Shown: positions 1 to 64,000 of the stretch, piece by piece | Position numbering within the stretch: position 1 is the stretch's first letter | Layout of the letters: each line of letters begins with the position of its first letter | Source of the DNA: Thermoproteota archaeon | Lineage (GTDB): Archaea > Korarchaeota > Korarchaeia > Korarchaeales > Korarchaeaceae | DNA length: 64,000 nucleotides | Assembly (NCBI GenBank): GCA_015522685.1 | Contig: WALU01000035.1 | Coordinates: 1-64,000, forward strand | Direction of reading: 5' to 3' | Translations under genes and position numbers: made by a program | The notes under the pieces: model-generated | Seen by the model: only the letters and a program-made list of their open reading frames with translations | The model's database searches: none | Told to the model about the DNA's origin: nothing

Positions 1-35
1 ATATAAAAACATATATCCAATAGTTATATATAAAA

Positions 36-284
36 CTAAATCATATCCTTTCTCAGGTAAATGATCATCTTATTCTTCCAAATAGCGACTATTCTGTGAT
101 GAGGTATTACTCTTCCATCTTCTAGCATAATTCTATCGCTCATTACCTTTATTTTGTCTCCTAATACCTCCTCTAAATTATTGGGATTCCCTCTACTGAC
201 AAACACTATCCTATAGTTCTTAGGATTATTCCTTGGGTCCCACACCATTGATTCTAAGATACTCTTAACTTTGCCTTTCTTCAT
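36..284 (-). CDS. DUF504 / MJ1316-like RNA-repair domain protein
   Basis: 82 aa; 'WDP..P..YRIVF.SR' N-terminus and 'IPHHRIVAI' motif typical of DUF504. Confidence 0.75.
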   Translation of the reverse strand: MKKGKVKSILESMVWDPRNNPKNYRIVFVSRGNPNNLEEVLGDKIKVMSDRIMLEDGRVIPHHRIVAIWKNKMIIYLRKDMI

Positions 285-346
285 ACACTTATTATCCTAT
301 GAGCAAATTGTTTAATTAGATGGTGGATTCTTTCATTGGAGGAAAA

Positions 347-1066
347 ATGAGAGTATTTGCAGTCTCAGATGTCCATTCTCCTGTCTGGTTCAAAGATCTG
401 GAGAAAGCGGTCCATAGAATTGATGAAAAGGTAGATCTCCTACTCATTGCTGGCGATATGATAGATAGGGGAAATGTAAAGTATTATAGAAAGGTAGTAG
501 ACCTACTCTCTACATTAGAAGCTAGGATAATAGCTGTCTTTGGGAATGATGAGTATGATAGCTTAAAGGACGAAATTAAGGAGGAAAATCCAGAGGTAAT
601 GTTCTTAGATGATGAGTCTATAGTAATTGACATCGAGGGACTCAGAATAGGGTTAGTTGGTTCTAGGGGTAGCTTAGAGATGCCCACCACATGGCAGAAG
701 AGGAACATACCGGGAATAGATAAACTCTATAGCGACCGAGTCAGGCTCATAGGAAATCTCCTAATGAATTTAAGGGACAGGGTTGATATAGCTGTACTAC
801 TCACACATTATGCTACCACAAATAAGACTATGAGAGGAGAGAACCCTAGAGCTTGGAGGTACTTAGGCCACAGAGAGTTTGAGAGATATATGAGAGAAAG
901 ACTTGTTGATATAGCTATACATGGACACGTTCATAATGGTAAGAGAATGGCGGAGATTGGAAGTACCAAGGTTTACAATGTTGCTTTTCCTTTATGGTGG
1001 CACTTAGTGGAAATTGATCTGAAGAGAGAAAAGCAGGTATCTATGGAGGAATTCCTTTCGGGATAG
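347..1066 (+). CDS. Calcineurin-like metallophosphoesterase with C-terminal PIP-like motif
   Basis: SDVH, AGD, GNDE, TH and HGHVH motifs; SD GGAGG before ATG 347 (ORF track starts at 320). Confidence 0.85.
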   Translation: MRVFAVSDVHSPVWFKDLEKAVHRIDEKVDLLLIAGDMIDRGNVKYYRKVVDLLSTLEARIIAVFGNDEYDSLKDEIKEENPEVMFLDDESIVIDIEGLRIGLVGSRGSLEMPTTWQKRNIPGIDKLYSDRVRLIGNLLMNLRDRVDIAVLLTHYATTNKTMRGENPRAWRYLGHREFERYMRERLVDIAIHGHVHNGKRMAEIGSTKVYNVAFPLWWHLVEIDLKREKQVSMEEFLSG

Positions 1067-1108
1067 GCTATTTAAGTAAGCTAAGGGGCTTATAGAGGGG
1101 TCTCGTTA

Positions 1109-1825
1109 ATGAGATATAATAGGCAGATACCCCTTATAGGTGAAAAAGGACAGAAAAAGCTCAGATCTTCCTTGGTAGCAATAGTGGGGTTAGGGGGCAT
1201 AGGATCACCTTTAGCTCTCTATTTAGCAGAAGCTGGAGTCAATCTTCATTTGATAGATGGAGGCATAGTGAGCCTGAGCAATCTTAATCGGCAGATCTTA
1301 TACAGCGAAGAAGATATAGGTTTGCCTAAAGCACTAGTAGCTGAAAAAGAGGTTAGAAGGAGGAATAGAGAGGTAGAGGTAAAAGGATTCCCTCATAAGC
1401 TAAGAGAGGATAATATAGGAGAGTTACTTGAAGGAGCGGATCTAGTCTTGGATGCTACAGATAATTTTAATACCAGATACCTCATAAATGAATTTTGTGT
1501 CAAAAATAGAATACCCTTCATATATTCAGCCATATCTGGCTTTTATTTTGCCACCACTTTCATAGTTCCTGGTGAAACACCTTGCCTTTATTGCATATTC
1601 CCCAATGCTAAGGATGAGAAAGATATGCTTGTAATAGGAACTACCCCTGCTTATGTGTCATCAATAGCAGCGACAGAAGCCATAAAATACTTAGCTGGCA
1701 TTGAGCCTTCGTTAAAAGGTATCCTCTTTATAGGAGACCTGAGCATCATGGAATTCAGTAAAATAAGGGTAAAAAGAGATCCTAACTGCCCTGTATGCAG
1801 TTCATTAAATGGCTCTCAATCTTGA
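1109..1825 (+). CDS. ThiF/MoeB/UbaA family E1-like adenylyltransferase
   Basis: RYNRQI, GLGGIG, SNLNRQ, DATDNF, two CxxC Zn motifs. Confidence 0.9.
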   Translation: MRYNRQIPLIGEKGQKKLRSSLVAIVGLGGIGSPLALYLAEAGVNLHLIDGGIVSLSNLNRQILYSEEDIGLPKALVAEKEVRRRNREVEVKGFPHKLREDNIGELLEGADLVLDATDNFNTRYLINEFCVKNRIPFIYSAISGFYFATTFIVPGETPCLYCIFPNAKDEKDMLVIGTTPAYVSSIAATEAIKYLAGIEPSLKGILFIGDLSIMEFSKIRVKRDPNCPVCSSLNGSQS

Positions 1826-3345
1826 AGGTCCTCTATGGCTATATTCTCTCTAAGGAACTTCCTAGCTTTTTCAGGTAGGTTTGTTATCTTTACCCTCACT
1901 TGCTTCATAGTATCTCTGTCTCTCATGGTAACTGTATCATCCTCCATAGTTTGATGATCGACTGTAACGCAGATAGGTGTGCCTATTTCATCCATTCTCC
2001 TATAACGCCTTCCTATCGTACCGGATTCATCATAGAATGCTATAAAACCTTCTTTTATTAGCTCTCTATATATCTGCCTTGCTTTCTCAGGCATGCTGTC
2101 CTTCTTCATTAATGGGAAAGTGGCTATTTCTATGGGTGCTAGATATCTAGGAAGTTTAAGCCATGTTCTTTCACCATCTTCTCTATATGCTAGCATAAGT
2201 TCATGGAATAAAACTCTATCCAATCCTATGGATGGCTCATATAGGTGAGGCAAGATCTTCCTCCCTTCAGCGTCGGATACCCTCAGATCATTGCCAGATA
2301 CTTTCACATGACCGGATAGATCATAATCAGTCCTATATGTATTGTTTACGAGCTCAGTCCACCCTAGATCTTCTGTATACGCCTCTAGATCCCAGTGAGC
2401 CAAAGCATAATGGGCTTTTTCCCCTTCTATAAGCTCTCTGTACCTTATTCTCTCTAATGGAATCTTTAGAGATTCATTGAAGAACTTCTGATACAGGACT
2501 AGCCAGTAAGTAATTAGAGAATTTATTGTGTATCCACTCTCTAATGCCTCCCTAGCGGTCATCTCCACTATCTCTCCAATTTCTCTATCCTCCTTTCTGA
2601 GAAACCTTATCTTATAGTCTAAGTAAGGCTCTAACTTCTCTTTGTATATCCTATCTGGATCATCGGAATTGAAAAATATATGTATTTCGAGCTGCTGGAA
2701 TTCTCTCATCCTGATTAATGCCCTTCTAGGGGATATTTCGTTCCTGAATACCTTACCGACCTGGCCTAAGATGAAAGGCAGCCTTCCTCTCATAACGATA
2801 TAGGATTTTCTGAACTCGATCACGCTTCCCTGAGTTGTTTCTGGTCTTAAAGCAGCATTTGGTTCGTTAGCCTCAGCACCCACAGCGATTGTGAACATAA
2901 GATTGAATTTCTTTATCTCAGTCCACTTAGTTGAGCCGCACTTTGGGCATCTAATATTTTTTTCTTTGATTATCCTCATAAGTTCCTCATCAGATAGCCC
3001 TTCTAAATGCTCTTTTAGCCCCAATGACTCCTCAATAAGTTTATCAACCCTAAATCTAGAATGGCATCTCTTACATTCTATTAACTTATCAAAAAAGTGC
3101 TTTAGATGGCCTGAGGCTTCAAATACCTTAATCGGTAGTATATTAGGTGTCTCGATTTCATGAACTCCTTCTAAGAGGACTATTTTACTTCTCCATAAAG
3201 CAATTATCTTGTCTTTCATCCTTAGACCTAAGGGCCCATAGACGAAGAACCCTGCAGGTGCCCCTGCATATACATCTCTAGCTGATGGCCAGAAGAACCC
3301 TCTTCTATTAGCCAACTCAACAACCTTCTCGTATATATCCCTCAT
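1816..3345 (-). CDS. glyS: Glycine--tRNA ligase (alpha2 type)
   Basis: LRPETTQG, FRNEISPR, REFQQLEI, EPSIGLDR, IGRRYRRMDEIGTP anticodon-binding domain. Confidence 0.95.
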   Translation of the reverse strand: MRDIYEKVVELANRRGFFWPSARDVYAGAPAGFFVYGPLGLRMKDKIIALWRSKIVLLEGVHEIETPNILPIKVFEASGHLKHFFDKLIECKRCHSRFRVDKLIEESLGLKEHLEGLSDEELMRIIKEKNIRCPKCGSTKWTEIKKFNLMFTIAVGAEANEPNAALRPETTQGSVIEFRKSYIVMRGRLPFILGQVGKVFRNEISPRRALIRMREFQQLEIHIFFNSDDPDRIYKEKLEPYLDYKIRFLRKEDREIGEIVEMTAREALESGYTINSLITYWLVLYQKFFNESLKIPLERIRYRELIEGEKAHYALAHWDLEAYTEDLGWTELVNNTYRTDYDLSGHVKVSGNDLRVSDAEGRKILPHLYEPSIGLDRVLFHELMLAYREDGERTWLKLPRYLAPIEIATFPLMKKDSMPEKARQIYRELIKEGFIAFYDESGTIGRRYRRMDEIGTPICVTVDHQTMEDDTVTMRDRDTMKQVRVKITNLPEKARKFLRENIAIEDLQD

Positions 3346-3904
3346 TTTTAACAACCCATTCTATAACATCTCCAGGAACTCCTGCTTCCTCAAGAATTCT
3401 AATGACGTAATCATATCCTTCCTCAGCTAGATATTTCGTGAAAAAATATCTCACAGTTTCGGCATATTCCCAGAAGTAGATCACCCATGCCTCCGTTTCT
3501 TCAGAATAGAAGTCTGGTTTTATCTTACTCCATGGCTTATAATGCATTGTGGCTATCCTAACCTCCTCTGCCCCCCTTTCCAATAGATGCTGCTTTGCTA
3601 CAATGAGGCTTTCACCAGTATCAGCTACATCATCTACCAGTAGGACTTTCTTTCCATCAAGCCTAGTAGGTAGTGGCTCCACCACTTCAGCTCCTTCTTT
3701 CAGATCTAATGCGTTATAGTGAATGGCTCTTATGCTTCTTATATCTCTAATATCAAGAAAGTCGCTAAGGAGTCTAGCTACCACGACTCCTCCCCTTAAT
3801 ATAGCTACTATAGTATCAGGCCTGAATCCTGAATCGATTAGTTGATCAGCTAATCTCCTAGCATAGACTAGTGCATCCTCTGGGCTGACATGAAGGAATC
3901 TCAT
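3317..3904 (-). CDS. Type I phosphoribosyltransferase (purine PRT-like)
   Basis: VLLVDDVADTGES PRPP loop; RGG; WVIYFWE. Confidence 0.9.
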   Translation of the reverse strand: MRFLHVSPEDALVYARRLADQLIDSGFRPDTIVAILRGGVVVARLLSDFLDIRDIRSIRAIHYNALDLKEGAEVVEPLPTRLDGKKVLLVDDVADTGESLIVAKQHLLERGAEEVRIATMHYKPWSKIKPDFYSEETEAWVIYFWEYAETVRYFFTKYLAEEGYDYVIRILEEAGVPGDVIEWVVKNEGYIREGC

Positions 3905-3907
3905 GTT

Positions 3908-4204
3908 TCACACCTCTGGACATTTGCAGGGTATGGAGCCGCATTTAGGGCAGCCTTCTCCATACCTTTCCAAAAAAGCTTCTTCTAAATTGATAGATAG
4001 GAGATCAGATATACTTAAGAGCCAAGCTAATACATCAGCTAATTCTTCTCTTAGATTGCCTTCATCATTCGATCTCAAAGCCCTGAAGAGTTCTCCCATT
4101 TCCTCTCCTAGATGAAGAGCTGTCCCTCTAATACCTCTTCCCCTGTCTTTCTCGCCATATATCTCTCTTATAAGTTCTTGAGCCTCGGATATCCTCATTG
4201 GCAT
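3908..4204 (-). CDS. MazG-like nucleotide pyrophosphohydrolase with C-terminal Zn ribbon
   Basis: EEMGEL...EELADVLAW; CPKCGSIPCKC. Confidence 0.85.
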   Translation of the reverse strand: MPMRISEAQELIREIYGEKDRGRGIRGTALHLGEEMGELFRALRSNDEGNLREELADVLAWLLSISDLLSINLEEAFLERYGEGCPKCGSIPCKCPEV

Positions 4205-4213
4205 TACCTGCTC

Positions 4214-4375
4214 TTAGATCAAGTGCAGAGTTATTATAGCGACTCCGGTAAGGATAGATAGTAATACAGGAAACCATTTAGGAATTTTCAGACCTCCTGC
4301 TTCATCAGTACTGAATGTAAGGATGCCAGCAACAGACATTGGCATGAAATTCTTGTCTTTCTTCCTCTTAGGCAT
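4214..4375 (-). CDS. secG: Preprotein translocase subunit Sec61beta/SecG (below ORF-track cutoff)
   Basis: Translated by hand: MPKRKKDKNFMPMSVAGILTFSTDEAGGLKIPKWFPVLLSILTGVAIITLHLI*; basic N-terminus, 'AGIL.F...E..GLKI.P' motif, single C-terminal TM; SD GGAGGAGG upstream. Confidence 0.85.
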   Translation of the reverse strand: MPKRKKDKNFMPMSVAGILTFSTDEAGGLKIPKWFPVLLSILTGVAIITLHLI

Positions 4376-4438
4376 ACTCCTCCTCCACCATCGTTGAAGA
4401 ATAGCACACTAATAAATTTGCAATGGAGATAATGTCTA

Positions 4439-5365
4439 ATGAAGATAAGATTCAACAATGGTATAGAACTCCTCTGCGGACAGAAACTACTATTAGATCC
4501 AATGAGGACTGTTAATGGTATTCCAGTTCTTATATCTCATGCTCACTCGGATCATATACCTAAGGACGTGAGGAGATCAAGAAGCAGACTGTTTACTACC
4601 CAAGGTACAGCTGATATTATAGCTAGAAGATATAATGCTAATGGATTCGAGATACTTAACTTCAATGAAAGGCGAAGCCTTGGGGAAATTGATATATATC
4701 CGTACCCTGCAGGTCATATCTATGGATCTGCTGGTTTTCTGATAAATTGCGAGGGTAAATCCATTTTCTATACGGGGGATATAAATCCTTATGGTGGTCT
4801 TACAGTAGAAAGGCCTGCTGAAGTCCCAGATGCAGATGTACTTGTAATAGAATCTACTTACGGGTCCTCAAAGTACAGGTTTCCCAATCCCCAGAGAGTT
4901 AGGCTGGAGATAGCTAAATGGGCCGCCGAAGAAGTTTATAAGGGAAATTCTCCAACAATAGAAGCTTATTTAGTCGGTAAATCCCAAGAGGTAATAGCAT
5001 TACTCAATAAGTACACTAATGTAGAGATTGTAGTATCCGAGAATATAGCTAAGGTGAGTACCCCTCTTAAGGAGAGATTTAACCTAAAATACAGCCTTAG
5101 CTCTGAGGAACCCCATGTTTTAATTACGCATAGAGCCAAATCAAGAAGGAAAGCTAGAGTGACGGGATGGGTCCTTTTCTCAAGTAGGAGGGAGGATTTC
5201 CCACTAAGTGCCCATGCAGACTTCGATGGACTTGTGAATATCGTCGCAAGATCTAGCCCAAGTAAGGTATTGACCGTATACGGTTTCAGTAAGGAGTTCG
5301 CTAATTGGTTGAAAAAATGGGGGATTAATGCAGAGCCTTTAGGTAAAGAATGGGTTGAATTATAG
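4439..5365 (+). CDS. Metallo-beta-lactamase/beta-CASP family nuclease
   Basis: SHAHSDH, AGHIYGS, YTGD, ESTYG, LSAHADF. Confidence 0.85.
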   Translation: MKIRFNNGIELLCGQKLLLDPMRTVNGIPVLISHAHSDHIPKDVRRSRSRLFTTQGTADIIARRYNANGFEILNFNERRSLGEIDIYPYPAGHIYGSAGFLINCEGKSIFYTGDINPYGGLTVERPAEVPDADVLVIESTYGSSKYRFPNPQRVRLEIAKWAAEEVYKGNSPTIEAYLVGKSQEVIALLNKYTNVEIVVSENIAKVSTPLKERFNLKYSLSSEEPHVLITHRAKSRRKARVTGWVLFSSRREDFPLSAHADFDGLVNIVARSSPSKVLTVYGFSKEFANWLKKWGINAEPLGKEWVEL

Positions 5366-5374
5366 GTAGATAAG

Positions 5375-5872
5375 TCACTTTTTCTTAGTGGTTATCCCTG
5401 GTATCTCCTCAGGTACAACAGAGGGTCTCTCCTTCACGGTCTCAAGAACTAAGGAAGTATTGGTATCTCTGAGGCCGGATATGCTCTGGATCTTTCGTAG
5501 TATATCGTTAAGCTCCGATTGATTTCCTGCAATGACCTTGAGAACGACATCAAATTGCCCAGTTATCTCATGTACCTCCAAAACAGAGTTACCAAGCAAC
5601 CCAGTTACCTTCTTAGCCACATCAGTGTGCTTACCAGGTTCTGTCTCAAGCAATATTATATATTTATTTCCCTTCCCAAGTTTAGCGTGATCGACAAGAG
5701 CAGTGTAGCCCCTTACTATACCAAGTTCCTCGAGCTTCCTAACTTTCTTCATAACTCCAGCTGGACTCATCCCAAGCTCTCTAGCTATCTGAGTATATGT
5801 AACTCTACCATTCTCTACCAGTTTCCTCAATATTTCTATCTCTTTTGCGGTAATACCTTTTACTCTAGGCAT
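5375..5872 (-). CDS. Lrp/AsnC family transcriptional regulator
   Basis: N-terminal HTH (IARELGMS...KVRKLEELGIVRGY) plus RAM domain (EVHEITGQFD); ATG 5872 preferred over the track start. Confidence 0.9.
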   Translation of the reverse strand: MPRVKGITAKEIEILRKLVENGRVTYTQIARELGMSPAGVMKKVRKLEELGIVRGYTALVDHAKLGKGNKYIILLETEPGKHTDVAKKVTGLLGNSVLEVHEITGQFDVVLKVIAGNQSELNDILRKIQSISGLRDTNTSLVLETVKERPSVVPEEIPGITTKKK

Positions 5873-5992
5873 AGGATAACACCCCCACAAAGCCGTCCTA
5901 TAGGAATACGGAGTCTAACATATGACTCCTTGTCACTTTACTATCACTTGAATAAAAAGATTTTTGCTTTATGACGGGATGGTGTTATAGAA

Positions 5993-7672
5993 GTGAGGTA
6001 TAATGCAATCCTAAATATTGCCACTGAGAGGAGTAAAAATCTTTTTACGCTCCCAAGCATTTATATAGCATTATTATTTAATATTTTTGCAATTTTACTT
6101 CCTTACTCATGGTTTTATGTATTAGAACTTCGCTTGCTTGCTCTAGAATACGCAATTTTGGTATCAATATTCTTTATGGTATCCCTTGTAATGATCTGGA
6201 GAAGCGCACCCTATCTCGATACTAGGAGATCCATGTGGAGCGGTTTCTTTGTAATCTTACCTCTGGTTGCAGGCTCTCTTTTAGAGATAATTCATATTCC
6301 TTTCTATTCTATGATTTATACTTCTATTTTCCTTGCATCTTTAATATCATGGTCATTAGGAGAGGGAATTAGACCAAGGATTTTACCAATAGTTCTCTCA
6401 GTGATCACTTTGTTCATGAGCAAGTTTCCTGTGATCACTTTCGTATTCTCTGTAACGGCAGTTATATCAGCATATTTAGTTGGAAAGGTTATTGGAAAAA
6501 TTTCTGAACCTGTGTTGGGCTTTAAGGATTTTGATAGTGTTAAGGCATTAGCTGAAATAGTTCTAAGTGGATCAGGTCGGAAGCTTGAGCGATCTATAGA
6601 GGAGAGGGGTATTAAGGGACTAGCTAAGTATAATCTAATAAAGCTGGGAGATTTAGCCTTGGTTACAGCAGATATTCATCCTGGTCCATTTAAGATGGGA
6701 AGCTACAACGCTCCTGGCAAGATAGTTAATTCTTTTAGCAATAATGGAGTGAGATCCATATTCCTCAGGAGAGCTTGCTCTCATGAGAGGAACCTTGCTT
6801 CCAGCAAATATCTAGATAAATTAATTGACAGTATGCTCAAGAGCCTAAAAAATGCTGATTCGTGCTGCGTCAGCGCCCCCGTTTTTACTACGACTAAGAG
6901 TTTTGAGCTAAGTGCTCAAAGGTTCGGTAATATTATACTCTTCACAGTCTCAGGACATCCTTTAGTAAGCTTTGAGGATATACCTCATGAGATAGAGGAG
7001 ATCGTTTCAAGAGAGCTGGGCGTTAATGTATCTATAATTGATCGGCATGATTCTCTCCTGCCTGATAGGTATGAGATGGCTTTTCCAGATACAGAAATAG
7101 GGAAAGAACTTTTGAATGGCCTAATATTGCTGGGCAGACGTGTTCTGACTGAAAGGTGCTATGAGAAGGTAGAGGTCGGGTATGCAGAAGATTATCCTAA
7201 CTGGAAGAGCATCGGAAGTGGGGGGGTAAGAGTAGCGAGCGTTAAAACTCAAGATTGGATCGTTTCTTACCTCTCCATAGATGGTAATAATATGGTACCT
7301 GAGCTCAGAGATGAGTTAGATAAGATGGTACCTGAGAGTGTTAGTCTCATAGTGGCAACTACAGATACCCATGAGGTTCTCTCGACTAAAGTAACCTATA
7401 ATCCTGTGGGAAGTACATGCAGAGACAGAGATAGTAACTGCCTGAAAGAGAGAGCATCCCATCTTATAGGGTTAGTTAGGGAATCTCTAAGGCCAATAAC
7501 CTCTGTAAAAATTAGGTGTTATAAAGGAGAGGAGGAGGTTGTCTTCATAGGAAGAGATCTCATGGTCATGTTATCTCTACTAATGAGAGCCAGTGAGATA
7601 GCTAAGTATCTGATAGCACTCTCTCTAATGCCCCAAATTTTAATTCTTTTATGGACTCTATCGATAAGGTAA
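5993..7672 (+). CDS. DUF2070 family membrane protein
   Basis: N-terminal TM helices; IHPGPF, SHERN, IDRHD, DGNNM and TTDTH motifs. Confidence 0.75.
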   Translation: MRYNAILNIATERSKNLFTLPSIYIALLFNIFAILLPYSWFYVLELRLLALEYAILVSIFFMVSLVMIWRSAPYLDTRRSMWSGFFVILPLVAGSLLEIIHIPFYSMIYTSIFLASLISWSLGEGIRPRILPIVLSVITLFMSKFPVITFVFSVTAVISAYLVGKVIGKISEPVLGFKDFDSVKALAEIVLSGSGRKLERSIEERGIKGLAKYNLIKLGDLALVTADIHPGPFKMGSYNAPGKIVNSFSNNGVRSIFLRRACSHERNLASSKYLDKLIDSMLKSLKNADSCCVSAPVFTTTKSFELSAQRFGNIILFTVSGHPLVSFEDIPHEIEEIVSRELGVNVSIIDRHDSLLPDRYEMAFPDTEIGKELLNGLILLGRRVLTERCYEKVEVGYAEDYPNWKSIGSGGVRVASVKTQDWIVSYLSIDGNNMVPELRDELDKMVPESVSLIVATTDTHEVLSTKVTYNPVGSTCRDRDSNCLKERASHLIGLVRESLRPITSVKIRCYKGEEEVVFIGRDLMVMLSLLMRASEIAKYLIALSLMPQILILLWTLSIR

Positions 7673-7704
7673 GGTTTATCTAGAGGTTGGTCGTCATTAG
7701 CTAC

Positions 7705-7778
7705 GGGCCCGTAGCTCAGTATGGAAGAGCACCCGGCTTTTAACCGGGGGGTCGCGGGTTCAAATCCCGTCGGGCTCG
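7705..7778 (+). tRNA. tRNA-Lys(UUU)
   Basis: GGGCCCG/CGGGCTC acceptor stem, CCCGG-CT-TTT-AA-CCGGG anticodon arm, GGTTCAAATCC T-loop. Confidence 0.95.
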
Positions 7779-8323
7779 CTAATTTTTAATTGAATCTTTA
7801 TATTTATGTACAGGCTAACTTCTTCTATCTTTAATCTTATTGTCTAATGCTCATATCTAGGATATGCTGTTGCTACTGAAGGCTCAGCTATTATAAATAA
7901 GATACAGCTTTATTTTACTTTAGGTTATCTATATTCTAGCTGAGTTAAGCATATTTGTAAAAATAAACTTTTAATTCATTATATTATGCCGATGAAATAT
8001 AGCCTAAACTTATGACCGTTATTATCAGTGCAAATAATATACTTAGATAGCGTATTTTTAATATTATCAGGAGGAGACCTTATAGAGTTGAATGCCTTAG
8101 CAGTTAATGTATATCCTTATTGCGATCTAATAAGGTGTACTCTTTCTCTATTAAATCCTTGATAACGTTTCTTATCTCTTATCAGATATCTTAGTAATAG
8201 ATGATAATTTACTAAAAGATTTGCTTAATTTTAGAGATAATTTTTGTTCTTATTTTCATATAAGTATCTCGCATTAGTGAGAACTGCAACGATAGGATCT
8301 TTAACTAATGCCATACGTTAAAT

Positions 8324-8725
8324 ATGGAATCATCATCCACTAAGAGAGGAGGTTCATTGAAGGAGCTAAGGAAGGCCAAAGAGCTGATAGATAGCGCTGC
8401 TCAGGATATAAGGAGGGGGGATTCTATAAGCTTCTTAGAATCCATTAAAAAATCAATGATCCTCTCGCTCAAGGCATGCCTCTCAAAACTGGGTATTCCT
8501 TCTCTCTCCGATTATAACAATGTGTTAAAGCTGTATCTTATGATTCCTCGTATATATAGACCTTATATAGGCGAGCCAGAGCTGGAGAATTTCGAGTTCA
8601 AGTACAATCTAATAATATCTAATGAAATGGGAGCCATTAATGTAGATGAGAGGTTTCTTGATGCAAGCCAAGAACTTGCTGAGAAGATATACTCCTGGGC
8701 TGAGGTCTTAATAGAAGAGTTATAA
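8324..8725 (+). CDS. HEPN-like helical domain protein (degenerate, no MNT partner seen)
   Basis: 'LRKAKELIDSA..DI.RGD......S...SLKA.L..LG' and C-terminal 'A.ELAEKIY.WA' pattern. Confidence 0.55.
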   Translation: MESSSTKRGGSLKELRKAKELIDSAAQDIRRGDSISFLESIKKSMILSLKACLSKLGIPSLSDYNNVLKLYLMIPRIYRPYIGEPELENFEFKYNLIISNEMGAINVDERFLDASQELAEKIYSWAEVLIEEL

Positions 8726-8730
8726 AGAAA

Positions 8731-9957
8731 TTACTCGAATCTCAGAGCTTTAGCAGGTTCTAGTCTTGCAGCTTGAAGGGCAGGAGGTAAAGCTCCCAGT
8801 ATCGTGATAAGCAATGTAACTCCCGCTATTGCTGCAGCATGCTCTGGTAAAAGGATAGGGGCTACTGAAAATGTAGTGGTGCGAGGACCTCCCATCTCTC
8901 TAGGACCCATAATCATAGCGAGAAGAAGCGATGTCCCGTATCCAAGTAGCATTCCAGATATTATAGCAATGCTACTCATTAAAACCCCTTCAAAGAGGAA
9001 TGATAGAGATATATCCCTCTGAGAAGCTCCCATTGCCCTCATTACTCCTATTATTCTCGTCCTCTCAGTCACAGCTGTGAACATTGCATTCATTATGCCT
9101 ATTGAGGCCACAACTATGGTCATTGCAGCTATAGCTCCCAAGACGAGAAGAGACATATTAACGACAGCATCCAGCTGCTTTTGAACGTCTTTCATAGCTA
9201 TTGGGAATGCTATATCTCCATATTCATCGCTAAGCTGATCTATAACGTAATCCACGCTATTCATATTATCGGCTATTATTGCCAAGATTGTATATCCCTT
9301 TTCCCCCGTGAGCTTCACATAGAGCCTTGTAGCATAATCTATAGGAGCAAGAACGGATCTATCTACATCAGCCACGATAGAGGTCCCGTAGGGGGCTAAT
9401 ATTCCATATATCCTAGGCCTTGTAGTTAGGATGTTATCAAAGGAGAATTTAGCGCCCAGCCCTATTAGGTCTCCCATTTCATCCGATGGAATTTCTTCAA
9501 GTAATTTTGAGCCTAATATTACTGCTTCTTCCTTCTGATTTGATGGCCAATCACCATACATTAGCTTTATTCCTGGAAAAATATCTTCCACATAATTCAT
9601 GTCTATTCCCATTATCACATAGGTTTTCGACTTACCTAAGAGGGTAGAGTTCATGGGGATCCTTATTAGAGGCATAACTGTCTCCACTCCATCCATGTCT
9701 TCTATTTTGCTTATATCTATGTCATTAAAGCTTTTTTCCCTAGTCGTCAGGTATATGAGCCTCATGCTGCTTCCCTTGAATATGTCCTTCAAGGCAAAAC
9801 CGTAGCCCGTAGCGAATGATATAACAGCCGTCAATGTTAATACTCCTAAGAATATTCCTAGCAATGTCAGGGTTGCTCTTTTCCTTCTACTCATCATGGC
9901 TTTAAAGGAGAATCGTATTATATCACGGAACTTCAACCTCTTTAGACCTCCTTCCAA
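8731..9957 (-). CDS. MacB/FtsX-family ABC transporter permease
   Basis: GIMNAMFTAVTERTRIIGVMRAMGA; PALQAARLEPAKALRFE. Confidence 0.9.
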   Translation of the reverse strand: MEGGLKRLKFRDIIRFSFKAMMSRRKRATLTLLGIFLGVLTLTAVISFATGYGFALKDIFKGSSMRLIYLTTREKSFNDIDISKIEDMDGVETVMPLIRIPMNSTLLGKSKTYVIMGIDMNYVEDIFPGIKLMYGDWPSNQKEEAVILGSKLLEEIPSDEMGDLIGLGAKFSFDNILTTRPRIYGILAPYGTSIVADVDRSVLAPIDYATRLYVKLTGEKGYTILAIIADNMNSVDYVIDQLSDEYGDIAFPIAMKDVQKQLDAVVNMSLLVLGAIAAMTIVVASIGIMNAMFTAVTERTRIIGVMRAMGASQRDISLSFLFEGVLMSSIAIISGMLLGYGTSLLLAMIMGPREMGGPRTTTFSVAPILLPEHAAAIAGVTLLITILGALPPALQAARLEPAKALRFE

Positions 9958-11524
9958 AGGACACCTTGCCTATGATTAGACCTATTATCAAGCCAGCTAA
10001 TGCCCATATTACACCATATTCTGGATTCATCAGCCCTGATGTTTGGCTAGATTTGACAGAAGTTGATGTAGCTTGACCTTCTATTGTCACTTCCCTTCTA
10101 GATTTCTTCCAATTTTCTGGGGATGCAGTATATCTAACTGTAACCCCTATCTTCTGTGAAAACTTGCTTAGGTCGACTTTACATGAGAGAACAAACCCGG
10201 TGCTCTCGCCATTGTCTAATTCCCCTAAGTAGGTAGATGTACCGATGCATACCCCTGAGTCTATCGTAACATTCACGTTATCAGCTTCCCTGTTCCCGAC
10301 ATTTGCTAGATTACCTCTAATTCTCAATCTTCCTATGCTGTAACTCGCATCTAGAGAAGATATTACTACTCTAGCCTCCTCTATCCTGCCAAAGCCAATT
10401 TCAGTTGTAAGCTCCTTTGTAGTATCCTTGTTATCCTCTTTTTCCTTGTACATGAATTGTAGATCAAGCCTATATGATTTGCTATCCTCGGAGGGAAGTA
10501 GACTTATAGAGACGTTTCTAGAGTTGCCCGGATTCAGATTACCTAGATCAAAGAGAGAGGGACCCAGTATTGTCAGTGTTTTAGAAGAGAGTTGGAGTCT
10601 AACCTTTCTTGCGGTTTCATCTCCTACATTCTTCACTATCAATCTTACATCATTAGATATACCAGCGTTGAGCAAGTGTTTATTTGATAGTATTATTATA
10701 CTTGGAGCAGTCTCTTCCTCACCATTTTTCTCTACAAGCGGTATATTGAAGACTTTCGAGACACCATAGTCCTTCCCCCCACTCGAGTAATGAATAATAA
10801 CCGCGACCTTATCGAAATCTTGGTCAACATTCTCGCCAACATAAGCACCTATATCGTACCTCACTATCGATCCTGGTGTTAATAAGGCTCCTCCGCTTAT
10901 ACTGGGATTCAATATTCTGATAAGAGGAGCACTTAGCTGAACAGAAGTTATTATTGCATCCTCCTTACCCATGTTCCTCAAGGTTAGATAAAGTGTAGAT
11001 GATTCTTCTTTGACTCCTTTCCCAGCTAAGGTAAAATCTATAGTGGATCTCCCTTTAACTTCCAGTTTAAAGTAAAAGTTGTTTGATCCTTTCTTGACAA
11101 CATCACCATCTTTGTTCAAAATTTCATAGGATATGTTGAGGCCGAAGTCATACCAGTTAGGAGGGGTCTTAGTGGGCACCTCTACATTGAACGTGAGGGA
11201 GAATCCTTCACCATCCTTGAAGTTTTCCTTCGCCAGCTGAATTCCCGGCAATAATGCCTCTTTATTACCCCCATTTGGATTTTTAAGGGGGTTTGGTATC
11301 GTTAAAGTGGCTTCCAAGGGCCTTAAAGTATGGTCCTTCTCTATAGAAACTTGAAGCAGGGTAAAGAGGGGAACTATGCCATCTCCTGAATGTACTATAA
11401 TTGAACCTTTTTGATTCCCCCAGCCATAATCGATAAGGCTTACGCTTCCCTTTATAGCTAACAATGAAGTTAGAGGTAGAAGTAAAACTATAAATATAGG
11501 AAGGATAAACTTATGTCTTAACAT
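9923..11524 (-). CDS. Secreted, C-terminally anchored Ig/CARDB-like (COG1361 S-layer-type) protein
   Basis: Signal peptide, repeated 'L.N.G...A..V' beta-sandwich motifs, C-terminal TM plus basic tail; lies between the ABC ATPase and permease. Confidence 0.7.
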   Translation of the reverse strand: MLRHKFILPIFIVLLLPLTSLLAIKGSVSLIDYGWGNQKGSIIVHSGDGIVPLFTLLQVSIEKDHTLRPLEATLTIPNPLKNPNGGNKEALLPGIQLAKENFKDGEGFSLTFNVEVPTKTPPNWYDFGLNISYEILNKDGDVVKKGSNNFYFKLEVKGRSTIDFTLAGKGVKEESSTLYLTLRNMGKEDAIITSVQLSAPLIRILNPSISGGALLTPGSIVRYDIGAYVGENVDQDFDKVAVIIHYSSGGKDYGVSKVFNIPLVEKNGEEETAPSIIILSNKHLLNAGISNDVRLIVKNVGDETARKVRLQLSSKTLTILGPSLFDLGNLNPGNSRNVSISLLPSEDSKSYRLDLQFMYKEKEDNKDTTKELTTEIGFGRIEEARVVISSLDASYSIGRLRIRGNLANVGNREADNVNVTIDSGVCIGTSTYLGELDNGESTGFVLSCKVDLSKFSQKIGVTVRYTASPENWKKSRREVTIEGQATSTSVKSSQTSGLMNPEYGVIWALAGLIIGLIIGKVSFGRRSKEVEVP

Positions 11525-12215
11525 TAGGGTTCACCTCTCCTAAGATAACTCCATCTCTAATCTTTACTATACGATCAGCAGTCCCAGCCATTCTTCGATC
11601 ATGAGTAACCATCACTATGGTTTTCCCTTCCTCACTTAGAGATCTAAGTATTTTCATGATTTGTAGGCCGGAGCTCGTATCCAAATTGCCTGTAGGCTCA
11701 TCTGCTAAGATGATGGCTGGATCGCTCGCAAGGGATCTGGCTATTGCTACTCTCTGCTGTTCTCCACCAGAAAGCTCAGAGGGCTTGTGATTAGCTCTAT
11801 GCCCTAGCCCAACAGCCTTAAGAAGTTCCATTATCCTCCTTCTTTTATTCTTATGGTATTCTCCTATAGCTAAAGCTAGCTCCACGTTCTCGGCCGCAGT
11901 AAGCCATGGAACTAAATTGAATGTCTGAAATATGAAACTTATAATTTTACGACGAAGGAGAGTAGCTTGCCCATCTGTGAGCTTCATTACATCTCTCCCT
12001 AGTATTTTCACGACCCCTGAGGTTGGTCTCGTTAGAAGTCCCATTATGCTAAGCAAGGTAGTTTTTCCACTGCCAGATGGGCCCATTATAGCGACAAATT
12101 CCCCCCTTCTAATGATCAGTGAGATTCCTCTAAGCGCCTCTATGCAATTCTCTCCTGTTCCATACCTTTTTCTGACATTTGCAAGCTTATATGCTGGTAC
12201 ATAGTTCATAAGCAC
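11511..12215 (-). CDS. LolD/MacB-type ABC transporter ATP-binding protein
   Basis: GPSGSGKT, LSGGEQQRVAIAR, DEPTGNLD, VTHD. Confidence 0.95.
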   Translation of the reverse strand: MLMNYVPAYKLANVRKRYGTGENCIEALRGISLIIRRGEFVAIMGPSGSGKTTLLSIMGLLTRPTSGVVKILGRDVMKLTDGQATLLRRKIISFIFQTFNLVPWLTAAENVELALAIGEYHKNKRRRIMELLKAVGLGHRANHKPSELSGGEQQRVAIARSLASDPAIILADEPTGNLDTSSGLQIMKILRSLSEEGKTIVMVTHDRRMAGTADRIVKIRDGVILGEVNPNVKT

Positions 12216-12820
12216 ACCTTTTGTATAAGATTTTTAACATAGCTTAGTTAATAAATATTGCTAAGTAAATAATGTTTAGAAATATAGGCTATTTAAGGGG
12301 ATATAATGCAATCGAGAAAATTTTAAAAGATTTCAAAATTCTTCTAAAAATATAGAAAAAGCTGCTATGAAGATCATTGGAGAGAGAAATAATGTGGCAA
12401 TTGAGGAGTAGTTTTAGTTCTACGGGGTATCCGAAAAGTCACCCCGGAAGCTATATGGTGAAAAGGATATACCAGCCAGTATTACCCCTAACAGGGGCTT
12501 CGGCATATAGGGCTGACCAGATATTGGGTGAGAGAGCAATAAAAAGGAGATATTTTCCTACTAGTATCTTCCTACAATAAGAAACCTTATTAATTCTGAA
12601 ATGTTGAGTTCTACGACTACCATCTAGGTGAATGATCTCTACATCAGGTCAGGATTCCTAAGTAAAATAGTATGATGCATTGATTTGGGTATGATAGAAT
12701 AGTAGTGGAGGTAACTATATCAATGAAAAAGCCATAGCTCCTTATATAAGCGTTAGAATGTGAATGCGCGCCTCAAAGGCCAAAGCAAAGGAGTGGTTGT
12801 TAAAATCAATCTAGGTATAC

Positions 12821-13276
12821 TTAGGGAGCTGATGGAAATCTAGATGATATTTTCCAATGGGTCCTCCTAAGAGATATTATAGATCTTTCAAAGAGAACGA
12901 CCAGATTGGCTAGATCCCTCCCTAGTACGCTCTCTATTTCCTTCATAAAATTATCTCTTAGCTGATCATAGTTAAGGTAGAGCTTCTTTTCCATCTGCCT
13001 CAGGTTATAGGAGGCTAGCCTTATTATATCTTCATCCTCATCTGTGGGATGTTTAGATGTTAATGCTTCCTTGATAAGCTCAAAACTCTCAAGAAATGAC
13101 GATTTGTCGCTCGCAGGCAAATTCTCTACGTAGATTCTTGCCATATGATCCGCTATGGAAGCTAATCTATCGTCCGGAAGGTACTCTTTAGCTAGAGATA
13201 AAGTTCTCACGCTCTCAAAGAGAGCTTCTATTATCATGCTCATTTGATCAGCCCTCAAATCCAGTAACTGATTCAA
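12821..13276 (-). CDS. Hypothetical alpha-helical protein
   Basis: 151-aa ORF with native-looking composition, divergent from hisD; no motif recognised. Confidence 0.55.
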   Translation of the reverse strand: MNQLLDLRADQMSMIIEALFESVRTLSLAKEYLPDDRLASIADHMARIYVENLPASDKSSFLESFELIKEALTSKHPTDEDEDIIRLASYNLRQMEKKLYLNYDQLRDNFMKEIESVLGRDLANLVVLFERSIISLRRTHWKISSRFPSAP

Positions 13277-13314
13277 GAGAAAAACTTATTACTTCAGGCA
13301 ACAAAGCCAAAGAT

Positions 13315-14589
13315 ATGGATTTTCCATTCTTTGGAGAGCTAAGAGATAACTGGAATCATGCATTGAAGGTTCTTAGAGCGAGGAGAAACTTACCTTTTGG
13401 GCAAGCTGAGGATATCATTAAGGAAGTAAAGGAGAGGGGATTAAAGGAGGTTTTGAGGCTTACGAAGAAATTCGATGGCATTTCTCTATCTCAAGATGAA
13501 ATATATTCGGAACCTGAGAATGGAGTGTTACCCTACTTCGTGGAAGAAGCGTTCAATAGACTTCTTTCTTGTGCAAAATCCTTGTTAAATAAATCGGAGT
13601 GCCATATAGGAGGGTTCTCAACTTCAATGGAATGGTTAAGGCGCTCTCCCTCGATGGGAAAACCCATCAGTAGAGTTGGGATATACGTTCCTGGTGGTAA
13701 CTATCCCCTCTTATCCTCACTTCTCATGGCCATAGCTCCTGGAATAGCTGCAGGGGCAAAAGAATTTGTAGTTGCAACTCCTCCTAGGAATTATAATGTA
13801 ATAGAGCATGCTTCAGCTAGGTTTGGAGCCAGAGAGTTCCTGAAAGTTGGGGGAGTGCAGGCAATTGCTTCTTTAGCTTATGGTTTGCCAGAGATAGGAC
13901 TTCGTCCAGTAGATATAATAGTAGGACCGGGGAATTCTTACGTTACAGCAGCGAAGCATATAGTATCTAGAGATATTAAGATCGATCTACTGGCTGGTCC
14001 TTCTGAAGTGCTCATATTATCGGACGGAAGCTTTCCAGTGGAGCTGATCGCTTTGGACATGCTTGCCCAAGCGGAACATGGACCTGATTCCATTGCTCTT
14101 ACCCTGACAACTTCACGTGAAGAGGCCATTGAGCTGAGATCTTATCTACTTAGATATCTTAATGTGGATAGATTTAGATCCCTCAGAAGCAGGAGTGGTA
14201 TCCTCTATGGGAAGAGCAAAGAGCTTGTTAAATTCAGCGATATCTTCATGCCCGAACATTTAGAGATCTTTGGTGATTTCCAAGCACGAATGGCTGGTGC
14301 CATATTTGAGAAGACAGGCGTTGTATTTGGTGATTATGGATATACCGGAGCTAATCATATCTTACCTACTGGAGGAACCCTACTGGAGAGACCCGGTTTG
14401 AGTCCATTCTCCTTTTTCAGGGGTTTTAGCGGTTCTTATTCTTATAGGCAAATGGGTAGTTTAAAATCTCAAGCTTCTGTATCTGAAATGACCGCTCATT
14501 TCGCTAGATTAGAGGGATTAGAGTATCACGCTAGAGCAGCTGAATCAAGGGAAAAACTTTATAAGGAGATCTCTGCTCAGGAAAGCTAA
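13315..14589 (+). CDS. hisD: Histidinol dehydrogenase
   Basis: GIYVPGG, GPGNSYV, AGPSE, QAEH, PEHL, GDYxxxGANHILPT, EGLEYHA. Confidence 0.9.
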   Translation: MDFPFFGELRDNWNHALKVLRARRNLPFGQAEDIIKEVKERGLKEVLRLTKKFDGISLSQDEIYSEPENGVLPYFVEEAFNRLLSCAKSLLNKSECHIGGFSTSMEWLRRSPSMGKPISRVGIYVPGGNYPLLSSLLMAIAPGIAAGAKEFVVATPPRNYNVIEHASARFGAREFLKVGGVQAIASLAYGLPEIGLRPVDIIVGPGNSYVTAAKHIVSRDIKIDLLAGPSEVLILSDGSFPVELIALDMLAQAEHGPDSIALTLTTSREEAIELRSYLLRYLNVDRFRSLRSRSGILYGKSKELVKFSDIFMPEHLEIFGDFQARMAGAIFEKTGVVFGDYGYTGANHILPTGGTLLERPGLSPFSFFRGFSGSYSYRQMGSLKSQASVSEMTAHFARLEGLEYHARAAESREKLYKEISAQES

Positions 14590-14590
14590 C

Positions 14591-14626
14591 GAGATGATAT
14601 GTATGGGGGATTTAGTTCACCTCTAG
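14591..14626 (+). promoter_or_regulatory. Leader mini-ORF MGDLVHL* (candidate His-sensing +1 frameshift site)
   Basis: SD-like GAGATGA 14591-97, 5-nt spacer, ATG GGG GAT TTA GTT CAC CTC TAG (14603-14626); +1 frame reads T-S-R-R-E-F-L-K into the binding-protein ORF; twin element at 21320-21355. Confidence 0.6.
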
Positions 14627-15743
14627 GAGAGAATTCCTTAAGATGGCAGTTGTAGGAACTGCCGGCCTTCTTGTCGGTGGATCTGCAGGCTATTTTTATA
14701 GATCCTCTGTTTCTCCCAGTAAGATAAAGCAAGAAGCTAGCGAAGCCAGTAAGGAGATTAAAGGAAAGGTTGCCATGTATGACTGGAGCAATAATAACAA
14801 TCCGTTCGTCTTTAAGTTATTCAAGGATAAGACTAGTGTAAATGTAGTGTACGACCTCTTTGATAGCGATGATGAGGCTTTCGCTAAATTAGAGGCAGGT
14901 GGTAGCGGATACGATGTAGTGGTTTTAACTGATAAATACGTTAGAAATGCGATAGAGAGGGGTTACGTTAGAAAACTCGATCAAAGCTCTATTCCAAACA
15001 TAAAGTACCTTGATCCTAAGTTTAGAGAATTAAAATATGACCCGGGAAATAAGTATTCTGTGCCATATGGATTTGGCAGTACTGCCATAGGATATAACTC
15101 AAAGAAAGTAAAGAATTTAACAAGTTGGAAGCAGTATTTCGATCCAAGCTACCTATCCAATTACAAGAAGAAAGTATCTATGCTCGAGGATCCACCTGAA
15201 GTGATGTTTGCTACCAAGCTCTATTTAGGTAAGAGTCTCGACGATTGGAGCGATTCTACTATGGGAGAAATTAAAGAAGCATTAATAAGGCAAAAGCCTT
15301 ACTTAGCGGGATATTTCAGTACGGATAAGTATATTCCCAATCTAGAGAATGGGTCTCTCATTGCATCCCACGCCTATAATGGCGACGTTTTAACAGCTAA
15401 ATATGGGGATGGATTCAAGGATCTGTCTTATCTAATACCAGAAGAGGGTGCTGTGGCGTGGATAGATAACATGCTCATCCCTAAGGATGCGTCTAACCCA
15501 GAAGCCGCTCAGGCTCTGATAAATTTCCTGATAGATCCTCTCGTTGCAGCATATAAAACGATCTCTGTTTACATTGCAATGCCAATACCAGCAACTAAGA
15601 AGCTATTACCACCAGAACTGGCCAGCGAGCCAGCTCTTATACCACCACCTGATCAGATGAAGAAGTTACATCTATCACCTGTGCTAACTGATAAGATCAG
15701 GGCAAAGATCAATGACGTATGGGAACAAGTCTTAGCAGCTTAG
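14603..15743 (+). CDS. PotD/PotF-family ABC substrate-binding protein with Tat signal; N-terminus needs a +1 frameshift (in-frame ORF 14643-15743)
   Basis: GGSGYDVVV, DPGNKYSVPY, PEEGAVAWIDNMLIPK motifs; SRREFLK is encoded upstream of the first in-frame ATG and bounded by in-frame TAG 14613-15. Confidence 0.85.
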
Positions 15744-15750
15744 GTGTGAA

Positions 15751-17034
15751 ATGTTGGTTTCAATACCAAGGGGATTCAGGGATTTCCCTCCCCCATTTAT
15801 GATACTTAGGAAGAGAGTAATGGAAAGGGTAGAGGAGATATTCAAGAGATATGGCTTTGATCCCTTCGATACTCCAATCTTAGAGTTATGGGAGACCGTG
15901 AAAGGTAAATTAGGAGAAGAAACTGAAAATAGGCTCATGTTCATATTTCCAGATTTTCTAAGCAAAGAATGGTATGCTCTCAGATATGAATTAACATTCC
16001 CTCTCGCTAGGTATATAGCTATGCACCCTGAGACTCCTCTGCCCTTTAAGAGATATCATATAGGGAGGGTATGGAGGCATGAAGAGCCCCAGAAAGGAAG
16101 GTATAGAGAGTTCTGGCAATGTGATGCAGATATAGTGGGCAGTCCTTGTCCAGAAGCTGATGCTGAGATAGTCAAGCTAAATATTGAAGTAATGAGAACT
16201 TTTGGTTTCAGAAGATATGTAGTGAAGATCAATGACCGGAGACTCCTGACAGGAATCTTTGAGGAAGAGCTTGGTATAGCAAAACCAGCTCCTGTATATA
16301 GATCTATTGATAAACTGGATAAAATTGGAGAAGCTGGAGTGAGAGCTGAATTACTCGCTAAGGGAATGAATAGTCACCTAGTCGATAAAATAATCAATTT
16401 AACTAGGATTAGAGGTAGGTTCGAGGAAGTCTACGAGGATTTGAGAGATATTAGCAATGAAAAGGTGAAGACCGCTTTAGACCATCTTGGGAGCATATTC
16501 GGCATAATTGAGGATGATAAACTAATCTTTGATCTATCCCTTGTCAGAGGTCTAGAGTATTATACAGGACCTGTCTTCGAAACAATTGTGAAGGAACCTA
16601 AGATAGGTTCTCTAGCTGGAGGTGGGAGATATGATAAGCTGATAGGTCTCTACTCCGGGAAAGATGTACCGGCCACAGGCGCCAGCATCGGTATAGAGAG
16701 ATTAATAGACGCCGGTCTGGAGCTTGGCATATTATCCCTTAGAGATAAGAGCTACATTCAAGTATTTGTAGTGAGTGTGAAGAGAGATTCCTGGAGATAT
16801 GCGTGGAAGGTAGCGGAGTTTTTAAGAAAGGAGGGATTCTATGTTTCCTTAGATCTTATGAGGAGAAGTCAATCAAATCAGAGAGAGTATGCAAGGAAAC
16901 TTGGAGCCAAGGTGATCGTCTTCGTTGGACCGAAGGAAAAAGATAAGAGGAGCGTTACCATATATTCAAATGGAATCAGGAGAACAGTTAGCCTTGAGAA
17001 TGCAGCTAGGACTATCAATGAGGTCATCTCTTGA
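15751..17034 (+). CDS. hisS: Histidine--tRNA ligase
   Basis: PRGFRD, LRYELT, RHEEPQKGRYREFWQCDAD, LVRGLEYYTG, GGGRYD, GIERL. Confidence 0.95.
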   Translation: MLVSIPRGFRDFPPPFMILRKRVMERVEEIFKRYGFDPFDTPILELWETVKGKLGEETENRLMFIFPDFLSKEWYALRYELTFPLARYIAMHPETPLPFKRYHIGRVWRHEEPQKGRYREFWQCDADIVGSPCPEADAEIVKLNIEVMRTFGFRRYVVKINDRRLLTGIFEEELGIAKPAPVYRSIDKLDKIGEAGVRAELLAKGMNSHLVDKIINLTRIRGRFEEVYEDLRDISNEKVKTALDHLGSIFGIIEDDKLIFDLSLVRGLEYYTGPVFETIVKEPKIGSLAGGGRYDKLIGLYSGKDVPATGASIGIERLIDAGLELGILSLRDKSYIQVFVVSVKRDSWRYAWKVAEFLRKEGFYVSLDLMRRSQSNQREYARKLGAKVIVFVGPKEKDKRSVTIYSNGIRRTVSLENAARTINEVIS

Positions 17035-17671
17035 TCTTTATCCTATAATTTGTTTTCAAATAGGATATATCATCTAGAAGCTTCCATATTTCATCCAAAA
17101 AGCTAGGAAGCATATAGAGAGGGATTATTGGTATACCGTGAAGGATCCTATCGCTGAAATCAAGCCATGTAACTATCGCTGGGATTATTAGACTCTCTCC
17201 TTCTTCTATTTCTATGCCTTTTATATCTTCTATTTTGAAGGCACCAGATAGTGATTTAGTTCTCTCTAATTGTTTTACAGCTGCCTTCTTAAGCTTATAT
17301 ATCTTAGAAGAAGATCCCTTAGACCACATCTTGCAATCCACTGATAAAATTAGTTCACCTAAAGCTCCGAGTATATCTATCTCATATCTCCTCTGATTAA
17401 AAGAGAATTTAACTCCCTTTATAGCATCTACTCCAGACATCTGGAAGCCCTTTAGGCAGAAATCCTCGAATCTCTTCCAGTCTAAGAGCGCTGCAGCTCT
17501 CTCAGGAGAAATGCCTATCTTAATCAATGCAATAGCTACTGCTACAGGATTATCAGCTGGATTTCCTCCCCCTTCCCTTCTTAGATATGAAAGAAGATCC
17601 TCAGGAATAGATTTCCAATTCTCACTAACCATCTCATGGAGACTTTTCTCAGCTATCCTCTTAAGGTCCAC
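17024..17671 (-). CDS. PD-(D/E)xK restriction-endonuclease-fold protein (Mrr/NERD-like)
   Basis: LDWKRFEDF...EIDIL.....VDCKMW...QLER. Confidence 0.7.
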   Translation of the reverse strand: MDLKRIAEKSLHEMVSENWKSIPEDLLSYLRREGGGNPADNPVAVAIALIKIGISPERAAALLDWKRFEDFCLKGFQMSGVDAIKGVKFSFNQRRYEIDILGALGELILSVDCKMWSKGSSSKIYKLKKAAVKQLERTKSLSGAFKIEDIKGIEIEEGESLIIPAIVTWLDFSDRILHGIPIIPLYMLPSFLDEIWKLLDDISYLKTNYRIKIKR

Positions 17672-17746
17672 CTTCTATACTATTCAAGAAAGAAAGAGTG
17701 ATATATACATTTGCCTTCTTCTATCAGTTAGAGAAGGTTGACTTAA

Positions 17747-19033
17747 TTGGGACTCACATTAGCTGAGAAAATCTTGAGTATGAGAATGGGAAAGAAAGTA
17801 AGAGCCGGAGACGTTGTCATTAGCCCTGTAGATTATGCAGCAGCCCAAGATGGAACGGGCCCTCTAACTATAAGAGTAATGGAGGAGCAGCTAGGCGTAA
17901 AATCTGTTTTTGAGCCAGGTAGAGTTATATTCTTCTTAGATCATGCTGCTCCGGCTCCCAGAAAGGAGCTAGCTAATGATCATAAGTTCATCAAGCAGTT
18001 TGGTAAGGAGGTAGGTTGCATAGTTTCAAGGGAGGGGGAAGGTATAATTCATCAAAGACTTGTGGAGGACTTCGTTTCCCCCGGAGATATAATAGTTGGG
18101 GCTGATTCTCATACATGTACCTCAGGTGCTTTAGCAGCATTCGCCACAGGCATGGGATCAACGGATATAGCAGTAGCTATGGCTTATGGCAAGACTTGGT
18201 TTAGGGTTCCAGAGACCATAAGGATCGAGGCTAGTGGAGAACTTCCATTTGGGGTATTTCCAAAGGATCTCATGCTTTACATAATCGGCAAGCTCACCGC
18301 TGAAGGCGCAACATATAAGGCTCTAGAATTTCAAGGAGAAACCATAAGAAATCTAACTCAGGAATCGAGATTTACTTTATCTAACATGGCAGTCGAAGCA
18401 GGAGCTAAGGTGGGCTTAATAGAGAGTGATGACGCGACTAGAAGATATCTGAAGGAAATGGGAAGAGAAGGTAAATATAAGGAGATAAAGGCTGATGAAG
18501 GAGCTAGTTATGAGAGCATTATGTATATAGATTCCGAAGATCTAGTTCCCTCTTTAGCTGCACCTCATTTTGTAGATAATTATAGGACAATAGATCAGCT
18601 GGAAGGTCTGAAAGTGGATCAAGTCTTTATCGGGACATGTACAAATGGAAGATTTGAGGATTTACTGGTTGCAGCTACAATCCTAAAGGGTAAGAAAGTC
18701 GATCCTAATGTGAAATTTATAGTAGGACCTGCATCGAGGAAAGTGCTAGAGAAAGCCGTTAAGGAGAGCCTGATCGATATATCTATCAAAGCAGGAGCTG
18801 TGATTATTCCTCCAGGATGCGGTCCATGCGCAGGCGTACATGCTGGAGTGCCATCGGATGGAGAAGTTGTAGTTTCCACACAAAATAGGAACTTCAGAGG
18901 AAGAATGGGTAATCCTAACTCTGAGATATATTTAGCAAGCCCTGCTACGGCAGCAGCCACAGCAATAAAGGGAGAAATTGCTGACCCTAGAGAATTCCTC
19001 CCAGAGGATTTTAAGGTCAAGATAGTAAGCTAA
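17747..19033 (+). CDS. leuC: 3-isopropylmalate dehydratase / homoaconitase large subunit
   Basis: TLAEKIL, DH, GADSHT, GTCTNGR, CGPCAG, STQNRNFRGRMG, LASP; LeuC vs HacA specificity not resolvable by eye. Confidence 0.85.
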   Translation: MGLTLAEKILSMRMGKKVRAGDVVISPVDYAAAQDGTGPLTIRVMEEQLGVKSVFEPGRVIFFLDHAAPAPRKELANDHKFIKQFGKEVGCIVSREGEGIIHQRLVEDFVSPGDIIVGADSHTCTSGALAAFATGMGSTDIAVAMAYGKTWFRVPETIRIEASGELPFGVFPKDLMLYIIGKLTAEGATYKALEFQGETIRNLTQESRFTLSNMAVEAGAKVGLIESDDATRRYLKEMGREGKYKEIKADEGASYESIMYIDSEDLVPSLAAPHFVDNYRTIDQLEGLKVDQVFIGTCTNGRFEDLLVAATILKGKKVDPNVKFIVGPASRKVLEKAVKESLIDISIKAGAVIIPPGCGPCAGVHAGVPSDGEVVVSTQNRNFRGRMGNPNSEIYLASPATAAATAIKGEIADPREFLPEDFKVKIVS

Positions 19034-19049
19034 TGAAGGAAGCGTTATT

Positions 19050-19547
19050 ATGAAGATAAAAGGTAGAGCTTGGAAGTTTGGAGACGGGGTGAGCACAGAT
19101 GATATCGCCCCCGGTAGATACTTCTACCTGAGAAGTCAACCAAAAGAGCTAGCCAAGCATGCATTTGAGGACTTGAGGCCAGACTTCGCCAAGAACGCGA
19201 AACCAGGAGATATAGTTGTAGGAGGAAGGAATTTTGGACAAGGATCTAGCAGAGAACATGCTCCTCTGATAATAAAGCTTAATGGAGTTGGAGCCATAAT
19301 AGCTAAGAGCGTGGCTAGGATCTTCTTCAGGAATGCGATAAATTTAGGGCTACCTATGATAATAGTTGACACAGATAGGATCAATGATTGCGATGAGATA
19401 GAGATCGATTTGAAGGAAGGTATAGTAGAGGATTTAACTAAAAAATTCAAGCTCGAAGCTAAGCCGTTGCCAGAGGCTATGCTGAAGATTCTTAGAGATG
19501 GGGGATTAGTACCCCATGTAAAGAAACACGGTAGCTTTACTTTGTAG
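19050..19547 (+). CDS. leuD: 3-isopropylmalate dehydratase / homoaconitase small subunit
   Basis: STDDIAPGRY, NFGQGSSREHAP, ARIFFRNAINLGLP. Confidence 0.85.
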   Translation: MKIKGRAWKFGDGVSTDDIAPGRYFYLRSQPKELAKHAFEDLRPDFAKNAKPGDIVVGGRNFGQGSSREHAPLIIKLNGVGAIIAKSVARIFFRNAINLGLPMIIVDTDRINDCDEIEIDLKEGIVEDLTKKFKLEAKPLPEAMLKILRDGGLVPHVKKHGSFTL

Positions 19548-19950
19548 GTGAGAGTTTACTCTTCCTCATTTTCTTTTAGCACTAAAGGTGAGATAGTTTT
19601 GTAGATTATAACAGAGAGAGCTAATGAGATAGTTAGGGAAGTTGGAATAAAGGGAGGCTTAGCTCTGCTATCTGCTCCTCATGCAACCGGAGCTATTATA
19701 CTGAATGAAAATGATCCATCTTTGTTGGAGAATCTGAAGACCTTACTAGAGAAAATTATATCCCAGGAAATGGTTATAAGCATCCATTCAATGCACATTC
19801 TCACCTAAGATCTATCCTCATGGAATCAAGTAATGTTACCCTAGTAAATAATGGAAGACTAAGTCTGGGCGTATGGTGAAGCATAATATGGTGGAAGTTG
19901 ACACTCGCCCTAGGGAAAGAACAGTGCTCATCACCATTGTTGGGGAGTAG
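19548..19950 (+). pseudogene. yjbQ: YjbQ/UPF0047 family pseudogene
   Basis: Hand translation gives APHATGAIILNENDPSLL, YKHPFNAHSHLRSIL, GRLSLGVW*, EVDTRPRERTVLITIVGE*; two internal stops and two frameshifts. Confidence 0.85.
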
Positions 19951-21236
19951 ATGGTTCCTCAACATAGAGAGCAAATAGTCGCAGGCTGAAAAGCCCTATG
20001 ATTGCGCTCACCAGAAATGAAATTGCAGCCCCTGGGAGTGTAATTCCAATTAATAGGATCTTCTTAGGGGCATACTGTTGATATAGCTGACCACCAACTA
20101 TTGGGCCCAGTACTGCGCCGATATTAAAGATAGCTTGTACCGTCCCAAATACCTTTCCTCTAATTTCTCTAGGAGAGATATCGGCCTGTAGTGCTCTGAA
20201 AGATGGGATATACATTAAAAGCTATAGATCTAAGTGTAGAGAGAAATGTAAGACCCCAGGTCTCTTGCTACTGGGATAACTGCTGTCATCAATCTTGCAA
20301 AAGCGCCTGAATTTATCACGATACCTTTTCTACTGATCTTATCGCTCAATCTTCCACCAGGATAAGCAGCAGCCAAGCCTATTATCCCTGATATTGTAGT
20401 AACTATTGCTATAGCAGATGGATCTGATGATATAAATTGCATTATATAGAGACTCGTATCGGAGCTATAAATCCCATAGCAAATCCATTGGCTAGTCCCA
20501 TGATATATAACGTGTTTATACTTCTCCTAATTGACTTTGATAACTCTATCTTAACTAGAGATTCTTTCTTCCTCTTCAGTGCTTTATCGCGATTCTCTCT
20601 CAGTAGAAAGGAGGATATTATTGATATGGCAAACATGACAGCAAGGCCAAGGAAGGGGAACTTAAGGGCCCATTATAGGTCCTTTATGCCGAGTGTGTAT
20701 ATTCCAAACTTGTACAAAGCAACCCCAATGGCCGGACCTCCTATCATAGCTAAGTTAGATGATGTCATGTAGATAGCCATGGATTGCCCTCTCATCTTAC
20801 TTGGCACGCTATCCATGAGCAGAGCTTCAGCTACTGGCCATATCATAGCAGATGCGACAACCTGTAATCCTCTTATCAAGTATAGATGGTATGCGCTGGA
20901 GGATAAGAGATAAGCATGGGCCAGAACCGAGTATATAACCAAACCGAGTATTATCAGTTTCTTTCGACCCAATCTATCACTTAGCGATCCAAAATATCTA
21001 GCAAGCATGGCTCGAGTTAGCATAAAAGCAGACATCATGAGTCCATACTCTAAAGCATATTGAGAGGCCTGTTTTATGACTCCAAGCTCTTCTGGAAGCT
21101 CGCTAATTCCACCTTCAAGATAGACCACGTAGTATGGAAGTATTGGCGATATAGCTCCAAAACCAAGTGATATGACGAATCCAATTATTGGGAGTACTAT
21201 GACGTTCTTCTTTTCCATTAAGATACCTCTTAACAC
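19931..21236 (-). pseudogene. MFS transporter pseudogene (four fragments)
   Basis: ORFs 20673-21236, 20442-20636, 20230-20442 and 19931-20215 together form one MFS: GSLSDRLGRKK, GRLSDKISRK, REIRGKVFG. Confidence 0.85.
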
Positions 21237-21319
21237 CCCGAAGGGGCTTTCTCATCTATGCAGGAAATTTCGTATACTATTATTTTTAACTATATGAGCG
21301 TCGCTAACTATAACCTTCT

Positions 21320-21455
21320 GAGGTGAATGATATGGGGGATTTAGTTTGGCTTTAAGCCTTTTGATCTAGTTTTGCTACCTTCTGAAAAGAATAATGTGAT
21401 CCTAAAGCTTCCGTTGGAGGGGTTGGAGGTTCTCTTTGAGGGTGATTCTTCATGA
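21320..21455 (+). promoter_or_regulatory. Leader mini-ORF MGDLVWL* plus +1-frame linker ORF coupled to trpB2 (candidate Trp-sensing switch)
   Basis: SD GAGGTGA 21320-26, 5-nt spacer, ATG GGG GAT TTA GTT TGG CTT TAA (21332-21355); +1 frame open 21348-21455, ending in TGA that overlaps the trpB2 ATG. Confidence 0.6.
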
Positions 21456-22738
21456 TAAGGATAGATTTATCTCGAGAGGAGATTCCGAGTTATTGGTATA
21501 ACATCGTATCAGATTTGCCTGATCTTCCACCACCAATTCATCCAGCTACTAAGAAGCCTTTAGGACCGAGAGATTTTTATCCCATATTCACAAAGGAATG
21601 CGTTGACCAAGAGTTTTCCAAGGAGAGATACATAAAAATACCTGATGAGCTTAGAGAACTCTACATTAGGATAGGAAGGCCTACTCCTCTATATAGGGCT
21701 AAGAGACTTGAGAAATATCTTAAAACACCAGCTAAAATTTATTATAAGAGGGAAGATGTAACACCGACTGGTAGCCATAAGCTAAATACCGCGATTGTTC
21801 AAGCTTTCTGCGCTGCTAGGGAAGGCTTGGAGTATTTGACAACGGAGACCGGTGCCGGTCAATGGGGAAGTGCTTTATCCTATGCTACTGCTATGATGGG
21901 GATAAAAGCCATTGTGTTCATGGTGAGGATATCTTATCTACAAAAACCTTATAGAAAGCTAGTGATGAAGCTTTATGGAGCAGATATATTTCCTTCTCCC
22001 AGCGATAAGACCGAAATTGGGAAGAAGTACCTAGAAAAAGATCCAAATCATCCTGGTTCACTTGGAATAGCTATAAGCGAAGCTATAGATATGGCTAAAA
22101 ATAGTGATAAAGCTAGATACTCATTAGGGAGCGTACTCAATCATGTACTGCTCCATCAGACAATAATAGGCCAGGAGGTGAAGAAGCAATTTGAACTAAT
22201 CGGTGAGAAGCCTGATATCCTCATAGGTTGCTTTGGCGGGGGAAGCAATTTCTCCGGTTTCACATTTCCATTCATCGAGGAAATCTTGAAGGGAAAGGAG
22301 AAGTATGATGTTATTGCAGTTGAGCCTACGGCAGCTCCATCAATGACCAATGGGGAGTATAGGTATGACTTTGGTGATAGTGCTGGTATAACTCCTTTAA
22401 TAAAGATGTTCACTTTAGGACATGATTTCATTCCGCCACCAATCCATGCAGGTGGGCTTAGATATCATGGAGCTGCTCCTACAGTCAGCCTACTGAAATC
22501 TAAGGGGATAGTTAGATCAGTCACCTATGCCCAAGAGGAGACTTTTGAGGCTGGTAGAATTTTCGCAATGACCGAAGGTATAATACCAGCTCCTGAGACA
22601 ACTTATGCCGTTAAGGCAGCTATGGATGAAGCATTAAAGGCAAGAGAGAATAGAGAAGAAAAAGTAATAGCATTCAACTTTTCTGGTCATGGTTTACTTG
22701 ATCTTAAGGGATATGAGGATGTATTGAAGATCTCCTGA
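21452..22738 (+). CDS. trpB2: TrpB2 (stand-alone tryptophan synthase beta-like PLP enzyme)
   Basis: [46 protein letters not shown]; no trpA nearby. Confidence 0.93.
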
Positions 22739-22765
22739 CTTCTCTTTTCTAATACCATCACTTAT

Positions 22766-23716
22766 TCATTTCTTTTTTGGGATGATTCTGGTACCGGTTT
22801 TCCCTTCTAAAGCTTCTATCACTCTATTTATGCTAGTTATTATCGCAATATTGCCCGTCCTTTCTACAAATCTCATAGCTGCTTTTACTTTGGGTCCCAT
22901 GTTCCCAGGAGGAAAATGACCTTCATTATAGTACGTCTTAGCTTCCTCTAAGGCCATTACATCTATGTATTCCTGATTTGGTTTCTTAAAGTTTATAGCG
23001 ACCTTCTCTATATCTGTAAGTATTATGTAGATGTCCGATCCCAGAGATGTCGCCAACCTCTCTCCAGCTAGGTCCTTGTCTATCACAGCATCCATTCCCT
23101 CAAGTTCATCTCTATCAATTACAGGTATTCCTCCACCACCAGATGCTATAACTAATATACCTGCATTTACCATCTTCCTTATCGCTTCTATCTCTACTTG
23201 AGCTATGGGGTCAGGGGATGGAACTACTCTTCTCCATCCCTTTCCTAAATCGTACTTCATTATCCATCCCAGCTTTTCCTTCTCCTTAGCGATATCTTCT
23301 GGATACCACGGACCTATGAACTTGGTCAGGTTTTGAAAGGCTTTATCATTCCGATCAACGAGCACTTGCGTAATAACTGTAGCTACAGGCTTATTTATAC
23401 CAGCCGCCCTCAACTCGTTGATCAGTGATTGCTGGATCATGTAGCCTATCAATCCCTGACTCATTGCACCGCAGGTATGCAGGGGCATAGGAGGAACTTG
23501 AGATGCACCTGCTTCTTGTTGCAATAATATCGCTCCTACTTGAGGACCATTTCCATGAGTTACCACTAAATTGTATCCTCTCCTTATTAGCTCAACCATC
23601 TGCTTGCTAGTTTTCCTAGCATTAGCTAGCTGCTCCTCAAGAGTTCCTTTTTGACCATATTGTAAGAGGGCATTGCCTCCAAGGGCTACTGTGATAAGCT
23701 TCTTCATATAAATCAC
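22766..23716 (-). CDS. arcC: Carbamate kinase
   Basis: ALGGNAL, THGNGPQVG, RRVVPSPDP, SGGGGIPV, AVIDKD, MGPKV. Confidence 0.95.
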   Translation of the reverse strand: MIYMKKLITVALGGNALLQYGQKGTLEEQLANARKTSKQMVELIRRGYNLVVTHGNGPQVGAILLQQEAGASQVPPMPLHTCGAMSQGLIGYMIQQSLINELRAAGINKPVATVITQVLVDRNDKAFQNLTKFIGPWYPEDIAKEKEKLGWIMKYDLGKGWRRVVPSPDPIAQVEIEAIRKMVNAGILVIASGGGGIPVIDRDELEGMDAVIDKDLAGERLATSLGSDIYIILTDIEKVAINFKKPNQEYIDVMALEEAKTYYNEGHFPPGNMGPKVKAAMRFVERTGNIAIITSINRVIEALEGKTGTRIIPKKK

Positions 23717-23745
23717 GCCTTTCTAGAAAAAGGAAGAAGATTATC

Positions 23746-23961
23746 TTATGGAGGCCGTGAGACTGATAGCCCAGTCCAGAGCCTGCTCTCTGCCTGATTG
23801 GATATTATGGGTTGCTTACCCTTTATAACAGGATTCTTCACGTACTTTGCATCTTCACAATCTTCTTCTTGGCCAAAGGTCCTTATCATGAGCATATCAT
23901 AATAACTTAACATTATAGTAGTTATGAAATCTTTTTCTCTTAGATTAAATGATACCACCAA
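23746..23961 (-). pseudogene. Carbamoyltransferase (OTCase-like) remnant with large internal deletion
   Basis: N-terminal 'LREKDFITT' joined almost directly to C-terminal 'VIKGKQPIISNQAESRLWT' (cf. DQAENRL); immediately upstream of arcC. Confidence 0.6.
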
Positions 23962-24110
23962 AATCACCTTTGAAATATGCATGATGAAGTTAGTTTAGCT
24001 AAAGAACTTTTCTGAATTTTAGGCCAACTGAATACTTGAAGTCAGCAAGAAAAGTAAATTTATGAGGATGTAGAATATACTCTAATATCTTAACCTATTT
24101 GGCATACAAG

Positions 24111-25547
24111 CTATGCAGGTATGCTATACCTCTCTATTATTTCTTCTAAGCCGAGAACTTCTACATCCATTCCCCTTAGTGTTTTCAAATATTTAGCTGC
24201 TTTTGTTGAATTCGTCGTTACCTTTCTTATACCCATATCCTCCAACGGAGAAACTACCATGCAAGTATCTGCCCACACTTTAGCACCAAAACTCTTAATT
24301 AGATGAATTAAGCCAGATCTCTCTATCTGAGAGAGTATGGCCCTAGAGGTGTAAAGCCAAAATCTTATTGTTGCAATACGGCCATTTATTAACGAGACTA
24401 TCCGCTTAAATTCATCGAGAGAAAGATGAGGACAACCGATCACTACAAGATCTGATCCACCACTAAAGGTACTCAGTTCATCCAGTGTTGCCTTTAAATC
24501 CTTTAAATTAACCCTTATAGATTTACTCGGTCTCTTAAATAAGTTGGGGGTTATCTTAGGTATATGAAATATTTCTATTGAGCCCGATGCTGCACCAGCA
24601 GCGGCTAATGCCTTCAGTTCCGGAATGTATAGTTTCTTCAAACCTTTGAATAATGGGACGGAGTTGGGATATTCCTTCCCTATGAAATAGCCTAAAGCAT
24701 AGTAATCAACTAACCTATTTAAATCTCCTTCCACTTCAACTGCTATAGTTGGCTTCCTGTTCCTATCCAAATGTCTGCCATATAATGGAGTATAGCCTGT
24801 AGCTGCAGCTATTATTGTTTTTGCCCCGCCTTCCCTATTGCTTCTAGCTCCAATTATACTATTTATAAAGGAGACAGCGCTAGATTCCCCCCAAGATATA
24901 TGCTCTCCATAATGAGGGAGGTTTCCCGCAAGATAAGGAGTGCATGTAAATGATGGTATTGCCCCCATTTTGATTAGGGATTCCACTATATTCATTTGCT
25001 CCCTAGCAAAGTTCTCTGGGATGCCCATCTCTTTCCATCTATATAAATCCATTCCTAGCGGATTTGTTGTCGCAGCTACTTTGAACTTAATCTCATTTTC
25101 CATATTTTTCAGCCATTCTTTTCCCGTATCTCCTATTGTGGCATAGGAAACACCTGATATGTGCACTGAATGTATCCTGACGAACCCTTCAGCCTCAGAG
25201 ATTGATGCTTCCTTCTCTAAGTATCTCCTAAATTCCTCTCTAATGTCTCTATTTTCTAACTTAATTTCCTTAGCTCCCTTGAGTTCTACAGATATTCCAG
25301 CTAGCTCAGCGCTTATGGTAATGCTATCAGGCTCTTCAAGTACTATCTTAATAGGGGCTGTCTTATACTTCTTAAGAGCAAAAAAAGTATATGCGCCTAC
25401 TGTCGATCCTATAGAATGAGGAACATAGACTATCCTGCCTGCTAGACTCTCTCCCCTCTGAGGATGATCTTGTTGTATGATTTTGCCTGTTTTAATATCT
25501 ATCCCATCAAGCCAAGAGATGGGTGCTGTCAGCCTGAGCTCATTCAA
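24111..25547 (-). CDS. Fused aconitase X (DUF126 swivel + DUF521 catalytic domain), probable phosphomevalonate dehydratase
   Basis: N-terminal GIDIKTGKI..DHP..GESLAGR..P.SIGSTVG; then HISGVSY, FTCTPYL, WGESSA, GARSNREGG, IGCPH, DTCMVVSP. Confidence 0.85.
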   Translation of the reverse strand: MNELRLTAPISWLDGIDIKTGKIIQQDHPQRGESLAGRIVYVPHSIGSTVGAYTFFALKKYKTAPIKIVLEEPDSITISAELAGISVELKGAKEIKLENRDIREEFRRYLEKEASISEAEGFVRIHSVHISGVSYATIGDTGKEWLKNMENEIKFKVAATTNPLGMDLYRWKEMGIPENFAREQMNIVESLIKMGAIPSFTCTPYLAGNLPHYGEHISWGESSAVSFINSIIGARSNREGGAKTIIAAATGYTPLYGRHLDRNRKPTIAVEVEGDLNRLVDYYALGYFIGKEYPNSVPLFKGLKKLYIPELKALAAAGAASGSIEIFHIPKITPNLFKRPSKSIRVNLKDLKATLDELSTFSGGSDLVVIGCPHLSLDEFKRIVSLINGRIATIRFWLYTSRAILSQIERSGLIHLIKSFGAKVWADTCMVVSPLEDMGIRKVTTNSTKAAKYLKTLRGMDVEVLGLEEIIERYSIPA

Positions 25548-26623
25548 ATTTCAGTAAACCCCCTAGTGATGTCCATGTCTATGCGTTTTATAAGAGCAAT
25601 TAACAGCTTTATAGCAGCTTCTACGTCGTCAGGAGACATTATGGAGCTATGAGAATGTATATGCCTAGTAGGTACTCCCAGAACTATTGAGGGAACTCCA
25701 TACTTATGTAAATGCACTCTACCTGCATCTGTACCCCCTTTAACTGCTGACAGTTGATAGGATATATTCTCCTCCTCTGCTACCTCTATAACAAACTCCT
25801 TGAGTCTAGCATTAGGTATCATACTCCTATCCCAAGTAAGTATTGAAACACCTTCTCCCATCTTACTAGGGGCCTCGCTAGGTGAAACTCCTGGAGAATC
25901 ACCAGCTATATCAACGTCAACTGCTATGAAAACGTCTGGATCTACAACGTCCGCGGCCGTTTCCGCCCCTCTTAGGCCAACTTCCTCTTGAACTGTGGAT
26001 ACAGCATAATAAGTATTAGGATGGCTTATCCCATGCTCTTTTAGGTTCTTCAAGGTTTCCATAACTATAAAAGCTCCTATTCTATCATCGAAGGCCTTTC
26101 CTAGCCATGCTCTTCCATTCCTAAGGACTTCAAAGGATGATAGCGGTGCTGCCGGATCCCCTATTCTTATACCCATCTCTTTTATCTGTTCCTTATTCTT
26201 CACCCCGATATCTATATAGAGATCTTTGAATTCGAGGGGCTTTTTTCTTTCCTCAGGAGTCATAAGGTGAGGAGGTTTGCTCGTGATAACTCCTATGTAA
26301 TCTCCTTTCTTCGTTCTTATTATAACTCTGTGAGCTGGCAGCGTGGTAGTAACCCACCCACCTAACGGTTCGAACCTGAGGAAGCCATTATCTTCTATTG
26401 AAACTATTATGAATCCGACCTCATCAGCGTGCCCTGAAGCCATAATTCTAGGCCGATCGCTACCTACTTCCTTCAGTATCAGAGATCCTAGCTTATCTGA
26501 TAGGACTTCATCAGAGTATAGAGAATATCTATCCTTCAGCATTTTTAATGGTTCGATTTCAAATCCAGATGGACCAAAAGCCTCAGAAAACCTTGAAAAG
26601 AAAGATATTATTTCATCTTCCAT
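25544..26623 (-). CDS. M42 family aminopeptidase (TET-like)
   Basis: GHADEVG, KAFDDRIG, QEEVGLRGA, GGTDAG, TRHIHS. Confidence 0.92.
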   Translation of the reverse strand: MEDEIISFFSRFSEAFGPSGFEIEPLKMLKDRYSLYSDEVLSDKLGSLILKEVGSDRPRIMASGHADEVGFIIVSIEDNGFLRFEPLGGWVTTTLPAHRVIIRTKKGDYIGVITSKPPHLMTPEERKKPLEFKDLYIDIGVKNKEQIKEMGIRIGDPAAPLSSFEVLRNGRAWLGKAFDDRIGAFIVMETLKNLKEHGISHPNTYYAVSTVQEEVGLRGAETAADVVDPDVFIAVDVDIAGDSPGVSPSEAPSKMGEGVSILTWDRSMIPNARLKEFVIEVAEEENISYQLSAVKGGTDAGRVHLHKYGVPSIVLGVPTRHIHSHSSIMSPDDVEAAIKLLIALIKRIDMDITRGFTEI

Positions 26624-26668
26624 ACAGCTTAGATCTTCCGACAGATAAATAACTTTATCCTAGGCTAC

Positions 26669-27703
26669 TTGACCGAACTTCTGATGGATAAGAAAGAACC
26701 AGGAATTTACATGGCTTCGGAGATAAGAGAACAATCAGAGGCGGTCAGAAGAACGTTATTAGGGGCGGGAGAGAAAGCTTCTCTAGCTGCCCAGCATCTT
26801 TTAGACAGATTCATTTATACAACAGGCAGTGGATCCAGCTACCATGCCTCATTAGTGTTGAATAGGACCTTAGTGAGGATAGCAGGAGCTAGAGTAACCT
26901 CAATACCTGCCTCTGAATTACCTAGCTGGATTCCATCTGATCTTAAGAACTCCGCTTTAATAGCTTTCTCTCAAAGTGGAGAAAGCAAGGATGTTATACT
27001 GGCAGCGAAAGAGTTTAAGGAAAAAGCTCCTTATGATCCCATTATATCGATAACTAATACAAGAGATAGCACTTTAGCTTTGATGTCTGATCTTGTAATA
27101 TTAACTAGGGCTGGGAAGGAAAGAGCCATTGCAGCCACGAAGAGCTACACTACGCAGTTAGCTACATCTATCCTCCTCTCCCTTGAGCTAGCAAGGATAA
27201 AAGGAAGAGATGTAAGCTCACTGGAGGAAGAACTGAAGAAAATACCAGGCAAGATGAAACAAACAATATCCAGCATCAATACTGTAGAGGATATAGCAAG
27301 TAGGATAAGGGATAAGATAATGGGATTCGTTCTCGGTAAAGGGTCCAACTATCCAACTGCCCTTGAGGCAGCTCTTAAGCTCAGGGAAACATCAAACCTT
27401 CATTATGTTGGTTATGCTGCTAGAGAGTTCCTTCATGGACCAATACAGCTTATAGGTAGAGAAACTCCTGTTATTTTTCTAAACTGGTCCGAGATAGTAG
27501 AGGTAGTTGAGAAGGTTAGATCTTTCGGAGGAGATGTGATCAGGGTAGGCAGCGGAGGAGAGATTTCTCTTCCATATACAGCATATGAACTGTCTCCTCT
27601 CCTAATGATAATACCCATGCAGCTGTTATCCTATAAGATATCCCTTTTAAGAGGGTTGGATCCGGATAAGCCTGAGAAATTATCAAAGGTGGTGACTGAA
27701 TGA
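26669..27703 (+). CDS. Double-SIS-domain protein (GlmS isomerase-like / glucosamine-6-P deaminase-like)
   Basis: GSGSSYHA, SQSGESKD, AATKSYT, EAALKLRE, EFLHGP, DPDKPEKLSKVV; no glutaminase domain. Confidence 0.85.
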   Translation: MTELLMDKKEPGIYMASEIREQSEAVRRTLLGAGEKASLAAQHLLDRFIYTTGSGSSYHASLVLNRTLVRIAGARVTSIPASELPSWIPSDLKNSALIAFSQSGESKDVILAAKEFKEKAPYDPIISITNTRDSTLALMSDLVILTRAGKERAIAATKSYTTQLATSILLSLELARIKGRDVSSLEEELKKIPGKMKQTISSINTVEDIASRIRDKIMGFVLGKGSNYPTALEAALKLRETSNLHYVGYAAREFLHGPIQLIGRETPVIFLNWSEIVEVVEKVRSFGGDVIRVGSGGEISLPYTAYELSPLLMIIPMQLLSYKISLLRGLDPDKPEKLSKVVTE

Positions 27704-28353
27704 AGCTCCTTCTGTTAGAAATAGATAATGTCTTGTATGATTCTAATCTCTTGAAGGGCATAGCCAGAGAATGGGCCCTCACCGCTATGAAAGAAGCGGG
27801 CTTTCCAGTTGATTATGATACAGCAATGAGCATTTTGAAGGATATTATAAGGGATAAGGGGGAAGATTATCCCTATCACTTCAATGAGCTTATGCTACGG
27901 CTTGGACTGAAAGAAGATCATAGAGTAATTGCGGCTGGCGTTATAGCTTATCATGATGTCAAGAGAGCCTTTCTTAAGCCTATCCCTGGCATAATCGAAG
28001 CAATATTATTAGCAAGAGAAGCTAGTTTGAAGGTCGGAGTTATCTCCTCTGGAGATTCTGTAAAAGAGTGGGAGAAGATAATAAGGCTAGGAGTGCATCA
28101 TCTAATCAACTCGGCATGGATAGGTCCAAGGTCTTCATTAGGAGATGTCTTCTCCAGTGGATTTGATCCTAAAGAGACCATATTAATAGCTAATAGCGAG
28201 AAAAGAGTTAGAGAAGCTGAAAAATTAGGCGTGAAATTTCTTATACTCTTAACAGATAATGGAGCTGAGATAATCGAGGAAGGTAAAAGTAGGGAGGTAT
28301 ACGAGGCTTGGCGGATAGGGGCTGCTGTAAAAAGCCTTTTAAGAAAGCTATAG
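27700..28353 (+). CDS. HAD-like hydrolase homologue with degenerate catalytic motifs
   Basis: Cap domain 'AAGVIAYHDVK', 'WEKIIRLG' resembles archaeal HAD-IA proteins; motif I reads EIDNVL. Confidence 0.7.
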   Translation: MKLLLLEIDNVLYDSNLLKGIAREWALTAMKEAGFPVDYDTAMSILKDIIRDKGEDYPYHFNELMLRLGLKEDHRVIAAGVIAYHDVKRAFLKPIPGIIEAILLAREASLKVGVISSGDSVKEWEKIIRLGVHHLINSAWIGPRSSLGDVFSSGFDPKETILIANSEKRVREAEKLGVKFLILLTDNGAEIIEEGKSREVYEAWRIGAAVKSLLRKL

Positions 28354-28796
28354 TTGGTGGAGCCTTTGATAGGTTCCATAAGGGACATAGAGTTCTCATA
28401 GATACAGCGATAAGACTAGCAGATAATGTACTAATAGGATTAGCAGATGGTCCCTTGCTTGCTGCAAAGGCCTATAAGGAAAAGATAATGTCCTACAAGG
28501 AGAGAAAAGAATTAATCAGCGAATATCTTGAGAGAAAGAAGATACACTTTAAAATTATTAGAATAATTGAGCCAATAGGACCTGCTGGTACCGATGAAGA
28601 AGCTGATGTCATAATAGTATCGCCGGAGACCTATGAGAGAGCTCTCATGATAAATGAGGAGAGGACTTTAAATGGCCTCAAAGAGCTGTTTATCGTAGCT
28701 GTACCAACCATAGTAGCTGAAGATGGAAAACCACTCAAATCTCATAGGATAAGAGCTGGAGAGATAGATTCTGAAGGTTGCATTGCGAGGAAATAG
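28308..28796 (+). CDS. coaD: Phosphopantetheine adenylyltransferase (archaeal type)
   Basis: VGGAFDRFHKGH, IIVSPET, INEER..NGL, AEDGKPLKSHRIRAGEID. Confidence 0.85.
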   Translation: MADRGCCKKPFKKAIVGGAFDRFHKGHRVLIDTAIRLADNVLIGLADGPLLAAKAYKEKIMSYKERKELISEYLERKKIHFKIIRIIEPIGPAGTDEEADVIIVSPETYERALMINEERTLNGLKELFIVAVPTIVAEDGKPLKSHRIRAGEIDSEGCIARK

Positions 28797-28845
28797 TGCA
28801 TCAAATTTTTCTTCTGATAGATAACCTTAGCTTTGGTGTTAGGCC

Positions 28846-29994
28846 TTGTATGTCAGGCCAGGAATTCACTTAATGCAAGGTGATGAGGCACTAGTAGAAG
28901 GTTCATTGATAGCAGGTTGCCGATTTTTTGCCGGTTATCCCATAACGCCTGCCACAGAAATTGCTGAAAGAATGTCACGTAGGATGCCTCAAGTAGGCGG
29001 GATTTTCATGCAGATGGAAGACGAACTGGCTTCTATAATGGCTATAATAGGAGCTTCTTGGGCTGGAAGGAAGGCTATGACTGCTACTAGCGGACCTGGG
29101 TACTCTTTAATGCAAGAAGGGTTAGGATATGCCATAATTACCGAAGCCCCCATAGTAATAACGGATGTACAGAGAGGTGGCCCTTCAACAGGTCTCGTTA
29201 CTTTACCTTCCCAAGGAGATGTGATGCAGGCGAGATGGGGCAGCCATGGAGATTATGCTATGATAACTCTAGCCCCATCTAGTGCTCAGGATATGTTTAA
29301 TCTTACAATAAAATCTTTCAACTTAGCAGAACAATATAGAAATCCAGTAGTGATACTGGCCGACGAAGTAATTGCTCATGTACGTGAACCTGTAAAGATT
29401 CCTCCTCTTGATGAAATAGAGATTGTAGAAAGGAGAAAACCTGATGTTCCTCCAGAGGAGTATATACCGTATTTACCTAACCCAAGCGAGTGGGTAACTC
29501 CTATGCCAGCCTTTGGTGATGGCTATAATGTATTAGCAGAAAGTGTCATGCATGATGAGTTTGGCCATAGGATAGGAATAAACCATGCTGCAGCGGAGAG
29601 AATGATAAAGAGGTTATACTACAAGATAGAGAAGAACGTTGAGAAGATAGCTATGTATGAGAAGAGATATTTGGATGATAGCGATATAGCAGTAGTATCT
29701 TATGGATCTACTGCTAGGACCGCTTTAAGGGCCGTGAGAGAAGCTAGGAAGCTAGGGATAAAGGTAGGATTAGTTAGACTCATTACGATATGGCCGTTTT
29801 ATGATAAGCTCATTGAAGAAGTTGCCTCCCAAGTTAAAGCCATAATAGTTCCTGAAATGAACATGGGTAAGATAGTTAGGGAAGTTGAAAGAGCTTCAAG
29901 AGGGCAGGCCAAGGTAATATCTGTGCCTAAGGTTGGAGGAGTCCTTCACCATCCAGATGATATTCTGAGTACTATAAAGATGGCTGAGAGATGA
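28846..29994 (+). CDS. korA: 2-oxoacid:ferredoxin oxidoreductase alpha subunit (Kor-like)
   Basis: AGYPITPA, QMEDE, TSGPG, QRGGPSTG, PEMNMG. Confidence 0.88.
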   Translation: MYVRPGIHLMQGDEALVEGSLIAGCRFFAGYPITPATEIAERMSRRMPQVGGIFMQMEDELASIMAIIGASWAGRKAMTATSGPGYSLMQEGLGYAIITEAPIVITDVQRGGPSTGLVTLPSQGDVMQARWGSHGDYAMITLAPSSAQDMFNLTIKSFNLAEQYRNPVVILADEVIAHVREPVKIPPLDEIEIVERRKPDVPPEEYIPYLPNPSEWVTPMPAFGDGYNVLAESVMHDEFGHRIGINHAAAERMIKRLYYKIEKNVEKIAMYEKRYLDDSDIAVVSYGSTARTALRAVREARKLGIKVGLVRLITIWPFYDKLIEEVASQVKAIIVPEMNMGKIVREVERASRGQAKVISVPKVGGVLHHPDDILSTIKMAER

Positions 29995-30842
29995 TTTTTA
30001 TGTTATCTGAAGCCAATTTTGAGCATATTTTGGCTAAGAAGTATATGAGAACCGAGATAATGCCTCATGCCTTCTGCCCAGGATGCGGGCTTGGGATAAT
30101 TGAGAGAATTATTCTAATGGCATTTGAAGAGCTAGGGCAAGAGGAGTGGGAGCATACAGTTTTTGTCTCTGGAGTGGGATGTTCAGGATGGGCTCCTCTC
30201 TACTTCAGGAGAGATGCTGCTCATACGTTGCATGGTAGAGCCTTAGCTTTCGCTACAGCGCTAAAGGTATCAAGACCCAATCTGAATGTAATCGTCGTGA
30301 TGGGAGATGGAGATAGTATGGGAATCGGGGGCAATCATCTTATCCATGCTGCAAGGAGGAATATAAATCTCACAGCGATAATAGCGACAAACATGCTGTA
30401 TTCTCTGACAGGAGGCCAGATGGCCCCAACAACACCTGAGGGAGCTAGAACTCAGACTACTCCCTATGGTAACATAGAGCCAAACTTCAATCTGATGGAA
30501 CTCCTTAAAGCAGCCGGAGCGACTTACTTGGCTAAATGGACAACATATCACTTTATTCAGGCTAAAAATAGTATAAAGAAGGCTATAGAGCATAAAGGAT
30601 TTGCGGCTGTGGAGATAGTTTTTCAATGCCCAACTTTCGCTGGTAGGTATATTCTGGGTAAGCCGGATCCTAGAGATATGATGCAATGGCTCAAGGAGAA
30701 CTCAATACCTCTAAGTGCAGCTAAAAACAAGAGTCCAGAGGAACTAAAGAGAAAGATAGTTATCGGGGAGTATCTTCATAGGACAGATAGAAAAGAGTAC
30801 ACTGAAAGGCTCAAGGAATTAGAGGAGAAAGCTAGGAGGTGA
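29991..30842 (+). CDS. korB: 2-oxoacid:ferredoxin oxidoreductase beta subunit
   Basis: CPGCG, GVGCS, LHGRA, GDGD TPP motif, TGGQMAPT. Confidence 0.88.
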   Translation: MIFMLSEANFEHILAKKYMRTEIMPHAFCPGCGLGIIERIILMAFEELGQEEWEHTVFVSGVGCSGWAPLYFRRDAAHTLHGRALAFATALKVSRPNLNVIVVMGDGDSMGIGGNHLIHAARRNINLTAIIATNMLYSLTGGQMAPTTPEGARTQTTPYGNIEPNFNLMELLKAAGATYLAKWTTYHFIQAKNSIKKAIEHKGFAAVEIVFQCPTFAGRYILGKPDPRDMMQWLKENSIPLSAAKNKSPEELKRKIVIGEYLHRTDRKEYTERLKELEEKARR

Positions 30843-31186
30843 TTGATATAGCTTCTCCCGTTAAGGTTCGGCAGATAGCGGTCAGCGATAAGCTATGCAA
30901 GGGATGTTACCTTTGCATATGGGCATGCCCTTGGGATGTGTTTGAGATAAGTAAAGAGAGAAATTGGAGAGGAGTAAAGAAACCAGTAGCAGTAAGAATA
31001 GAGCAGTGTAGGGCATGCAGATTATGTGAATGGTACTGTCCAGATTTCGCTCTACAAGTAATAGTCAGTGAGGAGGAAGAGAAGAGGATCAAGGAGGTTG
31101 AGGAGAAGTACGAGAAGCCATGGTTTGATAGACTGAAGAAAAGAGATAAAATCATTAGTAAGGGAGTGTGGTGGCTTGAGGATTGA
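30839..31186 (+). CDS. korD: 2x[4Fe-4S] ferredoxin (delta) subunit
   Basis: CKGCYLC...CP and CRACRLC...CPD. Confidence 0.85.
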   Translation: MIDIASPVKVRQIAVSDKLCKGCYLCIWACPWDVFEISKERNWRGVKKPVAVRIEQCRACRLCEWYCPDFALQVIVSEEEEKRIKEVEEKYEKPWFDRLKKRDKIISKGVWWLED

Positions 31187-31736
31187 AGTGATGCTATCTG
31201 GGTTTGGAGGACAGGGTATTGTACTATCTGGTGCAGTTTTATCGCAAGCATCTGTATTAAGCAATTATTATGCTGCTGCTACCTATACATATGGGCCAGA
31301 AGCTAGGTTAGGATCAACTAGATCTGAGGTAGTGATCTCCGATGAGGAAATTGATTATCCTAAGGTAATAAATCCTGACTTCTGGATAGTTTTGAATCAG
31401 ATGTCTCTAAATACATTCTCAAAGAGATATCCTCTTAACGAGACTGTAATTCTAGCTAACTCTTCAATGATAAAGTATTTTGATCCCGTTGAAGGAAAGG
31501 TTAGATCTATTTATAAGATCCCTGCTACGGACGAGGCAGAGAGATTAGGAAATAGGCTAGTCGCTAATATGCTTATGTTAGGAGTCTTCGTTACAGTAAC
31601 TGGTATGATTCTAATAGAAAATCTGAAGAAGACAATAAAGATGATGGTAAAGCCTCAATTCATAGAGCTTAACTTAAAGGCCGTAGATAGAGGGCAGGAG
31701 ATAGGTAAATCTATCTTGAAGGGAGTAAAGGTTTAA
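31176..31736 (+). CDS. korC: 2-oxoacid:ferredoxin oxidoreductase gamma subunit
   Basis: SGFGGQG, YGPEARLG, NMLMLG. Confidence 0.88.
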   Translation: MRIEVMLSGFGGQGIVLSGAVLSQASVLSNYYAAATYTYGPEARLGSTRSEVVISDEEIDYPKVINPDFWIVLNQMSLNTFSKRYPLNETVILANSSMIKYFDPVEGKVRSIYKIPATDEAERLGNRLVANMLMLGVFVTVTGMILIENLKKTIKMMVKPQFIELNLKAVDRGQEIGKSILKGVKV

Positions 31737-31755
31737 GCTCACCTCCTTCCTTTTT

Positions 31756-31832
31756 CTCCTAGAGAACCATGAGGAGTATTCAGCGAAAGGGTAGATATAA
31801 CTCAGAAAATGGTCAGCTGAGCCCTCTGGGAG
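31756..31832 (+). ncRNA. Candidate box C/D sRNA
   Basis: Terminal stem CTCCTAGAG/CTCTGGGAG, box C-like ATGAGGA 31769-75, box D CTGA 31817-20; internal C'/D' unclear. Confidence 0.4.
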
Positions 31833-31841
31833 GATGATTAC

Positions 31842-32549
31842 TTGCTTCCGCTTAAAGATGAGAACCCTAGTCCTATAACTCCATGGGTTAACTATATACT
31901 TATACTCACTAATACTCTAATTTTTCTTTTAGAAGTACTCAGTGGACCAGAAGGTTTTCAGCAAATAATAATGAATTACGGCTTCATATCATCCTTAGTC
32001 ATGGAGAATCCTTCTTCTAATCTATACAGAATGCTTACATCAATGTTTCTCCACGGTGGGTGGCTTCATCTTCTTGGTAATATGTTATATCTCTACATAT
32101 TTGGAGATAATGTAGAAGCTGCCTTTGGCCATGTTAAGTACCTTTTCTTCTACCTCATCTCAGGTACAGCTGCAAATCTTATGCACATGTTCATCCTTCC
32201 AATATTCGGCATACCCACTAACATTCCAGCCATAGGTGCGTCCGGAGCCATAAGTGGGGTTTTAGGAGCTTACTTCATATTCTATCCTAGAGCTAGGATC
32301 CTGACCGCTTTAATGATATGGTACTTCATAACAGTTGAACCGATACCTGCTAAATATTACATACTATTTTGGTTCTTCTGGCAGCTAATACCGGGATTAT
32401 TGGCAGGAGAATCAACTGGTATCGCATACTGGGCTCATATTGGAGGGTTCATAGCAGGTCTAATAATAGCGTATCCTTATAGGCATAAGGTACGTTATCT
32501 TAGGAGGCTCTGGATGATGGGAGATTATTACCATGGAAACATGTGGTAG
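31842..32549 (+). CDS. Rhomboid intramembrane serine protease
   Basis: SMFLHGGWLHLLGNM, GASGA, AYWAHIGGF. Confidence 0.92.
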   Translation: MLPLKDENPSPITPWVNYILILTNTLIFLLEVLSGPEGFQQIIMNYGFISSLVMENPSSNLYRMLTSMFLHGGWLHLLGNMLYLYIFGDNVEAAFGHVKYLFFYLISGTAANLMHMFILPIFGIPTNIPAIGASGAISGVLGAYFIFYPRARILTALMIWYFITVEPIPAKYYILFWFFWQLIPGLLAGESTGIAYWAHIGGFIAGLIIAYPYRHKVRYLRRLWMMGDYYHGNMW

Positions 32550-33144
32550 TGCAAGAGATCTGGCAGAAATTATGAAAATCGCTTATGAAAGGAAAATTAC
32601 TACAGGTGCAGGTGGAAATGCAAGCTTAAAAACAGACTACGGCATCTTCATAACCCCCTCAGGCAAGTTTAAAGGAAAATTGGAGGAAGAGGATATAATA
32701 CTAATTAACAAAAACGGTGAAGTCCTAAGGGGAAGAGGAAAGCCTAGTTCAGAGTGGAAAATGCATATTCTAATATATGAGAAAAGAGAGGATGCTAAGG
32801 CAGTCTTACATTGCCATCCTTCCATTGTAACGGGGCTAACTAATGCTGGTATAATCCCGACTCCTGCCGAACTTGATAGAATTGGTGCATGGACCGAAGA
32901 AAGTTATCTGTTGTTAGGATCAGAGGTTAAGGTAATAGACAGAAGACCCTTTGGTACGCTGGAGCTAGCTAATGCCGTTTCAGATGCATTAGCTAGTGGG
33001 AACTCTAATGCTGTAGTTATAAGAGGACATGGAGCAGTAACAGTGAATTCAGATCCATGGTCCGTCCTTTCCGCTATGGACTCTTTAGTTGAGCTCTATA
33101 CAATTAACTTTCTTATGTGGCTTTCAGAGAGGCTCTCCCAATAA
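32533..33144 (+). CDS. Class II aldolase/adducin family protein
   Basis: GGNAS, ITPSG, PSSEWKMH, LHCHP, RGHG. Confidence 0.88.
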   Translation: METCGSARDLAEIMKIAYERKITTGAGGNASLKTDYGIFITPSGKFKGKLEEEDIILINKNGEVLRGRGKPSSEWKMHILIYEKREDAKAVLHCHPSIVTGLTNAGIIPTPAELDRIGAWTEESYLLLGSEVKVIDRRPFGTLELANAVSDALASGNSNAVVIRGHGAVTVNSDPWSVLSAMDSLVELYTINFLMWLSERLSQ

Positions 33145-34507
33145 TCCATGGTCTTCCAATGCCTACATATGCTTTGCCTTCCGGTATTGAATCTACTTCT
33201 ATCACATGCCTCCCATCCACGACTAATGATAAATCTCGGCCTATTTCTAGGAACTCTGTGAGTGACATCCTGTAGGCAGAATGATCGGTTGATATTACTG
33301 CTATGTTAGCCCCTTCTAAGGACTCCCTAAGGTCATTTGTTAATGCAACTCCTAAGAATGAAAGTTCCTCATCATATCTTATTATAGGATCATGAACCTC
33401 TTTCACTTTCATCTGGGCACCAGATAGTATTTTAACAAGATCATATGTAGGAGATAGCCTTGAATCCGCAATATCTCCTCTGAAAGCAAGGCCTAAAATC
33501 GTTATTACTGGATTAGTTATTCCTAATTTTTTGCATCCCTCCTTTACAAGATTGGCTACCCTCTTTGGCATGCCCTCATTTAGCTCTCTAGCAACCTTTG
33601 TCAGGTTAAGGTCTATTCCAATTGAAGCGGCCCTCCACATGAGAAATCTGGAGTATATAGGTATGCATAGGCCTCCAACACCAGTTCCCGGTTTATGAAG
33701 ATGAGAATATGGCTGGCTATTGGCTGCTTGTCGAACCTCGTCGTAATCTATTCCCATCTTCCTAGAGAGTTCTGCTAGCTCATTGGCTAAAGCTATGTTC
33801 ACGTCCCTATAAACTCCTTCGGCTAATTTTTCAAACTCAGCTACGAGTTCATTAGATACTCTTAATACACCTTTCTTAACGATAAGTGAATAGAGTGTTG
33901 CTGCTACTTTCGCGCTTCTTTCATCAATCCCACCTATTGTCTTGGGATATGACTCTACTATATCCCTTAGAGCTCTCCCCTCAGATATTCTCTCAGGGCT
34001 ATAGGCTAGTCCAAAGTCTCTACCAGCCTTTAGACCACTGCTCTCCAAGATTGGTTTGAGAATACTTCTAGTTGTGCCAGGCGGAACACTGCTCTCCAAG
34101 ATTACTAGATCTCCCTTCTTGAGTCCCATCGCTATGGATTTAGCTGCTGATTCTACTGCGCTTAAATCAGGTCCCCTATTTTCTCTAATTAGAGTTGATA
34201 CTGCTATTATTTTAACATCTGATTCTTTTGATGCCTTAATTCCATCAGTAGTGACTTCTAGCCTGCCATCCCCTTTAGCTACTCTGAATACATCTTCAAG
34301 ACAAGGCTCATCTACTGGAGATCTTCCTTTCATAAGCTTCTCCACTTTCTCATTGTCTATGTCTACCCCTATCCCTCTAATACCAGCTGAAAGCCATGCC
34401 GCCAAAATAGAGGAGCCAACAAAGCCCAGTCCATAAACCGAGACTACTATCTTCCTATTACGGAACAACTTCTTTATCTCATTTTCTTCTCTAAATATGA
34501 GTTCCAT
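33113..34507 (-). CDS. Nucleotide-sugar dehydrogenase (UDP-ManNAc/GlcNAc dehydrogenase family)
   Basis: GLGFVG, ESSVPPGTT, YSPER, RDVNIALANE, GVGGLCIP, GLAFR. Confidence 0.9.
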   Translation of the reverse strand: MELIFREENEIKKLFRNRKIVVSVYGLGFVGSSILAAWLSAGIRGIGVDIDNEKVEKLMKGRSPVDEPCLEDVFRVAKGDGRLEVTTDGIKASKESDVKIIAVSTLIRENRGPDLSAVESAAKSIAMGLKKGDLVILESSVPPGTTRSILKPILESSGLKAGRDFGLAYSPERISEGRALRDIVESYPKTIGGIDERSAKVAATLYSLIVKKGVLRVSNELVAEFEKLAEGVYRDVNIALANELAELSRKMGIDYDEVRQAANSQPYSHLHKPGTGVGGLCIPIYSRFLMWRAASIGIDLNLTKVARELNEGMPKRVANLVKEGCKKLGITNPVITILGLAFRGDIADSRLSPTYDLVKILSGAQMKVKEVHDPIIRYDEELSFLGVALTNDLRESLEGANIAVISTDHSAYRMSLTEFLEIGRDLSLVVDGRHVIEVDSIPEGKAYVGIGRPWIIGRASLKAT

Positions 34508-34565
34508 CTTCGATCTTAAGTTGAAATTATTATTTACTTTAAAGTAGATAGGATGGTGAGACCAA

Positions 34566-35290
34566 ATGAAGATGCTTAACTACCAACATACTCAGCATGG
34601 ATGAAGTATTTAATAGCAGGATACCTTAGAGAAATGCTATTTTGCTTTCAGGAGGACCTGAAACAGGTAAGACTATATTTAAATTGTAATTTCTCCATTC
34701 TTTAATCAATTGAAGCGAAAATTTGGTCTATATAGCCCTAGAAGAGCACTCAATTCAAGCTAGGATAAACATGTCTGCCTTTAGTTGAGATCCCAAGCCT
34801 TATGATAAGCAGAGCAAGTCAGCATTATAGATACTATACCGGGGGATAGGAGGAGCTGCTAAGAGAGAAGTACATGGCAACAGATCCAGGAGATACTTAT
34901 AGCTTAATTAATGAAATAAAAGATATGATGGATGATATAAATATCATCAAGTTGCCAATGGACCCTGTCACTATACCCCTAATGAGGACAGTAGTAGCTA
35001 TGAAAACTGTTTTACTTCTGAAGAAGGGTCTCTCAGGAACTGGAACCACTTCAATTCTTATAAGCCAAGTGGAAGTTGTAAATAGAAGGTTTGGGAGAGC
35101 TCGAGGTAAAAGTATGTCATAGGCGGTACTATAAGGCTAGATATTGACGAGCAGGATGTGAACTTGCCAGAAGCTTAATAATTTAGATAATGGAGGGAAC
35201 TGCGCACTCAATAAGAAGGCATCCCTTTGAAATTACGAATAATGGAATAGTAGTGTACTCGGATAAGGTAGTTAAAAGGAGGGAGCATTA
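34566..35290 (+). pseudogene. KaiC-domain ATPase (PH0284-like) pseudogene
   Basis: Hand translation: [85 protein letters not shown]; several stops and frameshifts; end approximate. Confidence 0.85.
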
Positions 35291-35362
35291 TTTTAGAGGA
35301 GTGAACTGCAGTTACAGAGGTGACCGCTGATAGGGTCCTTAAAAAATCGCATAAAATCTTCA

Positions 35363-36160
35363 TTGGATCACTATATTGATAGAGCTATGATTGCCGTTAA
35401 TGATATTTTAGAGAAAGAATCAAATACACCATTCTATTATCCCTTAAAGGAATTCTTAGGGGGAGGAAAGAAGGTTAGACCGGCATTATTACTCCTTGTA
35501 TACGATGCATGTGGAGGTAATACTGAGGATCCCAATCCTGCCGCATCAGCAATCGAACTGATACATACAGCTTCCTTGATACATGATGATTTGATCGATA
35601 AGAGCTGCCTGAGGAGGGGAGAAAATTCATTCCACGTGAAATATGGTCTTGAAATGTCAATCCTAGTTGCTGACTTCATACTCTCCTTAGTTCTGGATAT
35701 AGCCAACGGATACAGTAACAGGAGAGTAGGGGAGATACTTGCTAATACCTCAAAGAGGATGTCTGTGGGAGAGATGATGGAAGTCCAGGCTTTAAGGGAG
35801 AGCAAAGCATTATCTCTTGATATATACTTAGAAATTTTAAAACTTAAAACAGCGGTTTTATTCGAAGCAGCATCCTCATTAGGTGCTGTAATTGCCGGCA
35901 AATCCGATTTAGAGAAAGATTTAGGTCTTTATGGCTTGTATTTAGGTGCAGCATATCAAATAAAAGATGATTTACTAGATTGGGAGAATCAGGGGGAGCT
36001 GACATCCCTTCTCGAAGGAGAGGAAGTACCTGAACTTCTGGAGGGCATAGCTGCCAATTTGGCGGAGGAGGCAATAGATAAACTAGAAGTTCTCCAAGAC
36101 TCCCCTCAAAAAAAATTGCTAAGAGATATTGCCCTTTTCTCAATAAATAGGGAAGGGTAG
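35363..36160 (+). CDS. Polyprenyl diphosphate synthase (GGPP synthase-like)
   Basis: GGKKVRP, ASLIHDDLID...RRG, KTA, YQIKDDLLD. Confidence 0.9.
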   Translation: MDHYIDRAMIAVNDILEKESNTPFYYPLKEFLGGGKKVRPALLLLVYDACGGNTEDPNPAASAIELIHTASLIHDDLIDKSCLRRGENSFHVKYGLEMSILVADFILSLVLDIANGYSNRRVGEILANTSKRMSVGEMMEVQALRESKALSLDIYLEILKLKTAVLFEAASSLGAVIAGKSDLEKDLGLYGLYLGAAYQIKDDLLDWENQGELTSLLEGEEVPELLEGIAANLAEEAIDKLEVLQDSPQKKLLRDIALFSINREG

Positions 36161-36162
36161 AC

Positions 36163-36915
36163 TTATAGTATAGAGATAAGTTGGTAAAGTGAAGGAGCTA
36201 TAATAATAAGCCATGTTAGTAAAGCAGCGACTAGCGATCTGCTCCTGTCCATCCCAAATCCCTGCTTACATGCAGAATATACTATAGCTAATGTCCATAT
36301 AGATATGAGAATGTTCAATGTAGATTGTTGGGATACTATCTCTGTAGGTAGTCCAGCCCCTTCAAAAGACCCTCGTTGAGGTGTAATTCTTATAGTCCAA
36401 GTAATAGGAGGCATGATTAGGCCTAACCCGAATAGAAGCATCCCATAGAGAATGGAGGGTATATTGCTCAGACCCACCATCATGAGGGCTGGAGAATATT
36501 TGCCTGAACTCGCAAGTAATTTGACTAGAATGAAGAGTATGAATGCTGTTACAGCTTGAAAGAACAGACTTGAGATAAAGGATTCTAGGAATAGTATGAT
36601 CGGATTTTTAACGAATAGATCCATCATTCCTTTCACTACTCTAGCAGTTTCCTCAGGTATGCTCTCCCCTACACTCACCTCTATATTCAGATTTCTTAGT
36701 ATAGAATAGCTTCCTATCGTCGTGAATATAGAACTTATAAGGAGAATTATTAGCCAATATTTCAATTTTGGATTAATATATATCCCTTTGAAAACTTTAG
36801 AGCTAAATCTCAGTGGCTGAAGCATATAGTCCTTAAATGAGTAAGGTATTTCCTCTGGAGGCTCTTCCTCTATTTCGAAACTCATAGAAATTCCCCCCTC
36901 ACTACCATTTGCCAT
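36163..36915 (-). CDS. Yip1-family membrane protein
   Basis: 'LLxP..F..I' N-terminus and five TM segments ending in '..GFGMDRSRSLVAALL'. Confidence 0.6.
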   Translation of the reverse strand: MANGSEGGISMSFEIEEEPPEEIPYSFKDYMLQPLRFSSKVFKGIYINPKLKYWLIILLISSIFTTIGSYSILRNLNIEVSVGESIPEETARVVKGMMDLFVKNPIILFLESFISSLFFQAVTAFILFILVKLLASSGKYSPALMMVGLSNIPSILYGMLLFGLGLIMPPITWTIRITPQRGSFEGAGLPTEIVSQQSTLNILISIWTLAIVYSACKQGFGMDRSRSLVAALLTWLIIIAPSLYQLISIL

Positions 36916-36954
36916 GGACTACATAGTTAAATTTACTATTTAAGAATAAAAGGT

Positions 36955-37033
36955 TGGTCCATGCAATGAGGAGAGCGAACATCAACGAATCCCCATGGAG
37001 ATGAAGTTCCCAGCTCACACCGAGCGTGGACCA
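36955..37033 (+). ncRNA. Box C/D dual-guide sRNA, predicted to target the 23S rRNA peptidyl-transferase region
   Basis: 10-bp terminal stem TGGTCCATGC/GCGTGGACCA; C ATGAGGA, D' ACGA, C' GAGATGA, D CCGA; guides GCGAACA and CCCAGCTCAC complementary to conserved 23S UGUUCGC and GUGAGCUGGG; T-rich tract downstream. Confidence 0.75.
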
Positions 37034-37136
37034 TTCTTTTCATGGGTAGATCATATTTGAAGCCTCATTATTATATCTGAGAATTGCTTCTATCAAGGAC
37101 CAATTTTATTAATGCATAGTACTCTCGGTTTCTTGA

Positions 37137-37245
37137 GCCGGGGTAGCTCAGCATGGTTAGAGCATCGGACTCATAAGCGAGTCAGGGGCTCACGGTGCTC
37201 TGCTGGGAAATCCGGGGGTCCCGGGTTCAAATCCCGGCCCCGGCA
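37137..37245 (+). tRNA. tRNA-Met(CAU), elongator, with 34-nt intron at 37/38 (37176-37209)
   Basis: GCCGGGG/CCCCGGC acceptor; TCGGA-CT-CAT-A[intron]A-TCCGG; bulge-helix-bulge CTCA/TGGG with TAA and AAA bulges. Confidence 0.92.
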
Positions 37246-37257
37246 CTAATTATATAG

Positions 37258-37720
37258 TCATTCATACAATATTAGAGACATATCTCTTTTCTTTGCTTTC
37301 CTTCTCAGCTTTTCATCAAATGTTGCAATGAGAATAGCCTTGCTCATCCACCATTAGTAATATCAACTCATTTTCCCAATCCAAAGATCTTTTATCATAA
37401 GAGAATCAATTATATCCTCTAAAGAGCTGTGAAGGATTCGAGTCCTCTTATCTAGAGTGTATCTTAGCAAGATATCCCTCGATTCTTTCGCCCCTAAACC
37501 TATCCCTCTACTAAACCAGGATAGTTTTATTATGGTGTATGAAGGATATTATCCATGTTTTCAGAGAACTAGGAACTCTCCTAACCATTTTATGCTCTTT
37601 GGAATCTTCAAAGTATGCATATATCAGCACATTAGTATCTATGATAGTTCTCCTTGATTTCAGATAACTCTCCTTTATATAACCATCTATTTCTTCTAGC
37701 GAAAGTTTTTACTGATTTTG
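37258..37720 (-). pseudogene. VapC/PIN toxin pseudogene with probable antitoxin tail
   Basis: IIDTNVLIYAYFEDSKEH ... IATFDEKLRRKAKK; about three frameshifts; upstream 'KLSLEEIDGYIKESY' resembles an antitoxin C-terminus; 5' boundary approximate. Confidence 0.8.
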
Positions 37721-37874
37721 AAAGAGGATCATATTTTTATAGGATTTAATAGTATTGAATTGGACTATTTTTATATAGGTTCATCAAACATGCCTATAAG
37801 GGATGTATCTGTCGAGAATCTTCAGATACTTTCCGCGAATTAAGATTTTCTCGTCAGATAGTACCTTCTATAGA

Positions 37875-37948
37875 TGGGGCCGCCGGGATTTGAACCCGGG
37901 ACCTCCGGCTCCCAAGACCGGCATCCTACCAAGCTAGACCACGGCCCC
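37875..37948 (-). tRNA. tRNA-Pro(UGG)
   Basis: Reverse complement GGGGCCGTGGTCTAGCTTGGTAGGATGCCGGTCTTGGGAGCCGGAGGTCCCGGGTTCAAATCCCGGCGGCCCCA. Confidence 0.95.
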
Positions 37949-37980
37949 CTACTTGATAGTATAAGCTATAGATAAAATTT

Positions 37981-38349
37981 TCATGGTTCAGATGCTTTAG
38001 TAATTCCGCACTTTAGTCCCGAGACAATGCCCTTATCAAACAGTATGGAGACCTTAGCTTTATTGCTTGTAACACCTAGATCAACTAAAAAATTATCCCC
38101 TTGTCTCAAAGTAATATCTAATCTCTTTACAAGCAGTATTTCATCTCCCTTCGTAATGCTCACATAGAATATCTTGGTCACATCTCCATAGCTAGTTAGT
38201 TTAAGGAAAGCTCTGTCGTCCTTGCAGATGAGTGAGGCTTTAAGGTTGGATTTAATTCTTGAGATGGAGTAATATGAGAGAATTATTGCGAAAAATGCTG
38301 CTGCAAGTAGCACTGATAGCATCAATATACCCTTACTTTCTACCTTCAT
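37981..38349 (-). CDS. Small membrane-anchored protein, possible type IV pilin-like
   Basis: MKVESKG|ILMLSVLLAAAFFAIIL class III-like signal followed by a beta-rich domain. Confidence 0.5.
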   Translation of the reverse strand: MKVESKGILMLSVLLAAAFFAIILSYYSISRIKSNLKASLICKDDRAFLKLTSYGDVTKIFYVSITKGDEILLVKRLDITLRQGDNFLVDLGVTSNKAKVSILFDKGIVSGLKCGITKASEP

Positions 38350-38725
38350 ATGATTTTATCCTCTCAGAAAACCATTTAGGTTCTCTAGAAAGCTTAATTA
38401 GAGGAAATGTCATACTGCCAGCGGATAGGAAGTCTGAGAAATTAAACTGCTCTCCACCTTCATCTGCTTTATATATAAGGAAGCTTCTTGTTTCATTTCC
38501 CTTATAGATTGTATAGGAGAACATATCTGGCTTTGCCGCTCCGTAGTTATTAGCGAATGTGCCTATAACTCTTTCATTTAGAGAATTACTCCAGAATTCA
38601 ATGAGGACTGCAATGGAGCTAGATGCAGCAGCAAGTCTTAATAAGTCAAGCAGTGAGTTAACCTCGAGAAGCTCAAGCTCCCATTGACACTCCTCCTTGT
38701 CCTCCGAATCCATTAAACTCATCAC
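38333..38725 (-). CDS. Hypothetical protein ('EVNSLLDLLRLA' TACK-type small protein)
   Basis: ORF in an apparent operon with overlapping neighbours. Confidence 0.55.
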   Translation of the reverse strand: MMSLMDSEDKEECQWELELLEVNSLLDLLRLAAASSSIAVLIEFWSNSLNERVIGTFANNYGAAKPDMFSYTIYKGNETRSFLIYKADEGGEQFNFSDFLSAGSMTFPLIKLSREPKWFSERIKSYEGRK

Positions 38726-38757
38726 AATTTTCCTCTGCTATATGTTATAACATTTAT

Positions 38758-39483
38758 CTAGCTTTCTGGAAGCCCGGAGATATATAGAGATTCAGCCATC
38801 TCTGTAATTACCTTAAGCATCTTCTTCTCTGATATATATAGACCCTTCTCGAGATCATCATCTGATACTAAGGCCGCTCTCTCACTTACTATAGCAAAGA
38901 GTCTATGACTGCCGATCCTTACGTCCATAGGACCTAGTACCTCGATCCCTTCATAGGCCTCGTGGGTATCTACTAACAGACTTATCTTCGCATGCGGTAG
39001 CTTCTTAGGAAGTATTCTCCTATTCTTGCTGGATATAATTAATATGAGGAATTCTCTAGCATCACTTATCAATATTGATGAGATTTTTTCTATTAGAAGT
39101 CTGCTTATAGGAAGTATAACCTCTCCAAGGATCCATAATCCTTCTGCTACTTCTAAGTGAGAGATCTTCTTAAGGATAGATATCTTCCTTGTGGCTTCTT
39201 CTATAATTTTGTCAAAGAGGAGAGAAGATAGTATTTCTGGTGATGGTACAGAGAAAATCATCGGCCTTCCAGGATTTATACTGATGAGATTAGCTTCAGC
39301 TAGCGAGTATAGAGCTGAATACACCTTTGTTCTGGGAACACCAGTAGCTGAGCTTATTTCCCTTGCTCTAAGAGGTGTTCTTGCGAAACTTAGGTATGCG
39401 AGGATTTCTGATTCGTAATTAGAGAATCCCAATTCTTTGAGAATTCTTTTCATATTAGCTAATGTTTTGTCCTTTTTAACCAT
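38758..39483 (-). CDS. TrmB family transcriptional regulator
   Basis: LKELGFSNYESEI, AREISSATGVPRTKVYSAL..L. Confidence 0.88.
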   Translation of the reverse strand: MVKKDKTLANMKRILKELGFSNYESEILAYLSFARTPLRAREISSATGVPRTKVYSALYSLAEANLISINPGRPMIFSVPSPEILSSLLFDKIIEEATRKISILKKISHLEVAEGLWILGEVILPISRLLIEKISSILISDAREFLILIISSKNRRILPKKLPHAKISLLVDTHEAYEGIEVLGPMDVRIGSHRLFAIVSERAALVSDDDLEKGLYISEKKMLKVITEMAESLYISGLPES

Positions 39484-39803
39484 TACTCAGATTCCACCAT
39501 CTCAGTTATGATCTTACCTTCTGTTATCCTTCTAACTTTAGCCATCACGGTCAGTCCCGGATCGGCAGCTCCCACTATAATAACCGTTCTCCCCTTATAC
39601 ATTCCTTCCCCTTCCCCTCTTCTATTAACTGATTGTACTAGTACCTCTATTATATCTCCTGGCTTTATTGAGGGTGATCTCCCCTCAATCTTATCGAACT
39701 TAGTTACATAGAGGGTTCCTCTTGCTTTCCTTCCCAATCTCCCCTTCCAACCTCTAGAAGAGTTGGCCTCTTTTGGATTCTTTCTGGGCATGTTATTCCC
39801 CAA
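39483..39803 (-). CDS. Single TRAM domain protein (RNA chaperone-like)
   Basis: IKPGDIIEVLV.SV.RRGEGEG..KG..VII.GA.DPG.TV.AKV. Confidence 0.75.
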   Translation of the reverse strand: MGNNMPRKNPKEANSSRGWKGRLGRKARGTLYVTKFDKIEGRSPSIKPGDIIEVLVQSVNRRGEGEGMYKGRTVIIVGAADPGLTVMAKVRRITEGKIITEMVESE

Positions 39804-39852
39804 CGCTTTTGTGTTATATGTATTTTCTAACTTAAAAATACTTTTCCAAAGA

Positions 39853-41238
39853 TCAGTCCAGGATGACGAGACCCATCACGTCCATAACGTTAGTTAGAGT
39901 AGGACCTGTGATTATAGTATCCCCTAGCCATGAAAAGAATGTGTGAGAATCATTGTCTTTTAAGAAATTTTCTGGCTTTAATTTTTCTCTGAGAGCTCTC
40001 TCTAAGGTGTAGCCATCACATATGGCTCCAGCAGCATCGGATATTCCATCTATACCATCAGTCCCTATGGACCCCAAGGCCACTCCTTCGAGCCCAGAGA
40101 GTGATCTTACTGCCCCAAGTATAAGTTCCTGATTCCTTCCTCCAATGCCTTGGCCTGTAACTGTTACTGTTGTTTCTCCTCCCAAGATAACGGCTGCCGG
40201 AGGAGAGATTGGTATAGCATCCCTTGATATGGATATTGCTAGACCTGCTAAGAACTTACCGATATGTTGGGCCTCTCCTTGAGCCCTAGCTCCTAAAGAT
40301 AAGGCGTTATAGCCCATCGATGCTAAAGACCTCTCAGCTGCCTGAATAGCTCTTTTGTTGTTTGCAACTATCACGTTAATTACTCTATCGAAGACTTTAT
40401 CATCTGGCTTGGGTGTTTCGGGGATCTTCCCTTCTAATCCACCCTTGATCGTTTTAATAATCGATTTTGGCATCTTTTTGATCAAGGAGTAGTTTTCTAA
40501 GACATTCCATGCGTCTTCAAAAGTCGTTTCATCGGGAGCCGTTGGTCCAGATGCTATGGAATCCAGGGGATCTCCTATCACATCAGAAATTATTAAAGAT
40601 ACTACTGTAGCGGGATAGGCAGCTTTAACTAGTCTCCCTCCTTTTATCTTAGATACATGCTTTCTGACTGAATTTATCTCTCTTATATCCGCTCCACTTA
40701 AAACCAAAAGTCTATTCATCTCTCTTAAGTCCTCAAGGGTTATACCTTCCATAGGATAATCCATAAGAGTGGATCCTCCACCTGATATCAGAGCTAATAT
40801 TAGATCCCTTTCACTGGCCTTATTAGCAATTCTGAGGATCTCTTTTGCACCAATTAAGCTCCCTTTATCCGGTATGGGATGGCCTGCCGGATTTAATTTT
40901 ATTTTAGATAGTTTAACCACTTTCTCTGTTTTTACTGGGGCATTAACGAATCCCTCTCTTATTTTATCCCCTATTTTATCTTCAACGGCCTTGGCCATTA
41001 AACTCCCAGCTTTACCAGCCCCGACGACATATGCATTGTCAAATGAGGATACTTTAATCGAAGAGGTTCCAAGGAATACCTCTTCACTGGATAATTTACT
41101 AGATATTACTTTATATGAATCAACAGATACTAGGGCCTTATCAAAGGCCATTAAAAGAGACCTTCTTGCATCTTTATCTTTCCTTGTAGCTCCATTGTCT
41201 ATCAAATCTTCTGCATTTTTTATATAGACAAAGGTCAT
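39853..41238 (-). CDS. Glycerate 2-kinase (MOFRL family)
   Basis: GAGKA, AGHPIPD, ISGGGS, KGGRL, SDVIGD, GGETTV, GGRNQE, GTDGIDG, TNVMD. Confidence 0.92.
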   Translation of the reverse strand: MTFVYIKNAEDLIDNGATRKDKDARRSLLMAFDKALVSVDSYKVISSKLSSEEVFLGTSSIKVSSFDNAYVVGAGKAGSLMAKAVEDKIGDKIREGFVNAPVKTEKVVKLSKIKLNPAGHPIPDKGSLIGAKEILRIANKASERDLILALISGGGSTLMDYPMEGITLEDLREMNRLLVLSGADIREINSVRKHVSKIKGGRLVKAAYPATVVSLIISDVIGDPLDSIASGPTAPDETTFEDAWNVLENYSLIKKMPKSIIKTIKGGLEGKIPETPKPDDKVFDRVINVIVANNKRAIQAAERSLASMGYNALSLGARAQGEAQHIGKFLAGLAISISRDAIPISPPAAVILGGETTVTVTGQGIGGRNQELILGAVRSLSGLEGVALGSIGTDGIDGISDAAGAICDGYTLERALREKLKPENFLKDNDSHTFFSWLGDTIITGPTLTNVMDVMGLVILD

Positions 41239-41256
41239 GAATAGTTCCTCCTTCTC

Positions 41257-42478
41257 CTACCTGACTCTCCCCTCTTTGTTTGAATTAAACTTGATATATC
41301 TTCTGGATGTACCACATACCTTCCTGTCATATCTTGCGAGTACATTCTATTTCTCCTCTTTTGAGATCTAAAGATTTTAGGATCCCGACATAGGCTTTGT
41401 CTTTAAGAAGGCTTGTATATGGTCTTTATAATCCTCTAATGAAGTAGTTCTTATATCTTTATTTAACAGATTGGATAATATTGCATATCCACCCCCTGGT
41501 TATCAGAGTCTCTATGAAGATCGTAATTAAGTATATTTAAGATTTCTCTATCCAGTAGCCTTAACTCTCAACAGATCTCCTAGGAGCGGAGTATATTCAA
41601 GCTTCTCTCTTCCTGTATCTATAAATATATTTTTAAGTATAACTCCCTCCAATCTAAGTTTCCTGATACGCCATCCTGCAAATATCCCCTAATTGAGGGT
41701 TTCTAGCACTAATCATGTAAGGGCATTGTATTTTTAGTATTATAACGAGGGAATTTACCTCTTGACCTCAATTTCCTTCGGAATATTCTTATTATGTACT
41801 CTAAGTCATCTCTCTTTCTATGGCTATATAACGCCAGGCTCAGTGAACTCTCTCTTAAAGTTCTTTAATACTCTCGCGGATCCTTATCTACGAATCCGTG
41901 GTGTTTATCAGAACGGTATCTGTTTTGGATTCTTTTGAGCGTACCTAGGATGCCCTTCATCATAAGTAAGAAATGACCTGCGGATGTTTTATTTCCTATG
42001 AAATAAATAAAGTCTAGTTCTAAGAACTTTATATGGATTATTGAGGAATTTAAAAGTGCTCTAAGGATATAGCTCCAGGTAGTCCTAAGCCTGATTGATC
42101 TATATCCGAGTTCAGTAAGGTTACTGGATTATTTTTGCCGATCATCTTGTTAGCTAAATATAATACTGAAGAACCCTTTCCTGAATTAGTCTTTCCTAAA
42201 AATAAGGATTTCTTTCTCACTAGGTAACTAGATAAGGGATACCACCAACGGGGAATAGACTCCTTGCCTTCCTTTGCCTTTACTTTACGTAATATCCATC
42301 TATCTATATCTATTGTAGAATCTGTTCTTGCCATTCTTAGTAAATTGATTTCCTCTATTAAAAGTACTAGCTTTCTCTATAACTCTCTTCTATACCTCAG
42401 TTTTGCCTGCTATCATATTAAATGAGGCTGGGGATCTTAATATGATATCTTCTCCCTTTGAGAGGATGACTCACTCAT
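41257..42478 (-). pseudogene. Clp1/Grc3/Nol9-type polynucleotide 5'-hydroxyl kinase pseudogene
   Basis: LSKGEDIILRSPAS N-terminus; decayed Walker A GKTNSGKG, YLANK, 'SDIDQSGLGLPGAISL' (cf. DADIGQSDIGPPG); C-terminal 'VGILKSLDLKRGEI'; many stops and frameshifts. Confidence 0.8.
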
Positions 42479-42661
42479 TTATAGTTCATGGTTTAGTACT
42501 CAGATTATTTAAGGATTAATATCATATATTCGAGTATACTAGGATTTTTAAGAGAAAAATTACCGTTCGTTTATTAGAGGATGCTTATAAAAAATGATTT
42601 TTATATGAGAAGCTTTATTGTAACTAAGTAGGCGGTTTAAATAGATGGTAAATACGGCTAT

Positions 42662-43390
42662 GTGAAAATAGGTTGCTGTGGATTTCAAATATCTAGAAAT
42701 AAGTATTTTGAGAATCTCAGATTAGTAGAAATTCAGAAGACGTTCTATAAGCCACCTAGGTTGAGCACGCTTGAAAGGTGGAGGAGAGAGGCTCCCGGGG
42801 ATTTTGAATTTACAGTAAAAGCCTGGATGGCTTTTACTCATGATCCGAGGAGTAGAATCTGGAGTAAAACTGGATTGCCGCGAGAGGAGGATTATGGATT
42901 ACTAAAGCCCACAAAGAGAAATTTCGGCATATGGGAAGAGTTTAAGGAGGTAATTAAGAAATTGAATGTAAGAGTTGTAGTATTCCAAAGTCCTCCTTCC
43001 TTTAAAGCTACAAAGGAGAACGTGAATAACGCTAATAGGTTCTTCTCCTCTATAAAGGGAGATTTTAGACTAGCTTGGGAAGTAAGGGATGAAAGCTGGG
43101 TATTGAGTAAAGATTTCTACCTCATCTTAAAGAGTCATGATATAACTCATGTTGTCGACCTGCTACGTAAAACGCCGCTTTATGGCAAGTTTAGGTATTA
43201 CAGGCTGCATGGAGCTAGAAAAGATAAGAAAATAGTATATTCTTATAAATACAGTAAGGAAAATCTCTCTAACATAGTTAGTTTAATAAAGAAATTTCAG
43301 CTTGGGGAGAACTACGTTCTCTTTAATAACTCTTATTATAGCTTTGAGAATGCTATACAGCTAAAGGAAATGCTAGCTCAATCTAAGTAG
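42662..43390 (+). CDS. DUF72 (YecE-like) TIM-barrel protein
   Basis: IGCCGF, VEIQKTFY, FEFTVKA, FQSPPSF, WEVR, YYRLHG, YVLFNN. Confidence 0.9.
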   Translation: MKIGCCGFQISRNKYFENLRLVEIQKTFYKPPRLSTLERWRREAPGDFEFTVKAWMAFTHDPRSRIWSKTGLPREEDYGLLKPTKRNFGIWEEFKEVIKKLNVRVVVFQSPPSFKATKENVNNANRFFSSIKGDFRLAWEVRDESWVLSKDFYLILKSHDITHVVDLLRKTPLYGKFRYYRLHGARKDKKIVYSYKYSKENLSNIVSLIKKFQLGENYVLFNNSYYSFENAIQLKEMLAQSK

Positions 43391-44661
43391 TACCATCCCT
43401 CCATCTTATGCCAATCCCATGTAATGCCTTGGCCTATAGCCATACCGTATATTATAGTTCCTCTCCATACACTAAATTGCGGGTTAGGCACAATTTTAGG
43501 TTGAGTCTCTAGACCTATAGATTTCATCATTAGTTTTAGCTTTGTAGGAGAGTCTGTTGCTATTCCTTCAAGGCCCTTAGGTATAACCCAATTGAAAGCG
43601 CCTCCAGATAATATTATGTTTTTAGATATAGAAGATTGTAGCTCTACAGGAGTCTTGGAGATTGATAATCTAATTGCCTCAGCTAAACTCACATTACCTG
43701 GAACTATCTCTCCTCCAGCCAGCGTATCCTTCGGCAGCGTGAATCCTCTTGAATAATAACTCTCGAATATCTCGTGATTAGGATTAAAGAAAAATTCTCC
43801 TATCAAAAATCTCTGCCAAACCTTTTCTCCCATGTCTATTTCAACAGTGGTACCTGGTATCCTAAATATAGATTGAAGAGCGCTCGGATGTTCTTTGGCC
43901 CAATTAACAGCCTTCTCCAAATTAAGAGGAAGCAGTCCTACAGACTCCTTGAATATTCTAACGAACTTTCCTTCCCTAGCAAGGTCAGAATATCCCATAT
44001 CTTTCAGGATTTGAGCTGCAATTCTATCTGAATCACTTCCACCTCTATTCAGTGGTATTAAAGCTGCCTTAATAACGTCTCTGCTTATTGGCGTTATTTG
44101 AGTGTTTCCATGGCCTGCTTCAACAACTACGCATGTGATAGCTTTCTCAGATATTGCAACTGCAAGAGGTTGGGGTATTATCGTAACAGCCCTTACTAAA
44201 TCCCCTCCTTCCTCCTGATTTACCTCCTTATGAAGTTCGAAAAGCTTCTCATACATATAGGTAGGGGCCTGAGCTGCCAGCGCAGCCACTATATAAAAAC
44301 CGTTAAAGAGAACGCCTGTCGTATCTGTTTTCCTTGGATGGTACTTTAGGAGCCCGTACCTTATTAGCTCCTTAATGACCTCCCATCCTCTATCATTATT
44401 TCTGTCTACTATTCCATTTCTCATAGGATAGTAAAGCCTAGAAAGATCTGCCCTTGACTCAAGATATTCCGAGACATTATTGCCTACTACAACTTCTTTA
44501 GCTTCTACGCCTCTTATTTCAGCCGAAATCTTTGAGACCTTAGGAAAATATCCTCTATTCTCAGTCATATCCGGTCCTGTTTTCATTAGCCACCAAGGAC
44601 CGAACTTATAATAAGATGTGCCAAAATCAGAGCCAAAGATGGGTTTACTCGTGACTGACAA
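43378..44661 (-). CDS. Crenactin (archaeal actin)
   Basis: DFGTSYYKFGP, AVTIIPQPLAVAI, EAGHGNTQ, LNRGG, RFLIGE, IILSGGAF, PQFSVWRG, EGW; matches crenactin motifs from memory. Confidence 0.9.
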   Translation of the reverse strand: MSVTSKPIFGSDFGTSYYKFGPWWLMKTGPDMTENRGYFPKVSKISAEIRGVEAKEVVVGNNVSEYLESRADLSRLYYPMRNGIVDRNNDRGWEVIKELIRYGLLKYHPRKTDTTGVLFNGFYIVAALAAQAPTYMYEKLFELHKEVNQEEGGDLVRAVTIIPQPLAVAISEKAITCVVVEAGHGNTQITPISRDVIKAALIPLNRGGSDSDRIAAQILKDMGYSDLAREGKFVRIFKESVGLLPLNLEKAVNWAKEHPSALQSIFRIPGTTVEIDMGEKVWQRFLIGEFFFNPNHEIFESYYSRGFTLPKDTLAGGEIVPGNVSLAEAIRLSISKTPVELQSSISKNIILSGGAFNWVIPKGLEGIATDSPTKLKLMMKSIGLETQPKIVPNPQFSVWRGTIIYGMAIGQGITWDWHKMEGWYYLD

Positions 44662-45274
44662 TTTTCAGCACCTTCCTAAGATTCATCAACTCTTCTGCTT
44701 TTATTACCTCGGTGGGGCTTACCTTCCCCGTATTAAAGTCTACCTTAACACCTTCAGCTATCAGTAGAGATGCTTTTATTATAGAGCCATAGCTATAGCC
44801 ACCTATTCTCATATCACTCCTTATTACCCTATGGCAAGGTATTATGAGGGGAAAAGGATTTTTCGATGCATAATTCCCAGCTGCTCTCGGAGAAGTTCCT
44901 AAAGATCTAGCTAACTCTCCATATGTCGTGACTTTACCTCTAGGAATGGCTCTCATTAGTAGTAGAGCATTCCAAAACTTTTCTCTAGGATGCCTAGCTA
45001 ACTTAATGCTTTGCAGCTCTGAGTCTAGGCCCGAGAAGAGTCCATGTATGCAATGAGCTATCTCAGTAGCTATTGGTATGTGATACTCTGAGATGAGTTC
45101 TATAGAGTTACCCCAAGTGGAGTAGCAGGTAGCCCTTAAATCAGCTTCTGTGTCCATTCTTGATGATAGAGGTATCGTATTGCAGCATAGTTCTTTCCCA
45201 TTCATTCCTATGCCAATGTATCTCCCATCTATTTCTTCAATGACATATCTAATCACTTTACTGGCCACCCGCAT
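44645..45274 (-). CDS. ogt: Methylated-DNA--protein-cysteine methyltransferase
   Basis: IPRGKVTTYGELA, SPRAAG, NP.PLIIPCHRVI, LLIAEG. Confidence 0.92.
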   Translation of the reverse strand: MRVASKVIRYVIEEIDGRYIGIGMNGKELCCNTIPLSSRMDTEADLRATCYSTWGNSIELISEYHIPIATEIAHCIHGLFSGLDSELQSIKLARHPREKFWNALLLMRAIPRGKVTTYGELARSLGTSPRAAGNYASKNPFPLIIPCHRVIRSDMRIGGYSYGSIIKASLLIAEGVKVDFNTGKVSPTEVIKAEELMNLRKVLKIVSHE

Positions 45275-45333
45275 TCACCATGCTAATGGGTAAGTGTGCT
45301 ATTTAAAGGGAAATATGACCTTTTCTTATCTGT

Positions 45334-46374
45334 ATGGAATTAGTTAAGATTGATGGGAGTTATGGAGAGGGTGGGGGATCTATTCTAAGGTATGCTTTGT
45401 CTCTCTCTGCAATAACGTTGAAACCTGTAGAAATATTTAATATAAGAGCAAAGAGAGATAGACCTGGATTAAGACCACAACACCTGAATGCCGTTAGAGC
45501 TTTAGCTAAGTTAGTTGATGCTCGTGTTGAAGGGGGTTACATAGGCTCTAAGAGGATAGTTTTCATACCCCAACATGGAAGATCTGGGAGGTTTGAAATA
45601 GACATAGGTACAGCAGGAAGTATAAGCTTGATCGTGCAAGCTCTTTTACCTGCTAGTATTAGTGCAGATAGAGAAGTAATCTTCTTGATTAGAGGAGGTA
45701 CAGATGTTCCTATGGCTCCCCCCATAGACTATATGAAGGAAGTATTCCTGAGAAATATAGCTCTCATGGGAGCTAAAGTAGAGATGAGCATTCATAAGAG
45801 AGGCCATTATCCGAGGGGAGGAGGAATTGTTGAAGTAAGAATATTTCCCTCTAGCCTAGATTCTATAGTTAAAGTTCGGAGGGACAATGTTCAGAGGATC
45901 AGGGGAAGAACCCACGCTGTTAAGCTCCCTAGGCATGTGACAAGCAGAATTGCTAAATCAGCAGCTAAAATACTCATCGAGAGAGGATTATCGGTTGATA
46001 TAGAGGAGGAGTGGTCTGAGAATTCCCATCTTGGGCCAGGAGCAGGGATAGTGCTATGGACTGATAGTTCTCCAGTTATAGGCTCTGATGACCTTGGAAA
46101 GAGGAGAAAGCCTAGTGAAGAAGTTGGTAGAAATGCCGCGCTAAGGTTGCTTGAGGAGCTAGATACAGGAATGGCTCTAGACAAGCATTCTGGGGATATG
46201 ATTGTCCCTTACTTAGCTATGTCCTCTGGAAAATCTAGAGTAGGTATTTCGAAGCTTACTTTGCATGCTGAAAGTAATATATGGCTGGTGAAGCAATTCC
46301 TATCAGTTAGATTTAGGGTAGAGGGTGGATTAGATAAGCCCTCTATAGTAGAAGTGGAAGGAGCAGGTGTCTGA
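45334..46374 (+). CDS. rtcA: RNA 3'-terminal phosphate cyclase
   Basis: DGSYGEGGG, PGLRPQH, GTAGS, GGTDVP, RGHYPRGGG, D.HSGD, LTLHAESN. Confidence 0.93.
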   Translation: MELVKIDGSYGEGGGSILRYALSLSAITLKPVEIFNIRAKRDRPGLRPQHLNAVRALAKLVDARVEGGYIGSKRIVFIPQHGRSGRFEIDIGTAGSISLIVQALLPASISADREVIFLIRGGTDVPMAPPIDYMKEVFLRNIALMGAKVEMSIHKRGHYPRGGGIVEVRIFPSSLDSIVKVRRDNVQRIRGRTHAVKLPRHVTSRIAKSAAKILIERGLSVDIEEEWSENSHLGPGAGIVLWTDSSPVIGSDDLGKRRKPSEEVGRNAALRLLEELDTGMALDKHSGDMIVPYLAMSSGKSRVGISKLTLHAESNIWLVKQFLSVRFRVEGGLDKPSIVEVEGAGV

Positions 46375-46376
46375 TA

Positions 46377-48077
46377 TTGGAATATGATGAGGAGTTCATG
46401 AAAAGAGTGAATATTGTGGCATCTAGAGCTGGTTTAAGCGTGGAGAAGGTTCTCCAAAAGGTAGAGCAGTACATTCAAGAGATGAGAGGCCTAGTAAAGT
46501 TAGATGGTGCTCTTTCTTTAGTAGCCAATGATCTAGGGGTTGGCCCCTCCCTACCCAGCGAAATTCCCTCTTATCTGGTGATAAAAATAGATAGGCTTGT
46601 ACCGGGGATGAGAAAGGCTACAATCCAAGGTAAAATTGTGAGAATGTATGGCATCTTAGAGTATGTAAACAGAAGCGGAGAACCTTCTGAAAGAGTTGAG
46701 TTCAAAATAGCTGATGAAACAGGTCAAATAGATGTAATTGCTTGGTCTAAAAGCGTAGTCGATATGATAAAGAGAGGAGAGCTAAAAGAGGGAACCGTGG
46801 TAAGGATAAGTAGCGCTAGAGCCTCAGAGAGATTTGGGAGAATTACACTCCATCTAGACTCCAATTCAGATATCGAGATACTCTCTTCAGGATATGAAGA
46901 TGTAAAAATTTTAGAGAGAAAGCCCCTGAAGATAAGTGAAATCTATGATAAAGGAGGAGAGGAGATAGATTTCGAGGGGATTATCTTGAGTATTTTTCCA
47001 ATATCAGAGTTCACAAGAGAAGATGGAAGCATGGGTAAGAGAAGTTCCTTGATAATGAGGGATAAGGAAGGAGGAACTATAAGAGTTGTTTTATGGGGAA
47101 ATAAAGCTAAGACATCCGATGAATTGAGTGAGGGGTCCATTGTTCTGCTCGAGAATGTCAGGGTAGTCATTAGGGATGATTCTGTTGAGCTCCATAGTAC
47201 TCCTCGAACGAAGTTTAGTGTAATAAGAGAGGGGAAGGAGGAGAGAAGAGATATAGAGGCTAATGTCTTATATAAATTTCCAGTAGAGGAGGTAGGAATA
47301 ACCAAAAAGAAGAGATTTTTGGATCTTTTAGTGGAGACAGATGGAGAGCTAAGCATATTAAGGATATGGAATGAATGGGTAAAGCTTTTCGAGAGAGAAG
47401 ATCCTCCATTTAGGATTAAATTAGGCCCTACATACAGAGGAGAAGATGGAATTCTCATGCTCAGTAAGTCAGGTGAGGTGGAGATCCTAGGAAGATCGAA
47501 AGAGAAGCTATCGCCTAATATAGAAGAATTATCTAAGAAGATTAAGTATAAGAGAATGTGGATAGGAGAATCTTCAGATGGTTTAAGAGAGTTCAGAGGT
47601 ACAGTAACATATATTTCTGACTTGGCAAAAATATCTTTTTATTGTCCTAATTGTGGATCACGAGTTAAACCTGAATATGGAAAATTTTATTGTCCTAATT
47701 GTGGAGAGATAGAGAACGCTATTCCTCTATTATATCTTAGTTTTATCGCAGACGATGGAACTGGAATAGCCAGAGTTATAGCATTCAGAGAAAAAGCTGA
47801 ATCTATTCTGGGGATGACTACCAAAGATGCTATTGAGAGGTCGAATGAATTAGGGGAGGCAACCTATTCAATTCCTACCGAGCATATAATTCCCAACTTA
47901 CTAGGAAAGGAGGTTATAGTTAGGGGGAGAGCAACCTATCTAGAAAGTGGTGTAGTAAAGTTAATTCTCGACGAAATCAGAGAAGTAGATCCTAAGCAAG
48001 AGATTAGAGAGTTAATGAAGGAAATAAGAGACTCATGGCTCTCAGGAAGTGATAATCTTGAGAATAGTGATGGATGA
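46377..48077 (+). CDS. rpa: Replication protein A (multiple OB folds + Zn finger)
   Basis: OB motifs IADETG..VIAW, RDKEGG.IRVVLW, ADDGTG..RVIAF; CPNC...CPNC. Confidence 0.85.
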   Translation: MEYDEEFMKRVNIVASRAGLSVEKVLQKVEQYIQEMRGLVKLDGALSLVANDLGVGPSLPSEIPSYLVIKIDRLVPGMRKATIQGKIVRMYGILEYVNRSGEPSERVEFKIADETGQIDVIAWSKSVVDMIKRGELKEGTVVRISSARASERFGRITLHLDSNSDIEILSSGYEDVKILERKPLKISEIYDKGGEEIDFEGIILSIFPISEFTREDGSMGKRSSLIMRDKEGGTIRVVLWGNKAKTSDELSEGSIVLLENVRVVIRDDSVELHSTPRTKFSVIREGKEERRDIEANVLYKFPVEEVGITKKKRFLDLLVETDGELSILRIWNEWVKLFEREDPPFRIKLGPTYRGEDGILMLSKSGEVEILGRSKEKLSPNIEELSKKIKYKRMWIGESSDGLREFRGTVTYISDLAKISFYCPNCGSRVKPEYGKFYCPNCGEIENAIPLLYLSFIADDGTGIARVIAFREKAESILGMTTKDAIERSNELGEATYSIPTEHIIPNLLGKEVIVRGRATYLESGVVKLILDEIREVDPKQEIRELMKEIRDSWLSGSDNLENSDG

Positions 48078-48702
48078 TCGAGAACCGGAGATCATAAAGC
48101 GACTTTTGAGGAAGCAGGGTGCTCTGGTCGACAGAAAGAGAATTGAGATAGCAGATTATTTGGTTGGAGAGAATATATGCATAGAGAGGAAGGTTCTAAA
48201 TGATTTTATAAGATCCATCTACGATGGAAGGCTCTTTGATCAGATAGATCAGATGAAAAACAGCTGCAATATCATTATTGTTTTAATAGAAGAACCACAC
48301 TTTTATATAAGAGCTAATTCCAAGCCTCATTATTTAGGAGCCCTCTCCTCCTTGGTCCTTAGGGGTGTTTCTGTTGTTCATGTTGCTTCTCCCGACGATA
48401 CAGCTAGATTCCTTTTCTATCTAGCTAAAAAGGTTGAGGGAGAAAAGCCGTCAATAATCCCGGTAAGAAAGAGGAGGAGGCCTAAGTCATGGGAGGAGGC
48501 TTTCGCTGTGTTGACCAGTTTTCCAAGTATAGGTCCTAAATCTACTGAGAGACTCCTTAAAGAGTTTGGTACACTAAAAGAAGTGTTCAATGCTGATTTC
48601 GTTAGCCTTAAGAAGGTAATAGGTGAAGCCAAGGCAGAAAAGCTGAGAGAGGTCATTAATACGCCATTTAAACAAGTTAGGGAGACGAAGTTAGAGGATT
48701 AA
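48049..48702 (+). CDS. xpf: Short XPF/ERCC4 structure-specific endonuclease (nuclease + HhH)
   Basis: DDRE, ADYLV, IERK..NDF..SI.DGRLFDQ, FPSIGPK...RLL..FG. Confidence 0.9.
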   Translation: MIILRIVMDDREPEIIKRLLRKQGALVDRKRIEIADYLVGENICIERKVLNDFIRSIYDGRLFDQIDQMKNSCNIIIVLIEEPHFYIRANSKPHYLGALSSLVLRGVSVVHVASPDDTARFLFYLAKKVEGEKPSIIPVRKRRRPKSWEEAFAVLTSFPSIGPKSTERLLKEFGTLKEVFNADFVSLKKVIGEAKAEKLREVINTPFKQVRETKLED

Positions 48703-49997
48703 GGATATAGGCGAGTAGGTGTCCTTGGAAATGGTATGGCATTTCTTATATGTGGTAAACCAGCAATCCATCTAATAGTTCTCTCTATCCCAAGACCGAA
48801 TCCAGAGTGAGGTACGCTTCCATACTTCCTTAAATCAAGATACCACTTATAGTTGCTTGGATTCAAATTCTCTTCTCTTAATCTCATTAAGAGCTCCTCT
48901 TCTGAATTTATCCTCTGACCTCCACCTATTATCTCACCAATTCCTTCAGGGGCTAATAAATCGGCGCAAAGTACAACGTCAGGTCTCTTAGGATCGGGTT
49001 TATGATAGAAGGCCTTAGCCTTCTTGGGATACTTAGTAATGAATACAGGCAGATCAAATTCTAATGAAATTACTCTTTCGGTCTCTGTCCCGAGATCATC
49101 TCCCCATTCAATGGAGACTTCTTTTTTTCTAGCGATTTCTATGGCTTCGTCGTATGTTATTCTGGGAAATCTATTATCTGGAGGCTCAAATTTTCTATTC
49201 AAGGCCTCTAAAATATGACCTGCCCTCTCTACAACCTTCTGGGAGATATATCTAGTAAGAGATTCTGCTACATCCATCATTCCATTCAAATCGGCCCATG
49301 CCATCTCGGCCTCAGCATGCCAAAATTCGGTGAGGTGCCTTCTAGTTCTAGATTTTTCCGCTCTGAAGCTGGGTTGTATAGTATAAACATTCTCGAAGGC
49401 GAAGATAGCGGCTTCAAGGTAGAACTGGGAACTTTGTGTTAGATATGCTTTTTTGTTAAAATAGGGAACCTCAAACAATGTTGCTCCGCCTTCTACAGCA
49501 GTACCAACAAAAGTTGGACCCTCAAATCTTACAAATCCATTTTTTATAAACCATTCCTCCGCTGCTCTCAATACCTCCTTTCTTATAAGGAGAGTATTTC
49601 TCATTTTCGTAGTCCTGATGTGAAGATGCCTATTATCTAGGAGAAACTCCTCACCTGAATCTGGTTTTATAGGAAAATCATGAGACTCCCCGACCACTTT
49701 AATTCTTGAAGCAAGTATCTCTATACCTGTTGGAGACCTAGGATCCTTTCTTATTCTTCCCTCCACTAGCAAAGAAGATTCTATATCTGCTTGCCTAGCG
49801 CTCTCTACTTCCTCCTTAGACATAGATCCTTCCTTAGCAACCACTTGAACAACACCTGTGGAATCTCTAAGTCTCAGAAAGACTACTCCTCCAAGTTCGC
49901 TCTTCCTGTAAATCCATCCTGCTATTTTGACCGTATCTCCCTCCTTTAATCCTTGAAGCTCTTGAATAAAATGAGTTCTTTCACCGAATTTCCACAT
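48699..49997 (-). CDS. asnS: Asparagine--tRNA ligase
   Basis: FLRLRDSTG, LLDNRHL, LTQSSQFYLE, FRAEKSRTRRHLTEFW, GEIIGGGQR, WYLDLRKYGSVPHSGFGLGIER. Confidence 0.92.
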   Translation of the reverse strand: MWKFGERTHFIQELQGLKEGDTVKIAGWIYRKSELGGVVFLRLRDSTGVVQVVAKEGSMSKEEVESARQADIESSLLVEGRIRKDPRSPTGIEILASRIKVVGESHDFPIKPDSGEEFLLDNRHLHIRTTKMRNTLLIRKEVLRAAEEWFIKNGFVRFEGPTFVGTAVEGGATLFEVPYFNKKAYLTQSSQFYLEAAIFAFENVYTIQPSFRAEKSRTRRHLTEFWHAEAEMAWADLNGMMDVAESLTRYISQKVVERAGHILEALNRKFEPPDNRFPRITYDEAIEIARKKEVSIEWGDDLGTETERVISLEFDLPVFITKYPKKAKAFYHKPDPKRPDVVLCADLLAPEGIGEIIGGGQRINSEEELLMRLREENLNPSNYKWYLDLRKYGSVPHSGFGLGIERTIRWIAGLPHIRNAIPFPRTPTRLYP

Positions 49998-50067
49998 AGG
50001 GGGAACACCTATGTAGCACATTAAGTAGGGAATAAAAAGATGTAAAGGTCCAGATCCCGAGGTCTAT

Positions 50068-51393
50068 ATGGAGTTCAGATATGCGCTGGAGAAGTTAAAG
50101 GATAAGGGCTTATTGGAAATAATAAATGATCCCCTATCCGTAAAGTATGAAATAGCTGCTTATCTCAAGAGGTTAGATAAGCATAAAGCAGCTCTATTCA
50201 AGAAGCCATTATTGGTGGATGGTGGATATAGTATATTTCAGATTGCTGGAGGAGTTGCCACATCAAAGGAGACATTATCAACATCCTTAGGATTAACAAA
50301 TGAAAAGGAATTAAGAGAAAAAGTGATGACTGCACTAAAAAATCCTGTAAAATGGAGGGAAAGTGAACCTAAATGGAATAAGACTCATCTTGCAATCAAG
50401 AATCTTCCAATACTAAAACACTATATTGGTGAGCCAAAACCCTATATGACATCTTCTATTGTGATTTTCAGAGACGATAAGGATAATTTCTCATCATCAT
50501 ATCATAGGATGATGCCTATATCCAATAACAGGCTTGTTCTAAGAGCAGTAGAGGGAAGGAAGCTAAGTAGAACGATAAAGGAGTATGAAGAGGAGAATGT
50601 GGAGCTTCCTGTAGCTGTATCTATTGGTAGCCCAGTGGAGGTAATGATAGCTTCAGCTGTTCCAGCAGAGAATATAGATAAGGTCAAGATGGCTGGTGGT
50701 ATATCAGGATTTCCTGTAGAAATGTCTCATTGTGATAAGATAGATGCTTGGGCACCATCGTCATCTGAAATAGTGCTATGTGGCAGAATACTTCCGGGAA
50801 TGAGAGCTCCTGAAGGCCCATTTTATGAGATACTAGGAAAAGACATCGAGAGAATGCAGCCCGTCCTAGAGGTAAATGAGATTTATGCAAGAGAAAATGC
50901 TATCTATCAGGCAATATTACCTGCAAGTAGTGAACATGAGATTCTTATGGGTCTACCTGTAGAACCCCTGATCGAGGACAGAGTATCTGAAGTAGCTGAG
51001 GTCATTGATGTTTCCATGACGCCTGGTGGTGCAGGTTGGATAGAAGCAGCAATTTCCATAAAGAAAACTGAGCAGGATCAGCCCACTCTAGCAGGTTTAA
51101 TGGCTATATCGGCTCATAAGAGCTTAAAGAGGGTTATTATAGTTGATGAAGATGTAGATGTATCGAACTATGAAGAAGTATTAAGGGCTGTGTTACAGAG
51201 AGCGAACATCCCTGATGATTACAAAATAGTATCTGGGATAAGGGGTTCCTCCTTGGATCATAGCAATTTGAGGGAAATTTATCTTGATAATGAAAGCCAT
51301 ATAATAAAGCTTCCTCAAGGTAAGATGATAATAGATGCCACTAAAAAGGGCTCAAAGGAACTTATAGAGAAACCGAAGAATCCTTGCTTCTAG
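50068..51393 (+). CDS. UbiD family prFMN decarboxylase (candidate anhydromevalonate-phosphate decarboxylase)
   Basis: SSSYHRM, LPVAVSIG, PEGPFYE, KRVIIVDEDVD, GSSLD, IIDATK. Confidence 0.85.
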   Translation: MEFRYALEKLKDKGLLEIINDPLSVKYEIAAYLKRLDKHKAALFKKPLLVDGGYSIFQIAGGVATSKETLSTSLGLTNEKELREKVMTALKNPVKWRESEPKWNKTHLAIKNLPILKHYIGEPKPYMTSSIVIFRDDKDNFSSSYHRMMPISNNRLVLRAVEGRKLSRTIKEYEEENVELPVAVSIGSPVEVMIASAVPAENIDKVKMAGGISGFPVEMSHCDKIDAWAPSSSEIVLCGRILPGMRAPEGPFYEILGKDIERMQPVLEVNEIYARENAIYQAILPASSEHEILMGLPVEPLIEDRVSEVAEVIDVSMTPGGAGWIEAAISIKKTEQDQPTLAGLMAISAHKSLKRVIIVDEDVDVSNYEEVLRAVLQRANIPDDYKIVSGIRGSSLDHSNLREIYLDNESHIIKLPQGKMIIDATKKGSKELIEKPKNPCF

Positions 51394-51463
51394 TAAGCTT
51401 GCGTTAGAACATGAAGTTTATTTATCCATTTATCTAGAGAATAGAATAGAGGTAAGGGGGCAG

Positions 51464-52570
51464 TTGCCTAGATATAGAGCGATGACCGGGATAGTAAAAA
51501 CCAACGTACATGACCATAACATGTATACCATAAGGATGAGCGAGCTAGAGTCCTTACTTAAGGCTCTTAGTTATAGTATAATAGGGAGAATAGTGCAAGT
51601 TAGGCCGAAGGAAGCAGTAGATTTCATGTTTGGTAAGGGAAAAGTTGAGGAGATAAGAGAGAAGGTAAAGATGTTAGATCCTGATGTATTCGTCATTTAT
51701 AATACCTTATCAAGTAAGCAGAAGTGGAACCTGGAGAGGAGACTGGGTATAGAGGTAATTGATAGATATGATGTTACTTTGATGATATTTAGTGAAGCGG
51801 CGAGTGACATACTTTCAAAGCTTCAGATAGAACTTGCTACTCTGGAAAAAGCATTTCCATATGCTAAATTATCCGCTTCAATAAAATACAAGAGAGTGAG
51901 GGCAGGATTCAGGGGAGGCGGAGAATACGCTTATCATAAGCAAATTAGAGCCATACAAAGGAGAATTAAGTTACTAAGAAAGAAGATAGATAAGCTAAGC
52001 AATCAAAAAGAGCTTGAGATAATGAGAAGGTTAAGCGATGGGGCAAGTATAATTGTATTGACTGGTTATTACAATGCAGGTAAAACTAGCCTCTTCAATG
52101 CCTTAACTGGCTTCAATAAACCAGTCAGTGATGTACCATTTACAACTCTATCAAGCAAATATGGTGGTATAGAGGGGCTAAACACATATGTAGTAGATAC
52201 TATAGGGTTCGTTTTGGACCTAGACCCTAGGCTAATCGCTTCCTTCCAACTAAATCTACTTGACATAAAATGCTCTCAGAAGCAAGTACTGGTCATTGAT
52301 ATATCAGATAAGCCTGATCTAATGAGAGTTAAGGTTAGTGAAAGCCTAAAGATCCTTGGTAATTTGGGTAAGGAGAGAGACAGCCTTGTTATTGCTGCCA
52401 ACAAGGTAGATCTGATAGAAGGTTATCAGTATTCTCTAAGAGAGGACGTTCTTAGGAAAATATTGGGTAACAACGTGCCTATAATCCCTATTTCCACTAA
52501 AAAAGAACTAGGAATTGGAAATTTGGTTAAAGAGCTAGTAAGAAGAACTAAGATTCCAGTAGTAGAGTGA
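51464..52570 (+). CDS. hflX: GTPase HflX
   Basis: ELESL, FGKGKVEE, IDR..V.L.IF, KLQIELA, GGGEY, GYYNAGKT, FTTL, DTIGF, NKVD. Confidence 0.9.
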   Translation: MPRYRAMTGIVKTNVHDHNMYTIRMSELESLLKALSYSIIGRIVQVRPKEAVDFMFGKGKVEEIREKVKMLDPDVFVIYNTLSSKQKWNLERRLGIEVIDRYDVTLMIFSEAASDILSKLQIELATLEKAFPYAKLSASIKYKRVRAGFRGGGEYAYHKQIRAIQRRIKLLRKKIDKLSNQKELEIMRRLSDGASIIVLTGYYNAGKTSLFNALTGFNKPVSDVPFTTLSSKYGGIEGLNTYVVDTIGFVLDLDPRLIASFQLNLLDIKCSQKQVLVIDISDKPDLMRVKVSESLKILGNLGKERDSLVIAANKVDLIEGYQYSLREDVLRKILGNNVPIIPISTKKELGIGNLVKELVRRTKIPVVE

Positions 52571-52608
52571 TTCCATTTTCGAAATATTTTTATTTAAGAA
52601 ATAAGCCC

Positions 52609-53166
52609 ATGATCATTATGGTACATCCAAGAGAAAGTAAGTATGTAGCAATGACGGCAATTTTAGGTGCTTTGGGTAATGTACTAGCACTTATATCCAT
52701 GATTTTAGGTAATATACATCCACAGATAGCAATAGATCTATCTCATTTAGCCACAGTATTTGCAGCTTATATGATGAGTCCATTATGGGCAACTCTCGTT
52801 GGAGCTTTAATCTCAATAGCACCTTTCGTTAGATTTGGACTGATGGGCGGAATAGGTCCAATTGCAGGATCTCTTATATTTCCAGGGAAAGCTTTAACAG
52901 GTTTCTTTACAGGTCTACTAGCTAAAAAGATAAAGCATCCTATGATAGCATTAGGAGTAGGATACATTCCAGAGTCGATATTTACTTGGTTGAGCTTCAA
53001 GATATGGATTCCTCTTTTAGCACCTCAATCCAGTGGATGGTTAACTGATGCAATTATCTATGGGATATTGATTAAGGCATGGATAGAGATACTATCTATC
53101 GGGATAACATCCGAGATCCTCCTTCCCAAGATAAGAAACGTGATACCCAATAGCTTTATAAATTAA
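52609..53166 (+). CDS. ECF transporter S-component-like membrane protein
   Basis: 'VAMTAILGALGNVL', 'IDLSHL', about six TM segments; start uncertain (52567/52609/52618). Confidence 0.65.
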   Translation: MIIMVHPRESKYVAMTAILGALGNVLALISMILGNIHPQIAIDLSHLATVFAAYMMSPLWATLVGALISIAPFVRFGLMGGIGPIAGSLIFPGKALTGFFTGLLAKKIKHPMIALGVGYIPESIFTWLSFKIWIPLLAPQSSGWLTDAIIYGILIKAWIEILSIGITSEILLPKIRNVIPNSFIN

Positions 53167-54009
53167 TTTAGCGACTAAATAGGCATCGGATCTAATGCCA
53201 GGACATGGAGAAAACTCTACAAAATCCATAGATACGACCTCGGTCCTCTTAATGATATCCCTTATCAATCTAGTTAGTTCTAAATAGGTAAGACCTCCTG
53301 GCTCAGGAGTGCCAATGCAAGGGACTTGAGGCGGGTCTAATACATCTATATCTACGCTTATATATGCTTTCTTGCCCCTTATCGCATTGAGAATTTCTAT
53401 CAGATCATTTCTATCTACCTCATTCCTTTTTATAACCTTAACATTTTTAACGCCATCTAATTCGTTTTTCTCTTCCCATCCGAGAGTTCTAATTCCATAT
53501 ACTATTACTTGATCGACAATTTCACTTGCTCTCTTTGACACTGTAGCATGAGATATATTTCTTCCTCCATAACTGTCGTAGAAATCTGCATGAGCATCGA
53601 GAACTATCAGTACGTCTATATAATCCTTCAATGCTTTTATGCCTCCTAGAGATACCGTATGTTCTCCCCCTAGCAAAATGGGAACCTTTCCATCTTCTCT
53701 TATATTAGTTATAACGTCTTTAACTAATTTTACCATGCTCTCTGGATTTAGCTCTAAGATCGATATTTCTGGTATGGTATATATGCCTGCCTCCAATGGA
53801 ATGCAATTTAGTTCAAGATCAAATGGATCGAGGTATTCTGAGGCTTCTATAACAGAAGAGGGACCAAATCTAGATCCGACCCCCCAAGATGAAGTTGAAT
53901 CATAGGGAGCACCTATTATAACGTAGTTAGCTTCCTCGTAGCTTATAGAAGAAGATAAAAAGCTGTGAGGAACTATACTTTTTCTATAACTTTCCAATTT
54001 TACCACCAT
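53092..54009 (-). CDS. speB: Agmatinase (ureohydrolase)
   Basis: GAPYDST, GGEHT, DAHAD, SHAT, DIDVLDP, GTPEPGG, DFVE. Confidence 0.92.
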   Translation of the reverse strand: MVVKLESYRKSIVPHSFLSSSISYEEANYVIIGAPYDSTSSWGVGSRFGPSSVIEASEYLDPFDLELNCIPLEAGIYTIPEISILELNPESMVKLVKDVITNIREDGKVPILLGGEHTVSLGGIKALKDYIDVLIVLDAHADFYDSYGGRNISHATVSKRASEIVDQVIVYGIRTLGWEEKNELDGVKNVKVIKRNEVDRNDLIEILNAIRGKKAYISVDIDVLDPPQVPCIGTPEPGGLTYLELTRLIRDIIKRTEVVSMDFVEFSPCPGIRSDAYLVAKLIYKAIGYHVSYLGKEDLGCYPDR

Positions 54010-54173
54010 TATTTAGGTATTTCCTGATATTTCATCAGAACCTGGAGAGGGTATTAATTAGCTTAAGTTATCATGTATGAGTATCATGACAACATAGTAT
54101 ATGCTATATTTTTAAATAGGCAGCAACTCAAAAAGTAGTAGCCCCCTCACGGGCAGTGCAAGAGGTGAGCAAT

Positions 54174-54428
54174 ATGGTAACGAGAAGAGTTGGTGTTCCC
54201 ATGACTGATCGGGTACTTGAGTTCTTAGAGGAGAAGAGGCCTGGTCTTAAGGCCAATGTATGGAAGATTTTCTATCCAATGAGAGAGGAGCAGCCTATAG
54301 AAGTCAGTGTGAAGCCTGGCTCCCTAGCTGGCGAAACCCTCGAACTTGAGTTTGAGGGAAAGAGGCTCATTGTCAAAGAGGAGACTGTCGAAAGGAGACC
54401 TACTAGGACTGGAGCAGGGGCATACTGA
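54174..54428 (+). CDS. Small hypothetical protein (84 aa)
   Basis: Strong SD GAGGTGA, TATA-like TTTTAAATA upstream, T-rich downstream region. Confidence 0.75.
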   Translation: MVTRRVGVPMTDRVLEFLEEKRPGLKANVWKIFYPMREEQPIEVSVKPGSLAGETLELEFEGKRLIVKEETVERRPTRTGAGAY

Positions 54429-54527
54429 GCCCCTATAAATCCTATTTTAGTTTAAAGCTTATTTCTAAATGAGCTTTTTGTTTAACAATGTTTATAGGGA
54501 ATTTCCCATATATCTTTATGGTGCCTG

Positions 54528-54818
54528 TTGATGGGCCTAAGAATCCCTATTATTATACCTGTATCGAAACCATCTAAGGGATCAGCAGGTAAGACAGGGT
54601 TATGGAGGGTAGAGAGACCCGTAATCAATGAAGATAAATGCATCAAATGCTGGTTATGCTGGCTATATTGTCCAGAAGATGTAATCTCAGAGGGAAAGAA
54701 CGGCTTCCCTCAAATAGATCTGACATTCTGTAAGGGCTGTGGAGTTTGCGCCGATGTATGTCCAGTAGGTGCAATAAAAATGGTGAAGGAGGAGAGAGAA
54801 GATGAGCATAGAAGGTAA
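54528..54818 (+). CDS. porD: Pyruvate/ketoisovalerate:ferredoxin oxidoreductase delta subunit
   Basis: KTGLWRVERPVI, CIKCWLC...CP, CKGCGVC...CP. Confidence 0.88.
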   Translation: MMGLRIPIIIPVSKPSKGSAGKTGLWRVERPVINEDKCIKCWLCWLYCPEDVISEGKNGFPQIDLTFCKGCGVCADVCPVGAIKMVKEEREDEHRR

Positions 54819-56031
54819 GTGGGAGATCATAACTGGAAATCATGCTGCTGCCATAGCAGCGAAGCTAGCTAGAGTCAAAGTTGTTGCAGCTTACCCAATT
54901 ACTCCTCAAACAACAATAGTCGAGTATATTGCTTCTCTTGTAGAATCTGGCTATATGAATGCGGAGTACATAAGAGTAGAAAGCGAACATAGTGCTATGG
55001 CTGCTGTTATAGGTGCATCAGCGGCTGGTGTTAGAACATTCACCGCGACTGCAAGTCAAGGATTATTGTTAATGTCAGAGGTTGTTCATTGGGCGGCTGG
55101 TTCTAGGCTTCCCATAGGGATGGCCATAGTCAATAGGGCAGTTGGCCCACCTTGGAGCATACATGTGGATCACCAGGATTCGATGTCTCAGAGAGATACG
55201 GGCTGGCTTCAGATGTATATATCATCGAATCAGGAGGTGCTTGATACCATGTTAATGATGTATAAGGTGGCAGAGCATCCAGATGTCCTCCTTCCATTTA
55301 TGGTATGCCTTGATGGATTTGTCTTAAGCCATACGTATATGCCTGTTAACATACCTAGTCAGGAGGAGGTCGATGACTTCTTGCCCCCTTATAAACCACC
55401 TCATTGGAAACTCGATCCAGAATCACCGATAACCTTTGGAAATCTTGCTTTGCCGAATGAATATCAAGAAATGAGATGGTCCATGGACTTATCAATGAAA
55501 AGATCTCTTGAACTCGTAGAAGATGTTGCAGAAGAGTTCTCTCGTAAGTTTGGCAGGTACTATGGTGGGGCTACATGGAAGTATAAGACTCAAGATGCAG
55601 ATTACATGATAATAACTTCTGGGACTATGGCCTCCGAAGCGGAGGTAGCAGTGGATAAGCTTAGAGAGGAAGGAATGAGTGTTGGTTTGCTAAAAATAAG
55701 ATCTTTTAGACCTTTTCCTCACAGAGATGTTGTAGAAACCTTACAGGATAAGAAAGGAGTTATAGTTATAGATAGAAGCATATCCTTCAGCTCTGGTGGG
55801 CCTATAGGGATAGAGACAAGATCTTCTCTGTATAACTTATCAGGCAGACCTCCTATTGCCAACTATATAACAGGACTTGGCGGCAGAGATGTCACTTATC
55901 AAGATATAATAGCCACCTTGAAAGACGGGGTTGGAAGAATAACATCTGGTAGGCTAAGGAGATTATACTATTGGTTTAAGCTGAAACCTGAGTATGAAAA
56001 GATTGAACTCTCTGAGGAGGCAGCAATATGA
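54802..56031 (+). CDS. porA: Pyruvate/ketoisovalerate:ferredoxin oxidoreductase alpha subunit
   Basis: AAYPITPQT, VESEHSA, TASQGL, DGFVLSH, GLGGRD. Confidence 0.9.
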   Translation: MSIEGKWEIITGNHAAAIAAKLARVKVVAAYPITPQTTIVEYIASLVESGYMNAEYIRVESEHSAMAAVIGASAAGVRTFTATASQGLLLMSEVVHWAAGSRLPIGMAIVNRAVGPPWSIHVDHQDSMSQRDTGWLQMYISSNQEVLDTMLMMYKVAEHPDVLLPFMVCLDGFVLSHTYMPVNIPSQEEVDDFLPPYKPPHWKLDPESPITFGNLALPNEYQEMRWSMDLSMKRSLELVEDVAEEFSRKFGRYYGGATWKYKTQDADYMIITSGTMASEAEVAVDKLREEGMSVGLLKIRSFRPFPHRDVVETLQDKKGVIVIDRSISFSSGGPIGIETRSSLYNLSGRPPIANYITGLGGRDVTYQDIIATLKDGVGRITSGRLRRLYYWFKLKPEYEKIELSEEAAI

Positions 56032-56915
56032 CGCTAACAATTCACGATCTTAGGAAGAGAAGCGGCTCTTACCTATCTGGATCAGCGGGATGCCCTGGTT
56101 GTGGTGCAACATTGGCTTTTAGGATAGCTTCTAGGGTATTAGGTCCTGACACAGTCTATATAGTACCAGCATGCTGCTTTAGCGTTATACAAGCACCTTA
56201 TCCTAAGAGCGCAATCTCAGCTCCTCTCTATAATATAGCATTTGCTGCTGCAGCTGCAACCGCCTCGGGTGTATACAGAGCTTATAGGATCTTAGGAAAG
56301 GATATAAATGTAGTAGCGTGGGCTGGAGATGGAGGGACTGTAGATATAGGCATACAAGCCTTATCAGGAGCTGCTGAAAGGGGCGAAAATATAATATATG
56401 TATGTTATGATAATGAGGCTTACATGAATACGGGAATCCAGAGGTCTGGAGCTACTCCCCTCAAAGCTTGGACTAAAACTACACCTATGGGAAAGAGGAA
56501 GATGCCAAAGGATATGCCTATGATAGTAGCTGCTCACAGAGTTCCTTACGTGGCAACAGCTAGTGTTGGATATCCCTTTGATCTAGCCAGCAAGTTTGAT
56601 AAAGCAAAGGAAATAGAGGGTTTTAAGTATATTCATATATTCTCGCCTTGCCCGCCAGGCTGGAATTCTCCAGTTAGTAAGACAGCGGAGATCGGTAAAC
56701 TAGCCGTTGATACATATTTTTGGCCCTTATATGAAGTAAAGAATGGAAAATTGAGGATAACTGTCAAACCCAGGAAACGTCCTCTAAAAGAATTCTTGGA
56801 TCTTCAAGATAGATTTAGAGGACTTTCAGATAAAGAGGTTGCATTGCTGGAGGAAATAGTTATGGAGAAGTGGAATTTTCTCCTTCATCTGGAGAAATCA
56901 GAGAGAATATTCTAG
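56028..56915 (+). CDS. porB: Pyruvate/ketoisovalerate:ferredoxin oxidoreductase beta subunit
   Basis: CPGCG, GDGGT.DIG.QALSG, YDNEAYMNTGIQRS, PCPPGW. Confidence 0.9.
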   Translation: MTLTIHDLRKRSGSYLSGSAGCPGCGATLAFRIASRVLGPDTVYIVPACCFSVIQAPYPKSAISAPLYNIAFAAAAATASGVYRAYRILGKDINVVAWAGDGGTVDIGIQALSGAAERGENIIYVCYDNEAYMNTGIQRSGATPLKAWTKTTPMGKRKMPKDMPMIVAAHRVPYVATASVGYPFDLASKFDKAKEIEGFKYIHIFSPCPPGWNSPVSKTAEIGKLAVDTYFWPLYEVKNGKLRITVKPRKRPLKEFLDLQDRFRGLSDKEVALLEEIVMEKWNFLLHLEKSERIF

Positions 56916-58472
56916 ATATTCTGTGTTGCTCCCTTCCTCAGTTTTATTTTCCTTCTTCTTTCCCTTAAATGCAATTATTAGGCCAATTGGTATAGCTAGA
57001 GTCAAAGCATCGATCACTAATCCCACAAATACTATTAGCATTGAAATGAGAGCTCCTTCCCTTGTTTTTTGCTTGTTGATTATATTCAGCGCCTCTTCAG
57101 AGGCTGGATTAAACCAGTAGGTTGATTTAGCATACCTCTCGGCTGTCTGTATTAGCTCCAACGTCTCCCTATCGAGTGACTTCACCTTTATTCCATAGGA
57201 TCTAAAGAATCCCAAGACATCTTTGCCAGTAGCCTCGCTCAGATATTTGACGAATTTAGGGAGATCACCAACAACAGCTTTATCTCTTCTGACATTAAAA
57301 AAGAACCTCTTGTACACATCTGGTCCACCGTACCTCTTGGCGAAGTCTCTGATCAAGATCTCGCTAGCTGAATAGTAAAGTCCTGGATTACCTGGAAGCC
57401 CACCTCCATGCCACTCAACCAAGAAGCTGAAATCCCCCCCGGTTTGGGCCATTACTGCTTCTACATTGATCTCTTCTGGGACTTTGTATCCCAAGGCCTC
57501 TTCGACTATAACTTTACTCAAGTATTGAGCCAGCCCTTCATGAGCCCATCTAAGATTCACACTGAGGCCAGCGACCTGCATATATTGATGAAGAAGTTCA
57601 TGGACGAATGTCGTTGGAAGCTCATAGTACGGCATCCTAACAAGCATCATATTCAGGTTTATTTCTCCTTGGGTAATGACATCAGATGTATATCTAGGTC
57701 CGGTGTATCCTAACGTTGTTATTTCTTCCATGGTGGCTGGAACGAACAGTTTTACCTCTATTGGGATCTCCTCATTAACAGATGTGTATTTTTCTATTAG
57801 AGGAAGGGTCGCCTTGTAATATTTTGTAATATTCTCAATAACATCTTGGTATCTAGAAGGATATTTTATCTTCAGCTTTCCTATATCCTCTTCTTTGAAC
57901 TTCTGACCATCATGCACATTCAATGATATTAGGACCCTCATGGTGTTGTTTGTGGCTCCATTTAGCCTGTATCTGATTACATTATTTTCATTTTCTTTTG
58001 ATATTTCATATCCTTTCGGTTCAATTCTTTTAGAAATAAATTTATTGGGAAGTTTTACTACAACTATTGCGTTGTCTTTAGGATCAAAAGCTATCTGAGT
58101 GGAGAAGAATGCACCATTAGGCTCCACTATGAGAGCTCCGAACCTGTAACTCCATGCTATTAAAACCTTAGTCCTCGGCGTATACGAAAATGTTAGATTA
58201 GAGTAAAAGTAGTAGGAAGTATTCCTTATTAATTTACGATTTTTTATAGATCCAGATACTACTGTTATGTTATAGCTCCTAAACTTAGGAACCAAAACCC
58301 ACGTGAAGCCAGAGTTGTTAGATTCGAATTCTGTCGTTATACTTATCCAACCACTATCTCTGACGATATATGTATAGGTAAAAAGTCCTTTGCCTTCCAT
58401 ATGAGATGCAGAGACAGGAAAGCTAGGAATGATCAACAAGGTTATCAGGATCAGCAGACCTTTCCATTTCAT
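56898..58472 (-). CDS. Secreted membrane-anchored gluzincin (M1/MA-like) metallopeptidase
   Basis: Signal peptide, HELLHQ...WAHEGLAQY (HExxH+E), downstream Tyr, C-terminal TM. Confidence 0.8.
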   Translation of the reverse strand: MKWKGLLILITLLIIPSFPVSASHMEGKGLFTYTYIVRDSGWISITTEFESNNSGFTWVLVPKFRSYNITVVSGSIKNRKLIRNTSYYFYSNLTFSYTPRTKVLIAWSYRFGALIVEPNGAFFSTQIAFDPKDNAIVVVKLPNKFISKRIEPKGYEISKENENNVIRYRLNGATNNTMRVLISLNVHDGQKFKEEDIGKLKIKYPSRYQDVIENITKYYKATLPLIEKYTSVNEEIPIEVKLFVPATMEEITTLGYTGPRYTSDVITQGEINLNMMLVRMPYYELPTTFVHELLHQYMQVAGLSVNLRWAHEGLAQYLSKVIVEEALGYKVPEEINVEAVMAQTGGDFSFLVEWHGGGLPGNPGLYYSASEILIRDFAKRYGGPDVYKRFFFNVRRDKAVVGDLPKFVKYLSEATGKDVLGFFRSYGIKVKSLDRETLELIQTAERYAKSTYWFNPASEEALNIINKQKTREGALISMLIVFVGLVIDALTLAIPIGLIIAFKGKKKENKTEEGSNTEYLEYSL

Positions 58473-58539
58473 TTCACAATACCAGAGACAGAAAGAGGGG
58501 ATATCTATTTAACTTAACCGGCCCTAAATAGGGGATTGT

Positions 58540-59859
58540 ATGGAGATACTAATAAGGGGGCTCAAATATATAGTAACTCAGGATGATCGTAGGAGGATCC
58601 TCAGGAACTCAGACATTCTAATTAAGGATGGTATAATAGAATCTGTAGGAAAAGTTAGCGGTTATACAGACTACGTAATTAATGGAAGTAATTTCGTAGC
58701 AATCCCAGGTTTAATTAATACTCATGCTCATGTTCCAATGACCTTGTTTAGGGGAGTAGCTGATGATATGAAGTTATTTCCATGGCTACAGGATAAGATA
58801 TGGCCTATGGAGGCTAATTTAAAGCCCTATCATATAAAGGCTGGCACAGAGTTAGGATTATTAGAGACCATAAGAACAGGTACCACAACTCTCTTTGATA
58901 TGTATTTCTTTGAAGATGCAATAGCTGAAGTATTTACAGAATTTGGTTCTAGAGGAGTGTTAGCTGAAGCAATACTAGATTTTGGGACGCCTGAATGCAA
59001 GGATGTGGATAGCTGTTTAAGTATAGCTGACAATTTTGTTAAAAAATGGAAGGACCATCCCTTGGTGGAGCCAGGATATGGTCCTCATGCTCCTTACACA
59101 GTTTCGCCAGAGAGTCTCAAACGCATCTCAGGGAAAGCTGCTGATAATAACTCGCTAATACAGATACACTTAGCTGAAACACAGAGAGAGATAAATGAGA
59201 TTAAGGAAAAAACTGGAAGGAGACCCATAGAGCTAGCCAAGGAAGTAGGGGTCTTAGGCCCTAAGACTGTAGCAGCGCATGTAGTATGGCCTTCTGAAAG
59301 AGAGGTAAAATTGCTTGCTCAAAGTGGAACCCTTGTGTCCCATAATCCTGTAAGTAATTTGAAATTAGCATCTGGTTTCTCTCCAGTTCCTGATATGATT
59401 AATGAAGGTGTAAAGGTGTCATTAGGAACTGATGGACCTGCGAGCAATAATTTGATGGATCTTATAGAGACTATTAAGGTGACTGCTCTCATTCACAAGA
59501 CTGTAAAGAAAGACCCTACAGTAATGCCCGCTCAGCTTGTGTTTGATATGGCAACTAGAATACCTGGAGACTTCTTAAATTGGAATATAGGAAGAATAGA
59601 ACCAGGATTCGATGCAGATATAGTTCTACTAGATGCTGAGCTACCTTGGTGGACCCCGCTTCATTCCGTTATTTCTCACTTAGTTTACTCAGCTAGGAGT
59701 ACTGACGTGAGGTATGTGCTCATCAAAGGTGATTTGGTACTGAAAAATGGCAAATTCACCAAGAAAGATGAAACCGAAATCATGAGAAACGCCGAAAAAG
59801 CTTCATTAGATTTACTGGAGAAATCAGGTGTGAGCTCTATGCTTAAGGACATGAGTTAA
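58540..59859 (+). CDS. mtaD: Amidohydrolase, MTA/SAH deaminase-like
   Basis: PGLINTHAH, GPHAPYT, IHLAET, AAHVV, HNPVSNLKLASG, GTDGPASNN. Confidence 0.8.
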   Translation: MEILIRGLKYIVTQDDRRRILRNSDILIKDGIIESVGKVSGYTDYVINGSNFVAIPGLINTHAHVPMTLFRGVADDMKLFPWLQDKIWPMEANLKPYHIKAGTELGLLETIRTGTTTLFDMYFFEDAIAEVFTEFGSRGVLAEAILDFGTPECKDVDSCLSIADNFVKKWKDHPLVEPGYGPHAPYTVSPESLKRISGKAADNNSLIQIHLAETQREINEIKEKTGRRPIELAKEVGVLGPKTVAAHVVWPSEREVKLLAQSGTLVSHNPVSNLKLASGFSPVPDMINEGVKVSLGTDGPASNNLMDLIETIKVTALIHKTVKKDPTVMPAQLVFDMATRIPGDFLNWNIGRIEPGFDADIVLLDAELPWWTPLHSVISHLVYSARSTDVRYVLIKGDLVLKNGKFTKKDETEIMRNAEKASLDLLEKSGVSSMLKDMS

Positions 59860-60405
59860 TTGAGCATAGCTTGGTATTGCAATATTACATGCGATATCTA
59901 GGCTCTTAACGAAATCTAGAGATTTAGTTCCTTCTATCTCAACGAATTCGCCTAATTTAGATACTTTATCCAAGGAAATCTTCAAATCTAATCCTTTTAC
60001 TCTAATGTTGGTTCTACTTTTCTCTACCACATTTTTCACATTAAATCCTCTCTTCTTTAACTTTGTAAGAAGCTCTTCTTCATTATTTGGACATTTAAAC
60101 TTAAATCCTATTCTGGAGAGTGCTTCAGTACAGCTGTTACTTCCTAGCGGCCCTTCTATCTCCTCTCTGACTTTTTCTCCTTCCGATTCCTTTCTAGAGC
60201 TTTTATATGTAATTAAGGTATGTCCATTAACTCTTCTAATCCTTAAAACTCTATCTGAGATGAGTAATTCACATTTATCATTGTCTAAGTAGAGATCTTG
60301 CTGATATTCCTCATTTATAGTTTCATAGTCTAATCCCTTCATCTTCAGTAGTTCTAAAAAGGTATGATGATCTATTCTAACCTTCACCTCAATTTCTAAG
60401 CCCAA
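59824..60405 (-). CDS. cyaB: CYTH domain protein (class IV adenylate cyclase CyaB-like)
   Basis: EIEVK, Q.DLY, LRIR, TYK, REEIE, VEKSR, LD.V..LG.FVEIE; TTG start at 60405 because the track start overlaps tRNA-Leu. Confidence 0.8.
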   Translation of the reverse strand: MGLEIEVKVRIDHHTFLELLKMKGLDYETINEEYQQDLYLDNDKCELLISDRVLRIRRVNGHTLITYKSSRKESEGEKVREEIEGPLGSNSCTEALSRIGFKFKCPNNEEELLTKLKKRGFNVKNVVEKSRTNIRVKGLDLKISLDKVSKLGEFVEIEGTKSLDFVKSLDIACNIAIPSYAQLTHVLKHRAHT

Positions 60406-60443
60406 GAGACCCACCTTAAATGGAAAAGGCGGCGAAGCCCTAA

Positions 60444-60528
60444 TGCGGGGGGTGGGATTTGAACCCACGCACCCCTAAGGGAGCGGATCTTAAGTCCGCC
60501 GCCTTTGTCCTGGCTCGGCCACCCCCGC
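60444..60528 (-). tRNA. tRNA-Leu(UAA)
   Basis: Reverse complement GCGGGGGTGGCCGAGCCAGGACAAAGGCG-GCGGA-CT-TAA-GA-TCCGC, long variable arm, GTGGGTTCAAATCCCAC-CCCCCGCA. Confidence 0.95.
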
Positions 60529-60590
60529 TAAATTATGTTTAGCGATACGACTTTTTATAATTTTCCAACCCTTAAATAAGGGGTGCTTAA

Positions 60591-60941
60591 GTGAGCCAGC
60601 AGGTAAGGGTAGCTAGCTCTCCAATAGCAGTTACTGACGATGAAGTATTAGCTCTCGGTTTTGAGATGATAGGGATACCAGCTAGGGTAATAAAGGGAAG
60701 GAGGAATTTACTTAGGTTCTTTAGGGATCACGAGGCTGAGCTACCTCATGTAGTATTTATGAATGAGAGAGTTGCCGATGAGATAGCTGATTACAGACAT
60801 AATCTCCTTAGAAGAAAGAAGATTTATCCAGTATTTGCAATAGTGCCAGATATGGAAGGAGCTAGAGGAACTAGGTTAAAGGAGTTGGCATCCTTGCTTG
60901 CGAAGGTCCTCGGTAGTGAAGAATTGAAGTTTCTTGGGTGA
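60591..60941 (+). CDS. atpF: A/V-type ATP synthase subunit F
   Basis: IAVTDDEVLALGFEMIGI...PVFAIVPD; first gene of the ATPase operon. Confidence 0.75.
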   Translation: MSQQVRVASSPIAVTDDEVLALGFEMIGIPARVIKGRRNLLRFFRDHEAELPHVVFMNERVADEIADYRHNLLRRKKIYPVFAIVPDMEGARGTRLKELASLLAKVLGSEELKFLG

Positions 60942-61266
60942 GGTAATGCCCAAATTAGTTGAGGCCATTATGGAAGCTGAGAATGAGGCTACTAAAATAA
61001 CCCTGGAAGCTGAGGAGGAAGCTAAGAGAATAATTGAGGAAGCTGAGGAGGAAGCTAAGAGAATAATTGAGGAAGCTAAAAATTCTCCTGTAGAAGCGAA
61101 GCTTCCTAAGAACATAGATAGGGAGGCTCAGGAGATAGTAGAAAGAGCGAAGATGAAAGTGGAGGAATTAAGGGAGAACGCGATGAAGAAAATGAATTTT
61201 CTTGCCAACGAAATAGTTAGAGAGGTGTTGGAAGGTGAGTGGGGAGGAAGTAGTCGACATAGATAA
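60934..61266 (+). CDS. atpH: A/V-type ATP synthase subunit H (G-like peripheral stalk)
   Basis: EAE.EA..I..EA hendecad coiled coil; operon position. Confidence 0.7.
   Translation: MGEVMPKLVEAIMEAENEATKITLEAEEEAKRIIEEAEEEAKRIIEEAKNSPVEAKLPKNIDREAQEIVERAKMKVEELRENAMKKMNFLANEIVREVLEGEWGGSSRHR
61005..61077 (+). repeat. Perfect 33-bp tandem duplication inside atpH
   Basis: GGAAGCTGAGGAGGAAGCTAAGAGAATAATTGA at 61005-61037 and 61038-61070, plus partial GGAAGCT. Confidence 0.95.
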
Positions 61267-61876
61267 GAATTCTGAGACGATCGTTAGGGCCATTTTAAAA
61301 ATGGCGGAGGATAGAGCTCGTGCTATTAGAAAGGAAGCAGAGGAGAGAGCTAATGAGATAATAGGATCAGCAAAGGAAGAGGCAGATATAATCATAAAGG
61401 CAAAAAGAGAACGAATTGAAAGGGAGCTAAGGGAAGAGGTAGCGAGGAAAAGAAGCGCTGCCGAGGTAGAAGCAAACCAACTTATACTAAGAATGAAAAC
61501 AGAGCTATTAAATGAGTTATTTAGGAGAGTCAACCAAAAGCTAGCAGCCATATCTGAAGGTCAAGATCTCAACTGGGAATATAAAGAACTCCTAGCTAAA
61601 TACTCCCTTGAAGGAGCTAAAGCTCTTGAGGAGAAGAGAGTATACCTAATGGGTAGAGAGAATGATAAGAAATTGCTAGAGAGCATCTCTAAAGAGCTTG
61701 GCAAAAGAGATATAGAAGCTTTAGTAAATGATAAGACAATACCAATAATAGGTGGTGTCGTTGTCAGGGACGAAAGAGACATGAGAAGATATTATAACAC
61801 GTTCGATGGGAGATTCGGAGCATATAAGGAGGCCAAGGAGATAGAGATCATCCAAAGATTATTTGGGGAGGCGTAA
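61235..61876 (+). CDS. atpE: A/V-type ATP synthase subunit E
   Basis: N-terminal coiled coil; IIGGVVV.D....YYNTFDGR. Confidence 0.85.
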   Translation: MSGEEVVDIDKNSETIVRAILKMAEDRARAIRKEAEERANEIIGSAKEEADIIIKAKRERIERELREEVARKRSAAEVEANQLILRMKTELLNELFRRVNQKLAAISEGQDLNWEYKELLAKYSLEGAKALEEKRVYLMGRENDKKLLESISKELGKRDIEALVNDKTIPIIGGVVVRDERDMRRYYNTFDGRFGAYKEAKEIEIIQRLFGEA

Positions 61877-61878
61877 TT

Positions 61879-63663
61879 TTGTCCGAGCTTATTTATGAGA
61901 AGGGAGTTATTGTCCATATAAAAGGTCCTGTTGTAGAAGCGGATGAGATGAGAGGGGCTAGAATCAGAGAAGTTGTATATGTGGGAGAGGAGAAGCTTAT
62001 AGGAGAGATTGTTAGGATCAAAGGGGATAGAGCAATTATACAAGTTTATGAGCCTACTGGAGGAGTAAAGGCCGGGGAATATGTTGAGAGAACAGGCGAA
62101 CCCTTATCTGCTGAATTAGGTCCTGGATTGTTAGGTTTAGTTCTCGATGGTCTAGGTAGACCGCTGGAGGTAGTTGCAGAGAAGGCAGGAGGCCCTTTTA
62201 TAATTAGGGGTATAAAGGTACCTACCCTTCCAAGAGATAAGAGATGGCATTGGAGTCCAACAGTAAGGGTAGGAGATGGAGTTATAGCAGGAGATGTTCT
62301 AGGAGTAGTTCCAGAAGGATCTATAACTCATAAGGTAATGTTACCACCCAAGATAGAGAAGGCTCGGGTCTTGGAAGTACAACCCGAAGGAGATTATACT
62401 ATAGAGGAACCCATAGCAGTAGTGGAGCATATAGGAGAAAAAAAAGAAGTGAAGATGTATCATAAATGGCCCGTCAGGAATCCAAGACCTTTTAGAGAGA
62501 AGCTAGCTCCCGTTGAACTTTTAGTTACAGGTCAGAGAGTCATAGATACATTCTTCCCGATAGTAAAGGGTGGGGCTTCGGCAGTACCTGGAGGATTTGG
62601 TACAGGAAAGACCGTTGCACTCTATCAAATCTCCAAGTGGGCAGATGCCGATGTCGTTGTTTACGTCGGATGCGGCGAGAGAGGCAATGAGATAACTTAT
62701 TTGCTTCATACATTCCCCGAGCTCATTGATCCCAAGAGCGGCAGGCCTCTCTTAGAGAGGAGCATTCTGATAGCTAATACTAGCAACATGCCAGTACCAG
62801 CAAGGGAGGCAAGTATCTTCATGGGGATAACTTACGCCGAGTATTATAGAGATATGGGACTCAACGTTGTACTTACTGCCGATTCCACCTCGAGATGGGC
62901 TGAGGCACTAAGGGAGCTTAGCTCTAGGCTTGAAGAAATTCCTTCTGAAAGAGGATATCCCGCATATCTTCCAGATTACATAGCGTCCTTCTATGAGAGA
63001 GCCGGTAGGGTAAAGGTGATGGGAAACAGGGATGAGCTAGGATCTGTAGCCGTGATAGGAGCAGTAAGTCCCTCTGGTGGAGACCTAAATGAGCCAGTTA
63101 CTCAGCATACAATGAGATTCGTCGGTGCTTTCTGGGCGTTGGATAAAGAACTCGCATTTAAGAGGCATTTTCCATCTATAAATTGGCTGAGAAGTTTCTC
63201 GAAGTATGCTGGAGGATTAAAGGAGTGGTGGATAAAGAACTCAGGATATGACATGATGTCCTATAGAGATAAGGCCATAGCCTTACTTCAGAGATCATCT
63301 AGTTTAGAGGAAGTTGCTAGAGTTGTTGGAGAGGCAGCTCTTTCCGATGAGAATAGATTGATTCTCTTATCTGCAGAACTGATAAAGGAGAGTTTCCTAG
63401 TACAAAATGCCTATCACGATATTGACTCTTACTGCTCACCAGAGAAGCAAGCTCTTCTATTAAGAACTTTATTGGAGTTCTATGATAGAGCCAAGCCCAT
63501 GATTGATGCTGGAGTACCTATGTCGGAGATTTCTGAGATGAAATCTTTAGGTGATCTAAGGAGATTAAAGTTCGTCCCAGAGGAAAAGTTCAAGGATACA
63601 GCAAAGGAGGTTATATCCCAGTTAGAGACCGAAATATCCTCCTTAATTGCTAAGGTGGGGTAA
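61879..63663 (+). CDS. atpA: A/V-type ATP synthase subunit A (no intein)
   Basis: QVYEPT, PGGFGTGKTV, GCGERGNE, NTSNMPV.AREAS, DSTSRWAEALRE. Confidence 0.96.
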   Translation: MSELIYEKGVIVHIKGPVVEADEMRGARIREVVYVGEEKLIGEIVRIKGDRAIIQVYEPTGGVKAGEYVERTGEPLSAELGPGLLGLVLDGLGRPLEVVAEKAGGPFIIRGIKVPTLPRDKRWHWSPTVRVGDGVIAGDVLGVVPEGSITHKVMLPPKIEKARVLEVQPEGDYTIEEPIAVVEHIGEKKEVKMYHKWPVRNPRPFREKLAPVELLVTGQRVIDTFFPIVKGGASAVPGGFGTGKTVALYQISKWADADVVVYVGCGERGNEITYLLHTFPELIDPKSGRPLLERSILIANTSNMPVPAREASIFMGITYAEYYRDMGLNVVLTADSTSRWAEALRELSSRLEEIPSERGYPAYLPDYIASFYERAGRVKVMGNRDELGSVAVIGAVSPSGGDLNEPVTQHTMRFVGAFWALDKELAFKRHFPSINWLRSFSKYAGGLKEWWIKNSGYDMMSYRDKAIALLQRSSSLEEVARVVGEAALSDENRLILLSAELIKESFLVQNAYHDIDSYCSPEKQALLLRTLLEFYDRAKPMIDAGVPMSEISEMKSLGDLRRLKFVPEEKFKDTAKEVISQLETEISSLIAKVG

Positions 63664-63664
63664 T

Positions 63665-64000
63665 ATGTCTATATATGGTCTCGTTTATAAGGATGTTGAT
63701 CAAGTTAAAGGCCCTTTGGTCATAATGAGGGGCGTTCCAGGGGTAGCTTACGAGGAAGCGGTTAGGATATACTCTGAAAGTGGAAGGGAATGGTTTGGGC
63801 GAGTGCTTGAGGCTGGAAGGGATAAGATAGTTATACAAGTACTTGGAGATACCGAGGGTTTAGACTCCAATGCTATGGTGAAGTTCACAGGTTCTACTTT
63901 GAAAATGCCTGTATCCGATGAGATGTTGGGTAGGGTTTTCAACGGAGCTGGCGAACCCATTGATGGAGGCCCTAGGATAAGAGCTGATGATTACAGAGAC
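63665..64000 (+). CDS. atpB: A/V-type ATP synthase subunit B (5' part, runs off window)
   Basis: Hand translation MSIYGLVYKDVDQVKGPLVIM.GV.GVAYEE...VSDEMLGRVFNGAGEPIDGGP. Confidence 0.93.
   Translation, partial: MSIYGLVYKDVDQVKGPLVIMRGVPGVAYEEAVRIYSESGREWFGRVLEAGRDKIVIQVLGDTEGLDSNAMVKFTGSTLKMPVSDEMLGRVFNGAGEPIDGGPRIRADDYRD

Follow-up and report, generated by a model that had tools for sequence, protein, structure and literature searches.

Organization of the two loci

The window analyzed in this work is a stretch of 64,000 nt from the assembly GCA_015522685.1 (contig WALU01000035.1), belonging to a Thermoproteota archaeon of the Korarchaeaceae. Two short leader ORFs were found in it, the first (His leader) between hisD and a gene for a solute-binding protein, and the second (Trp leader) 97 nt upstream of trpB2. 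The region of the His leader contains the following features:

13315..14589, + strand: hisD, histidinol dehydrogenase (Pfam Histidinol_dh, 6e-77), the upstream neighbour
14558..14564, + strand: TATA-like box TTTATAA of the His-leader transcript, inside the hisD 3' end; invariant in 10/10 aligned orthologous regions (alignment A1)
14591..14597, + strand: Shine-Dalgarno sequence (SD) of the His leader, GAGATGA, with a 5-nt spacer to the ATG
14603..14626, + strand: His leader ORF, ATG GGG GAT TTA GTT CAC CTC TAG (MGDLVHL*)
14615..14620, + strand: putative shift site, with GTT in the P site and the sensor codon CAC in the A site
14616..15743, + strand: PotF/PotD-like solute-binding protein, +1-frame ORF of 375 codons (Pfam SBP_bac_8, 7.7e-27)
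15751..17034, + strand: hisS, histidyl-tRNA synthetase (Pfam tRNA-synt_His)

The features of the Trp leader region are:

21283..21289, + strand: TATA-like box TTTTTAA of the Trp-leader transcript; T8, T9, A12 and A13 invariant in 20 leaders of the genus (alignment A5)
21320..21326, + strand: SD of the Trp leader, GAGGTGA, with a 5-nt spacer; GGAGGTG, GGGGGTG or GAGGTGA in 20/20 leaders
21332..21355, + strand: Trp leader ORF, ATG GGG GAT TTA GTT TGG CTT TAA (MGDLVWL*), found in 21/21 genomes of the genus
21344..21349, + strand: putative shift site, with GTT in the P site and the sensor codon TGG in the A site; a +1-frame stop TAG lies at 21342-21344
21345..21455, + strand: +1-frame bridging ORF of 36 codons (21345-21452), then TGA at 21453-21455, which overlaps the trpB2 ATG (ATGA)
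21438..21445, + strand: SD of trpB2 itself, GAGGGTGA; GGAGGTG-like sequences are conserved upstream of trpB2
21452..22738, + strand: trpB2, a TrpB-like PLP enzyme (NCBIfam NF009057 with a score of 681.7 bits, cut-off 366; Pfam PALP)

At both sites codons 1-5 are identical, codon 7 encodes Leu and codon 8 is a stop, which confirms by direct reading of the sequence the paired heptapeptide leaders of the preliminary description. The caution expressed there about chance was also right. The exact 16-mer common to both sites, beginning at 14602 and 21331, is not significant by itself, as 52 different 16-mers occur more than once in the window, forming about 14 distinct pairs (20 mononucleotide shuffles averaged 2.5), and a search for the leader 15-mer with up to two mismatches gave at least two matches in 5 of 100 shuffles. 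The case therefore depends on conservation in other genomes. In the entire 1.48 Mb genome the 15-mer has just these two copies when up to one mismatch is allowed. A separately assembled contig (run X1), probably from the same sample, covers 14181-14683 at the His site without gaps, and the same layout is present in assemblies of 20 other species, so that indel sequencing errors, which had been a concern in the preliminary description, are excluded.

The His leader and the PotF-like binding protein

The TATA-like box lies 39 nt 5' of the leader ATG and, from general knowledge of archaeal promoters, we take it to have a promoter role. An SD-like sequence precedes the ATG by 5-6 nt in 10/10 sequences, with the variants GGGGTGA, GGAGGTG and GAGGTGA in relatives, and all 24 bases of the leader are invariant in 10/10 orthologous regions, while the flanks vary. 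The leader 15-mer adjoins the binding-protein gene in 11 of the 21 genomes of the genus, and 9/9 relatives have hisD, the leader, the binding protein and hisS in this order; genomes that lack the binding protein show an ordinary hisS start, and the leader is present in 0/5 of them. Since hisS begins 7 nt past the binding-protein stop and its SD (AGGTG) overlaps that stop codon, hisS is probably co-transcribed with the binding-protein gene.

The +1 frame opens at 14616, directly after the TAG at 14613-14615, and continues into the binding protein, whose gene is directly 3' of the leader (14643-15743 when counted from 14643) and whose open frame is 375 aa in 9/9 orthologues. No ATG, GTG or TTG start occurs in this frame between 14616 and 14642, a segment in which 14622-14642 encode the twin-arginine motif S-R-R-E-F-L-K; TatC is encoded in the genome. 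The codon at 14643 is ATG in two, TTG in four, TTA in three and CTG in one of 10 sequences, and this variation indicates that it acts as a Leu codon inside the ORF and not as a start. The His leader thus appears to be the only start for the PotF-like protein, and the N-terminus of the predicted frameshift product would be MGDLV-TSRREFLKMAVVG....

The comparison with related proteins points to the same arrangement. Paralogues and distant homologues with single-frame starts begin with M-TSRREFLK, MQRREFLK, MVNGSRRDFLK or MAKLSRRDFLK, and the first of these, from a paralogue, fits a shift at GTT-CAC. Downstream changes are synonymous or conservative in +1 (AGG AGA vs AGA AGG, CTT/CTC, GAA/GAT, CTC/ATC). 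Paralogues use ACG AGY CGA, whereas the leader-bearing gene keeps ACC TCT AG invariant, as frame 0 (CAC CTC TAG) would require. The shift has to take place after the +1-frame TAG at 14613-14615 and before the stop of frame 0 at 14624-14626, and we infer its placement at GTT-CAC from the motif of NUU plus sensor codon that is common to all leader types.

The link from histidine to the target is weaker than the preliminary description had it. It is true that hisD and hisS flank the site, but the direct target is PotF-like, and the sensor CAC overlaps the +1-frame Thr codon ACC, so that only four codons (NAC) are possible and chance gives His in 1 of 4. The binding protein resembles a polyamine binder, the best PDB match being the polyamine-binding protein 3ttl (1e-51), and its connection with histidine is only positional.

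The Trp leader and the bridging ORF

A promoter role may also be assigned to the TATA-like box of the Trp leader. Codon 7 of this leader varies among CTT, CTC, CTA, CTG and CCT, mostly synonymously, and its stop may be TAA, TAG or TGA while staying at a fixed place, so that selection acts on frame 0. In G042, synonymous changes (GGT GAC) leave the peptide MGDLVW intact. In 20/20 leaders of the genus, the +1 frame runs on without a stop through 30-48 codons and ends 1 or 4 nt beyond the first nucleotide of the trpB2 start codon; the other two frames of the bridging stretch carry 1-6 stops each, and the encoded peptides are unalignable.

We evaluated 30 trpB2 leaders from six genera (20 from this genus, one from G021, five from genus g12, and those of G038, G040, G042 and G046), whose sole common element is NTT TGG. 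In 30/30, no stop interrupts the +1 frame between the shift codon and the trpB2 start region, whether the intervening sequence is an unalignable spacer or a SerK-like gene; the spacers, of 30 to 164 codons, differ in sequence. When shuffled, short spacers stay open in 0.10-0.35 of trials each. The +1 stop overlaps the trpB2 start (ATGA/GTGA/TTGA) or lies 4 nt inside in 29 of the 30 cases and 15 nt upstream in the other one. A +1 TAG stands directly before the shift codon in the His leader and in 28/30 trpB2 leaders, and no SD-preceded start follows it in the 10 His sequences or in the SerK-like ORFs of g12, G042 and G046; nor was an SD and start of their own found for the SerK-like ORFs downstream of the leader. 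The proposal that the useful frame is +1 thus gains strong comparative support, both from the binding protein without a start in its own frame and from the open +1 frames before trpB2.

Related leaders before cysS and trpE

The preliminary description had supposed a module in which the codon can be swapped, and we found a Cys version before cysS and a second Trp version before trpE. The leader MGDYLC* is joined by +1 to cysteinyl-tRNA synthetase (tRNA-synt_1e, 2e-111; here on contig C9) in 17/17 genomes of the genus with a recovered 5' end. In all 17 of these leaders CTTTGCTGA is invariant while adjacent third positions vary, a pattern to be expected solely where the sequence is translated in both frames. 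In one relative, G015, MGDRVWLY* is joined by +1 to TrpE (Anth_synt_I_N + Chorismate_bind), an ORF for which no SD and start of its own was found. The pair of P-site and sensor codons is CUU UGC in the cysS leaders and CUU UGG in G038 and G040. Position 4 of the leader peptide varies (Y, H, G, R, L), and a G-rich SD-like stretch is kept despite codon changes (GGGGGAT, GGGTGAC, GGGTGGT).

These leaders appear to form a family of 6-10 codons, located at the mRNA 5' end behind a strong SD, whose core is M-G-D-x-(V/L, codon NUU)-X, in which NUU is (G/C)UU. They have a fixed anatomy, are conserved, and are under simultaneous selection on two frames. Codon X is W before trpB2 and the G015 trpE, C before cysS, and H before the hisD-linked binding protein and hisS. 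The targets had been described as salvage genes, in agreement with which HisG was not found in this 92%-complete genome and the matches to TrpA and IGPS were below their cut-offs.

A candidate amino acid-responsive frameshift

Considering these data, we think it likely that the leaders direct a programmed +1 ribosomal frameshift, triggered when the sensor codon is slow to decode. The sensor would be the one codon X (UGG, CAC or UGC). With its aminoacyl-tRNA in good supply, X would be read and translation would terminate within the next 0-4 codons; in a shortage, the ribosome would pause with its A site empty and NUU in the P site, the peptidyl-tRNA would slip +1 onto UUU or UUC, and translation would go on in the +1 frame. 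The G-rich SD-like stretch 4-5 nt upstream perhaps pulls the slippage. The +1 frame can be the target protein, as proposed for the Tat-signal PotF-like protein, CysRS and, in relatives, TrpE or SerK-like proteins. For trpB2 in this genus it would be the bridging ORF, whose TGA overlaps the trpB2 ATG and could thereby deliver frameshifted ribosomes to the trpB2 start, through either termination-reinitiation or unfolding of the spacer. That a shift occurs, that it falls at NUU-X and that it answers to tRNA charging we infer from comparative evidence; the shift first suggested, with GUU in the P site and the His or Trp codon in the A site, fits the shared NUU-sensor motif and the paralogue N-terminus M-TSRREFLK, and its exact position stays presumptive.

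Some observations weigh against this reading, besides the limited choice of codons at the His position, the polyamine-binder look of the His-leader target and the leaderless hisS of genomes that lack the binding protein. A tRNA-Val (GAC) gene is present, and re-pairing of tRNA-Val from GUU to UUY leaves a first-position mismatch, whereas CUU to UUU does not. There is one sensor codon only, against the usual runs in bacterial leaders. The leaders without the +1 TAG (cysS, G040, G038 and the G015 trpE) carry a +1-frame GTG that could be a direct start, and trpB2 retains a strong SD of its own. If the proposal is true, it would be a new way for the cell to sense amino acid shortage, with a sense codon as the sensor. 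No published description of such amino acid-codon +1 frameshift leaders was found in the literature searched, and a 2016 review states that no such example was known.

Among other explanations, the +1 shift may be real and either occur at a fixed ratio or respond to another trigger, such as polyamines, or the free amino acid acting through the nascent MGDLV-X as in antizyme/TnaC-type arrest. This we consider unlikely, although the target of the His leader is PotF/PotD-like and, in the part available of PMC5009743, the +1 shifts of prfB and antizyme are described as stimulated by polyamines. A role for the peptide is hinted at by MGD(L)(V)W being kept through the synonymous changes in G042, yet peptide position 4 is free. 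The leader peptide also resembles, to our eye, the MAGDIS uORF peptide. On the other side, the sensor differs by target in a cognate fashion (W for trpB2 and trpE, C for cysS), and induction by high Trp would be senseless for Trp-synthesis genes. We also find it improbable that no frameshift takes place, with the leaders being ordinary uORFs that regulate or act as decoys, and with independent starts of the main ORFs at a +1 GTG (cysS, trpE, SerK-like), at the trpB2 SD, or at an unusual codon (binding protein). A +1-frame GTG does exist 4-10 nt past the leader ATG in cysS, the G015 trpE, G038 and G040, the SD before trpB2 is strong, and E. coli is reported to have overlapping starts in two frames (PMC9841429). 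Such direct starts are opposed by the +1 TAG before the shift codon in the His and 28/30 trpB2 leaders with no SD-preceded start beyond it (10 His sequences; SerK-like ORFs of g12, G042 and G046), and by the only candidate start of the binding protein, which is TTA in three orthologues and CTG in one, with the RR motif upstream of that codon; they also leave the 30/30 open +1 frames up to the trpB2 start region unexplained.

A classical ribosome-mediated attenuator, in which ribosome position selects an RNA fold for termination or SD access and the frame is unchanged, is very unlikely, even if a cognate-codon leader at the mRNA 5' end is what it would use. In one subclade of seven species, a CU-rich spacer element and the trpB2 SD form a 13-bp helix that is 91% paired, with four pairs changing on both sides (the observed double changes were reached in 5/500 shuffles). 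Nevertheless, there are no terminator-like sites between leader and trpB2, a general SD-sequestering signal is absent (z -2.1 to +1.6), the binding-protein and cysS cases leave no room for structure because the leader overlaps coding sequence, and the open +1 frames go unexplained again. As for a chance repeat, decayed genes or assembly error, exact 16-mer repeats are common in the window and the neighbouring MFS gene is fragmented; this explanation is refuted by the presence of the arrangement in independent assemblies (21/21 Trp, 11/21 His, 17/17 Cys) and by the dual-frame selection.

Comparison with known systems

In bacteria, the attenuators trpL, hisL, pheL and the pheST leader have leader codons that match the amino acid of the downstream biosynthetic or tRNA-synthetase genes. 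The leaders proposed here resemble them in being short, with a cognate codon and with low charged tRNA leading to more expression. They differ in having one regulatory codon instead of a run, in that no terminator/antiterminator was found, and in an output that would be a frame change with fusion or coupling and not transcription read-through. No leader-peptide control in Archaea was found in the literature searched.

Bacterial prfB, with its CUU_U shift site and GG_GGG internal SD (described in the available part of PMC5009743), is also a short zero-frame ORF with the functional product in +1, a G-rich SD-like stretch shortly upstream of the shift codon and a slow A site as the sensor, and its CUU_U-type P-site codon recurs in the cysS (CUU UGC) and G038/G040 (CUU UGG) leaders. 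The slow A-site codon is UGA in prfB and a sense codon here (UGG, CAC, UGC), so that the quantity sensed would be charged tRNA and not release factor. Furthermore, most members here use GUU, with poorer re-pairing, the shift codon follows the SD-like stretch at a distance of 4-5 nt, compared with 3 in prfB, the host is archaeal, and the cassette precedes unrelated genes. In ermC, as far as the same source relates, a telithromycin-induced leader frameshift unfolds the spacer and turns on the downstream gene (PMC5009743), and shifted ribosomes translate into the intergenic spacer as would occur in the trpB2 bridging ORF. There the trigger is a drug and here it would be a hungry codon; ermC is activated by unfolding, whereas a sequestering helix is supported here in one subclade only, and the end of the +1 ORF on the trpB2 start codon points to termination-reinitiation.

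The eukaryotic antizyme frameshift is, in the sections available of PMC5009743, a +1 event that has a short ORF1 and is at once the sensor and the effector in a metabolite circuit, a role similar to the one proposed here, where one target is polyamine-binder-like. Antizyme shifts at the ORF1 stop and responds to polyamines, while the conserved element here ends at a sense codon, with 0 to 4 codons before the stop. Within Archaea, fucA1 of Saccharolobus solfataricus, given as the sole demonstrated programmed frameshift in the portion available of a 2021 review (PMC8211752), is likewise a cellular gene expressed through programmed frameshifting; as described there, its shift is -1, on A-AAA-AAT, mid-gene and with no known sensor role, whereas the shift proposed here is +1, at the 5' end and recurrent before several genes. 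The polycysteine leaderless uORFs of mycobacteria are, according to the part available of that report (10.1101/834739), short ORFs with Cys codons that give downstream genes a cysteine response, comparable to the Cys-codon ORF ahead of cysS; they are bacterial, have several Cys codons in a row and work through attenuation, the frame staying the same.

The two leader sites in the window

Both sites that the preliminary description had aligned are present exactly as it gave them. Site 1 consists of the SD sequence GAGATGA (14591-14597), a 5-nt spacer and ATG GGG GAT TTA GTT CAC CTC TAG (14603-14626; the His leader, MGDLVHL*), and site 2 of GAGGTGA (21320-21326), a spacer that is again 5 nt long and ATG GGG GAT TTA GTT TGG CTT TAA (21332-21355; the Trp leader, MGDLVWL*). 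Their gene neighbours are the following:

13315-14589, hisD, upstream neighbour of site 1
14643-15743, solute-binding protein gene, downstream of site 1
15751-17034, hisS, after the binding-protein gene
21452-22738, trpB2, downstream of site 2

The product of the last gene is TrpB2, a TrpB-like PLP enzyme (NCBIfam NF009057, 681.7 bits against a cut-off of 366). Divergent from the Trp leader, on the minus strand, lies an MFS transporter gene (19801-21236) in at least three pieces (20673-21236, 20230-20442 and 19931-20215), probably a decayed gene.

Searching the whole 1.48-Mb, 92%-complete assembly (G000) for the 15-mer common to both leaders, as had been suggested, returned only these two copies at up to one mismatch. 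The earlier caution about chance was justified, since a repeated 16-mer is by itself unremarkable: the window holds 52 of them, against a mean of 2.5 in shuffles, and two matches to the 15-mer with up to two mismatches were attained in 5 of 100 shuffles. The question is therefore decided by other genomes. An indel error at site 1, the site covered by this check, was not seen in the contigs of one DNA run, which probably derives from the source sample. Further exact repeats of 16-18 bases occur in the window at 19614-19645, 29870 and 61343, at 37217-37239 with 37882-37904, and at 61005-61065; an inverted pair and a short tandem array are among them.

The His leader and the binding protein

After a TAG at 14613-14615, the frame of the binding protein reads F-T-S-R-R-E-F-L-K-M-A-V-V-G-T-A-G-L-L-V-G-G, and no ATG, GTG or TTG lies between that stop and position 14643. 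The Tat consensus is S/T-R-R-x-F-L-K followed by a hydrophobic stretch; here TSRREFLK is followed by MAVVGTAGLLVGGSAG, the same motif follows an ordinary ATG in paralogues, and TatC is present in G000 (158 bits, above cut-off). The arrangement is the one known from prfB, a short zero-frame ORF closed by a stop together with a functional +1 ORF that has no start, and the His leader is predicted to be the sole means of starting the binding protein.

The open frame of 375 codons is shared by eight orthologues of the genus and by nine records of related uncultured Thermoproteota/Crenarchaeota archaea. In an alignment of ten sequences all 24 bases of ATGGGGGATTTAGTTCACCTCTAG are invariant and the flanks on both sides vary. 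The codon at 14643 is ATG (n=2), TTG (n=4), TTA (n=3) or CTG (n=1), and this position would thus be a Leu/Met within the ORF rather than a start. Past the leader there are few differences, and in the +1 frame these leave the amino acid unchanged or replace it conservatively (AGG AGA against AGA AGG or AGG AGG, CTT/CTC, GAA/GAT, CTC/ATC). Paralogues of the same genomes and homologues of 42% identity from elsewhere have single-frame N-termini (M-TSRREFLK, MQRREFLK, MVNGSRRDFLK or MAKLSRRDFLK), and the paralogues spell T-S-R as ACG AGY CGA, whereas the leader-bearing gene invariably has ACC TCT AG. This spelling is the one needed for CAC CTC TAG in frame 0, and selection therefore acts on both frames across the overlap. 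The His codon has two bases in common with the Thr codon, NAC being the only codons possible. Judged from these frames, the shift would have to be confined to 14616-14623; were the ribosome to slip at GTT and then read ACC, the product would begin with MGDLV-TSRREFLK, the N-terminus of the paralogue with MGDLV replacing M.

The gene order hisD-leader-binding protein-hisS is retained in all nine relatives, and the SD of hisS overlaps the stop codon of the binding-protein gene. Because hisS has an ordinary start in five genomes that do not have the binding protein, we assign the leader to the latter and not to hisS. Comparison with PDB polyamine binders (3ttl, 1e-51) and a Pfam SBP_bac_8 match above cut-off suggest a relative of the PotF/PotD/SpuD polyamine binders, at a level well short of the NCBIfam PotF equivalog (179 bits against a cut-off of 636).

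Trp leaders upstream of trpB2

The 15-mer is found in all 21 genomes of the genus, and the Trp-leader locus was compared in 20 of them (G032 was left out). Codon 7 is CTT, CTC, CTA, CTG or CCT across these 20 loci, and the stop, which may be TAA, TAG or TGA, keeps its position except in G003, in which the leader is two codons longer; frame 0 of the leader is under selection. The spacer to trpB2 ranges from 30 to 48 codons and its peptides cannot be aligned. In 20 of 20 loci, however variable the spacer, the +1 frame after GTT (the bridge, 21345-21452 in the window) is open and its TGA lies on the trpB2 start, with a junction that reads ATGA (n=12) or GTGCTGA or ATGCTGA (n=8). The other two frames have 1-6 stops each across the spacer, the +1 count being zero by construction, and what can fairly be said is that the first stop in +1 falls on the start of trpB2. 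When spacers of these compositions were shuffled, the frame was open in 0.10-0.35 of trials each.

Beyond the genus, the comparison covered the 43 genomes of the phylum, which represent ten genera in the collection, and the exact motif was found in three of the ten. Leaders of another genus (g12, five of five genomes) and of G021 read (A/G)TG GGG GAT CTA GTT TGG with two to three more codons and a stop. Their +1 frame runs for 151-164 codons, through a ParB-fold protein, and ends with a TGA that overlaps the trpB2 start (ATGA or GTGA). This ORF matches the N-terminal part of the serine kinase SerK and of SbnI (2e-19, below cut-off). Only that ParB-like part is represented, with 59-70 bits against the cut-off of 380 for full-length SerK, and the Pfam ParB_N score is likewise below cut-off, so that in the other genera the ORF that separates the leader from trpB2 is best regarded as SerK-like only. 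In g12 and G021 no SD-preceded start of its own was found for it, and the leader is closed by a stop as in prfB.

L073-L077, L038, L120, L121 and L123 (other genera): SerK-like ORF without SD or start of its own, in the +1 frame between Trp leader and trpB2

Diverged leaders precede trpB2 in three more genera: MGGLLWFSP* (G038), MNVGDLVWLL* (G046), MGDHLWPP* (G040) and MGDLVWLL* (G042). The last one is spelled ATG GGT GAC CTA GTT TGG, the peptide being retained despite silent changes, which leaves room for a role of the peptide, of the RNA or of both. In these four genomes the +1 frame runs via the SerK-like ORF to the start region of trpB2; in G040 it is open for 135 codons and stops 15 nt upstream of the trpB2 ATG. 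Altogether, an open +1 frame to the trpB2 start region was found in 30 of 30 evaluable trpB2 leaders, a count that excludes a second G035 copy at a contig end. The genus of the window has lost the SerK-like gene, leaving the open bridging frame alone. TrpB2 enzymes use phosphoserine, which would explain a SerK-like partner.

Cys leaders and further members

Two additional members of the family are located as follows:

G000 contig C9, minus strand, ATG at plus-strand 35102 (L125): Cys leader MGDYLC*, ATG GGT GAC TAT CTT TGC TGA, found by scanning G000
G015 contig C1, minus strand, 387470 (L279): new Trp leader MGDRVWLY*, with anthranilate synthase component I (TrpE) in the +1 frame

The +1 frame of MGDYLC* is cysteinyl-tRNA synthetase (Pfam tRNA-synt_1e, 2e-111). 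A leader of the form ATG GGT GAY NNN CTT TGC TGA, with a conserved GGTG and a TATA box ahead of it, precedes cysS in every one of the 17 genus genomes, G000 included, from which the 5' end of the gene was recovered. Variation at codon 3 is silent and codon 4 is unconstrained; CTTTGCTGA never changes, even though adjacent third positions do. Ordinary in-frame starts are seen in twelve cysS genes from the four remaining genera of the taxonomic family. A GTG in the +1 frame, 4 nt past the ATG of the cysS leader, constitutes an alternative start.

The TrpE leader came from a scan of five complete or near-complete genus genomes with ATGGGKGAYNNNSTT, which gave 17 matches, namely four trpB2 leaders, one His leader, five cysS leaders, six matches within longer ORFs and this new one; the reversed-pattern control also gave six matches. 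The cassette is thus predicted to precede a canonical trp gene as well. The preliminary description had proposed a sensor with an exchangeable codon, and the comparison is in line with this: the position holds W ahead of trpB2 and trpE, C in front of cysS, and H where the binding protein linked to hisD and hisS follows.

Proposed mechanism and comparison with known systems

All members have a strong SD, a TATA-like box, M-G-(D/G)-x, NUU (GUU or CUU) and a sensor codon, and box and SD are so placed that the leader would be the first ORF. After the sensor codon the sequence varies in length and composition; since the shared element ends at that codon, we place the event at NUU and the sensor codon (X), and not at the stop codon. 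We hypothesize that a slow sense codon in the A site, awaiting a scarce aminoacyl-tRNA, would allow a +1 slip at NUU by a logic like that of prfB. The concept of the hungry codon reportedly goes back to Gallant. Shifted ribosomes would produce the protein itself, or else translate the bridge up to its stop on the trpB2 start; coupling of translation through a stop codon that overlaps a start codon is described for archaea and bacteria (PMC6728339). A sense-codon sensor of this kind, with the full mechanism, is in our judgement the probable reading. The frameshift switch had been proposed for His and Trp; its site sequences stand and the comparative data favour its interpretation, extended to Cys and more targets, while shift and regulation themselves are predictions from sequence.

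An alternative is a dual start, in which a +1-frame GTG could begin the main ORF directly in leaders without a +1 TAG. Such a GTG is present in the leaders of cysS, G040, G038 and G015 trpE, and for this reason cysS and G015 trpE only partly share the start-less +1 ORF of prfB; the His leader has the +1 TAG. Frameshifting at GUU, for its part, would require re-pairing to UUY, which leaves a first-position mismatch for tRNA-Val (GAC, UAC, CAC). The tRNA scan of G000 returned an ordinary set, these three tRNA-Val included, with no odd anticodon loops; tRNA-Trp was not found with the options used, for which an intron or the incomplete assembly may account.

In prfB, as described in a 2016 review, CUU_U slips +1 at a slow A-site UGA with the aid of a GG_GGG internal SD (PMC5009743). 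The same slippery CUU U is found in 17 of 17 cysS leaders, G038 and G040, whereas both window leaders and most trpB2 leaders have GUU U or GUU C. A stretch that may correspond to the internal SD (GGGGGAT, GGGTGAC or GGGTGGT) always lies 4-5 nt upstream; as it also codes for Gly-Asp, selection on RNA and on peptide cannot be separated. Instead of UGA and the RF2 gene, we have UGG, CAC or UGC and trpB2, the binding protein, cysS and trpE, so the cassette would be prfB-like in its working and is not a member of the prfB family. With leader-peptide attenuators it shares the cognate codon, in the form of a single W, H or C. The terminator/antiterminator with U-run of transcription attenuators was not found (no terminator-like site in 21200-21520 and no Rfam family matched in 14000-22000); for this reason, and since leader and coding region overlap at site 1, we do not class the cassette among the transcription attenuators. 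By analogy, it would work like a cross of prfB and an attenuator. A precedent for the bridge layout is the ermC leader, in which a drug-induced frameshift lets ribosomes enter the spacer (PMC5009743).

As to the physiological context, HisG was not found in G000, and TrpA and IGPS stayed below their cut-offs in this 92%-complete assembly, in which His_biosynth is represented by a single fragment (29.8 bits) at the end of a contig. The genome thus appears to be without the upper pathways for His and Trp, hisD and trpB2 look like last-step salvage enzymes, and the organism, having kept only these two, may be auxotrophic for both amino acids.

Little has been established about how archaea sense, in translation, the shortage of a single amino acid. 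In the full-text literature, which leaves most subscription journals outside, we found no description of such leaders or of archaeal leader-peptide or T-box-like control. The sections consulted of a 2021 review of archaeal recoding give one demonstrated frameshift, of the -1 type, with +1 events only suggested for a halovirus and Mg-chelatase (PMC8211752), and the main text of a 2013 frame-transition survey that included one Korarchaeota genome names neither tryptophan nor histidine (PMC3711429). Programmed +1 frameshifting is a known kind; a version with a sense codon as sensor would be new. Concerning hungry-codon frameshifting that yields starvation-specific trans-frame proteins, the 2016 review states in the part consulted that "no examples are known" (PMC5009743). 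The family would provide the missing example, in Trp, His and Cys cognate versions, and, if true, would be the first natural starvation-triggered frameshifting with useful trans-frame products, as well as an archaeal functional counterpart of bacterial attenuators and T-boxes. We lean slightly towards the broader view of a portable archaeal sensor of tRNA charging, a cassette of ~20 nt (SD, AUG, G-rich codons, NUU and one sensor codon) acting by hungry-codon +1 frameshifting, which would tie the translation of whatever gene follows to the scarcity of a single aminoacyl-tRNA. It is small enough for direct reporter tests, and a codon-swappable switch of this size would be useful in synthetic biology. 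Gene callers will mis-start or truncate the genes concerned, affecting the Tat signal of the binding protein, the N-terminus of CysRS and, in relatives, the genes for TrpE and the SerK-like protein.

RNA structure and candidates set aside

Folding single sequences at 70 °C revealed no shared structure, and by duplex energy the spacers paired with the trpB2 SD no better than shuffled ones did. The consensus structure of the second subgroup had no compensatory pairs. An SD-sequestering helix found modest support in one 7-species subclade only and is not general. At 14644-14664 in the window, within the signal-peptide coding region and ~25 nt past the proposed shift site, an 8-bp hairpin is followed by a T-rich run; most relatives in the His-leader alignment retain its GGCAG...CTGCC, and it could be chance or a 3' element.

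Several look-alikes were discarded or are equivocal. One-mismatch matches to the 15-mer in G012, G017, G013, G010 and G015 all lie within longer ORFs and are attributed to chance, and C17:7109 in G000 is within an ORF. MGDNLAGA* at C5:31406 is most simply an ordinary gene, with SD GGGTGAT and a TTG start in the +1 frame. MMGDLLGSKS* (L126; contig C38, minus strand, ATG at plus-strand 30107) is leader-like and stands before a CBS protein, between two same-frame CBS-domain ORFs a single TGA apart; a TTG start with SD GGGGGA explains it as well. A general relaxed scan of G000 was unspecific (61 matches). In G012 (C1:533631, L277), ATG GGG GAC GCC GTT CAC (MGDAVH...) has the GTT CAC pair, lies in a 74-codon ORF with no SD and is probably a chance match. 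The window also has, at 32514-32549, the short ORF MMGDYYHGNMW* with a strong SD, which overlaps the start of a 208-codon ORF with its own ATG and is probably due to chance.

Scanning metagenomes for the 15-mer gave at least 117 matches, those listed being mostly from unrelated organisms, without SD and with a random codon 6. Among the matches listed is one further candidate:

L166, metagenome contig (GC 52%), locus position 8673-8687, minus strand: SD-MGDLVC* (GTT TGC TAG)

Its +1 frame holds a 78-residue ORF with no early ATG, which by eye looks like a small winged-helix regulator, and the locus is a possible member of the family in another organism.

Follow-up and report, generated by a model that had tools for sequence, protein, structure and literature searches.

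The window analysed here is the whole stretch of 64,000 nt, and its source organism is a hot-vent archaeon. Part of the plus strand of this window holds a histidine biosynthesis gene, a short leader ORF, a gene for a solute-binding protein and a gene for an aminoacyl-tRNA synthetase. The features are as follows.

13315..14589, + strand: hisD, histidinol dehydrogenase (Pfam PF00815, 6e-77; TIGR00069, 257.7 bits, cut-off 243.8)
14591..14598, + strand: Shine-Dalgarno-like sequence GAGATGAT, serving the ATG at 14603
14603..14626, + strand: His cassette, leader ORF ATG GGG GAT TTA GTT CAC CTC TAG (MGDLVHL-stop)
14605..14609, + strand: internal Shine-Dalgarno-like GGGGG, 5 nt 5' of the GUU codon
14613..14615, + strand: TAG closing the binding-protein frame upstream
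14615..14621, + strand: proposed shift site GUU_CAC_C, at which the ribosome would hold GUU in its P site and the His codon CAC in its A site, pass over C 14618 and continue with ACC
14624..14626, + strand: stop of the unshifted leader frame
14619..15743, + strand: PotD/PotF-like solute-binding protein in the +1 frame (SRREFLK at 14622-14642; hydrophobic segment from 14643)
15751..17034, + strand: hisS, histidyl-tRNA synthetase (TIGR00442, 362.8 bits, cut-off 286.75)

The leader ATG at 14603 lies 13 nt past the stop of hisD and opens an 8-codon frame, MGDLVHL-stop, which is ended by the TAG at 14624-26. The binding-protein frame, when followed from upstream, reads TGA(14595) YVWGI TAG(14613-15) FTSRREFLK ATG(14643), and between TAG 14613-15 and position 14643 it contains no ATG, GTG or TTG. 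A first-pass annotation, made from the letters of the window, had noticed that the TAG closes this frame and that SRREFLK (14622-42) has no in-frame start; both statements were confirmed. Since the TAG closes the frame, any shift into it must come after the TAG. A short upstream ORF thus overlaps a longer one that is in the +1 frame and lacks its own start codon, which is the arrangement of a +1 frameshift site. The product obtained when C 14618 is skipped is MGDLVTSRREFLKMAVVGTAGLLVGG..., and in the junction sequence the start of hisS is found 7 nt past the binding-protein stop.

The 24-nt His cassette, ATGGGGGATTTAGTTCACCTCTAG, is identical in all 11 orthologous loci of the genus (Korarchaeia), with hisD adjoining it in each of the 11 genomes, and also in 5 of 5 metagenome loci. 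A degenerate scan of the genome contigs, the pattern of which permitted variation at 4 synonymous positions, gave 9 matches, and all 9 carry the identical cassette. In the locus alignment (1,695 columns, 53% of them invariant) the cassette is the longest invariant run, 24 nt against 8 nt for the next longest; the invariance ends exactly after the leader stop, and CTC-TAG is fixed in 11/11 loci. The DNA identity of the binding-protein gene is 72-82% between distinct lineages and up to 98% within a lineage, and at 72-82% DNA identity the proteins are 80-90% identical. A GRGGTG or GAGATG sequence stands 5-7 nt 5' of the leader ATG in all 11 loci, and the 16S rRNA of the genus ends in ...GGAUCACCUCCC. 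An independent contig from a public run spans 14300-14683 without any indel. As judged from these alignments, the conservation of the 24-nt cassette is far above chance and the frame break is not an error. The extra base and the CAC codon on which the first-pass annotation had built its proposal are conserved in the orthologues, which carry the frame break in the same 24-nt layout in 11/11 loci. The cassette is conserved beyond the neutral level and is followed by sequence under coding selection, as at a frameshift site.

This coding selection was seen in the locus alignment, in which 5 of the 6 variable columns of RREFLK are third positions, as are 24 of the 36 variable columns in the next 26 codons. 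The changes within RR-x-FLK are synonymous or conservative only, and this pattern indicates that selection acts on RR-x-FLK as coding sequence read in the binding-protein frame. The shifted N-terminus, an S/T-R-R-x-F-L-K motif followed by a hydrophobic segment, is a predicted Tat signal peptide. The Tat model TIGR01409 (cut-off 16.7 bits) gave 23.3 bits for the product of a shift at GTT-C and 18.9 bits for the product of a shift at CTC-T, and gave no match for the N-terminus that starts at 14643; Pfam PF10518 scored the Tat N-terminus at 20.8 bits, below its cut-off of 22.7. The genome encodes the Tat translocase component TatC (PF00902, contig C5, 158.4 bits). Continuous N-termini of the form M-x(0-5)-[S/T/G/Q]-RR-[DE]-F-[LIV]-K, for example MTSRREFLK and MGTSRRDFIK, are found in the paralogues and in 114 family members. 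Seven of the 8 paralogue loci were read in this comparison; L014 was dropped because the frame walk there gave an unrelated reading.

The codon at 14643 is ATG in 2 of the 11 loci, TTG in 5, TTA in 3 and CTG in 1; 4 of the 11 species therefore have no possible start there, as the codon is TTA or CTG. The view that initiation at 14643 would lose the RR motif, and that a +1 shift at GTT-C-ACC would restore it, was put forward in the first-pass annotation and fits the Tat model scores, the frame layout, the conservation in 11/11 loci and the coding selection on RR-x-FLK. The public gene calls of 366, 339 or 322 aa are N-terminally truncated, and the present reading corrects an annotation of the binding protein that lacks its export signal. 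A scan of genome G000 for Tat motifs gave 7 matches, one of which, besides the binding-protein locus, is without an upstream start; it was taken as a chance match because a Met occurs two residues after its RR.

The binding protein was matched by Pfam SBP_bac_8 at 7.7e-27. Its scores against the PotF and PotD models (178.9 bits against 636, and 145.3 against 582) are both under the equivalog cut-offs and no potABC permease genes are adjacent, so that the assignment is one of superfamily membership only. The count of 2 His residues in the 366-aa ORF given in the first-pass annotation is correct. Across loci there are 1-2 His in 366 aa, against a family mean of 1.2%; this low content is weak evidence for His gating.

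A sister cassette lies further downstream in the window, before a gene for a TrpB-like enzyme.

21320..21326, + strand: Shine-Dalgarno sequence GAGGTGA of the Trp leader (GGTG core in 20/20 loci)
21332..21355, + strand: Trp cassette ATG GGG GAT TTA GTT TGG CTT TAA (MGDLVWL-stop)
21348..21455, + strand: +1-frame ORF of 35 codons, from the shift site to a TGA overlapping the TrpB-like start (ATGA)
21452..22738, + strand: TrpB-like (TrpB2-type) PLP enzyme (NF009057, 681.7 bits, cut-off 366; TIGR01415, 663 bits)

This Trp cassette, ATGGGGGATTTAGTT-TGG-CTT-TAA, lies 120 nt before the TrpB-like gene, which we regard as its probable output gene. It is present in 21/21 genomes of the genus, with ATG as the start in 20 of them and GTG in G003. 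Four genomes from other genera of the family have the TrpB-like gene, with no cassette upstream. In all 21 genomes of the genus the +1 frame is open from the shift site to a stop overlapping the TrpB-like start, and this stop is reached 1 or 4 nt after the first base of that start. The spacers, 102-159 nt long, differ in sequence and length and are all multiples of 3; each has at least one stop in each of the other two frames, and the probability of an open frame by chance, estimated by shuffling, is 0.12-0.39 per spacer. The cassette gives no fused protein, and its only visible output is the delivery of ribosomes to the TrpB-like start; for that reason it makes sense as a control device. Exactly two MGDLVxL-stop mini-ORFs occur in G000, the His copy between hisD and hisS and the Trp copy before the TrpB-like gene. 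In each of them a short ORF upstream of pathway genes contains the cognate codon, as in attenuators. His codons make up 14.8 and TGG 12.2 per 1000 codons in long ORFs, and by these frequencies the chance that both sensor codons match their pathway is about 2 in 10,000.

When the His and Trp cassettes were compared, the pattern ATGGGGGAT.TAGTT...C..T.. was invariant in 31 of them. GTT-NNN-C is fixed in 31/31, where NNN stands for CAC at the his operon and for TGG in the copies that precede the TrpB-like gene; YTAG is likewise invariant in 31/31, and GGGGG is invariant in 31/31 as well as in the G003 variant. The Trp copies keep AUGGGGGAUYUAGUU-sensor-C constant, except for the GTG start of G003. 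Across the 31 cassettes the sensor is followed by CTN or CCT. In the Trp cassettes the codon before the stop is CTT, CTC, CTA, CTG, CCT or, in G003, GCC, and the stop is TAA, TAG or TGA, located two codons later in G003. GGGGG is complementary to CCUCC/CUCCC of the 16S tail GAUCACCUCCC, as is the Shine-Dalgarno-like element of prfB, and a stimulatory role of this internal element may be inferred from the analogy. A move from GUU to UUC or UUU keeps 2 of 3 pairs with the anticodon GAC, and a tRNA-Val(GAC) gene is present. Of the two His codons CAC is used less often (3.9 against 10.9 per 1000), and both are decoded by the one tRNA(His, GUG).

G000 has a single exact copy of the core GTTCACCTCTAG; allowing one mismatch gave 13 more matches, against 7 control matches. 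In a separate cassette scan the reversed-pattern control gave 7 matches. In other genera, cassette matches that differ at 3 positions (L087, L096, L097) are located within ORFs or are without a Shine-Dalgarno sequence, and an MGELVAK-stop on C12 also lacks one; three further matches (G010:C139, G010:C174 and G019:C47:160135) were left out of the inspection. A genome-wide scan for ORF pairs in +1 relation gave 246 candidates, essentially ordinary overlapping operon genes. Rfam found only 4 tRNAs over the window. The consensus fold pairs the leader Shine-Dalgarno sequence with the cassette UCACCUC, with no covariation in this hairpin; a 5-bp hairpin at 14625-38 shows one compensatory change, and single-sequence folds differ between species. 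The fold of the Trp leader is no better than that of shuffles (z = +1.56). Folding thus gives no supported structure for the cassettes, and they hold a single sensor codon, without the tandem regulatory codons of attenuators and without support for their alternative terminator/antiterminator hairpins.

The frame layout and its conservation, the selection on the RR motif as coding sequence, and a sister cassette that also has an open +1 frame lead us to propose that the 24 nt act as a switch in which a sense codon gates programmed +1 ribosomal frameshifting, a reading to which we assign a probability of about 0.7. Ribosomes would initiate at ATG 14603, at the conserved Shine-Dalgarno sequence, and read Met-Gly-Asp-Leu-Val, which would place GUU in the P site and the His codon CAC in the A site. 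When His-tRNA(His) is plentiful, CAC and CUC would be read and translation would stop at UAG, giving a 7-residue peptide and no binding protein. When charged tRNA(His) is scarce, the A site would stay empty and peptidyl-tRNA(Val) would move by +1 from GUU to UUC, a slip that is probably helped by pairing of the GGGGG 5 nt upstream with the 16S tail, as in prfB; the charging of the tRNA would in this way set the rate of the shift. ACC would be read next, giving MGDLV-TSRREFLK..., a PotD/PotF-like protein with a twin-arginine export signal, and translation in the +1 frame would end 7 nt before hisS. With UGG in place of CAC before the TrpB-like gene, the +1 frame would carry ribosomes to the start codon, where termination-reinitiation coupling could follow. 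Because the sensor codons match the His and Trp contexts, both loci look like natural switches for the shortage of one amino acid. The suggestion in the first-pass annotation that the exported form is made conditionally fits these data, the Trp codon before the TrpB-like gene backing the His gate; the conditionality itself we infer.

Some observations weigh against a gated shift. The sensor/pathway pairs are two only and come from related genomes, and each leader carries its sensor codon once, where bacterial leaders have several in a row; the slip from GUU to UUC or UUU keeps only 2/3 anticodon pairs, and GGGGG stands 5 nt from the shift codon, against 3 nt in prfB. All 11 His cassettes also share CTC-TAG, and for this the gated shift has no other explanation than that the Thr-Ser-Arg codons must be kept and a stop must be close by.

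A wider model, which we consider slightly more probable than an even chance, is that Korarchaeia possess a modular, retargetable switch, SD-AUG-GGGGG-AUYUA-GUU-sensor codon-C, that measures the charging of one tRNA. The His copy would yield the export-competent binding protein and, by coupling, more HisRS only under His shortage, and the Trp copy the TrpB-like salvage enzyme. Why His shortage should induce a binding protein is a matter of conjecture, since no permease genes are adjacent. The protein may bring in histidinol, or an amine related to it, to feed a salvage route based on an orphan HisD; this idea comes from the 7 of 11 cassette-bearing genomes in which HisG and IGPD were not found and hisD is kept.

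Of the other explanations, the one that survives best is a constitutive +1 shift at GUU_C, a fixed and "corrected" indel giving low expression without response to any amino acid. Conservation alone is no proof of regulation, and there are only one sensor codon and two contexts; such a shift nevertheless leaves to chance, at about 2 in 10,000, that His is the codon in the hisD-hisS operon and Trp the codon before the TrpB-like gene, and it gives no reason for a Trp cassette that makes no fused protein and only delivers ribosomes. We consider it rather unlikely. Still less likely is a +1 shift at the leader stop (CUC_UAG_G, Leu then Arg) of the kind known from prfB and antizyme, constitutive or set by the rate of termination, with the His codon incidental. 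Stop codons are the usual slow A-site signal at known cellular +1 sites, the invariance of the His cassettes ends right after the fixed CTC-TAG, and the CTC-T product is still above the TIGR01409 cut-off. The 21 Trp cassettes, however, vary in the identity of the stop and in the codon before it, with the stop displaced by two codons in G003, whereas GUU, the sensor codon and the C after it do not vary, so that the fixed A-site codon is CAC or TGG and not a stop as in prfB. Moreover, Leu is found at -1 of RR in 0 of the 55 family N-termini displayed, CTC-TAG also ends 4 ordinary long ORFs in G000, and a shift at the stop leaves unexplained why the variable codon matches its pathway twice.

It is also conceivable, with a very low probability, that no frameshift takes place, translation starting at 14643 or later, the RR motif being an untranslated relic and the mini-ORF acting by occupancy or reinitiation. 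G000 does have ATG at 14643 with AGGAG 13 nt upstream, and the public calls use such or later starts. Reinitiation at 14643 was rejected on the 4/11 loci with TTA or CTG there; in addition, RR-x-FLK changes only synonymously and conservatively, a 339-aa start would lose the hydrophobic segment, and in the consensus of the family the RR motif is N-terminal. A -1 shift from the ATG at 14599 was likewise rejected, as this ATG exists in 2/11 loci only. Artefact or decay (sequencing or assembly error, pseudogene, slippage, TAG read as sense, a four-base-anticodon tRNA) is refuted as far as sequence data allow: a frame broken by one base in a metagenome bin is often an error, but the same bases recur in 11 genomes, 5 metagenome contigs and one independent contig without an indel, protein identity is 80-90% at 72-82% DNA identity, the shift window TTCACCTC has no homopolymer, transcriptional slippage at G5 would lead the altered run into TAG, TAG read-through would leave 9/11 loci without a start, TAG ends 199 of 894 long ORFs in G000, and the tRNAs listed by ARAGORN, 27 of them kept from one of the listings, have ordinary anticodons only.

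The proposed sense-codon-gated switch can be compared with several known systems. The +1 site of prfB, the gene for bacterial release factor 2, is AGGGGG-UAU-CUU-UGA-C, with a spacing of 3 nt. It has in common with the present site a G-rich Shine-Dalgarno-like element a few bases 5' of the shift codon, a peptidyl-tRNA that slips +1 during a wait in the A site, a short product of the unshifted frame that ends at a nearby stop and a rate set by the concentration of a translation factor. It differs in that here the ribosome would wait at a sense codon (His or Trp), so that the quantity measured would be charged tRNA and not RF2; the P-site codon here is GUU and not CUU, the spacer is 5 nt and not 3, and the site lies at codons 5-6 of the message, in an archaeon, with one copy feeding a coupling ORF instead of a fused protein. 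The bacterial leader-peptide attenuators hisL and trpL also have a tiny ORF with the cognate codon before pathway genes, in which a delay of the ribosome reports tRNA charging. Here, in contrast, there is one sensor codon without supported alternative hairpins, and the output would be a frame change and translational coupling, not transcription termination.

At the yeast Ty1/Ty3 sites and Gallant's "hungry codons", as treated in passages of a review in which stop codons are given as the usual A-site signal of cellular +1 sites, a slowly decoded sense codon in the A site drives +1 shifting; the Ty sites use a constitutively rare tRNA (Atkins et al. 2016, PMC5009743), whereas at the present loci the codon is that of the pathway under control. 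The same passages state that no natural starvation-specific trans-frame protein is known (PMC5009743). The present loci, if the reading is true, would be natural examples of such expression. No published natural example of a sense-codon-gated +1 switch was found in our literature search, nor any paper on a frameshifted Tat signal or an archaeal sense-codon frameshift leader. In Archaea, fucA1 of Saccharolobus solfataricus is likewise a cellular gene expressed via programmed frameshifting; its shift is -1, at A-AAA-AAT and with no known sensing role (PMC8211752), while the shift proposed here is +1. That review gives fucA1 as the sole case demonstrated in archaea and mentions no +1 case in a cellular gene, so that by its account no archaeal cellular gene with programmed +1 frameshifting has been demonstrated so far (PMC8211752).

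The 19-nt core is present in two copies, each with a sensor codon of its own that matches its pathway, and the model is therefore directly testable: a swapped codon should change the amino acid that is sensed. If the model is true, the cassette would do in archaea what attenuation and T-boxes do in bacteria, and it would offer synthetic control a portable part of very small size. Antizyme (OAZ) offers a further parallel, a +1 shift being both sensor and effector of a metabolite circuit (PMC8211752). It shifts at a stop codon with a 3' pseudoknot, a dependence that is not seen here. Antizyme senses polyamine and, by coincidence, the protein at the His locus falls in the polyamine-binding PotD/PotF family.

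The gene of the solute-binding protein lies between hisD and hisS and is preceded by a short leader ORF, which we refer to as the His cassette. The features of the locus are:

13315-14589, + strand: hisD, ending 13 nt before the leader ATG
14603-14626, + strand: leader ORF ATG GGG GAT TTA GTT CAC CTC TAG (MGDLVHL-stop), one base behind the binding-protein frame
14643-15743, + strand: solute-binding protein ORF by frame reading, 366 codons (ATG 14643 to TAG 15741-43)
15751-17034, + strand: hisS, after a gap of 7 nt; its SD overlaps the stop of the binding-protein ORF

Upstream of ATG 14643, the binding-protein frame reads TGA(14595) Y V W G I TAG(14613-15) F T S R R E F L K ATG. The twin-arginine motif is thus in frame and cut off from any start, because the TAG nine codons upstream of 14643 closes the frame and no ATG, GTG or TTG follows it in this frame before 14643 in G000, the genome holding the window; the frame reading agrees with the first-pass annotation in this respect. 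When GTTC is taken as a single step, conceptual translation gives the product MGDLVTSRREFLKMAVVGTAGLLVGG..., the Tat N-terminus which that annotation had obtained by skipping one base at GTT-C-ACC and which the shift placement from the sister cassette (see below) also yields. The protein matches Pfam SBP_bac_8 (7.7e-27) and, far under the equivalog cut-offs, the NCBIfam PotF and PotD models, which by sequence makes it a member of the PotD/PotF superfamily. No permease genes were found at the locus.

An orthologue of the binding protein is present in 11 of the 21 species genomes sampled from the genus, with 80-90% protein identity and the same 375-codon open frame in all. Across these loci, variation starts directly 3' of the cassette. 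In the R-R-E-F-L-K codons five of the six variable columns are third positions and the sixth changes Leu to Ile, and in the following 26 codons third positions make up 24 of the 36 variable columns. At 14643 two loci have ATG, five TTG, three TTA and one CTG, and the proteins predicted by gene callers (366, 339 and 322 residues) all lack the RR motif. The N-termini of paralogues in sister species are MTSRREFLKIAIAG or MQRREFLKIAIAG (7 of 8 loci read), and those of the family are mostly M-x(1-5)-S-RR-[DE]-F-[LIV]-K among the 55 read. The Tat model TIGR01409 (cut-off 16.7) scored the GTT-C product at 23.3 bits and the CTC-T product at 18.9, versus no match for the protein started at 14643, which is consistent with the earlier claim that initiation there loses the motif; the Pfam Tat model gave 20.8 bits on the shifted N-terminus, just under its cut-off of 22.7. 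A TatC gene is located elsewhere in G000. From these comparisons we concluded that the RR motif is very probably translated and that 14643 is very unlikely to be the start of the binding protein.

The 24 nt from ATG to TAG are identical in all 11 loci, so that both the extra base and the CAC codon are kept. No invariant run in an alignment of 1,695 columns, 53% of which are invariant, is longer (24 versus 8 for the next), and DNA identity between the genes of distinct lineages is 72-82%. The same 24-mer was found in 5/5 metagenome loci and in all nine matches of a genome_contigs scan in which four synonymous positions were allowed to vary. An SD matching the genus 16S tail (GGAUCACCUCCC) lies 5-7 nt 5' of ATG 14603 in 11/11 loci. 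As to whether reads might lack the extra C, a public-run contig spanning 14300-14683 shows no indel and one synonymous T>C. As far as sequence data allow, a sequencing error or a dying gene is ruled out by the identical cassettes (11/11), the open frames and this indel-free independent contig.

Exactly two MGDLVxL-stop mini-ORFs occur in G000. The second, the Trp cassette, is in the same window, which also holds several tRNA genes identified with Rfam:

21320-21326, + strand: GAGGTGA, the Trp leader's own SD
21332-21355, + strand: Trp cassette ATG GGG GAT TTA GTT TGG CTT TAA (MGDLVWL-stop)
37137-37246: tRNA-Ser(CGA) gene with a 34-nt intron
7705-7778, 37875-37948 and 60444-60528: further tRNA genes

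In G000 the Trp cassette begins 120 nt 5' of the gene of a TrpB-like PLP enzyme (NF009057, 681.7 bits), and a one-base skip after GTT leads into an open frame of 35 codons whose TGA overlaps the TrpB-like ATG as ATGA. A pattern search of 40 genomes of the class with up to 3 mismatches detected the Trp cassette in 20 of the 21 genus genomes; in the 21st, G003, its start is GTG and its stop lies two codons further on. In 21/21 no stop interrupts the +1 frame downstream of the shift site until one that lies 1 or 4 nt beyond the first base of the TrpB-like start codon (overlapping as ATGA, or as ATGCTGA/GTGCTGA), and each of the remaining two spacer frames is closed by a stop at least once. The spacer sequences of different lineages are unrelated to each other, and the distances from leader start to TrpB-like start (102, 117, 120, 123, 135, 141, 144 or 159 nt) are all multiples of three. 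By shuffling, the chance of an open frame is 0.12-0.39 per spacer; related genomes are not independent, but the spacers fall into no fewer than five or six distinct types. The cassette was not found upstream of the TrpB-like gene in four genomes of other genera of the family. Two look-alikes with three mismatches were seen, G010:C174:6559-6582 (genome:contig:positions; MGDGITL-stop) and G028:C134:1359-1382 (MGALARL-stop), the latter without SD and within control noise.

The layout alone limits the shift to 14616-14624. The 31 cassettes (11 His and 20 Trp) share the invariant positions ATGGGGGAT.TAGTT...C..T.., with GUU and the C after the sensor codon fixed. Each cassette has one sensor codon only, and it differs between the two families: in the hisD-hisS operon it is a His codon, and ahead of the gene for a tryptophan-forming enzyme it is Trp. 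Frequencies in long ORFs are 14.8 per 1000 for His codons and 12.2 for TGG. A shift at the leader's stop codon, in the style of prfB or antizyme, would agree with the invariant CTC-TAG of the His cassette but would need a fixed codon pair, and in the Trp cassettes both the codon after the sensor (CTT, CTC, CTA, CTG or CCT) and the stop (TAA, TAG or TGA; displaced in G003) vary. Because GUU, the sensor and the following C are fixed while the codon-stop pair varies, and because the sensor fits the pathway in both families, we place the shift at GUU_CAC_C, with ACC read next. Several points weigh against this reading: after a slip from GUU to UUC two of the three anticodon pairs remain, each cassette relies on one sensor codon, the sole tRNA(His) reads both His codons, CAC being simply the rarer (3.9 versus 10.9 per 1000), and the invariance of CTC-TAG in the His cassette has no explanation here beyond the Thr-Ser-Arg codons that overlap it and the requirement for a stop. 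An SD-like GGGGG 5 nt upstream of GUU can pair with the 16S tail and may act like the SD-like element that drives the shift in prfB.

These comparisons support the first-pass observation and its reading. The cassettes probably represent a new form of autoregulatory +1 frameshifting. Regulation would be by tRNA charging. With ample His-tRNA, the leader would be decoded to its stop and the heptapeptide would be the sole product. With GUU paired to tRNA-Val in the P site and the His codon next to be decoded, scarce His-tRNA would leave the A site empty long enough for a +1 slip, and pairing of GGGGG with the 16S tail may push the ribosome forward. Slipped ribosomes would make the binding protein carrying the Tat signal; HisRS may rise too, because their stop lies 7 nt 5' of hisS and overlaps its SD. 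In the Trp copy, shifted ribosomes would cross the spacer only and terminate at the TrpB-like start, a layout suggestive of termination-reinitiation coupling.

In tryptophan-starved human cells frameshifting occurs at Trp codons and is not known to be programmed. Judging from search listings, we found no publication on such a sense-codon-gated frameshift leader. A 2021 review of archaeal recoding lists a single demonstrated case, a -1 shift, and none of cellular +1 shifting (PMC8211752), and a 2016 recoding review knows of no starvation-specific trans-frame products of hungry-codon shifting (PMC5009743).

Folding gave no supported RNA structure around the cassettes. UCACCUC in the His cassette (14617-14623) equals the 16S tail sequence and is complementary to the leader's own SD, and a CACCUC-like stretch, e.g. 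ctcacctcacggaggtg, lies just 5' of the SD in several Trp leaders (loci L085, L088-L095); these could mask the SD, with no covariation available. Directly 3' of the His leader stop is a small hairpin, AGGAG-AGAA-UUCCU (14625-14638), with one double (compensatory, synonymous) change in G019; in a thermophile this is too little to build on.

G003 has no binding-protein gene; its hisD and hisS lie next to each other with about 20 nt between them (locus L062), preceded by the genes found upstream in the cassette genomes, one for an ABC ATPase and a 151-aa ORF. The binding-protein gene and cassette therefore sit exactly between hisD and hisS, which points to insertion in the cassette-bearing lineage or loss in G003. 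The hisD gene is present in the same 11 genomes and G003. HisG and/or IGPD were found in four of the 11 (G002, G008, G020 and G007) and neither in the other seven (G000, G005, G009, G010, G011, G018 and G019; completeness 70-98%), G000 having only a weak partial His_biosynth match, located at the end of a contig; the HisD of those seven species may be an orphan enzyme serving salvage. The scarcity of His noted earlier in the 366-aa ORF extends to the orthologues, with 1-2 His per 366 residues, where the family averages 1.2% (n = 114). These points would be compatible with a role in salvaging histidine or histidinol. Its ligand-pocket stretch (14776-14800) is YDWSNNNNP versus YNWSYYI in paralogues, so that it may bind another substrate than the ordinary polyamine-binding paralogues do; these paralogues are missing from G000. 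About 20 nt 5' of the ATG in the paralogue A loci (L012-L016), TTAGGGTTCATCATGACG resembles TTAGTTCACC of the cassette. The gene behind the cassette resembles a paralogue from which bases around the ATG have been lost, and the arrangement could have originated through such a loss.

Follow-up and report, generated by a model that had tools for sequence, protein, structure and literature searches.

To our knowledge, little is understood of the means by which archaea adjust the making, import and tRNA charging of amino acids to their availability, and no ribosome-mediated sensor has been established in this domain. A locus in a 64,000-nt stretch of a Korarchaeaceae genome (contig WALU01000035.1; the whole stretch is hereafter called the window) bears on this matter. 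Upstream of trpB2 stands an open reading frame of only a few codons with a single Trp codon, and the +1 frame relative to this mini-ORF is free of stops up to the start of trpB2. The locus thus raises the question of whether ribosomes that change frame at the Trp codon could link the supply of Trp to the translation of trpB2. The initial annotation had proposed such a link, in which only frameshifted ribosomes cross the leader, unmask the Shine-Dalgarno (SD) sequence of trpB2 and reinitiate on this gene. Herein, we compared the locus with its relatives, and we consider that the leader is probably a translated six-codon cassette with a programmed +1 frameshift site gated by a sense codon.

Organization of the trpB2 leader

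The mini-ORF reads ATG GGG GAT TTA GTT TGG CTT TAA (MGDLVWL*) and occupies 21332..21355 on the forward strand, on which all other features given with coordinates also lie. The surroundings are intergenic, with trpB2 on one side and, on the other, a divergently oriented MFS transporter gene that appears to be broken. A TATA-like box (TTTTTAA, 21283..21289) is found ~45 nt 5' of the mini-ORF start; this (T)TTTTAA block is kept across the alignment of 20 genus loci and is likely the promoter of a leader-trpB2 transcript. The mini-ORF has a SD sequence of its own (GAGGTGA, 21320..21326). It contains an internal SD-like run, GGGGGAT (21334..21340), which lies 3-4 nt 5' of the proposed slip codon, is invariant even at synonymous positions, and by analogy with prfB may stimulate a shift. 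The proposed shift site itself is GTT_TGG (21344..21349), where the STT codon followed by a sensor codon is the feature common to all cassettes described below.

The +1 frame has a TAG directly 5' of TTT at 21345 and is open from there. The resulting spacer ORF (21345..21455; FGFKPF...GDSS) has neither a conserved peptide nor a conserved start codon, and its TGA (21453-55) overlaps the ATG of trpB2 (21452-54) as ATGA. Within the 3' end of the spacer ORF lies the trpB2 SD sequence, GAGGGTGAT (21438..21446), and GGAGGTG-type sites are conserved at this place. The trpB2 gene (21452..22738) encodes a stand-alone tryptophan synthase beta-like protein of 428 aa (Pfam PALP); its orthologues in relatives are 56-89% identical and keep the N-terminus M[IL]R[IV]DL. 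The mini-ORF and the trpB2 ATG are in the same reading frame. All the elements on which the initial annotation was built were recovered, namely the mini-ORF, the open +1 frame, the ATGA overlap and the motifs ACCTTC (21377-82) and GAGGGT (21438-43). Its count of 35 open +1 codons started from Gly and becomes 36 sense codons with the initial TTT.

No TrpB1, TrpE or TrpD was found in the source genome, which is 92% complete, and no TrpA was found above the cut-off. Since none of the four is detectable, TrpB2 would serve salvage, and its induction upon Trp shortage makes sense for such a role.

The leader is conserved as an apparently translated ORF with an open +1 frame

In the window alone, the stop-free +1 spacer is not significant (P = 0.079, dinucleotide shuffles), and an open frame of 36 codons ending on ATGA might be an accident of an AT-rich intergenic region. 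We therefore turn to the comparative data. The trpB2 gene was located in 41 related genomes, and 20 same-genus loci (the window and 19 others) were compared; a 21st genus genome, in which trpB2 is split over two contigs, was left out of the counts. The cassette, with its own SD and encoding MGDLVW(L/P)-stop, was found 5' of trpB2 in 20/20 loci. The SD sequence is GGAGGTG, GGGGGTG or GAGGTGA and always stands 5-6 nt before the start, and each leader has a single Trp codon. Across the 20 loci ATGGGGGATYTAGTTTGG is invariant, apart from YTA (TTA/CTA) and one GTG start. The codon after TGG is CTT, CTC, CTA, CTG or CCT (Leu or Pro), and the stop alternates between TAA, TAG and TGA while keeping the same position in 19/20 loci. 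Because the codon after TGG and the type of stop vary as they do in a translated ORF, the mini-ORF appears to be translated, and the invariance of the first five codons even at synonymous sites points to an added constraint at the RNA level.

The initial annotation had suggested a search among relatives for an open +1 frame and a stop/start overlap that persist despite divergence of the peptide, and this is what was found in all 20 genus loci. The number of stops per spacer was zero in the +1 frame at every locus, compared with 2-6 in frame 0 and 1-4 in the +2 frame. The distance from the mini-ORF start to the trpB2 start takes eight different values between 102 and 159 nt, all of which are multiples of three. 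The +1 spacers are 30-49 codons long and have diverged beyond recognition. They end at the trpB2 start on ATGA (13 loci), ATGCTGA (4 loci) or GTGCTGA (3 loci), which is the stop/start overlap expected of translational coupling. When the largest shuffle P value of each of 11 diverged spacer clusters was taken, their product was ~3e-9, a figure that assumes independence of the clusters, and for related genomes this holds only approximately. Given the 20/20 loci, the constant phase and the recurrence of the cassette before other Trp genes in another phylum, an accidental origin is contradicted by the comparative data and is scarcely credible.

The linker had also been described as Trp-free. No Trp codon is present in the spacer of the window, and over the 20 spacers TGG makes up 1/690 codons in the +1 frame, as against 8/690 in each other frame. 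The statement thus holds for the window, and avoidance of TGG in the genus as a whole is suggestive only.

A slip at the stop codon and masking of the trpB2 SD

Two further elements of the initial annotation fared less well. First, the CTT TAA at the end of the mini-ORF had been regarded as a second, prfB-like route into the +1 frame. CTT stands directly before the stop in only 3/20 loci, and in a fourth, L019, two more sense codons intervene; the genus therefore shows no conservation of a slip at the stop, and this route was abandoned. Second, ACCTTC had been proposed to mask the trpB2 SD by pairing with GAGGGT. This pairing is indeed present in the minimum-energy fold of the window's leader, but pairing of the SD shows no excess over shuffled spacers: the predicted values for the 20 loci are 0.43-0.88, compared with shuffled-spacer means of 0.57-0.84, all folds having been computed with 37 C parameters for an organism that appears thermophilic. 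The predicted folds of the 20 leaders gave no reason for a block of independent initiation at trpB2.

These results also bear on whether the mini-ORF could be a sensor that acts by stalling, without any frameshift. A ribosome pausing at UGG would then alter mRNA structure, transcription or access to trpB2, and the open +1 frame would be incidental. Two observations suit this explanation: bacterial attenuators are typified by a short conserved ORF that places a cognate codon ahead of biosynthetic genes, and trpB2 has a ribosome-binding site of its own. Nevertheless, the leader has only one Trp codon. No terminator, anti-terminator or shared structure was seen in the folds of the 20 leaders, and predicted SD pairing did not exceed the shuffled controls. 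A search of Rfam over 14000-22000 returned no match at E <= 1, neither Trp_leader nor any other family. Moreover, stalling leaves unexplained the stop-free, in-phase +1 frame of all 20 loci, as well as the lack of +1-frame starts in TrpE, at the Tat signal and in the regulator described below. We accordingly regard a purely stalling sensor as improbable, and the frameshift cassette remains our preferred reading.

The same cassette precedes other Trp genes

At the class level, the motif is found once per genome 5' of trpB2 in 29/40 members, the phylum set comprising 43 genomes. The gene reached through the +1 frame is not always trpB2 itself. At no fewer than nine loci (at least 9, from three other genera and a metagenome), a whole gene of 152-165 codons begins at the cassette in the +1 frame and is followed by trpB2. 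This ORF overlaps the trpB2 start as ATGA, GTGA or TTGA, has no match in Pfam, and contains a DGHHR motif, by which it may be mini-SerK-like. The initial annotation had named as its own refutation a linker that is a fragment of a longer gene intact in relatives. The frameshift idea is not overturned by this condition: the longer gene of the other genera likewise starts from the cassette, and the spacer peptide of the window bears no resemblance to it. A derivation of the spacer from a decayed mini-SerK-like gene was rejected, with no alignment in BLASTP and a frame that is open in all 20 loci.

In a fourth genus (two genomes), a CTT_TGG cassette leads straight into the ORF of tryptophanyl-tRNA synthetase (TrpRS) in the +1 frame. 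In three genomes of another phylum, TrpE, as identified by Pfam, lies in the +1 frame of a canonical cassette; two further genomes of this second phylum have variant TrpE cassettes, MGNRLW and MGNCVW. Two loci reach trpD through a +1 spacer of 32-33 codons which ends on ATGATTAA or ATGGTTAA, and three loci reach a LivJ-like binding-protein gene (Peripla_BP_6) through a +1 spacer of 56-61 codons whose stop lies 9-11 nt into the gene. Measured from the first base of the next gene's start codon, the spacer stops always lie at a distance of 4-11 nt.

The TrpE fusions are informative with regard to initiation. In the locus L071, the first ATG, GTG or TTG of the TrpE frame comes no earlier than codon 31, inside the conserved N-terminal domain, and the public gene call is therefore shortened to 434 aa. 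The three TrpE orthologues agree at the protein level in the residues that immediately follow the shift site. Initiation at the shift site itself might occur in some TrpE variants, whose +1 frame offers a GTG or ATG at that point.

A variant of the leader was found at trpS of the source genome (contig 44). It reads ATG CCA GGT GAC TTC CTT TGG CTC TGA (MPGDFLWL*), and its +1 frame runs into TrpRS; eight genus loci have this arrangement. The nucleotides differ from those of the canonical cassette, whereas the peptide GD[LF][LV]W and the spacing of AGGTGA to the slip codon are kept. The search for this variant allowed 3 mismatches and returned mostly noise, so that TrpRS in the +1 frame was used as the filter, which the eight loci passed. 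The genus trpS also has its own SD and ATG.

A scan of one genome per prokaryotic species yielded 72 loci, of which 22 have TrpB2, TrpRS or mini-SerK downstream, 2 (archaea of another phylum) have TrpE and 1 lies at a contig end. The remaining 47, mostly bacterial, have neither a SD nor a Trp gene and were taken as chance. In a metagenome scan with the pattern loosened by one degenerate base, 5 genuine cassettes were present among the 119 matches listed; all 5 are of the same phylum type, and no new kinds of gene occur among these matches. A looser cassette pattern gave 7 matches in 151 genomes of the second phylum, 2 of which are new TrpE fusions while the other 5 look like chance. Matches to the 15-nt cassette pattern without a SD or a downstream +1 ORF (e.g. 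L294, L299, L300 and L308-L312) were likewise attributed to chance, and a reversed-pattern control gave matches at a similar order as the 15-nt pattern.

A His cassette before a Tat-signal protein and hisS

A search with the first 13 nt alone identified a second cassette in the window, at 14603. It reads ATG GGG GAT TTA GTT CAC CTC TAG (MGDLVHL*, 14603..14626), with a His codon in the place of the Trp codon, and is identical in 10 relatives. Directly 5' of it is hisD, encoding histidinol dehydrogenase (13315..14589; Pfam Histidinol_dh). A TATA-like box (TTTATAA, 14558..14564) lies inside the end of hisD and is kept ~40 nt 5' of the cassette ATG in the window and the 10 relatives. The +1 frame of the cassette is the ORF of a PotD-like substrate-binding protein (14616..15743; Pfam SBP_bac_8), a family annotated as polyamine-binding. 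Its gene is followed after 8 nt by hisS, encoding histidyl-tRNA synthetase (15751..17034; Pfam tRNA-synt_His and HGTP_anticodon), which probably belongs to the same operon. The order hisD, His cassette, binding-protein gene and hisS is kept in 10/10 relatives.

The first +1 codons after the His shift site specify a twin-arginine signal, T-S-R-R-E-F-L-K (14619-14642), and the +1 reading across the window and the relatives is F-T-S-R-R-[DE]-F-[LI]-K-x-A-V-V-G. The twin-arginine (Tat) consensus is well established. Its RR pair is preserved through synonymous changes (AGG AGA, AGA AGG and AGG AGG). Distant homologues of the binding protein begin with MTSRREFLK..., MAKSSRRDF... and similar sequences, and 43 of 47 homologues have the RR motif within their first 35 residues. 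In the window and the 10 relatives, no start codon is present in the +1 frame 5' of the RR motif. Position 14643 opens a codon that reads ATG in the window and in L278, with TTG, TTA or CTG in its place in the other relatives. Gene calls of the genus give the binding protein as 366 or 339 aa, starting after the signal. Taken together, the Tat signal is in our view the strongest single argument for translation that starts at the cassette and shifts by +1.

Given these data, we considered whether ribosomes might reach the +1 ORFs without a slip, either through non-canonical initiation or by reinitiating once they have terminated on the mini-ORF. Near-cognate codons (CTG, ATA and ATT) do occur early in some +1 ORFs, and the GTG or ATG at the shift site of some TrpE variants would also suit such an entry. 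At the His locus, however, reinitiation after the mini-ORF stop cannot make the binding protein because that stop sits inside the S-R-R codons, which places the conserved RR out of reach. Among the 20 trpB2 spacers, no position of a start or near-start codon is conserved, and the locus L014 has no ATG, GTG or TTG at all. In addition, the phase of the +1 ORFs is fixed relative to the cassette. Entry without a slip is for these reasons very improbable, and we retain a +1 shift at the cassette.

A Cys cassette before a winged-helix regulator

Six genomes of the second phylum have a cassette with a Cys codon at the sensor position, ATGGGGGATTTAGTT TGC TAG (MGDLVC*), which is followed in the +1 frame by a winged-helix protein of 74-78 codons. 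In the one genome from which neighbours were taken, it is flanked by an Aminotran_5 (cysteine-desulfurase-like) gene on one side and a gene for an iron-sulfur protein on the other, so the Cys codon seems to match a small winged-helix regulator encoded beside a cysteine-desulfurase-like gene.

Proposed mechanism of a sense-codon-gated frameshift

The comparison of loci brings together a conserved cassette, a signature of translation, an obligatory +1 continuity and an agreement between sensor codon and gene function. On this basis, the cassette may work as follows. A ribosome would start at the cassette's own SD and ATG and come to hold peptidyl-tRNA of Val (or Leu) on GUU (or CUU) in the P site, with the A site awaiting Trp-tRNA at UGG. 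If charged tRNA-Trp is plentiful, UGG would be decoded and translation would terminate one or two codons on. If it is scarce, the P-site tRNA would slip from GUU to UUU and reading would continue in the +1 frame, probably aided by the internal SD-like GGGGGA 4 nt upstream, as in prfB. In the window, the shifted ribosome would read a spacer of 36 codons, the sole purpose of which would be to lack stops, and would terminate on the UGA of AUGA, over the trpB2 start and just 3' of the trpB2 SD, so that ribosomes would be delivered to trpB2 by translational coupling. In the other genomes, the +1 frame would be the regulated protein itself (TrpRS, TrpE, or the mini-SerK-like protein followed by trpB2). 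A change of the sensor codon would re-target the device: CAC (His) would gate the binding-protein gene and hisS, and UGC (Cys) the winged-helix regulator. We infer three of these steps from the sequences: the occurrence of the +1 shift, a shift rate governed by the supply of aminoacyl-tRNA, and a gain in trpB2 translation from termination at AUGA.

The position of the slip can be confined. In canonical cassettes, the shift must occur between the +1-frame TAG before TTT and the frame-0 stop, 0-2 codons past the sensor codon; in some TrpE and TrpRS fusions, this stop is up to 18 codons past it. Every cassette has STT with T or C as the next base, and the trpS forms have CUU_U. The slip is therefore placed on GUU/CUU to UUU/UUC, because STT is the only codon common to all cassettes within the shift window. 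Genes for tRNA-Val(GAC) and tRNA-Leu(GAG) are present, and His and Cys tRNA genes were seen once each; tRNA-Trp and the 16S 3' end were not found in the source assembly by motif search and ARAGORN. The 16S 3' end was instead read from a relative, G012, as GGATCACCTCC. It complements the mini-ORF SD, and with this 3' end GGGGGA and AGGTGA could pair as the stimulator of prfB does.

All the evidence for a frameshift would fit equally well with constitutive recoding, in which the +1 shift occurs at a fixed rate, does not respond to amino-acid supply, and sets the level of expression or adds an MGDLV N-terminus. The sensor codon nonetheless follows the function of the gated genes: Trp with five kinds of Trp genes, His with hisD, the binding-protein gene and hisS, and Cys with the regulator. 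A device with a fixed rate would not need its A-site codon to track function in this way. Trp, His and Cys are, moreover, each read by a single tRNA species, which suits a gauge of hungry codons, and TGG is avoided in the spacer frame at the suggestive level noted above. Constitutive recoding is thus unlikely, and gating by the supply of charged tRNA is preferred.

A more general statement can be made, to which we give about even chances. Archaea would have a portable cassette of ~18 nt (a start codon, GGG GAT YTA STT and any codon) which gauges the charging of the tRNA for its sixth codon and passes this on to translation of the downstream frame. In archaea it would generally play the part of T-boxes and attenuators, and exchanges of a single codon would have set up regulons for Trp, His and Cys in two phyla or more.

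Relation to known systems

In bacteria, prfB encodes release factor 2 and is autoregulated by a programmed +1 frameshift at CUU_UGA_C with an upstream SD-like AGGGGG, as described in excerpts of a 2016 recoding review (PMC5009743). The cassette resembles prfB in that a short first ORF is followed by a +1 ORF without a start of its own, the tRNA on an NUU codon in the P site would slip onto UUN, and the slip codon is preceded at 4 nt by a G-rich SD-like element, GGGGGA in the canonical form or AGGTGA in the trpS variant. A +1 ORF without its own initiation site was found for the binding protein of the His cassette, for the TrpE of L071 and for the 20 spacers. At the genus trpS and at trpB2, on the other hand, a strong SD and a start codon are present, so both could be translated without the leader.

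Unlike in prfB, where the slow codon is a stop, it is here the sense codon UGG, CAC or UGC. The quantity sensed would therefore be charged tRNA and not release factor, and the cassette, whose A-site codon is not a stop, is not a member of the prfB family, though it would work like one. Furthermore, the setting is archaeal, and the site forms part of a leader, at a distance of 5 codons from the start. At trpB2 of the window, the +1 frame specifies no protein and would serve only to bring ribosomes to the next start. The spacing of the SD-like element is 4 nt compared with 3 in prfB. The slip itself would also be weaker: tRNA-Val(GAC) moving from GUU to UUU would meet a first-position mismatch and keep 2 of 3 pairs, a poorer re-pairing than that of CUU to UUU in prfB.

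Hungry-codon +1 frameshifting under amino-acid starvation was described in E. coli by Gallant and co-workers (excerpts of PMC5009743), and frameshifting upon Trp shortage has been described in human cells (excerpts of PMC8942854). The excerpted text of the 2016 review regards the natural use of such frameshifting as unclear (PMC5009743). The mechanism proposed here shares with these events a +1 slip when the codon in the A site lacks its aminoacyl-tRNA. They are error phenomena, whereas the site here is conserved, has a putatively stimulatory context and is wired to cognate genes.

Like the trpL and hisL attenuators, the cassette puts a cognate codon into a minute translated ORF ahead of biosynthetic genes, but the codon is single and not tandem, and the read-out would be a change of frame rather than RNA refolding. 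The stop/start overlap is the classic geometry of AUGA-coupled genes. An arrest peptide of the TnaC type requires a conserved nascent chain that extends into the exit tunnel and stalls at the stop in the presence of free Trp. The cassette differs in two respects, as its peptide is only 5 residues long by the time the Trp codon enters the A site and as the same peptide prefix serves the His and Cys cassettes. Full-text literature searches, with subscription journals outside their coverage, returned no description of archaeal leaders that shift frame at a Trp, His or Cys codon, and excerpts of the 2016 recoding review (PMC5009743) and of the GeneTack survey (PMC3711429) contain no archaeal frameshift leader based on an amino-acid codon.

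Collectively, the six-codon cassette points to an undescribed, modular sensing of amino-acid supply in archaea. Its new features are a single 15-nt cassette common to two phyla, three interchangeable sensor codons, two of which the window itself contains, a trpB2 leader whose +1 frame is spacer alone and the Tat-signal argument for an apparently obligatory +1 entry. If the reading is true, it would represent a natural regulatory use of hungry-codon frameshifting and a sense-codon analogue of the prfB loop, in which trpS and hisS get direct feedback from their own product. As the cassette is tiny and modular, with its specificity in one codon, it can be tested with reporters and is attractive as a synthetic switch. 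Gene callers shorten or mis-start the genes concerned, as in the case of the binding protein, called without its Tat signal, and of TrpE.

Cassettes with other sensor codons and variant leaders

The window contains a second cassette, in which the codon at the sensor position of the translated mini-ORF specifies His (MGDLVHL*) instead of the Trp found at trpB2. This cassette is grouped with a binding-protein gene and hisS at 14603-17034 and is adjoined by hisD. Judged from the sequence, the binding-protein gene, which encodes a Tat signal, is the putative target gated by the His cassette, and hisS is probably subject to the same putative gating.

A variant leader, MPGDFLWL*, was found before trpS on contig 44 of the own genome (minus strand, about 9836-11030; locus L330). 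The +1 frame of this leader is that of TrpRS, which has its own SD and ATG 12 codons past the shift site (STT plus the sensor codon), and the same arrangement, with an MPGDFLWL*-type leader, TrpRS in +1 and its own SD and ATG, was seen across eight loci of the genus.

Many public TrpE gene calls (including P0143, P0144, P0147, P0149, P0153, P0157 and others), some of them labelled Bathyarchaeia, carry '...WGI[AV]FG...' or 'VFG/MFG' at their start or within them. These residues read as the +1-frame translation of a cassette, suggesting that trpE is widely preceded by variant cassettes that have been mis-annotated.

A Cys-codon cassette, MGDLVC*, lies upstream of a winged-helix protein of 74-78 codons at L285-L287, L304, L306 and L313; the neighbours of this unit, as read in L314, are a cysteine-desulfurase-like gene of the Aminotran_5 family and a gene of the DUF362/4Fe-4S type. 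At L302, L303 and L307, a small zinc-ribbon protein of 64-69 codons occupies the +1 frame of a cassette-like sequence (TTG/ATG GGG GAT YTA CTT, followed by CTT or TAT). The zinc-ribbon ORF has an ATG as its +1-frame start in one copy and no such start in the other two.

Genes around trpB2

In other genera of the phylum, an ORF of 152-165 codons with a DGHHR motif, for which Pfam returned no match, is located between the cassette and trpB2 (L033-L038, L060 and L155). In the window, the trpB2 locus is flanked by genes for the large and small subunits of an aconitase-family enzyme and by an AcnX gene (17747-19547 and 24111-25547), none of which was seen to connect with the cassette finding. On the minus strand at 19931-21236, in divergent orientation to trpB2, lies an MFS transporter gene that appears to be split into at least three ORF pieces, of 187, 70 and 94 aa, each with an MFS_1 match; this gene is likely to be a pseudogene or to require frame changes.
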